A DNA stretch of 7,680 nt, from the NCBI GenBank assembly GCA_977017575.1, contig CDRNVI010000245.1, positions 1-7,680 of the forward strand. The letters are read 5' to 3'. The notes under the pieces are model-generated. The model saw only the letters and a list, made by a program, of their open reading frames with translations, searched no databases and was not told where the DNA came from. The DNA is from Paramoeba atlantica (Eukaryota > Protista > Discosea). Positions 1-7,680 of the stretch are shown here, piece after piece; positions within the stretch are counted from its first letter, which is position 1, and every line of letters begins with the position of its first letter. Position numbers and translations under genes: made by a program.

Positions 1-96
1 CTGTTAATTTTCCATCAACATCATAATTTTTATTTAAAAATTTTAATCAAAATCAATTTTATAAACATTTTTTGTAAAAAAATTAAAATTTTTACT

Positions 97-166
97 GGAA
101 AATTACGGTGAGATGCATAAAAATTAGATTTAAACATAAATTTATGCAAACTACCGTTTAATTTCC
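97..166. other. Imperfect hairpin (also at 4706-4775)
   Basis: tgcataaa 114-121 / tttatgca 141-148; acggt 105-109 / accgt 153-157; looser ggaaaatta / taatttcc at the base. Confidence 0.6.
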
Positions 167-512
167 AACAAAATTTAAATTTTTTTCATTCAAAAATAGA
201 TTTTTTTAATTTTTCGCCGACAAAATTGAAAAAAAATTGAATTTTCATTCAAAAAGTTGTAAAATTGAGTCTCAGGATGAAAAAGTGGAAAAAGACCACA
301 TTTTATCAATTCGACGCTAAATTAGCAAAAAATTTCAATTTCTACACCTAAATGACTGTAGAAATTGGTGTTTTCCTACAATTTTGTGGAAACTCCTGAC
401 AAACACTGCTAAATTTCCAACAAAAAGTCAATTTGCAGGTGCTGCCCGTGGATTTTCCAACAAAATACTAGCAAAACTACTCAAAATGCTATTTTTCCGG
501 CAGAAAACCGTC

Positions 513-656
513 AAAATCTGCTTTTTCTGGGCAGGAATGACAAAAACGGCCCAAAAAAGGCCCTGTCATTTTGCCCAAAAACGCAGTATTTTTTCCTGTT
601 CTGGCCTGCAAATTAGCGGATGTCCAAGTGCCCCAAAAAAAGTGACTTGGACTCCG
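513..656 (+). other. Two GC-richer hairpins with C-A(n) loops (also at 5122-5265)
   Basis: 513-592: aaaat-ctgc/gcag-t-atttt, tgggcag/ttgccca (one G-U), aatgaca/tgtcatt, ggcc-CAAAAAA-ggcc. 617-656: cgga/tccg plus gtccaagt/acttggac. Confidence 0.65.
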
Positions 657-804
657 AGCCGACTCGAAAAGTCGTATTTTCCGGCAGAAACGAAAAAATA
701 TGCCACATTTTGTCCGACGATTATTTACAACTTTTTCTCGCATCCCATCATAGCGATTTTGCGGATCTGCAAGTTGGGAGGGAACCAACTGCATTTTTTG
801 GCCG

Positions 805-957
805 TTTTGAACCCGTTTTGTAAAAAATCGCATATATAAACTCCATAATTTCCCCTCAGAAATCTGCCACTTTTGGACGCCAAAAAGTGTTTTGCAGAAT
901 CTCGAGGGCAAAATAGGAGTTTTTTGACCCGATTTTGTGAACAAAACTGGCATCAAA
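805..957 (+). other. ~150-nt rod-like hairpin (also at 5414-5566)
   Basis: Nested stems: ttttga/tcaaaa, gttttgt 815-821/acaaaac 940-946, aaaatcg/cgatttt, aaactcc 838-844/ggagttt 916-922, ccctc/gaggg, tctgc/gcaga, cacttttgg 868-876/ccaaaaagtg 880-889. The loop is ACG in copy A and AGA in copy B. Confidence 0.75.
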
Positions 958-1092
958 AACTATTCCAAATGCTCCAATCCGAATTTCAGCTATTGAACAC
1001 TAAAAATGCTGAAAATCGCTATTTCGCACTGGAATTCCGCCAAAACTCCTTTTCAATGCGTATTTTGGGCGAGAAAATCGTGAATTTTATAA

Positions 1093-1372
1093 TTTTTAAA
1101 CTTTTTTTTGTATAATTTATCATTTTTAGCGCGGATTTGTATAATTTCTCGCATAATTTATTAGTTTTATAGCGTTGTAGTTAAAATTTTCATAATTTTA
1201 TCATCAAAGTCATCATTTTTCTATAATTTCAAACAAAATTATTAAAAAAAATGTTGTCTCAGACGAAAAAATTGCATGAAAGTTGTTAAACAACACTAAA
1301 ACTAAAAAAATATCCCGCAGAAATTAAAAAACCGTGATAAAAATTTATAAATTCAAAAGAAAAATTTAAAAA
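1093..1372 (+). other. ~280-nt imperfect rod-like hairpin (also at 5702-5981)
   Basis: T-rich arm against A-rich arm in colinear nested order: tttttaaa/tttaaaaa, tttatca/tgataaa, gcggat/atcccgc, ttagtttt/aaaactaa, gttgt/acaac, tttcat/atgaaa, cattttt/aaaaatg, ataattt/aaattat around loop caaaca (1230-1235). Confidence 0.65.
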
Positions 1373-1392
1373 TCTTAAAAATTTATGATGAA

Positions 1393-1421
1393 ATCATCTT
1401 CTTTGTACCAAAATCAGATGT
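1393..1421 (-). repeat. Partial reverse copy (R') of the ~85-nt module (also 6002-6030)
   Basis: atcatcttctttgtaccaaaatcagatgt is identical to the core of the reverse module at 6431-6459. It is enclosed by tgatg 1386-1390 / catca 1425-1429. Confidence 0.85.
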
Positions 1422-1562
1422 AAACATCAAAAAATTTTTTTAAAATCACTAGTTGAAACCATCGTCTATGGTTTCTTTTGTTAATGATCAATGTTTTCAT
1501 TTCATTCATAACATTTTCACGTTAACTTCGTTCAACTAACTTGAATTTTATTAAAATTATGA

Positions 1563-1619
1563 TTCATAAAATAATTTTTTCATTGCTAAAAATAAAACCG
1601 CAATGGAAATTATTATGAA
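1563..1619 (+). other. Hairpin (also 6172-6228)
   Basis: ttttcattgc 1577-1586 / gcaatggaaa 1600-1609 (one U-G), extended by aataa/ttatt and ttcat/atgaa. The two inter-copy substitutions (1595, 1598) both lie in the loop. Confidence 0.7.
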
Positions 1620-1633
1620 ACAAGTTTTAATAA

Positions 1634-1659
1634 TTCAAACTTAAGTTTGAACTCGAGTT
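1634..1659. other. Overlapping perfect palindromes (18 bp + 10 bp), also 6243-6268
   Basis: ttcaaacttaagtttgaa 1634-1651 and aactcgagtt 1650-1659 are each their own reverse complement. Confidence 0.9.
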
Positions 1660-1806
1660 ATAAAATTTTAATAACATTAATATATACTTTTAAATAACTT
1701 CTATAATTAATTCAAAAGAGAATTTATAATTAAGAACTTATAAAACTATATTTAATGATTTAAAACTTAATAACTTGTTGTAATGTTTTCAATATAATAA
1801 TATATT

Positions 1807-1877
1807 TACGATATATTATCTTCTTTGTTCCAAAATCAGATGTTGATTATCGTACATTCTTATTACATGAAAACATA
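1807..1877 (-). repeat. Reverse-orientation copy (R) of the ~85-nt module
   Basis: 1831-1877 is the reverse complement of 2039-2085 (47 nt, 2 mismatches). 1833-1876 is the perfect reverse complement of 2395-2438 (44 nt). Confidence 0.95.
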
Positions 1878-2040
1878 ACAACATAAAGAATACAATAGGC
1901 ACTCCTTACATTTAAATGCCCTTAATATAATTTATCGATATATTTAATTACACAAATAATTTAAAATATAATTTATAAAATATTAATAAAGTTCATGTAA
2001 AATGTAAGAAGTTACCCTAGTTTTCCTGGTATTGTGAGTA

Positions 2041-2125
2041 TGTTTTCATGTAATAAACATGTACGATAATCAACATCTGATTTTGACTCAAAGCAGAGTA
2101 ATCATCGTTAAATATCGTTACAAAG
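2041..2125 (+). repeat. Forward module F1 (aaacatg variant)
   Basis: gttttcatgtaataaacatgtacgataatcaacatctgattttgactcaaagcagagtaatcatcgttaaatatcgttacaaag; near-identical copies at 2395, 6655 and 7021. Confidence 0.95.
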
Positions 2126-2394
2126 TTATTACAAATAAAACATAAATCACTAATAACAGGAAAATATTAAATACAAAAATATTTAATAAACTTCGATGCA
2201 AAAAAGCATCTTGACAATCTCTGTGTTTTTGTTAAAAAAAATAGCGTAAAACTACAAAACCATATATATAAAATGAAAAGTGTATAAAAAAGAAAAGCAT
2301 ACACTTTGATACATTCAATCGAAAAATATCTCAATCATGTATCATTAATTTTAGTATATATGGTAGGAGTTTTACCTTTACAGTGCTATTAGTC

Positions 2395-2480
2395 ATGTTT
2401 TCATGTAATAAGAATGTACGATAATCAACATCTGATTTGCACTCAAAGTAGAGTAATCATCGTTAAATATCAGTACAAAG
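2395..2480 (+). repeat. Forward module F2 (aagaatg variant)
   Basis: Direct repeat of 2041-2125, about 355 nt downstream. Confidence 0.95.
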
Positions 2481-2517
2481 TCATTACAAGAAAACTAAAG
2501 ATTAAAGCACTGTAAAA

Positions 2518-2552
2518 TTGCACTAAGATTTCCTTCAGAAATTCAAGTGCAA
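2518..2552 (+). other. TAAGATTT..AAATTCAA hairpin family, member H1
   Basis: ttgcact-aa-gatttc-cttca-gaaatt-ca-agtgcaa. Confidence 0.9.
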
Positions 2553-2629
2553 ATATCCGCCCAACTTATAAAATATAAGTGGCGTCTATATATATTTTTT
2601 TATCGAAAAAAACGATAAATAAATAAAGA

Positions 2630-2662
2630 TCATGATAAGATTTCTACGAAATTCAATCATGA
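2630..2662 (+). other. TAAGATTT..AAATTCAA hairpin family, member H2
   Basis: tcatgat-aa-gatttc-tac-gaaatt-ca-atcatga. Confidence 0.9.
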
Positions 2663-2663
2663 A

Positions 2664-2683
2664 GCATACACTATAGTGTATGC
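2664..2683. other. Perfect 20-bp palindrome (also 7322-7341)
   Basis: gcatacactatagtgtatgc equals its own reverse complement. Confidence 0.95.
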
Positions 2684-2827
2684 AAATTATTACAAAAATA
2701 ATAATTTTAAAATTTTTTCTTCGAAATTCAAAGAAGAATTTATTCGAAAAAAATATAAATTTTAATGTTTTCGTGTTTAACTACAACTTAAATTTATATA
2801 TATTTCGTTAAATTAAGAGAATAATTA

Positions 2828-3100
2828 AACGAAACTGTTACTCGGCAAAAATAAGGGAATTTTTGAGTAACAGACCGTTCAAATTGAAAACAAAAAAACA
2901 ATTTGCACGGCAATTCTTGGGGTTTTTACGCCTCACGGCTTCGTGATTGGACTAAAGAGCAGGAGCGAGAGCAAGAAAGTTTGCAGGGGTAGTTGAGTTA
3001 GCTATTCCCGGTGGAAGCTAACCTCGATTCTTTAGTCTTTAGTTGTGGTAATTTGGGATAGTGAAGTAAAATTTTTAAAGTTCACTATCGACAATTACTA
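2828..3100 (+). ncRNA. Putative structured RNA domain of unknown family (GC-richer, multi-hairpin); partial second copy 7486-7680
   Basis: ctgttactc 2835-2843/gagtaacag 2865-2873; tcacg-gctt-cgtga 2933-2946; ggactaaagag 2949-2959/ttctttagtct 3028-3038 enclosing gcaa/ttgc and gttagct 2997-3003/agctaac 3016-3022; gatagtgaa 3057-3065/ttcactatc 3081-3089. No family motif recognised; that it is an RNA is inference. Confidence 0.35.
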
Positions 3101-3640
3101 TTCTCTTTCATCTTTTGGCGTGCATTGCTAATTGATCCCAATAGACAATCACATTCAGAAATGATCGTTGCTATCCCTATATGTATGTAAAATATCATAC
3201 ATAAGAATCAATAAGATCTATTTCGTCTCCTCTTTCATCCTTTTAACATAGCAAGACTAATCTATATTATATAATTATTATTCAACTTTTTTAATTATAT
3301 TTTATCTGCTTGAACACCATAGTTCGATAAAAAATAAATAAAAAGATGAATAAATAACTAAAAAATAAAGATAGACAAGAACAAGAATAGTTTAGTTTAA
3401 TTCCGTGTTAAATCCTCAATCCTTAAGTCGGATTTGTCACTCCATATACGATCAAACTTTATTTACTTAAATTTTTACAAAGATAGTAAAATTAAAAGTA
3501 TAAAGATGATCTAGCTCACCAGTTTTATTTAAATTAAAATCTTACACAATGATTTTATATTTATAAACTACTCGCTTCCATCGACCCTCGACTTTGTTGA
3601 AGTTTAAGTTTTTGAGTTTACGATATTAAAGAGAAAAAAA

Positions 3641-3786
3641 ATATTATTGCGCTCTATTGGTGGGGCTTTCGTTAAATTATTAAAAGCTCAACGTCATTGT
3701 TCGCGTTTTACGTTACACTCCACAAGCTAAACAAGTGCGTTCTGCCTTAATAATCACTACCCCTCACCAAAAGGTCGCAATAATAT
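3641..3786 (+). other. 146-nt rod-like hairpin
   Basis: atattattgcg 3641-3651/cgcaataatat 3776-3786; ttggtgggg 3657-3665/cctcaccaa 3762-3770 (one G-U); attattaa 3676-3683/ttaataat 3747-3754; ttgtt 3697-3701/aacaa 3730-3734. Confidence 0.75.
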
Positions 3787-3790
3787 ATGT

Positions 3791-3894
3791 TTTTAGCGTT
3801 TAAGATCTGGAGACCATTTTCAAAATAGAAAATGTCAATCGCTTTTTTCTTACGCAAGTACGTCAAAAAAATCGTTTTTCTCCATGAGCTAAAA
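3791..3894 (+). other. Branched hairpin domain including a C-GCAA-G loop
   Basis: ttttagc/gctaaaa, tggaga 3808-3813/tctcca 3879-3884, cattttc 3815-3821/gaaaatg 3828-3834, tac-GCAA-gta 3851-3860. Confidence 0.55.
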
Positions 3895-4157
3895 CGAGTT
3901 AGTTCGATCGGGCTTTTTTTGATGCTTTTTTTGGATCGCAGCTTCAACAAAAAAAAATTTCCGCTGCTGTTTTCCAACAAAGAAAATTATAAAAAAATAA
4001 TTTTGTTGTTGTCAAATACGATCTTTTAAAATATAAAATTTTTTTTATCGTTATAAATTTTATTCCGACATAAATTTGTTGGAAAAGTAACAGTAAAAAG
4101 TTGTTAATGAAAAAAAAATAAATTCATTAACAACAACGTTGATGAAAAATAACAATC

Positions 4158-4625
4158 AACGCTGTTAAATTTCCAACAAAATAATGTCAGAAAAAAATTT
4201 CTGCCGAAATAATTTAGCTGATTAAATTTTTATCACGACAAAAATATTTTTTTGTTGATCAATTAAATCGTTATTAACAAAAAAGTTATAACGCTGTTAA
4301 TTTTCCAACATAAAAATTTTTTATCTCTCAAAAAATATTTTTTGATGTTCAAAGTTATCGTTTGATAACAAAAAAGTTATAACGCTGTAACTTTTCCAAC
4401 AAAAAAAATTTTTTTTCGTGTTAAAAATTATTTTTGATCAATAAAAATTATTTTCGATGTTCAAATTCATCGTTTGATAACAAAAAAGTTATAACGCTGT
4501 TAATTTTCCATCAAAAATTATTTTTTTTGCTTCAAAAATTTTTTTTAACATAAAAATTTATAATGATGATTACAAAATAAGTGTTGCAACTCAAAAAAGT
4601 TGTTTAACACTGTGAATTTTCCATC
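4158..4625 (+). repeat. Degenerate minisatellite, ~90-130-nt period, core aacgctgttaattttccaac
   Basis: Core at 4158, 4290, 4381, 4493 and 4606 (spacings 132, 91, 112, 113). tttgataacaaaaaagttataacgctgt occurs at 4361 and 4473. Outlying cores at 402/5011 and ~3962; a reversed core at ~4076-4093. Confidence 0.85.
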
Positions 4626-6420
4626 AACATCATAATTTTTATTTAAAAATTTTAATCAAAATCAATTTTATAAACATTTTTTGTAAAAAAATTAAAATTT
4701 TTACTGGAAAATTACGGTGAGATGCATAAAAATTAGATTTAAACATAAATTTATGCAAACTACCGTTTAATTTCCAACAAAATTTAAATTTTTTTCATTC
4801 AAAAATAGATTTTTTTAATTTTTCGCTGACAAAATTGAAAAAAAATTGAATTTTCATTCAAAAAGTTGTAAAATTGAGTCTCAGGATGAAAAAGTGGAAA
4901 AAGACCACATTTTATCAATTCGACGCTAAATTAGCAAAAAATTTCAATTTCTACACCTAAATGACTGTAGAAATTGGTGTTTTCCTACAATTTTGTGGAA
5001 ATCCCTGACAAACACTGCTAAATTTCCAACAAAAAGTCAATTTGCAGGTGCTGCCCGTGGATTTTCCAACAAAATACTAGCAAAACTACTCAAAATGCTA
5101 TTTTTCCGGCAGAAAACCGTCAAAATCTGCTTTTTCTGGGCAGGAATGACAAAAACGGCCCAAAAAAGGCCCTGTCATTTTGCCCAAAAACGCAGTATTT
5201 TTTCCTGTTCTGGCCTGCAAATTAGCGGATGTCCAAGTGCCCCAAAAAAAGTGACTTGCACTCCGAGCCGACTCGAAAAGTCGTATTTTCCGGCAGAAAC
5301 GAAAAAATATGCCACATTTTGTCCGACGATTATTTACAACTTTTTCTCGCATCCCATCATAGCGATTTTGCGGATCTGCAGGTTGGGAGGGAGCCAACTG
5401 CATTTTTTGGCCGTTTTGAACCCGTTTTGTAAAAAATCGCATATATAAACTCCTTAATTTCCCCTCAGAAATCTGCCACTTTTGGAGACCAAAAAGTGTT
5501 TTGCAGAATCTAAAGTGGAAAATAGGAGTTTTTTGACCCGATTTTGTGAACAAAACTGGCATCAAAAACTATTCCAAATGCTCCAATCCGAATTTCAGCT
5601 ATTGAACACTAAAAATGCTGAAAATCGCTATTTCGCACTGGAATTCCGCCAAAACTCCTTTTCAATGCGTATTTTGGGCGAGAAAACCGTCGATTTTATA
5701 ATTTTTAAACTTTTTTTTGTATAATTTATCATTTTTAGCGCGGATTTCTATAATTTCTCGCATAATTTATTAGTTTTATAGCGTTGTAGTTAAAATTTTC
5801 ATAATTTTATCATCAAAGTCATCATTTTTCTATAATTTCAAACAAAATTATTAAAAAAAATGTTGTCTCAGACGAAAAAATTGCATGAAAGTTGTTAAAC
5901 AACACTAAAACTAAAAAAATATCCCGCAGAAATTAAAAAACCGTGATAAAAATTTATAAATTCAAAAGAAAAATTTAAAAATCTTAAAAATTTATGATGA
6001 AATCATCTTCTTTGTACCAAAATCAGATGTAAACATCAAAAAATTTTTTTAAAATCACTAGTTGAAACCATCGTCTATGGTTTCTTTTGTTAATGATCAA
6101 TGTTTTCATTTCATTCATAACATTTTCACGTTAACTTCGTTCAACTAACTTGAATTTTATTAAAATTATGATTCATAAAATAATTTTTTCATTGCTAAAA
6201 ATAGAATCGCAATGGAAATTATTATGAAACAAGTTTTAATAATTCAAACTTAAGTTTGAACTCGAGTTATAAAATTTTATAAATTTAAATTATAATTTCA
6301 ATCATTTCTATAATTAATTCAATAGAGAATTTATAATTATGAAACTATGAAACTATATTTAATGATTTAAAATTTAATAATCCCTGTATGTGTTCTTTAT
6401 GTTTTCAATGTCTGATGATA

Positions 6421-6490
6421 TGTTCGATATATCATCTTCTTTGTACCAAAATCAGATGTTGATTATCGTACATTCTTATTACATGAAAAC
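6421..6490 (-). repeat. Reverse module R, copy B
   Basis: 6447-6490 is the perfect 44-nt reverse complement of 6655-6698. Confidence 0.95.
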
Positions 6491-6654
6491 AAAAAAGAAC
6501 ATACAACAGGGAAATACTAAGATACTTTAATAACTATTATGTATATAAATTGATCGAATATATAATTACAAAAATAATTTAAAATATTCAATAATATTAA
6601 ATATATATAGTTATTAAAGTGATCTTGTATCCTAGTTCATGTCGATTCTTTTAG

Positions 6655-6737
6655 GTTTTCATGTAATAAGAATGTACGATAATCAACATCTGATTTTGAC
6701 TCAAAGTAGAGTAATCATCGTTAAATATCAGTACAAA
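6655..6737 (+). repeat. Forward module, copy B first (aagaatg variant)
   Basis: Matches 2397-2479 apart from a few bases, and shares the aagaatg and tatcagtaca diagnostic bases. Confidence 0.95.
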
Positions 6738-6779
6738 ACTTATTACAAAGAAAACAACTAATAAAGCATCGACATGAAA

Positions 6780-6849
6780 TTCTGCTAAGATTTCTACGAA
6801 ATTCAAGCAGAAAATTACACTAAGATTTCCTATAGAAATTCAAGTGTAA
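6780..6849 (+). other. Tandem pair of TAAGATTT..AAATTCAA hairpins (H3 6780-6812, H4 6815-6849)
   Basis: ttctgct-aa-gatttc-tac-gaaatt-ca-agcagaa; ttacact-aa-gatttc-ctata-gaaatt-ca-agtgtaa. Confidence 0.9.
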
Positions 6850-7020
6850 ACAAACATTAGTATTGCAAAAACAATCTATGTTTGTATTAAAAAAAACACA
6901 TCTAGAACAATATAATATAAATCAATAAAAATATTTAATTACAAAAATAATATAAAATATAATTTATAAATTTATTATTAAAATGATCTAGATGAACATA
7001 TTCCTGGGTATTCTAATGTG

Positions 7021-7103
7021 GTTTTCATGTAATAAACATGTACGATAATCAACATCTGATTTTGACTCAAAGTAGAGTAATCATCGTTAAATATCGTATA
7101 AAG
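7021..7103 (+). repeat. Forward module, copy B second (aaacatg variant)
   Basis: Matches 2042-2125 apart from a few bases, and shares the aaacatg and tatcgt diagnostic bases. Confidence 0.95.
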
Positions 7104-7142
7104 TTTATTAATAATAAAACCACAAAGGAATCCAAGGAATAA

Positions 7143-7212
7143 TTATGCTAAGATTTATACTAAATTCAAGCATAAGATTGCACTAAGATTTCCTTCAGAA
7201 ATTCAAGTGCAA
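7143..7212 (+). other. Tandem pair of TAAGATTT..AAATTCAA hairpins (H5 7143-7175, H6 7178-7212)
   Basis: ttatgct-aa-gattta-tac-taaatt-ca-agcataa; ttgcact-aa-gatttc-cttca-gaaatt-ca-agtgcaa. Confidence 0.9.
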
Positions 7213-7285
7213 ATATCCGCTCAACTTATAAAATATAAGTGGCGTCTATATATTTAATCATTACAAAAATAATGAATTAAATAGA

Positions 7286-7320
7286 TCATGATAAGATTTT
7301 TTACAAAAATTCAATCATGA
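7286..7320 (+). other. TAAGATTT..AAATTCAA hairpin H7
   Basis: tcatgat-aa-gattttt-tac-aaaaatt-ca-atcatga; positional homologue of H2 with a different but still paired inner stem. Confidence 0.9.
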
Positions 7321-7680
7321 AGCATACACTATAGTGTATGCAAATTATTACAAAAATAATAATTTTAAAATTTTTTCTTCGAAATTCAAAGAAGAATTTA
7401 TTCGAAAAAAATATAAATTTTAATGTTTACGTGTTTAACTACAACTTAAATTTATATATATTTCGTTAAATTAAGAGAATAATTAAACGAAACTGTTACT
7501 CGGCAAAAATAAGGGAATTTTTGAGTAACAGACCGTTCAAATTGAAAACAAAAAAACAATTTGCACGGCAATTCTTGGGGTTTTTACGCCTCACGGCTTC
7601 GTGATTGGACTAAAGAGCAGGAGCGAGAGCAAGAAAGTTTGCAGGGGTAGTTGAGTTAGCTATTCCCGGTGGTAGCTAAC

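What the first reader, a model, noticed from the sequence alone, without database searches (positions are those of the whole stretch)
1..7680. Whole 4.6-kb tandem unit behaves like one very large modular folded nucleic acid
Seen: hairpins or rods follow one another almost without gaps, at 97-166, 513-592, 617-656, 768-793, 805-957, 984-1014, 1093-1372, 1455-1475, 1563-1619, 1776-2401, 2518-2707, 2803-3100, 3641-3786, 3791-3894 and 3983-4211. Many stems are 8-13 bp and perfect, there is no credible ORF, and inter-copy changes tend to fall in loops or keep pairing. Inference: this is a tandemly arrayed long structured ncRNA (scaffold or small-RNA precursor) or an element with a single-stranded DNA phase. 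I recognise no known family. Caveat: A/T-tract-rich DNA folds easily by chance.
Basis: partly seen in the sequence, partly recalled or inferred. Interest (0 to 1): 0.85.

Follow-up and report, generated by a model that had tools for sequence, protein, structure and literature searches.

The report
Hairpin-dense non-coding 4.6-kb tandem repeat
This is a non-coding 4.6-kb tandem repeat packed with real inverted repeats, but they look like palindromes made and kept at the DNA level in a complex satellite, not like one giant folded RNA.

Summary
The window holds 1.66 copies of a 4.61-4.66-kb tandem unit. The flanks are 97-100% identical and about 1 kb (1670-2650) is hypervariable. The hairpin density is real. 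Sliding-window folding gives mean z of -1.8 on both strands. Fourteen of the 15 listed hairpins reach z of -2.3 or lower on both strands. Local inverted 10-mers number 50, against 12 in shuffles and 4-7 in mirror/complement controls. No ORF, Pfam, Rfam or tRNA match was found, and no relative in any collection searched.

Nothing points to an RNA. Both strands fold equally well, G-U pairs are only 3-5% of pairs, and loops show no strand bias. The constant parts show no compensatory change (4 broken pairs). The backbone carries a 10.2-bp AA/TT periodicity, which is a property of duplex DNA. In the variable region, hairpin families keep a conserved cap but have unrelated, perfectly Watson-Crick arms, and symmetric double changes never pass through G-U. 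That pattern fits replication template switching or arm-to-arm copying.

Best reading (0.55): a complex satellite of nested DNA palindromes. A role as a small-RNA (hairpin RNA) precursor stays open (0.2). The scan noted similar ORF-less 4.5-kb units on other pieces of this genome (s1-370178, s1-369920).

The parts
1..4609 (.). Tandem unit, copy 1 (complete)
   Evidence: k-mer offsets 4609-4658 between the copies
4610..7680 (.). Tandem unit, copy 2 (partial, corresponds to 1-3022 of copy 1)
   Evidence: Pairwise alignment: 97-100% identity in the flanks, 40-84% across 1670-2650
3960..4609 (+). Sub-repeat zone (91-112-bp degenerate units) that continues into 1-470 of the next unit. It carries most copies of the 13-nt motif WTTTCCAACAAAA.
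   Evidence: TRF rows with periods 91 and 112; family D4/D5; motif found 14 times in the window against 0.48 expected, 13 of them on +
1..1500 (.). Constant backbone with AA/TT periodicity of 10.2 bp (phased A/T tracts, i.e. curved duplex DNA)
   Evidence: Spectral peak 33 times the mean for the unit, against a shuffle maximum of 12.5. The signal is strong in 1-1500 and 4001-4500 and absent in 1500-4000.
513..592 (.). 80-nt GC-richer hairpin
   Evidence: z -4.9 (+) and -6.2 (-); sub-threshold mir-2007 hit at E 0.06, 26 bits against a gathering score of 100
805..957 (.). 153-nt rod. Copy 2 differs at 903-909 in a way that breaks the stem.
   Evidence: z -7.3 (+) and -8.8 (-); differences listed; broken pairs
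1093..1372 (.). 280-nt imperfect AT-rich rod
   Evidence: z -7.6 (+) and -7.0 (-)
1670..2650 (.). Hypervariable region: one inverted and two direct sub-repeats of about 360 bp, built from R/F modules and small hairpins
   Evidence: Identity 40-84% here against 97-100% in the flanks; F modules spaced 355 and 366 bp apart (D3)
1805..1879 (+). R module, an inverted copy of F. It pairs with both F modules.
   Evidence: Inverted repeats I1 and I2: 73-75-nt arms, 83-84% complementary. The fold of 1770-2480 has z -16.6.
2028..2141 (+). F module, copy 1a. The core of about 75 nt is nearly invariant among the four F copies.
   Evidence: Family D3; alignment A3
2383..2496 (+). F module, copy 1b
6641..6754 (+). 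F module, copy 2a
7007..7120 (+). F module, copy 2b
1876..2044 (.). Hairpin of about 165 nt between R and F. It shares an apical cap (core TTACAAAAATAA) with the hairpins at 6494-6658 and 6855-7024, but its arms are unrelated to theirs.
   Evidence: Folds; cap motif found 6 times, all on +, against 1.5 expected
2516..2554 (+). K hairpin: conserved inner stem-loop with a variable outer stem. Other members are at 2628-2664, 6778-6814, 6813-6851, 7141-7177, 7176-7214 and 7284-7322.
   Evidence: Seven copies, 100% of cells paired, 6 of 13 pairs changed on both sides and none on one side only
2803..3100 (.). String of hairpins that includes a GC-richer stretch (2900-3060)
   Evidence: z -4.4 (+) and -9.1 (-)
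3641..3786 (.). 146-nt rod
   Evidence: z -4.9 (+) and -6.0 (-); inverted repeat I9
3983..4211 (.). 229-nt rod with nested perfect 12-bp and 7-bp hairpins
   Evidence: z -8.5 (+) and -10.4 (-); I3

Best explanation
The window is part of a non-coding, long-unit (4.6 kb) complex satellite. It was built by repeated local duplication in both direct and inverted orientation.

The hairpins are DNA palindromes. They arise and are kept perfect when one arm is copied from the other during replication or repair, by template switching, fold-back priming or arm-to-arm conversion. That gives Watson-Crick-only stems, symmetric double changes, and conserved apical caps flanked by unrelated arms.

Unequal crossing-over and gene conversion keep the backbone about 99% identical between units. 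The palindromic stretch of ~360-bp sub-repeats is unstable and therefore hypervariable.

The backbone works, if it works at all, as duplex DNA. It carries helically phased A/T tracts and a 13-nt motif repeated about ten times per unit in one orientation. Both suggest curved DNA or chromatin-protein binding, as in centromeric or heterochromatic satellites.

Shown here: the repeat architecture, the excess of inverted repeats, the absence of coding and of any strand-specific RNA signature, the periodicity, and the compensated changes. Inferred: the template-switch mechanism, the chromatin role and the nuclear location.
For: Tandem unit with homogenised flanks and a variable core. The excess of inverted repeats is equal on both strands, and direct repeats are enriched as much. 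G-U pairs are only 33-50 of about 1000 pairs. Single mismatches split 40 transition-type to 30 transversion-type, as expected for decaying DNA palindromes. Loops have no strand bias.

K hairpins: 100% paired, 6 of 13 pairs changed on both sides and 0 on one side, including C:G to A:T transversion swaps that cannot pass through G-U. The orthologous pair K_2628 / K_7284 differs by a symmetric C-to-TT and G-to-AA change in the two arms, next to 300 nt of 100% identity. The hairpin beside R is rebuilt in a shifted register in copy 2.

The ~165-nt hairpins share a cap but have unrelated arms. AA/TT periodicity at 10.2 bp is 33 times background against a shuffle maximum of 12.5. The 13-nt motif occurs 14 times against 0.48 expected. 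There is no ORF, Pfam, Rfam or tRNA match.

Template switching is documented to create perfect stems and multi-base compensatory changes in single events (PMC8794818). Satellites rich in dyad symmetry are a known class (PMC5889037 and PMC13081366).
Against: Only 1.66 copies are visible, so homogenisation and turnover rest on a single comparison. Perfect pairing in every K hairpin, and an F core that stays nearly invariant inside a hypervariable region, could also reflect selection on a folded RNA or on a protein-recognised hairpin. Transcription, copy number, chromosomal position and even the compartment (nuclear or organellar) are unknown. No relatives were found, so there is no cross-species test. 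The DNA-level and small-RNA readings do not exclude each other.
Confidence: 0.55

Rival explanations
1. Small-RNA precursor array. The unit is transcribed. The long R/F duplexes (73-75-nt arms with a 44-bp perfect core), the ~165-nt hairpins and the rods are diced into siRNAs or miRNA-like RNAs. These either silence targets that match the variable arms or direct heterochromatin formation onto the array itself.
For: The duplexes are very long and nearly perfect, with z -13.8 to -16.6 for the 711-726-nt folds. Arms vary while hairpin geometry is kept. Tandem hairpin-RNA clusters with rapid turnover exist in Drosophila: hp-CG4068 has 9-20 tandem copies and hp-tHMG has 13 hairpins within 27 kb (PMC10317233). 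Many satellites are transcribed into siRNA precursors (my own knowledge).
Against: No strand asymmetry, G-U enrichment or loop bias was found. Many hairpins (K, CAAAAA-capped, stems of 6-9 bp) are too short to be Dicer substrates. Half of the unit shows 10.2-bp duplex-DNA phasing rather than anything RNA-like. No promoter, transcript or target can be examined here. The only Rfam miRNA hits are chance-level (E 0.06-0.65).
Confidence: 0.2
2. A nest of foldback or MITE-like mobile elements. R-hairpin-F would be a non-autonomous DNA transposon of about 310 bp with 73-75-nt terminal inverted repeats. It inserted into a satellite unit and was then amplified and rearranged together with the array. 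The other rods would be older, decayed insertions.
For: Long terminal inverted repeats surround a short interior. The rods of 146-280 nt resemble MITEs in size and shape. The F core is conserved while its surroundings diverge.
Against: No target-site duplication is evident at the R/F boundaries, because the inverted repeat simply fades out. F also occurs without a partner, as a direct sub-repeat every 355-366 bp. No transposase remnant was found. Dispersed copies could not be looked for, and the sequence look-up in the scan notes was blank.
Confidence: 0.1
3. Organellar, kinetoplast-like DNA. The unit would be a minicircle-like element in tandem form, with a conserved bent region and a variable region. 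The cassettes flanked by inverted repeats would encode guide-type small RNAs.
For: The sequence is AT-rich, at 18-42% GC. It has phased A-tracts of the kind classic for minicircle bent DNA. It combines a constant region with a variable cassette region flanked by inverted repeats. Unchecked scan notes describe a spliced leader and SLACS/CRE- and VIPER-like retroelements in this genome. In Trypanoplasma, guide-RNA DNA is organised around tandem repeats (PMC9679448).
Against: The universal minicircle 12-mer (CSB-3) is absent even when 2 mismatches are allowed, whereas the Trypanoplasma repeats do carry a CSB-3-like block. The scan notes also mention introns and a group II intron in this genome, which do not fit a kinetoplastid. 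Guide RNAs cannot be tested without the edited mRNAs. The cassettes are hairpins, which is not a feature of guide RNAs.
Confidence: 0.07
4. Hairpins as protein recognition sites. The cap-conserved, arm-variable hairpins (the K family with its fixed unpaired T and CAA, and the CAAAAA caps) would be bound in single-stranded DNA or in RNA by a structure-specific protein. They would mark cassette boundaries for recombination, in the manner of integron attC sites, or tether proteins to a scaffold RNA.
For: Loops and unpaired bases are conserved while stems vary but always pair. All members lie in one orientation. They sit at the edges of segments that differ between adjacent units.
Against: The shared orientation follows from descent by direct duplication. 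No recombinase or any other gene lies in the unit. Only seven K copies, with five stem versions, are visible. Template switching explains the same pattern without any function.
Confidence: 0.05
5. One reading: the whole unit is one very large, modular, structured non-coding RNA.
For: High folding z-scores throughout the unit.
Against: The z-scores are the same on the opposite strand. G-U pairs are only 3-5% of pairs. The constant region shows no covariation (0 compensated and 4 broken pairs among 348). The F hairpin has a positive (unfavourable) covariation term. Sequence composition is A/T-tract rich and of low complexity. Duplex-DNA periodicity covers about 45% of the unit.
Confidence: 0.03

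Closest known systems
Satellite DNAs rich in dyad symmetry / non-B-form DNA (centromeric satellites surveyed by Kasinathan & Henikoff, PMC5889037; Tribolium madens satellites with macro-dyad symmetries, PMC13081366)
   Same: Tandem and non-coding, with copies homogenised between units. There is a strong excess of short and long inverted repeats on both strands. The sequence is AT-rich with phased A-tracts.
   Different: The unit is very long (4.6 kb) and internally complex. It holds a hypervariable core of about 1 kb and families of hairpins with conserved caps and unrelated arms. Any centromeric or heterochromatic location is untested.
Drosophila tandem hairpin-RNA (hpRNA) clusters such as hp-CG4068 and hp-tHMG (PMC10317233)
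   Same: Tandem arrays of long inverted repeats with rapid turnover of copy and sequence, and no coding capacity.
   Different: hpRNAs are defined by Dicer-2-dependent siRNAs and by arms derived from target genes, and neither can be tested here. In this unit only about a quarter is long duplex, and the rest is short hairpins and phased A/T-tract DNA.
Template-switch-generated hairpins (Monttinen & Loytynoja, PMC8794818)
   Same: Perfect stems, multi-base compensatory changes that appear as single events, changes of register, and loop alterations.
   Different: That work concerns RNA genes and reconstructs events on phylogenies. Here the mechanism is inferred from a handful of paralogous and orthologous hairpins, without an ancestral reconstruction.
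Kinetoplast minicircle-type DNA, including Trypanoplasma guide-RNA contigs (PMC9679448)
   Same: A conserved region plus a variable region, bent A-tract DNA, cassettes flanked by inverted repeats, and AT-richness.
   Different: No CSB-3 12-mer is present. The unit is 4.6 kb and arranged in tandem. The cassettes are hairpins. Guide-RNA function is untestable here, and the genome notes mention introns.
Palindromic selfish repeats in organelle genomes (for example Volvox carteri, PMC2670323, abstract seen)
   Same: Dense short palindromes spread through AT-rich non-coding DNA.
   Different: Those repeats are dispersed between genes. Here they make up a gene-less tandem unit, and the compartment is unknown.

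Membership tests
Satellite / macrosatellite DNA | Head-to-tail tandem copies of one unit | tested here: met
   1.66 copies at offsets 4609-4658. Longer arrays on other pieces are reported only by unchecked scan notes.
Satellite / macrosatellite DNA | Non-coding | tested here: met
   The longest stop-free run is 172 codons, within reach of shuffles (maximum 157) in a GC-richer stretch. None of 43 pieces has a significant Pfam hit, and the ORFs are absent from the protein collection.
Satellite / macrosatellite DNA | Concerted evolution (high identity between units) | tested here: met
   97-100% identity per 100 columns outside 1670-2650, but based on one pair of copies only.
Satellite / macrosatellite DNA | High copy number and a heterochromatic or centromeric location | not testable with these tools
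   No read depth, assembly context or chromatin data are available.
Any curated RNA family (Rfam 15) | Score at or above the family's gathering threshold | tested here: not met
   The best hits are mir-2007 at 26 bits (gathering score 100) and MIR3932 at 23 bits (gathering score 150), with E 0.06-0.65. No tRNA or tmRNA was found.
Structured non-coding RNA (generic) | Strand-specific signal: lower z on one strand, G-U pairs tolerated on that strand | tested here: not met
   Mean z is -1.79 (+) against -1.81 (-). G-U pairs number 33 (+) and 50 (-) out of about 1000. A-rich loops number 32 and T-rich loops 24.
Structured non-coding RNA (generic) | Covariation that supports the helices | tested here: inconclusive
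   Constant region: 0 compensated and 4 broken pairs of 348. F hairpin: covariation term +1.56, with 1 of 34 pairs compensated. K hairpins: 6 of 13 pairs compensated and 100% paired, but with no G-U intermediates, and the members are paralogues that template switching could generate.
Hairpin-RNA (hpRNA / endo-siRNA) locus | Long, near-perfect inverted repeat within one transcription unit | tested here: inconclusive
   The duplex is present (73-75-nt arms, 83-84% complementary, 44-bp perfect core). The transcription unit is unknown.
Hairpin-RNA (hpRNA / endo-siRNA) locus | Dicer-dependent small RNAs of about 21 nt from the arms, and arms homologous to a target gene | not testable with these tools
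   No small-RNA data and no access to the rest of the genome.
Kinetoplast minicircle-like DNA | Conserved sequence block 3 (universal 12-mer) | tested here: not met
   0 matches with up to 2 mismatches.
Kinetoplast minicircle-like DNA | Bent-helix region of phased A-tracts | tested here: met
   The 10.2-bp AA/TT peak is 33 times the mean, against a shuffle maximum of 12.5. This feature is not specific to kDNA.
Kinetoplast minicircle-like DNA | Guide-RNA genes complementary to edited mRNAs | not testable with these tools
   No edited mRNA sequences of the organism are available.
MITE / foldback transposon | Terminal inverted repeats | tested here: met
   R against F arms.
MITE / foldback transposon | Target-site duplication and dispersed copies | tested here: inconclusive
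   No duplication is seen at the arm ends by reading the sequence. Dispersed copies could not be searched for.

The most novel reading that the evidence does not exclude
The hairpin families with conserved caps and variable arms (K hairpins, CAAAAA caps, the F/R modules) would be functional recognition or processing sites. They would make the variable core a cassette system. Either it is a programmable small-RNA factory whose arm sequences set the targets, or it is a eukaryotic, structure-guided cassette-exchange system that works through single-stranded hairpins, in the manner of integron attC sites. In both cases it would be embedded in a homogenised tandem scaffold.
Probability: 0.12. Interest if true: 0.8.

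Novelty: new member of a known kind. Interest (0 to 1): 0.38.

Why it matters
If the DNA-level reading holds, this array is a clear natural example of palindromes being created and repaired arm-against-arm inside a satellite. It would be useful for studying template-switch mutation, cruciform-prone DNA and why some parts of a homogenised array stay hypervariable. It is also a caution for genome scans. High folding z-scores and 'compensatory' changes can arise with no RNA involved. Strand symmetry, the G-U content and duplex-DNA periodicity are cheap discriminators. If the array instead proves to be transcribed and diced, it would be a large hairpin-RNA locus with swappable arms in a little-studied eukaryote.

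Tried and rejected
- Rfam at E up to 1 gave only chance-level miRNA-like hits. ARAGORN found nothing.
- Exact look-up of 10 ORFs in the protein collection found none. Pfam on 5 ORFs and then on all 43 stop-free pieces gave nothing significant. Alternative genetic codes lengthen ORFs only as expected when stops are removed.
- Exact-pattern scans with the 25-nt F core found nothing in metagenome, viral or prokaryotic genome contigs. A 22-nt stretch from 2965-2990 found nothing in metagenome contigs. blastn of the whole unit against plasmids and phages found no match.
- The kinetoplast universal 12-mer is absent.
- A test for A-rich loops on one strand was not significant. G-U asymmetry between the strands was not significant overall and had opposite sign in different regions.
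- Pair-status counts in the variable region were set aside, because at 40-60% identity the pairwise alignment there is not reliable.
- I tried to identify the organism from the scan notes. They mention a spliced leader, SLACS/CRE- and DIRS/VIPER-like elements, tRNA arrays, introns, a group II intron and a giant rDNA unit. A euglenozoan seems possible, but this remains unresolved and nothing in the report depends on it.
- The literature search on Prp8 inteins plus spliced leader was uninformative.
- I looked by eye for C/D-box snoRNA features in R and F. A UGAUGA occurs in copy 2 of R only, and no consistent box pair was found, so I dropped the idea.


Full report
**What is there.** The window (7680 nt, GC 18-42%) holds 1.66 head-to-tail copies of one unit. 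Shared 16-mers sit at an offset of 4609 over positions 1-1670 and of 4658 over 2649-3014, with a patchwork of other offsets in between. A global alignment of the two copies gives 97-100% identity per 100 columns outside about 1670-2650, and 40-84% inside it. Unchecked scan notes describe similar 'ORF-less 4.5-kb tandem units with a constant backbone and a swappable cassette' on other pieces of the same genome (s1-370178, s1-369920).

**Check of the observation.**
- All 15 listed regions fold as hairpins or rods. Fourteen have z between -2.3 and -13.8 on both strands against dinucleotide shuffles, and 3791-3894 is weak.
- These regions were hand-picked, so I also ran an unbiased sliding window (120 nt, step 60, 50 shuffles). 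Mean z is -1.79 on + and -1.81 on -, with 42-44% of windows below -2.
- Segments of 700-900 nt give z from -7.4 to -16.6, with RNA or DNA parameters.
- A test that uses no energy model agrees. 10-mers with a reverse-complement partner within 300 nt number 50. Block-wise dinucleotide shuffles give 11.7 +/- 4.3, and the mirror and complement controls give 7 and 4. Direct repeats are enriched as much (88).
- So the excess of inverted repeats is real and is not explained by A/T tracts.
- 'Almost without gaps' is overstated. The listed intervals add up to 2351 of 4609 nt, more than half of the 120-nt windows are unremarkable, and about 3300-3720 scores near zero.
- 'No credible ORF' holds. The longest stop-free run is 172 codons in the GC-richer part, where shuffles reach 157. 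None of 43 stop-free pieces has a significant Pfam hit, and the ORFs are not in the protein collection.

**RNA or DNA?** Every discriminator I could compute points away from a strand-specific RNA.
- The two strands fold equally well.
- G-U pairs are 33 of 978 pairs on + and 50 of 1007 on -. The sign of the difference flips between regions.
- Single mismatches inside stems split 40 transition-type to 30 transversion-type, as expected for decaying DNA palindromes.
- Of 62 perfect-stem hairpins, 32 have A-rich loops and 24 have T-rich loops.
- In the constant parts, 344 predicted pairs are unchanged between the copies, 4 are broken (position 650 and 903-909) and none is compensated.
- The four F modules share a core of about 75 nt that is almost invariant. 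Their predicted self-hairpin has a positive covariation term and several broken pairs.
- Rfam gives only chance-level miRNA-like hits, and there are no tRNAs.
- Conversely, AA/TT dinucleotides recur every 10.2 bp. The spectral peak is 33 times the mean, against a maximum of 12.5 in 200 shuffles. It is concentrated in 1-1500 and 4001-4500 and absent from 1500-4000. Helical phasing of A/T tracts has meaning only in duplex DNA (curvature, nucleosome or protein wrapping).
- The same backbone carries the 13-nt motif WTTTCCAACAAAA 14 times in the window (0.48 expected), 13 of them on +. Most copies lie in a zone of degenerate 91-112-bp sub-repeats that spans the unit junction.

**The variable core.** It consists of sub-repeats of about 360 bp, one inverted (R) and two direct (F).
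- R pairs with either F over 73-75 nt at 83-84%, including a 44-nt perfect core. This closes multibranched folds of about 700 nt.
- Three kinds of smaller hairpin recur here with a conserved cap and variable arms.
- The first kind is the seven K hairpins. They have a fixed inner stem-loop and fixed unpaired T and CAA, while the outer 6-7-bp stem comes in five versions. All 91 cells are paired, 6 of 13 pairs changed on both sides and none on one side only.
- The second kind is hairpins capped by TTACAAAAATAA. This motif occurs 6 times, all on +, against 1.5 expected.
- The third kind is the ~165-nt hairpins between R and F. They share that cap but have unrelated arms.
- Two orthologous comparisons are telling. 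K_2628 and K_7284 differ by a symmetric change in the two arms, C to TT and G to AA, directly beside 300 nt of 100% identity. The hairpin next to R is rebuilt in copy 2 with several base changes and a shifted register.
- Independent point mutations under RNA-level selection would need several matched events and should leave G-U intermediates. Copying one arm from the other in one event leaves none. Such copying (template switching in replication, fold-back priming, arm-to-arm conversion) is documented to create perfect stems and multi-base compensatory changes (PMC8794818).

**Most likely explanation (0.55).** This is a complex, non-coding long-unit satellite built of nested DNA palindromes. 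Array-level recombination homogenises the backbone. Arm-to-arm copying keeps the palindromes perfect. The palindromic sub-repeat core is unstable and therefore hypervariable. The phased A/T tracts and the oriented 13-nt motif suggest a duplex-DNA or chromatin role. Satellites rich in dyad symmetry are an established class (PMC5889037, PMC13081366). The mechanism and the role are inferred, not shown.

**Rivals.**
- Small-RNA precursor (0.2). The long duplexes would be good Dicer substrates, and tandem hairpin-RNA clusters with fast turnover exist (PMC10317233). This reading is compatible with the satellite reading and cannot be tested without RNA data.
- Foldback or MITE nest (0.1). Terminal inverted repeats are present, but no target-site duplication or dispersed copy could be shown.
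- Kinetoplast-like DNA (0.07). Bent DNA and the layout of a constant region plus a variable cassette region fit. The universal 12-mer is absent, whereas the Trypanoplasma repeats do carry a CSB-3-like block, and the scan notes mention introns.
- Protein-recognised hairpins or cassette exchange (0.05).
- One giant structured RNA (0.03).

**Relatives.** None were found. The 25-nt F core has no exact match in metagenome, viral or prokaryotic genome contigs. A second 22-mer has none in metagenome contigs. The whole unit has no blastn match in plasmids or phages. These collections are poor in eukaryotic DNA, so the blank says little. nt, Dfam and Repbase could not be searched.

**Verdict.** I class it as a new member of a known kind (dyad-rich complex satellite) of moderate interest. 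There is a small chance (about 0.12) that the cap-conserved hairpin cassettes are a functional system of real novelty.

Noticed in passing
window 1-1500 and 4001-4609: Strong 10.2-bp periodicity of AA/TT dinucleotides (peak 33 times the mean, shuffle maximum 12.5). A5-6 or T5-6 tracts are separated by GC-rich tetramers or pentamers, in the style of classic bent DNA. The signal is absent from 1500-4000.
   Followed up: yes
window 161, 413, 453, 3970, 4169, 4301, 4392, 4504 (+) and 4074-4086 (-), and their copy-2 equivalents: The 13-nt motif WTTTCCAACAAAA occurs 14 times in the window (0.48 expected), 13 of them on +. It is usually preceded by CTGTTAA-like bases. It could be a protein-binding box.
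   Followed up: partly
window 2042-2120, 2397-2475, 6655-6733, 7021-7099: The F core of about 75 nt is almost invariant in four copies while the sequence on either side is under 50% alike. This is sequence-level conservation or conversion of one module inside a hypervariable region, with no covariation in its own hairpin.
   Followed up: partly
window 2935-2990: A short G/A-rich, T-poor stretch stands out from the AT-rich surroundings. The adjacent hairpin at 2997-3022 has a loop difference between the copies at 3015. No RNA family matches.
   Followed up: no
window 3113-3124: GGCGTGCA resembles, from my memory only, part of conserved block 1 of trypanosome minicircles. It is a single 8-mer that could be chance, and it is not supported by the absent 12-mer block 3.
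   Followed up: no
window 3300-3720: A stretch of about 400 nt has local folding z near 0 and neither repeats nor periodicity. It is seen in one copy only, so its conservation is unknown. It is the most 'unique-looking' part of the unit.
   Followed up: no
window 512-592 and 5121-5201 (-): Sub-threshold Rfam hit to mir-2007 (26 bits against a gathering score of 100, E 0.06) on the 80-nt GC-richer hairpin. I judge it to be generic hairpin resemblance.
   Followed up: yes

Follow-up and report, generated by a model that had tools for sequence, protein, structure and literature searches.

The window, a 7,680-nt stretch of Paramoeba atlantica contig CDRNVI010000245.1 that we analysed over its whole length, comprises 1.67 units of a tandem repeat of approximately 4.6 kb, with direct repeats at a spacing of 4609–4658. 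GC content across the window varies from 18 to 42% and mostly lies at approximately 25%. At the scale of the unit, the following features were recognized:

1–4609, plus strand: repeat unit with the class A variable block; unit length 4609 bp, direct repeats at a spacing of 4609/4658, aligned with six units of contig ctg3670c (see below)
4610–7680, plus strand: next unit, partial, with the class B block; approximately 20 B-linked single-nucleotide polymorphisms (SNPs) in its upstream flank
380–1115: constant block of higher GC content (approximately 40%), containing phased A-tracts as well as non-coding open reading frames (ORFs) that overlap; source of the ORF used for retrieval
4221–4560: 91/112-bp internal subrepeats, inside the 3610–4614 interval of A-type/B-type haplotype switches

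The only ORFs found in the unit overlap one another on both strands of the 380–1115 block, and the ORF differences visible between the two window copies alter the amino acid. The precomputed Pfam listing for the products of the retrieved ORFs contained no domain, the tRNA scan of the window yielded none, and the Rfam scan of the window returned three matches with E-values of 0.06–0.65, all far below the gathering score. On these grounds we regard the unit as non-coding. Among its ORFs there was none for a reverse transcriptase, integrase or recombinase. A-tracts phased at 10–10.25 bp, the signature of bent DNA, extend over 4000–4609 and 1–1668, approximately 2.3 kb that include the GC-richer block; the A-tract power at this period exceeded the 95th percentile of shuffles by a factor of 1.5 to 3.3 in 1–380, 380–1115, 1115–1668 and 4000–4609, and the signal was absent from the divergent block. 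Each unit contains at least six occurrences of a CTGTTAAATTTCCAACAAAA-type motif (window 383–428, 454–476, 4139–4519 and 1–20), which constitutes the core of the 91/112-bp subrepeats and may serve as an origin-like site or for the binding of a protein.

Global alignment of unit A (1–3100) with unit B (4610–7680), scored as identity per 50-nt bin, revealed that identity is 92–100% over 1–1650 and 98–100% over 2666–3015, and falls to 40–94% over 1651–2665. The differing columns of this divergent block begin at 1670 and end at 2648. The two versions of the block differ by 271 substitutions in 949 aligned columns, with 116 further gap columns, against 15 of 1958 and 20 of 1600 columns in the two flanks. 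The contrast between block and flanks is thus 20- to 30-fold, and it is not a product of chance. The preliminary description of this DNA had reported near-identical flanks (1–1665 and 2655–3022) around a divergent middle, and our alignment agrees, with approximately 99% identity in the flanks compared with 29% substitutions plus indels over 1670–2648. It had also given copy B as 49 nt longer, which the lengths between shared anchors reproduce (1132 nt in B, 1083 nt in A), and had seen conserved islands inside the block, which are real: A/B-identical runs of at least 20 nt start at 1830 (46 nt), 2059, 2095, 2414, 2441, 2517 (44 nt) and 2562. The block and its surroundings are laid out as follows:

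1670–2648: divergent block, class A version, with modules R and Fa, a 254-nt insert, module Fb and tail hairpins; identical in 5 of 5 class A copies
6278–7306: divergent block, class B version, with modules R, Fb and Fa plus an internal duplication of approximately 365 nt; 99.7% identical to the B copy of ctg3670c
1830–1875: 46-nt island without A/B differences; it forms the invariant arm of R and contains the crossover of the B' copy (see below)
2664–2683: constant-flank perfect palindrome of 20 nt, located 16 nt beyond the right edge of the block and serving as the right anchor; each unit of the three contigs has it once
3015–3274: flank region in which class-linked SNPs concentrate; a hairpin here shows compensated changes at two pairs (3048/3098 and 3062/3084)

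With the non-coding ORF at 489–956 as the query, a homology search retrieved the same ORF on contig ctg3670c of ENA ERZ24900291 (28,027 bp, six units), and a cluster listing led to a second contig of that record, ctg3633c (34,697 bp, of which 20.5 kb were read). The window itself is contained in neither contig. The length of ctg3670c equals six units (27,614 bp) plus 413 bp, which would suit a circle whose assembled ends overlap as well as a fragment of a longer array; the remainder beyond whole units in each contig is evidence neither for nor against circles. A 24-nt module core had no exact match in metagenome, prokaryote-genome and viral collections, scans with the 20-nt palindrome gave two unrelated chance matches, and an exact look-up of two window ORFs returned no record. 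As in a satellite, the units lacking coding capacity follow one another head to tail, with periods of 4482–4657 bp in ctg3670c and 4538 bp in ctg3633c.

From the three contigs, window included, we obtained the block in 12 copies, all delimited by one pair of anchors (window 1601–1630 and 2664–2683), and the divergence proved as focal as the preliminary description had proposed: it recurs in every copy examined and is not spread evenly. The copies form discrete classes. Class A comprises five copies of 1083 nt that are all identical, the window copy matching four copies in ctg3670c to the base; class B comprises two copies of 1131–1132 nt with 3 differences; one copy of 1125 nt, B', is set apart below; and class C comprises four identical copies of 1011 nt in ctg3633c, in which six further places are listed with the same neighbouring products. 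The blocks follow one another as A A B' B A A in ctg3670c and as A B in the window, and ctg3633c is a homogeneous array of C with a period of 4538. The third class, C, rules out a reading with two subfamilies only, and because three contigs were sampled the number of classes could be large. More than two alleles exist at the level of classes, of which there are at least three; within classes, 5 of 5 A and 4 of 4 C copies are identical.

Pure tandem-repeat contigs are prone to assembly errors, and a collapsed repeat might mimic classes through erroneous consensus or chimeric joining; the names of the contigs carry a final 'c', and their lengths each exceed a whole number of units by a remainder. 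We consider such an artefact extremely improbable: class A is identical to the base in the window and in an independent contig, class B is 99.7% identical, and the differences between classes are structured and involve hundreds of positions.

Substitution divergence in the block amounts to 28.6% between A and B, 19.2% between A and C and 30.7% between B and C, compared with 0.8–1.25% in the flanks for all three pairs. The block therefore has a deeper and different genealogy, ((A,C),B), and that of the flanks is star-like. The edges of the block also depend on the pair compared, lying at 1670–2648 for A and B and at 1733–2606 for A and C.

The block itself is an array of imperfect palindromes of approximately 140 nt, which have in common a 43-nt invariant arm and a similar apex and each possess private basal stems. 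A block contains one inverted module (R) and one or two forward modules (F), together with AT-rich spacers and the small hairpins of the tail. As folded DNA, the modules have energies of −19 to −29 kcal/mol and z-scores between −3.2 and −8.1. The modules and the other components of the block are:

1752–1896, minus strand: hairpin module R-A, inverted, its basal stem decayed; folds as DNA at −18.9 kcal/mol (z −3.2); another partner pairs better than its own
2020–2164, plus strand: hairpin module Fa-A; folds as DNA at −29 kcal/mol (z −8.1); its private basal duplex reaches −14.7 kcal/mol, compared with a mean of −6.4 for cross pairs
2375–2519, plus strand: hairpin module Fb-A; z −7.0, own duplex −13.7 kcal/mol
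6368–6512, minus strand: hairpin module R-B; z −6.6, own duplex −14.4 kcal/mol
6633–6777, plus strand: hairpin module Fb-B; z −7.8, own duplex −14.0 kcal/mol
6999–7143, plus strand: hairpin module Fa-B; z −7.6, own duplex −12.0 kcal/mol
2142–2395: 254-nt segment in classes A and C, absent from B; BLAST matches in the window and ctg3670c, in class A copies only
2513–2662: small-hairpin tail in which the core reads AAGATTTC...GAAATTCAA and the closing stems vary; contains direct-repeat families D6, D12 and D14
6543–7213: internal direct duplication of class B, approximately 365 nt (6543–6850 and 6915–7213, 79% identical)

Module content and order differ between classes: A carries R, Fa and Fb; B carries R, Fb and Fa, with the two F modules swapped; and C carries R and a single F module with 95% similarity to Fa-A. 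Positions 2182–2700 of A align with the class C block at approximately 86%. A 29-nt fragment of the R module (the loop and part of the arm) also occurs in the constant region approximately 250 nt to the left of the block (window 1393–1421 and 6002–6030); it is the same in the A and B units and matches the R-B version, not that of R-A.

RNAalifold, applied to eight modules, recovered the invariant apex alone, because indels misalign the 3′ arms, and it was replaced by a test in which the duplex of each of the eight modules with its own 3′ partner is compared with cross pairs. Six of the eight paired best with their own partner (mean −11.3 kcal/mol for own pairs, −6.4 ± 1.75 kcal/mol for cross pairs), and in the remaining modules, R-A and R-C, the basal stems have decayed. 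The private, self-complementary basal stems of these six modules mean that the variable sequence could itself be functional. The stems are almost purely Watson–Crick on both strands, with G.U accounting for 12 of 391 and 19 of 398 pairs, and this near-absence of G.U is easier to reconcile with palindromes at the DNA level, or with ones produced through copying of DNA, than with selection for the fold of a single RNA strand.

The palindromic make-up of the block raises the question of ongoing instability, under which the block would be a present-day mutational hotspot, with slippage, breakage and template switching in AT-rich palindromes and 360-bp subrepeats, and the classes would be young. 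Long palindromes do compose the block (1805–2111 self-folds at 69% and 6435–6710 at 76%), and many of the differences between classes are structural. We nevertheless hold this explanation to be rather unlikely as the main cause: the five A copies and the four C copies are identical to the base, and collinear, clearly orthologous segments of A and C differ by 13–15% in substitutions, which rearrangement alone would hardly produce.

Recombination between classes is directly visible. At all 42 A/B diagnostic columns in 1670–1829, B' has the A state, and from 1876 onward it has the B state, which places the crossover within the 46-nt island at 1830–1875 and makes B' a clean A/B recombinant. Columns 2610 and 2619 of the second B copy are in the A state, so that the right edge of the block shifts between copies. 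The B' unit of ctg3670c additionally has private SNPs at the equivalents of 3963, 4067 and 4562–4579, and another observation in ctg3670c is a unit with a 127-bp deletion (equivalent to window 3808–3934) and a length of 4482. Exchange of modules, as the preliminary description had suggested, can thus be seen in the B' chimera, in the swapped order of Fa and Fb and in the presence of three or two modules, but its mechanism is ordinary homologous recombination.

The flanks are not a neutral background, because they contain clusters of class-linked SNPs. Upstream of the block there are approximately 20 at unit positions 5–1598, clustered at 650–1139, with 1140–1594 free of SNPs; downstream there are sixteen at 2771–3610, clustered at 3015–3274. 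Switches between A-type and B-type haplotypes are located between 3610 and 4614, an interval that includes the subrepeats. The linkage of flank SNPs to class identifies the classes as whole-unit subfamilies. In the constant-flank hairpin at window 3040–3100, the pair 3048/3098 is G:C in A and C and A:T in B, and the pair 3062/3084 is T:A in A and C:G in B and C. A reading of the sharing of flank SNPs among A, B and C as conversion mosaics was dropped, because with three haplotypes every biallelic site is merely private to one lineage.

We propose, with a probability of roughly 0.6, that the divergent block reflects old whole-unit repeat subfamilies reshuffled by ordinary recombination, with no dedicated diversifier. 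The homogeneous array of class C, the class-linked flank SNPs and the B' chimera are what such subfamilies present. According to this proposal, subfamilies A, B and C would each have spread as exact copies through unit amplification or unequal exchange, and recombination or gene conversion would have kept the 3.6-kb constant part at approximately 1% divergence between classes. The palindromic block would be too diverged for homogenisation (19–31% substitutions, with indels and gain, loss and reordering of modules), except in its conserved cores, where crossing-over would generate chimeras. Long AT-rich palindromes may add structural turnover by duplication, deletion and template switching. The outcome would be a variable cassette in a constant chassis that needs no dedicated diversifying machinery. 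Strong purifying selection on the 3.6-kb flanks could, as an alternative to homogenisation, give the same contrast, and identity within a class is uninformative on the long-term rate of change. The class structure, the within-class identity, the recombinant and the genealogies of flank and block favour old classes and recombination over present-day instability alone.

A dedicated mechanism of focal diversification, one of the suggestions of the preliminary description, finds no support in these data. Systems of targeted diversification or cassette exchange, such as diversity-generating retroelements (DGRs), integron-like elements or programmed gene conversion, would be expected to show an enzyme ORF, fixed borders and continual variability from copy to copy; here the unit has no recombinase or reverse transcriptase ORF, the borders are specific to the pair compared (1670–2648 or 1733–2606), the flanks are class-linked, and the copies of a class are identical (5 of 5 A, 4 of 4 C). 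With no enzyme gene, no fixed borders and no within-class variation, nothing indicates a dedicated diversifier. The simpler possibility that the same description had named, two old fixed subfamilies with recently homogenised flanks, largely corresponds to what we found, except that the subfamilies number three.

Subfamilies under concerted evolution are familiar from satellites and macrosatellites, for example from rDNA spacers with variable subrepeat blocks. Like them, the repeat consists of gene-free tandem units with locally homogeneous runs, recombinant units and one segment far more variable than the rest; unlike usual satellites, it has an unusually sharp, 20- to 30-fold contrast, and its variable segment consists of long palindromes in a set order, in which the apex is conserved and the basal stems are private. 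Human palindromic AT-rich repeats (PATRRs) are long AT-rich palindromes that form fragile, recombinogenic sites. They resemble the block in being AT-rich imperfect palindromes of 100–300 bp that are structurally polymorphic, whereas the palindromes of the block are repeated modules, present in every tandem unit and stable within a class. In Trypanosoma brucei, the guide RNA (gRNA) cassettes of minicircles are flanked by 18-bp inverted repeats. These cassettes are comparable to the modules in that they are bounded by inverted repeats and occur in both orientations within a variable region; in T. brucei, however, conservation lies in the inverted repeats and variation in the interior, whereas the modules of the block have a conserved apex and variable basal, outer stems.

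The AT-richness and the phased A-tracts suggest that the repeat is probably, by analogy, putative kinetoplast-type organelle DNA (kDNA) of a Perkinsela-like symbiont. Like the minicircle classes of kinetoplasts, it combines a conserved backbone with a class-specific variable region that is identical within a class, phased A-tracts and AT-richness, and its three discrete classes have in common a conserved region, with flanks 98.75–99.2% identical between classes. Unlike minicircles, it has neither CSB-3 nor UMS, its unit is 4.6 kb long and arranged in head-to-tail arrays of at least 28–35 kb, its gRNA payload is putative, and its variable part is an array of palindromes, partly alignable between classes. 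David et al. (2015) reportedly used the peptidyl-transferase motif of LSU rRNA, ACCTCGNTGT, in their search for the missing mitochondrial rRNA of Perkinsela. The octamer ACCTCGAT at window 3021–3028 equals the first 8 bases of this motif and lies in a local hairpin, the next two bases being a misfit; the match is probably due to chance, with approximately 0.05 expected per unit by our own rough estimate.

Perkinsela kDNA has been described as approximately 120–250 Mbp in size, AT-rich and containing only six protein genes (PMC6334171), and as structurally disordered in a 2026 review (PMC12936278); our literature search found no paper describing a 4.6-kb repeat in Perkinsela kDNA and no account of the make-up of this kDNA. 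The prokinetoplastid P. ankaliazontas has circles of 1.3–2.2 kb and A. spiralis has linear gRNA molecules of approximately 600 bp; prokinetoplastid gRNA molecules combine a conserved region with short gRNA regions, and cassettes of Bodo saltans related to those of T. brucei are also cited (PMC7859406). The gRNA-bearing kDNA of Trypanoplasma borreli resembles the repeat as a large non-trypanosomatid kDNA with tandem repeats and many inverted repeats; in T. borreli, however, the repeats flank unique, gRNA-rich interiors and a CSB-3-like motif is present, whereas here the whole contig is repeat and there is no CSB-3 (PMC9679448).

These parallels led us to weigh a payload of the minicircle kind, in which a bent constant backbone would carry class-specific hairpin cassettes whose variable basal duplexes give rise to guide-like small RNAs, the classes being different guides. 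The discrete classes, identical within themselves and joined to a conserved common backbone, are organized as minicircle classes are, the strong A-tract phasing is absent from the block, each F module possesses a paired basal stem of its own, the prokinetoplastid gRNA molecules just mentioned have a comparable layout, and the guide RNA genes of Perkinsela, like its mitochondrial rRNAs, still lack robust identification (PMC4669381, PMC7859406). We nonetheless judge such a payload to be quite unlikely. No match to the universal CSB-3 (UMS) 12-mer GGGGTTGGTGTA with up to 2 mismatches was found on either strand of the window, the near-absence of G.U speaks for DNA palindromes, the basal stems of R-A and R-C have decayed, and only three classes were seen. 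Three published Perkinsela gRNA candidates, together with the flanks common to three others, are absent from the window, and one candidate is absent as an exact match from the fetched loci; the remaining flanks in File S3 (PMC4669381) are, by eye, unlike the modules described here. In the same file, three published gRNA candidates (cox1, atp6 and cox3) have common conserved flanks around a variable core of approximately 25 nt, which suggests that the candidates with these flanks are a real cassette family, distinct by eye from the modules of the window. The fuller version of the idea, in which the 4.6-kb unit would make up the bulk of a giant Perkinsela-like kDNA as the prokinetoplastid counterpart of guide RNA minicircles, its variable basal duplexes yielding guide-like small RNAs and its constant apex serving as a handle, appears very unlikely to us.

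If the repeat is Perkinsela kDNA, the anatomy of its unit, with a constant bent backbone, a class-specific palindrome block and conserved apices, would give the questions of the nature and possible function of the excess DNA a concrete object. If it is merely a satellite, it would be a clean natural example of how heterology and palindromes isolate a segment from concerted evolution while conserved cores still permit crossing-over.

Follow-up and report, generated by a model that had tools for sequence, protein, structure and literature searches.

The locus raises the question of what kind of element would give three hairpins of about 160 nt that carry the same apical cap and each end at the same downstream module, here called F. 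An earlier note on this DNA read them as a family of miRNA-like precursors or guide cassettes, assembled from a constant cap, a variable duplex and a constant base. Examination of the window, meaning the whole stretch of 7,680 nucleotides that was analysed, leads us to favour, tentatively, another reading that we find plausible, namely a non-coding, palindrome-rich repeat of satellite type whose hairpins would be generated and maintained at the DNA level through inverted duplication.

The setting of the hairpins is a tandem array. The window holds about 1.66 copies of an AT-rich 4.6-kb repeat arranged head to tail, with the following layout.

1-4609, + strand: unit A, the full tandem unit; unit B begins at 4610 and runs off the end of the window.
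1680-2650, no strand assigned: variable segment of unit A; its counterpart in unit B is at 6290-7300 (about 1 kb).

Direct repeats link the two units at 1-300 and 4610-4909 (99% identity) and at 2649-2948 and 7307-7606 (100%), and blastn aligns 4610-6756 with 1-2142 and 7173-7680 with 2513-3022. In a 60-column profile of the alignment, units A and B are 98-100% identical in the backbone and 40-83% identical in 1680-2650, and all three hairpins lie inside this sharply bounded variable segment. The GC content ranges from 18 to 42% across the window, with A in excess of T and C in excess of G on the + strand throughout. Regarding coding capacity, the ORFs of the window gave no Pfam match and consist just of overlapping ORFs on both strands in the GC-richer part, and the tRNA scan of the window found none. 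Rfam, searched on both strands at E up to 1, returned no credible family and none at E below 0.06; three sub-threshold matches to Rfam miRNA models occur in the window, one of which merely traces the hairpin of the L module described below. Being head-to-tail, high-copy and non-coding, the 4.6-kb repeat is satellite DNA by the usual definition. Ordinary satellites are homogenised along their whole length. Furthermore, A/T tracts of at least four bases are phased at about 10 bp in 1-4609 (power 0.208, against 0.056±0.025 in shuffles), which is a signature of intrinsically curved DNA and is common to kinetoplast minicircles and many satellites. On either strand, many portions of the unit fold locally well beyond their shuffles (z reaches -9.8 at 4081-4200), so that the capacity to form hairpins extends over the unit as a whole and is not confined to the hairpin loci.

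The motifs by which the hairpins had been described are all correct as placed when checked against the sequence, and the hairpins themselves can be delimited as follows.

About 1878-2038, + strand: hairpin 1, the inner variable part of a foldback at 1798-2122.
6491-6654, + strand: hairpin 2, the inner part of a foldback at about 6425-6731.
6899-6994, + strand: core of hairpin 3, 96 nt, with a separate hairpin at 6850-6885.

Hairpin 1 is held by the pair cttacattt (1905-1913) and aaatgtaag (2000-2008), hairpin 2 by a perfect 13-bp pair, ctttaataactat (6525-6537) with atagttattaaag (6607-6619), and hairpin 3 by catctaga (6899-6906) and tctagatg (6987-6994). Fold z-scores, all calculated against dinucleotide shuffles, are -2.1 on the + strand (7 of 200 shuffles were as good) and -5.2 on the - strand for hairpin 1 (1878-2038), and -5.4 and -6.2, respectively, for hairpin 2 (6491-6654). 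The stretch 6850-7020 gives -3.6 on + and -4.2 on -, and the core of hairpin 3 alone (6899-6994) gives -4.5 and -4.8. The three hairpins of the earlier note are real, but hairpins 1 and 2 turn out to be the tips of foldbacks of about 310 nt. A single 170-nt hairpin 3 is not what the sequence folds into: the minimum-energy structure comprises the 96-nt hairpin and the separate one at 6850-6885, and the outer pairs acattag/ctaatgt of 6850-7020 are left unused in it.

The foldbacks are built from F and from a second module, L, whose copies are listed here together with the stretches that accompany them.

1393-1421, + strand: 29-nt partial copy of the outer end of L; a second copy is at 6002-6030 (direct repeat family D8).
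1783-1878, + strand: L module of unit A, which ends in TTATTACATGAAAAC and is the 5' arm of foldback 1.
2039-2141, + strand: F1, a self-folding hairpin (z -3.7 on +, -5.9 on -) and the 3' arm of foldback 1.
2142-2395, + strand: multi-hairpin stretch specific to unit A, before F2 (dG -51.5, z -5.4).
2396-2498, + strand: F2, solo, with no adjacent L.
6399-6494, + strand: L module of unit B, an inverted partial F.
6654-6756, + strand: F3, adjoining hairpin 2.
7021-7123, + strand: F4, solo, with no L partner.

Each of the three hairpins does run directly into F, gttttcatgtaataa being found immediately after it, at 2042, 6656 and 7021. The proposal that F forms the constant base of a precursor did not survive, since F is an independent hairpin of about 100 nt and at the same time one arm of an inverted repeat of 57-75 nt. 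Indeed, it folds by itself in 4/4 copies (z -3.7 to -5.0 on the + strand and -5.1 to -7.6 on the - strand), its terminal inverted repeats, with the ends GTTTTCATGTAATAA ... TTATTACAAAGAAAAC, pair together, and its core of about 85 nt is 91-95% identical among the four copies. The RNAalifold covariation term for F is positive, i.e. unfavourable, with four to six sequences being too few for a covariation test. The other arm of the inverted repeat is L, an inverted partial copy of F located at the 5' base of hairpins 1 and 2 (57-75 nt, 83-91% complementary), and alignment with reverse-complemented F copies resolves it as a partial F fused to other sequence. In unit A, about 1805-1877 of L is 84% complementary to 2039-2111 of F (inverted repeat I3); in unit B, 6435-6499 is 91% complementary to 6646-6710 (I4). 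The resulting foldbacks are very stable, with a dG of -101.5 kcal/mol and a z of -13.6 at 1798-2122 and a dG of -115.6 kcal/mol and a z of -16.1 at about 6425-6731, and they contain 124-126 Watson-Crick pairs. The fourth copy of F (2396-2498) follows a different multi-hairpin stretch without cap; this stretch, 2142-2395, is devoid of the 45-nt block described next and has no similarity to unit B.

At the other end of the hairpins, the caps ATTA-CACAAA/CAAAAA-TAAT at 1947-1960, 6565-6578 and 6938-6951 are embedded in a larger conserved block.

1925-1969, + strand: apical conserved 45-nt block of hairpin 1, with the cap inside; copies are at 6543-6587 and 6916-6960.

Pairwise identity of this block among the three hairpins is 80-89%. 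The shared cap reported earlier is present in all three, but it is not special to them: ATTACAAAAATAAT, searched with at most one mismatch, has six occurrences, all of them on the + strand, where 0.15 would be expected by chance, and the extra sites are small hairpins at 2689, 7260 and 7347.

Comparison of the hairpins with one another is informative as to their origin. To call their mid-stems unrelated, as had been done, is too strong, given that the whole hairpins are 61-66% identical versus 53±2% for shuffles. This similarity is unevenly distributed between the arms, the 3' arms of the three hairpins being 59-65% identical (z 2.6-4.8) and the 5' arms 44-56%, which is the chance level, and the 5' arm of each hairpin pairs with its own 3' arm. 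That the 5' arms are unrelated to each other and yet each pairs with its own 3' arm is the footprint expected of arm-to-arm inverted copying. Furthermore, blastn matches F4 and the adjoining 3' half of hairpin 3 (6931-7120) at 83% to F1 and the 3' half of hairpin 1 (1940-2141), so that one block is a copy of the other. By these sequence comparisons, the three hairpins are best described as diverged copies of one palindromic module.

Sequencing runs provide an independent view of the repeat. Run X3 is a GATC-ligation library (Hi-C type, proximity ligation), every listed joint being GATC to GATC, and its joints listed over 1380-7300 all fall within the repeat family (e.g. 1489 to 1818, 3508, 4257 and 4436). 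In X3 the word depth of allele-specific contigs is 10,000-16,000, and that of the conserved parts adds up to several hundred thousand; most of the unit is also present, at 99% identity or more, in runs labelled as two other organisms. Exact contigs cover hairpin 1 in X3 (1915-2009) and X6 (1846-2071), the region of hairpin 2 in X3 (6468-6554 and 6586-6683), and the region of hairpin 3 in X3 (6759-7049), X5 (6708-6995, across the tip) and X6 (6720-6921, the 5' part). An assembly artefact as the source of the hairpins was ruled out, as exact and independent short-read contigs span the tips. The stretch from F1 to F2 is unchanged in X5, with one difference in 384 nt. Divergent cassettes recur unchanged in separate runs and so represent stable alleles rather than noise or a fast-mutating patch, in a comparison that is biased by its restriction to near-identical contigs placed on the window. 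The sole RNA-labelled run, X15 (16.5 Mb of contigs), yielded zero contigs on the repeat, which is a weak test and not a proof of absence. The F core and a backbone 25-mer had no match in scans of public metagenomes and prokaryote genomes.

The variable segment also contains a class of much shorter hairpins, designated D.

2518-2662, + strand: run of short hairpins including D (fold z -6.6).

D hairpins, of 31-35 nt, combine exchanged basal stems with a core, TAAGATTT...AAATTCAA, that is constant and contains an AA/CA internal loop. They are located at 2518-2552, 2630-2662, 6780-6849, 7143-7212 and 7286-7320, and a search with the D motif gave 4 matches versus 0.25 expected. The basal stems (GCAC/GTGC, TGC/GCA, TGA/TCA, ACAC/GTGT and CATGA/TCATG) are fully exchanged and always paired, and on the + strand the hairpins retain a G·T wobble. 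For F and the long hairpins, folding is better and G·U pairs are more numerous on the - strand, and in arm-to-arm alignments of the foldbacks A:C mismatches number 16-20 versus 4-5 for G:T, A:A mismatches also exceeding T:T. Because the excess of A over T and of C over G is window-wide and the D hairpins favour the + strand, this A:C/G:T asymmetry can be compositional. The G·U asymmetry was also considered as proof of a minus-strand RNA and rejected, given the window-wide skew and the preference of the D hairpins for the other strand. No single strand is favoured for RNA.

The DNA-level origin of the hairpins is what we infer from their anatomy and from the relatedness of their copies, neither of which requires a small-RNA product. 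In the palindrome-rich satellite that we favour, F would have been copied in reverse to yield L and hence the foldbacks of about 310 nt, and inverted duplication with template switching at the DNA level would produce and renew the hairpin character. The 5' arm of each inner hairpin would be copied from its own 3' arm and for this reason differ from the 5' arms of the sister copies, and the block made of a 3' arm plus F would have been duplicated within the unit. Common descent would account for the shared cap and base, together with constraint or homogenisation acting on the apical block and on the core of F; this core may serve the repeat as a cis element recognised by a protein. As to its compartment, the repeat would belong either to a nuclear satellite or to the giant AT-rich mitochondrial DNA of a Perkinsela-like kinetoplastid. 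Mönttinen and Löytynoja reportedly described, in PNAS in 2022, hairpins created by template-switch mutations during replication. As here, one arm of a template-switch hairpin looks like an inverted copy of its partner, and 'compensated' stems appear without selection on RNA; such events usually involve tens of bases, whereas the arms here measure 70-150 nt and are nested. Palindrome-rich satellites share with this repeat a high-copy tandem array and curved AT-rich DNA. Several observations sit uneasily with the satellite reading, which accounts poorly for the fixed D loop and for a stable set of different cassettes where the backbone is homogenised. A stable library of differing cassettes in a constant backbone is unlike an ordinary satellite and suggests an information content of the cassettes. 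Conservation is far higher in the F core (91-95%) and the apical block (80-89%) than in the arms between them, which points to a sequence-specific constraint. The fixed asymmetric internal loop of D, with its exchanged and always-paired stems, is not a product of simple palindrome formation, and the location of all six cap motifs on one strand counts against a satellite acting as DNA only.

Among the readings that call for an RNA, the family of miRNA-like precursors is contradicted by the distribution of conservation. Paralogous miRNA precursors keep their mature arm while the loop is free to diverge, whereas in these hairpins the 45-nt apical block is 80-89% identical and arm identity is close to, or no better than, chance. 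A quite unlikely possibility is that the long foldbacks produce siRNAs, in which case an L-hairpin-F RNA of about 310 nt and about 125 bp would be made from a nuclear satellite and a Dicer-type enzyme would cut it into siRNAs acting on the F-bearing repeats, through silencing or heterochromatin. The 124-126 Watson-Crick pairs of the foldbacks (z -13.6 and -16.1) do form a long, near-perfect duplex of more than 100 bp, this duplex holds an inverted copy of F, a module that is also present in further sense copies, and the repeat has a high copy number, as is usual for satellites targeted by siRNAs. Hairpin-RNA loci, such as the hpRNAs of Drosophila and the inverted repeats of plants, usually originate from an inverted copy of a module that is repeated in sense. 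Drosophila hpRNA loci and the inverted-repeat or proto-miRNA loci of plants resemble the present case in having a foldback of several hundred nucleotides derived from inverted duplication, sense copies elsewhere and a long and nearly perfect duplex. They differ in that hairpin 3, as well as F2 and F4, is without an L partner here, so that two of the three hairpins fit, and in that the highest conservation resides in the loop block and the F core (hence in the loop and the base) and not in any arm. In addition, hpRNA-type loci are transcribed and processed into siRNAs, and the RNA-labelled contigs of X15 (16.5 Mb) show no transcript of the repeat, weak as this test is. The same lack of a contig from X15 and of a credible Rfam match weighs on a highly improbable structured multi-hairpin transcript of 'polycistronic' type, whose modules would be excised or bound singly, with the F core, the apical block and the D loop as signals for protein binding or processing of the RNA. 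The uninterrupted same-strand string of modules with A-rich loops, the D basal stems that are exchanged and always paired around a fixed internal loop, and the F hairpin with its z of -5.1 to -7.6 and its G·U pairs on the - strand would agree with such a transcript. The strand preferences of the modules conflict with each other, however, and the covariation term for F is unfavourable, on four to six sequences, too few for a test. Another explanation is a cluster of foldback or miniature inverted-repeat transposons, which we consider very unlikely. F would then be an element of about 103 bp with terminal inverted repeats of about 17 bp (GTTTTCWTGTAATAAG), inserted repeatedly, and once reversed to give L, into a permissive part of the satellite, and the long hairpins would be composite by-products. 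Four near-identical copies of F and two inverted partial copies within 7.7 kb, in surroundings that are far more diverged, argue for mobility, as do the terminal inverted repeats and self-folding of F; short non-coding modules with terminal inverted repeats in both orientations are shared by foldback/MITE elements and palindrome-rich satellites. By eye, however, no target-site duplication is visible at F1-F4, F invariably follows a hairpin immediately on its 3' side, in one and the same relative position, and L comprises only part of F, joined to other sequence. The lack of target-site duplications, the fixed positions of the modules and the sharply bounded variable segment in a homogenised unit set this repeat apart from foldback/MITE elements and palindrome-rich satellites alike.

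Kinetoplast gRNA-type cassettes offer a further explanation, unlikely in our judgement, in which the 4.6-kb unit would be part of the bulk kDNA of a Perkinsela-like kinetoplastid and its backbone would serve replication. L and F, which end in TTATTACATGAAAAC when read inward, would be a transcription or processing signal, the next 70-80-nt variable stretch would encode a gRNA on either strand, the apical block would be a shared 3' end, and the complementary arms would form a sense/antisense duplex delimiting 3' trimming. Such a duplex has been described for T. brucei minicircle cassettes, and T. brucei gRNA genes are flanked by 18-bp inverted repeats. Two of the cassettes here are flanked by inverted repeats as well, with the difference that the bracketing repeats measure 57-75 nt instead of 18 nt and that the variable region is itself palindromic, a gene body of this kind being unexpected for guides. 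The universal minicircle sequence GGGGTTGGTGTA, a minicircle feature found in trypanosomatids, is absent from the window (0 matches with at most 3 mismatches); it is not known to be required in early-branching kinetoplastids. A further difference is that kinetoplast minicircles are small circles, whereas the present repeat is a 4.6-kb head-to-tail tandem array. The gRNA-bearing DNA of T. brucei, A. spiralis and P. ankaliazontas is, like this repeat, high-copy and AT-rich with short variable cassettes in a constant backbone, and kinetoplast gRNA cassettes likewise have inverted repeats around a variable region of about 160 bp, phased A/T tracts (at about 10 bp here) and an A/C-rich start. The combination of a constant backbone and short variable cassettes (98-100% versus 40-83% identity) is indeed the layout of gRNA-bearing molecules in relatives, those of A. 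spiralis being about 600 bp with one variable region of about 85 bp and those of P. ankaliazontas being circles of 1.3-2.2 kb with 2-3 gRNAs (PMC7859406). The very high read depth and the GC content of 18-42% fit AT-rich kDNA, which makes this compartment a candidate: the kDNA of Perkinsela is AT-rich, has a size of about 120-250 Mb, makes up 92.8% of all DNA in the cell and is largely uncharacterised (PMC6334171), and its mitochondrial DNA has six protein genes, gRNA genes having not been robustly found (PMC4669381, PMC6334171). Identical alleles are stable across samples, and all six stretches that follow a module are A/C-rich (A+C 56-69%, T 20-33%), as candidate Perkinsela gRNAs have an 'A- or A/C-rich tract upstream' (PMC4669381); the T content is, however, high compared with the published candidates. 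Three of these candidates (cox1, atp6 and cox3) share up- and downstream flanks in File S3 of PMC4669381, a paper in which no common motif is reported among gRNA candidates, and the shared flanks may mark a real cassette family. The flanks of the better published Perkinsela candidates are absent from the window, and the modules of the window are absent from File S3 of PMC4669381. G:U-tolerant complements of six published edited-mRNA stretches gave 3 independent hits with 3 mismatches versus about 1.2 expected, which is near the chance level, in a test of low power that covered about one fifth of the edited regions and in which the strain may differ from the published one; edited-mRNA complementarity was thus not found in the few stretches tested. 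The weak test with the RNA-labelled run X15 yielded no contig here either. With regard to architecture, the guide cassettes of the earlier note hold in part: a conserved base, variable paired arms and a conserved tip are present in a variable segment, and the set may fairly be called a library of distinct hairpin cassettes, but no positive evidence of guides was obtained. The furthest-reaching version, to which we give quite a small probability, is that the 4.6-kb repeat would be a major part of the giant mitochondrial DNA of a Perkinsela-like organism and its hairpin cassettes the missing gRNA genes, arranged as convergent pairs between inverted modules of about 75 nt, with guide and antisense in cis on a read-through transcript.

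What the repeat is worth depends on which of these readings applies. As a palindrome-rich satellite and nothing more, it would be of modest value, providing a clean case of nested hairpins whose 'compensated' stems come from inverted copying and a warning that stems of this kind should not be taken for RNA covariation. Should it belong to the kDNA of a Perkinsela-like endosymbiont, the constant 4.6-kb backbone with its stable library of cassettes would be a concrete and directly testable candidate for gRNA genes, in an organelle that has six protein genes in about 120-250 Mb of AT-rich DNA and in which the rest of the DNA and the locations of the gRNAs are unexplained (PMC4669381, PMC6334171).

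Other structures were noticed in the backbone. Its GC-richer part at 2880-3110 (with a copy from 7540) contains the nested stems GACTAAAGA...TCTTTAGTC and GTTAGCT...AGCTAAC, which resemble a structured RNA and had no Rfam match at E up to 1. A GC-stemmed hairpin on the - strand, AATGACA..GGCC-CAAAAAA-GGCC..TGTCATT, is present at 512-592 and 5121-5201; it matches Rfam mir-2007 below threshold (26 bits versus a gathering score of 100), almost certainly by chance. Sub-repeats of 91 and 112 bp are found at 4139-4627 and also at 383-428 and 4992-5037, with about ten copies of the motif CTGTTAAWTTTCCAACAAAA, mostly on the + strand and with one inverted copy near 4075-4093, and the strongest local fold of the unit, at 4081-4200 (z -9.8), falls in this sub-repeat region.

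What the first reader, a model, noticed from the sequence alone, without database searches (positions are those of the whole stretch)
2518..2662. Repeated hairpin family N6-T-AA-GATTT-loop-AAATT-CA-A-N6 with complete compensatory change
Seen: seven copies at 2518, 2630, 6780, 6815, 7143, 7178 and 7286. Five different outer stems (ttgcac/gtgcaa, tcatga/tcatga, ttctgc/gcagaa, ttacac/gtgtaa, ttatgc/gcataa) are all perfectly paired. The inner closing pair varies C-G, A-T, T-A. The 2x2 AA/CA internal loop, flanking T-A pair and G-T pair are invariant. Loops are TAC, CTTCA or CTATA. Copy number differs (2 in unit A, 5 in unit B), often as head-to-tail pairs 2 nt apart. Established: invariant non-canonical internal loops inside freely co-varying stems are the typical signature of protein-binding or cleavage-site hairpins. 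Inference: a multivalent binding motif for an unknown protein. This is the strongest single signal in the window.
Basis: partly seen in the sequence, partly recalled or inferred. Interest (0 to 1): 0.9.

Follow-up and report, generated by a model that had tools for sequence, protein, structure and literature searches.

The report
Covarying mini-hairpins in a non-coding repeat
A real family of 33-35-base hairpin repeats, with a fixed mismatched core and freely changing but always paired outer stems, sits inside a non-coding, hairpin-packed 4.6-kb tandem repeat of a euglenozoan; the core looks like a recognition site, but nothing yet shows who binds it or whether it acts as RNA or DNA.

Summary
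There are seven exact copies of TAAGATTT-loop-AAATTCAA, all on the + strand (0.01 expected). Each has exactly six further Watson-Crick flank pairs; of 121 chance matches elsewhere, one had six. Six stem positions show double changes, none is broken, and 18 core positions never change. Paralogues differ at 0/36 core and 12/46 other positions (P=0.0008).

The copies are fewer than they look. They represent five lineages, all in one 4.6-kb tandem repeat. A 28-kb public contig of the same repeat (units A,A,B,B,A,A) adds 18 copies but no new stem.

The setting weakens the covariation argument. The repeat is non-coding, and its variable part is an unbroken chain of hairpins of 35, about 140 and about 300 bases. 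The long ones have unalignable yet self-complementary arms and almost no G-U pairs, so DNA-level inverted copying is at work.

Best reading (0.45): a structure-specific recognition hairpin whose core is under selection, acting in the repeat's own maintenance, rearrangement or transcript processing.

Main rival (0.25): a palindromic sub-repeat with no partner.

I found no Rfam family, no relatives elsewhere and no RNA evidence.

The scan noted this family before on other pieces of the genome (s1-370002, s1-377417). A follow-up on the same repeat (s1-369750) judged it hairpin-forming sub-repeats.

The parts
2518..2552 (+). Mini-hairpin, outer stem ttgcac/gtgcaa, loop CTTCA (unit A). Same position as 7178 in unit B.
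   Evidence: 62.9 bits
2630..2662 (+). Mini-hairpin, outer stem tcatga/tcatga, loop TAC (unit A). The 100%-identical constant flank begins at 2649, at the first base of the hairpin's 3' conserved half (AAATTCAA).
   Evidence: D1 starts at 2649; 57.2 bits
6780..6812 (+). Mini-hairpin, outer stem ttctgc/gcagaa, loop TAC. First of a head-to-tail pair.
   Evidence: (39.9 bits)
6815..6849 (+). Mini-hairpin, outer stem ttacac/gtgtaa, loop CTATA. Second of the pair, 2 nt after the first.
   Evidence: (61.1 bits)
7143..7175 (+). Mini-hairpin, outer stem ttatgc/gcataa, closing pair A-T, loop TAC. Paralogue of 6780 with compensated changes.
   Evidence: D10; 38.7 bits
7178..7212 (+). Mini-hairpin, outer stem ttgcac/gtgcaa, loop CTTCA. 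Paralogue of 6815 and the same position as 2518.
   Evidence: D6, D10; 62.4 bits
7286..7320 (+). Mini-hairpin, outer stem tcatga/tcatga, 7-bp inner stem, loop TAC. Same position as 2630.
   Evidence: 59.9 bits
2717..2738 (+). Possible decayed relative: a 6-bp stem ttcttc/gaagaa enclosing only the right half-core GAAATTCAA. It lies in the constant region and recurs at 7375-7396.
   Evidence: 18.4 bits, E 0.015; AAATTCAA at 2724 and 7382
2377..2517 (+). F hairpin of unit A, second copy (~140 nt): near-invariant ~82-nt core with a variable basal stem. Its 3' arm (2496-2517) runs right up to mini-hairpin 2518.
   Evidence: 2506-2516 is antisense to 2377-2387
6636..6779 (+). F hairpin of unit B, first copy, with its own variable basal stem. 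It abuts mini-hairpin 6780.
   Evidence: 6768-6778 is antisense to 6636-6646
7010..7142 (+). F hairpin of unit B, second copy. It is followed by the pair 7143/7178.
1805..2111 (.). Long ~300-nt near-perfect hairpin made of R, a variable hairpin and F (unit A). The unit B counterpart is 6435-6710.
   Evidence: I3, I4; z -11.2; z -15.3
1..4609 (.). One unit of the non-coding 4.6-kb tandem repeat that carries all copies. Unit B starts at 4610.

Best explanation
The seven elements are one family of short hairpin-forming inverted repeats. They are building blocks of the variable 'cassette' part of a non-coding, AT-rich 4.6-kb tandem repeat in a euglenozoan genome.

The fold is a 7-bp outer stem (fixed T-A at both ends, five free pairs between), then a fixed 2x2 A.A/A.C internal loop, then a fixed G.T(U) pair plus four A/T pairs, then a variable closing pair and a 3-5-nt loop.

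I read the fixed core as a sequence-specific docking surface that is presented only when the strand is folded. The folded form could be extruded or replicating single-stranded DNA, or a transcript of the repeat. The outer stem would be needed only to hold the fold. Its sequence drifts, and neighbouring copies differ so that each hairpin folds on its own.

With 2-5 copies per unit, placed at the base of the large F hairpins and at the border between cassette and constant region, the most likely role is in the repeat's own upkeep. That could be marking module borders for replication or recombination of the cassette, or for end-processing of its transcript.

Shown: the family, the fold, the constraint on the core, and the non-coding, palindrome-rich setting. 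Inferred: that a protein reads it, which strand or molecule is read, and the role.
For: Family and fold:
- 7 exact copies against 0.01 expected.
- 7 of 7 have exactly six Watson-Crick flank pairs, against 1 of 121 in chance matches.
- The predicted fold is the minimum-free-energy fold, alone and in context.
- Covariation: 6 pairs with double changes, 0 one-sided, 0 broken, 0 of 500 shuffles as high.

Constraint on the core:
- No change in 18 core columns, against at least 12 changes in 10 outer-stem columns and at least 4 in the closing pair.
- Between the paralogous pairs, 0/36 core against 12/46 non-core differences, Fisher P = 0.0008.
- The two 8-nt halves are too short for homology-driven conversion to keep them identical while the adjacent 5 bp differ (inference).
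- In a region where symmetry is otherwise restored everywhere, the asymmetric AAG/TCA part persists in all five lineages.

Folded rather than duplex recognition: loop length varies from 3 to 5 nt.

Position:
- Copies abut the bases of F hairpins.
- The constant flank starts at the 3' conserved half of copy 2630 (D1).
- A variant unit in run X3 joins the F base (6755) to 3 nt before copy 2518 through 20 new bases.
- The 2501-2700 stretch is the most structured 200-nt window on the + strand, z -9.6.
Against: - There is no evidence of transcription. The only RNA-labelled run of the organism laid nothing, although it is small and the tool warns this is no proof.
- No binder is known.
- All copies lie in one repeat family with five lineages, so the sample is small and related.
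- The two strands fold almost equally well, differing by 0.4-1.3 kcal/mol, so neither the strand nor RNA versus DNA can be told.
- Self-complementarity in excess of shuffles is found along the whole unit on both strands. The long hairpins show wholesale arm replacement with almost no G-U. So a DNA-level process that makes perfect stems operates here and could account for the 'compensation' without selection on pairing (PMC8794818).
- No relatives were found in other organisms, so there is no cross-species test.
Confidence: 0.45

Rival explanations
1. The hairpins are a by-product of palindrome-prone satellite DNA. They are just one class of sub-repeat in a dyad-symmetric tandem repeat. Their stems are kept perfect by replication template switching or hairpin-templated repair, not by selection. 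The core is uniform because the copies are young descendants of one unit. Nothing binds them specifically.
For: - Every module class in the cassette is a hairpin with a fixed apex and a changing, always paired base.
- Long-hairpin arms cannot be aligned between copies, yet each is complementary to its own partner, with 2 G-U among about 115 pairs.
- Excess local folding occurs on both strands along the whole unit.
- The mini-hairpin outer stems show no G-U intermediates at all.
- Template switching can create stems and multibase 'compensatory' changes in one event (PMC8794818).
- Units of one type are nearly identical, so the array is homogenised or young.
- An earlier follow-up on the same repeat reached this reading (s1-369750; a lead, not support).
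Against: - It does not explain why the asymmetric AAG/TCA loop and the G.T pair survive in all five lineages while the 5 bp next to them have turned over several times.
- The basal arms that flank the F core in the same sub-repeat have diverged beyond alignment, which argues the duplication is not very young.
- Symmetrising processes should sooner or later erase the mismatches.
Confidence: 0.25
2. The hairpins are a cis-signal of a mobile element. The single or double hairpin would be the recognition structure of a retrotransposon reverse transcriptase (a 3' stem-loop shared by a LINE and its non-coding partners), or of a recombinase or transposase of this genome. The sub-repeats would be remnants or tandem copies of such elements.
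For: - Hairpins occur as head-to-tail doublets.
- A conserved internal loop with covarying stems is what structure-reading enzymes of mobile elements use (established knowledge for stringent LINE/SINE pairs, R2 and IS200/IS605-type elements).
- First-stage notes report a 'covarying two-hairpin 3' signal' shared by an RLE retrotransposon and non-coding elements, and hairpins at recombinase elements, elsewhere in this genome (s1-377382, s1-369807; unchecked leads).
- An A8 run follows the first doublet region at about 6889-6896.
Against: - The window has no reverse transcriptase, recombinase or transposase, and its ORFs are noise.
- No target-site duplications or repeated tails flank the copies.
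- Copies differ in their stems, unlike fresh copies of one master element.
- All copies sit in fixed positions of the sub-repeat.
- I could not read the other pieces of the genome to compare motifs.
Confidence: 0.12
3. The hairpins are processing or boundary signals of a small-RNA or guide-RNA cassette array. The variable duplexes of the large hairpins would yield diverse small RNAs (hpRNA or siRNA-like, or kinetoplastid guide-RNA-like cassettes bounded by inverted repeats), and the mini-hairpins would mark 3' ends or recruit the processing machinery.
For: - The layout is constant scaffold plus variable duplex.
- Inverted R/F modules flank 146-161-nt variable segments. From memory, this recalls the inverted repeats around guide-RNA genes of Trypanosoma brucei minicircles.
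- In X3, the window's own cassette stretches are laid 2 to 10 times less deeply than the constant part, and their depth differs between runs, as with minicircle classes.
- The genome is called euglenozoan by another follow-up (s1-369886).
Against: - There is no match to the universal minicircle sequence GGGGTTGGTGTA, even with 3 mismatches.
- The apparent 21-24-nt 'linkers' are simply the 3' arms of the F basal stems, not free guides.
- The mini-hairpin stem (13 bp) is too short for Dicer-type processing.
- No T-run follows the hairpins.
- No RNA evidence exists.
- There are no Rfam small-RNA hits.
- The earlier follow-up found nothing for a programmable small-RNA system (s1-369750).
Confidence: 0.08

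Closest known systems
Repetitive hairpin-forming elements and double-hairpin elements of mitochondrial DNA in fungi, sponges and other eukaryotes (PMC2800124)
   Same: Both are short repeated hairpins, sometimes doublets, in non-coding AT-rich DNA. Their function is unknown, and RNA processing or recombination has been discussed.
   Different: Those are dispersed, apparently mobile copies with the same sequence, located in mitochondrial intergenic regions and even inside genes. Here the copies are confined to fixed places in one tandem repeat, the stems differ with full compensation, only the core is fixed, and an organellar location is not shown.
Bacterial REP/BIME elements read by RAYT (HUH) transposases
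   Same: Both are imperfect palindromes of 20-40 nt with conserved mismatches. They often occur in pairs and are recognised as folded single strands (established knowledge).
   Different: There is no conserved GTAG-type tetranucleotide 5' of the hairpin, no transposase in reach, and the host is a eukaryote. The metagenome matches to the core are single chance hits without paired flanks.
Integron attC sites
   Same: In both, structure rather than stem sequence is conserved, fixed unpaired bases sit in a variable stem, and the sites lie at borders of exchangeable cassettes. Here the cassette/constant border falls inside copy 2630.
   Different: attC sites have conserved R/L boxes at the base and a variable centre, whereas here the centre is fixed and the base varies. 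There is no integrase, the host is not bacterial, and recombination at the hairpins is not shown.
Stems made and maintained by replication template switching (PMC8794818)
   Same: Both show perfect Watson-Crick stems, multibase 'compensatory' changes without G-U intermediates, and arms replaced wholesale.
   Different: Template switching is a mutational mechanism, not a function. It does not by itself explain the invariant asymmetric internal loop.
Guide-RNA gene cassettes flanked by inverted repeats on kinetoplastid minicircles, and the repeat-rich maxicircle divergent region (PMC7169413, PMC9679448)
   Same: Shared features are a euglenozoan host, AT-rich head-to-tail repeats with many inverted repeats, copy-number and content differences between strains, and variable segments between inverted modules.
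   Different: There is no CSB3/universal minicircle sequence, no coding-region flank, the variable segments are themselves palindromes, and mitochondrial location and guide function are untested.

Membership tests
Any Rfam 15 family | Covariance-model score at or above the family's gathering score | tested here: not met
   Whole window at E<=1: only three miRNA-model hits of 23-26 bits against gathering scores of 100-150, none at the hairpins. Region 6630-7420 at E<=10: the best hits score 18-21 bits against gathering scores of 45-140.
Bacterial REP/BIME (RAYT-associated) | Conserved tetranucleotide (GTAG type) 5' of an imperfect palindrome | tested here: not met
   The 5' flanks are aaa, aga or taa followed by T. 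There is no conserved tetranucleotide beyond an A-rich context.
Bacterial REP/BIME (RAYT-associated) | A cognate HUH transposase gene in the genome | not testable with these tools
   Only the window and one 28-kb contig of the same repeat could be read. Neither has a credible gene.
Mitochondrial repetitive or double-hairpin elements | Dispersed, near-identical copies inserted at many unrelated sites of an organelle genome | tested here: not met
   All copies sit at fixed positions of one sub-repeat and their stems differ. Organellar location is unknown.
Integron attC-like folded recombination site | Conserved R''/L''-L'/R' boxes at the stem base with extrahelical bases | tested here: not met
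   The base of the stem is the variable part. The fixed unpaired bases lie in a central 2x2 loop.
Integron attC-like folded recombination site | Sites delimit exchangeable cassettes next to a tyrosine-recombinase gene | tested here: inconclusive
   The cassette/constant border lies inside copy 2630. A variant joint lies 3 nt before copy 2518. No recombinase is within reach, and the joints come from short contigs.
Kinetoplastid minicircle or guide-RNA cassette | Conserved sequence block 3, GGGGTTGGTGTA | tested here: not met
   0 matches with up to 3 mismatches.
Kinetoplastid minicircle or guide-RNA cassette | Variable segments complementary (with G:U) to edited mitochondrial mRNAs | not testable with these tools
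   No mitochondrial transcripts of this organism were available.
Retroelement 3' stem-loop read by its reverse transcriptase (LINE/SINE pair) | Motif at the 3' end of element copies, shared with an autonomous element, followed by a tail and target-site duplication | tested here: inconclusive
   No tails or duplications occur at the copies. The candidate partner elements noted elsewhere in the genome (s1-377382) could not be read.
pre-miRNA / hairpin-RNA precursor | Stem of about 20 bp or more giving a 21-24-nt duplex | tested here: not met
   The stem has 13 pairs interrupted by a 2x2 loop.
Intrinsic or Pol III-type terminator hairpin | Stem followed directly by a run of T | tested here: not met
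   The 3' flanks are atat, agca, aatt, acaa or gatt.
Kink-turn or loop-E type internal-loop motifs | Tandem sheared G.A pairs, or the AGUA/GAA core | tested here: not met
   The loop is AA opposite CA, flanked by U-A and G.U. The comparison rests on motif definitions recalled from established knowledge.

The most novel reading that the evidence does not exclude
The mini-hairpins are folded single-strand sites at which a structure-specific enzyme cuts, joins or primes. The hairpin modules of this high-copy euglenozoan repeat would then be exchanged as cassettes at hairpin bases and apices. That would be a eukaryotic counterpart of attC-type cassette shuffling, or the boundary signals of a so far undescribed guide or small-RNA cassette array.
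Probability: 0.1. Interest if true: 0.8.

Novelty: new variant of a known kind. Interest (0 to 1): 0.4.

Why it matters
If the fixed A.A/A.C loop really is read by a factor, this would be a compact, well-defined handle on an otherwise opaque class of DNA. That class is the large, hairpin-packed, rapidly rearranging non-coding repeats of euglenozoans, whose maintenance and possible expression are not understood.

The motif is small enough for direct pull-down and mutational tests.

The case is also a caution for covariation-based RNA discovery. In palindrome-prone DNA, perfect 'compensatory' change can come from the mutation process, so the informative signal is the conserved asymmetry, not the paired stems.

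Tried and rejected
- Known RNA family: Rfam on the whole window and on the hairpin region gave only noise.
- tRNA or tmRNA: none.
- Coding region: ORFs are short and overlapping. The 154-aa ORF of the constant region has relatives only in the same repeat. The two weak hits of the exhaustive search lie in unrelated loci, a CAP-Gly gene region and a small metagenome contig.
- Relatives elsewhere:
  - The 25-nt F core has no exact match in metagenome, prokaryotic genome or viral collections.
  - There is no similarity to plasmids or phages.
  - The longer strings appear in no paper, and papers holding only the 9-nt halves are unrelated.
I used them as a null for flank pairing.
- Kinetoplast minicircle: no CSB3. 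The organisation differs from Trypanoplasma borreli guide-RNA molecules. Diplonemid mitochondrial chromosomes share the constant-region-plus-cassette idea, but their cassettes hold gene pieces, which are not seen here. Perkinsela gave nothing comparable.
- Free 21-24-nt 'guide' linker between the F hairpin and the mini-hairpin: rejected, because the linkers pair with the sequence just upstream of F.
- Deciding the strand from thermodynamics: the difference is too small.
- C/D or H/ACA snoRNA, hammerhead, terminator: no boxes, core or T-runs on inspection, and no Rfam support.
- More copies: the 28-kb contig ERZ24900291:ctg3670c gave 18 copies but only the same five stems. One copy has a 1-nt deletion in the inner stem and still folds. 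Units of one type are almost identical, so they add no independent evidence.
- Organism: names of organisms and runs were coded, so the species could not be named.

Full report
**Observation.** The window is one and two-thirds units of a ~4.6-kb tandem repeat. Unit A is 1-4609 and unit B starts at 4610; their flanks are 99-100% identical. The core TAAGATTT-N3-9-AAATTCAA occurs seven times, always on the + strand, against 0.01 expected.

Each copy is flanked by exactly six further Watson-Crick pairs, and the next position is a mismatch. The hairpins therefore span 2518-2552, 2630-2662, 6780-6812, 6815-6849, 7143-7175, 7178-7212 and 7286-7320.

They do so alone and inside 260-410-nt contexts.

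As a null I used 121 chance matches to the same core in metagenome contigs. Of these, 72 have no paired flank base and one has six.

On the alignment of the seven, all 91 pair cells are standard pairs. Six pairs show changes on both sides, none on one side only, and none is broken. No shuffle of 500 reaches the observed covariation, and sliding the partners drops pairing to 24-52%. RNAalifold gives the same structure.

A covariance model of the seven finds just these seven (38.7-62.9 bits). It then drops to 18.4 bits for a stem ttcttc/gaagaa that encloses only the right half-core, at 2717-2738 and 7375-7396. This may be a decayed relative.

**How independent are the copies?** Copies 2518 and 7178, and 2630 and 7286, are the same positions in successive units. 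Copies 6780/6815 and 7143/7178 are paralogues through a 363-bp sub-repeat (D6 and D10). That leaves five lineages.

Translating the longest ORF of the constant region led to a 28,027-bp public contig, ENA ERZ24900291:ctg3670c. It consists only of this repeat, with units in the order A, A, B, B, A, A. It has 18 hairpin copies but the same five stems. One copy carries a 1-nt deletion in the inner stem. Units of one type differ by two substitutions and one 127-bp deletion. All the evidence therefore comes from one repeat family.

**Constraint.** Across the five lineages the 18 core columns show no change. These are the two terminal T-A pairs of the outer stem, the AA/CA loop, and the G.T pair plus four A/T pairs. 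The ten free outer-stem columns need at least 12 changes and the closing pair at least 4.

Between the two paralogous doublets there are 0/36 core differences against 12/46 elsewhere (Fisher P = 0.0008). In the same sub-repeat, the sequences flanking the F core have diverged beyond alignment.

The two 8-nt halves are too short for homology-driven conversion to keep them identical while their 5-bp neighbours differ (inference). The core therefore looks selected. The variable loop length argues for recognition of a folded form rather than of a duplex with fixed half-site spacing.

**Setting.**
- The repeat has no tRNA.
- It has no Rfam match.
- It has no credible ORF. The 154-aa ORF has relatives only inside the repeat, and the two weak hits of the exhaustive search are unrelated loci.
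- GC content is 0.18-0.45.

The variable part is a gapless chain of hairpins:
- The ~82-nt near-invariant F core folds into a ~100-nt hairpin. Its stem continues into variable arms. What looked like 21-24-nt linkers before the mini-hairpins are the 3' arms, pairing with the sequence just upstream of F.
- R (an inverted F), a variable hairpin and F together form ~300-nt near-perfect hairpins, z -11 and -15.
- After F come 8-9 abutting small hairpins.

In the long hairpins the arms of different copies cannot be aligned, yet each pairs with its own partner. Only 2 of about 115 pairs are G-U. Excess local folding is found along the whole unit and on both strands, strongest on the + strand at 2501-2700 (z -9.6).

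This is the signature of DNA-level inverted copying. Template switching in replication is known to create perfect stems and multibase 'compensatory' changes (PMC8794818). The paired stems are therefore weak evidence for selection here. The persistent asymmetry of the core is the stronger evidence.

**Reads.** Contigs of three DNA-holding runs and one RNA-labelled run were laid on 1700-7400.
- In run X3 the constant part has roughly 2 to 10 times the depth of the window's own cassette stretches.
- In X5 and X6, which carry other organism labels, most stretches of the window's cassettes are laid far less deeply than the constant part.
- Several cassette versions therefore exist, and their shares differ between samples.
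- One well-supported variant joins the base of an F hairpin (6755) through 20 new bases to 3 nt before copy 2518.
- Other joints start at 2630/2631, the first base of copy 2630, but their sides are short (21-25 nt) and may be graph artefacts.
- The 100%-identical constant flank begins at 2649, the first base of the 3' conserved half of copy 2630.
- The RNA-labelled run laid nothing. It is small, and the tool warns that this does not prove absence.

**What it is not.**
- No universal minicircle sequence is present, so it fails a defining feature of kinetoplast minicircles. The head-to-tail, inverted-repeat-rich, strain-variable architecture does resemble maxicircle divergent regions (PMC7169413), and another follow-up calls the genome euglenozoan (s1-369886).
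- It does not match the organisation of Trypanoplasma borreli guide-RNA molecules or diplonemid cassettes.
- It lacks the GTAG-type flank of REP elements, the basal boxes of attC sites, a T-run, and a stem long enough for Dicer-type processing.

**Mechanism.**
- Best reading (0.45): a structure-specific recognition hairpin. Its fixed A.A/A.C loop and G.T(U) pair are presented only in the folded single strand. Its outer stem merely has to pair, and differs between neighbours so that each hairpin folds on its own. The role would lie in the repeat's own maintenance, rearrangement or transcript processing. Shown are the family, the fold, the core constraint and the setting. Inferred are the binder, the molecule read and the role.
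- Rival (0.25): a partner-less palindromic sub-repeat maintained by template switching.
- Rival (0.12): a cis-signal of a mobile element, to be checked against the two-hairpin 3' signal noted elsewhere in this genome (s1-377382).
- Rival (0.08): boundary signals of a small-RNA or guide cassette array.

**Novelty and score.** The motif matches no described family and no sequence outside this repeat. The kind is familiar, however: short repeated hairpins in non-coding, palindrome-rich DNA with an unproven role, as in mitochondrial hairpin elements (PMC2800124), REP elements and attC sites.

It differs from them in combining a fixed asymmetric centre with a freely covarying base at fixed places of a eukaryotic tandem repeat. 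I rate it a new variant of a known kind, interest 0.4.

The scan had already noted the same family on other pieces of this genome (s1-370002, s1-377417). A follow-up on the same 4.6-kb repeat (s1-369750) called its large modules hairpin-forming sub-repeats. My tests agree with that for the large hairpins and add the core-constraint result for the small ones.

Noticed in passing
window 2039-2144, 2397-2495, 6655-6755, 7017-7124 (F); 1805-1878, 6435-6499 (R, inverted): The ~82-nt near-invariant F core folds into a ~100-nt hairpin, and its basal stem continues into variable, always paired arms. The minus strand folds better (-35.1 against -23.7 kcal/mol for one copy). Inverted copies (R) pair with F across a variable hairpin.
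   Followed up: partly
window 1805-2111 and 6435-6710: These are ~300-nt near-perfect hairpins (z -11 and -15). Their variable arms cannot be aligned between copies but pair with their own partners, with only 2 G-U among about 115 pairs. This is evidence for DNA-level inverted duplication.
   Followed up: partly
window 1947, 2689, 6565, 6938, 7260, 7347 (+ strand): A second hairpin family has the fixed apex ATTACAMAAATAAT: 6 copies against 0.13 expected. It caps both long and short hairpins that have different stems.
   Followed up: partly
window 1-20, 154, 406, 446, 4074 (-), 4162, 4294, 4385, 4497, 4610, 4763, 5015, 5055: A 20-nt motif close to CTGTTAATTTTCCAACAAAA occurs 13 times (0.01 expected), 12 of them on the + strand. 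Part of them lie in 112-nt sub-repeats at 4221-4535. It looks like an array of binding sites (iteron- or spacer-enhancer-like) in the constant region.
   Followed up: no
window 2664-2683 and 7322-7341: A perfect 20-nt palindrome, GCATACACTATAGTGTATGC, sits one base after mini-hairpins 2630 and 7286.
   Followed up: no
window 2567-2593 and 7227-7253: A hairpin with a 2-nt CA bulge follows mini-hairpins 2518 and 7178. Unit B has a C-to-T change that turns a C-G pair into a T.G pair. This is one of the few one-sided changes in the region.
   Followed up: no
window 1700-7400 (reads): In X3, the window's own cassette stretches are laid 2 to 10 times less deeply than the constant part, and the window's cassettes are rare in runs filed under other organism labels. 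A variant unit joins 6755 to 2515 through 20 new bases. More cassette versions therefore exist than the two in the window.
   Followed up: partly
L124 / L121 (ENA ERZ24900291:ctg3670c, 28,027 bp): This public contig is made only of the repeat, with units in the order A, A, B, B, A, A. One unit has a 127-bp deletion in the constant region (window 3808-3934). There is no unique flank, so the genomic location stays open.
   Followed up: yes
window 4001-4200: This is the strongest local folding signal of the constant region (z -8.8 on the + strand, -12.2 on the - strand). It lies around an inverted pair of the 20-nt motif at 4074-4093 (-) and 4162-4181 (+).
   Followed up: no
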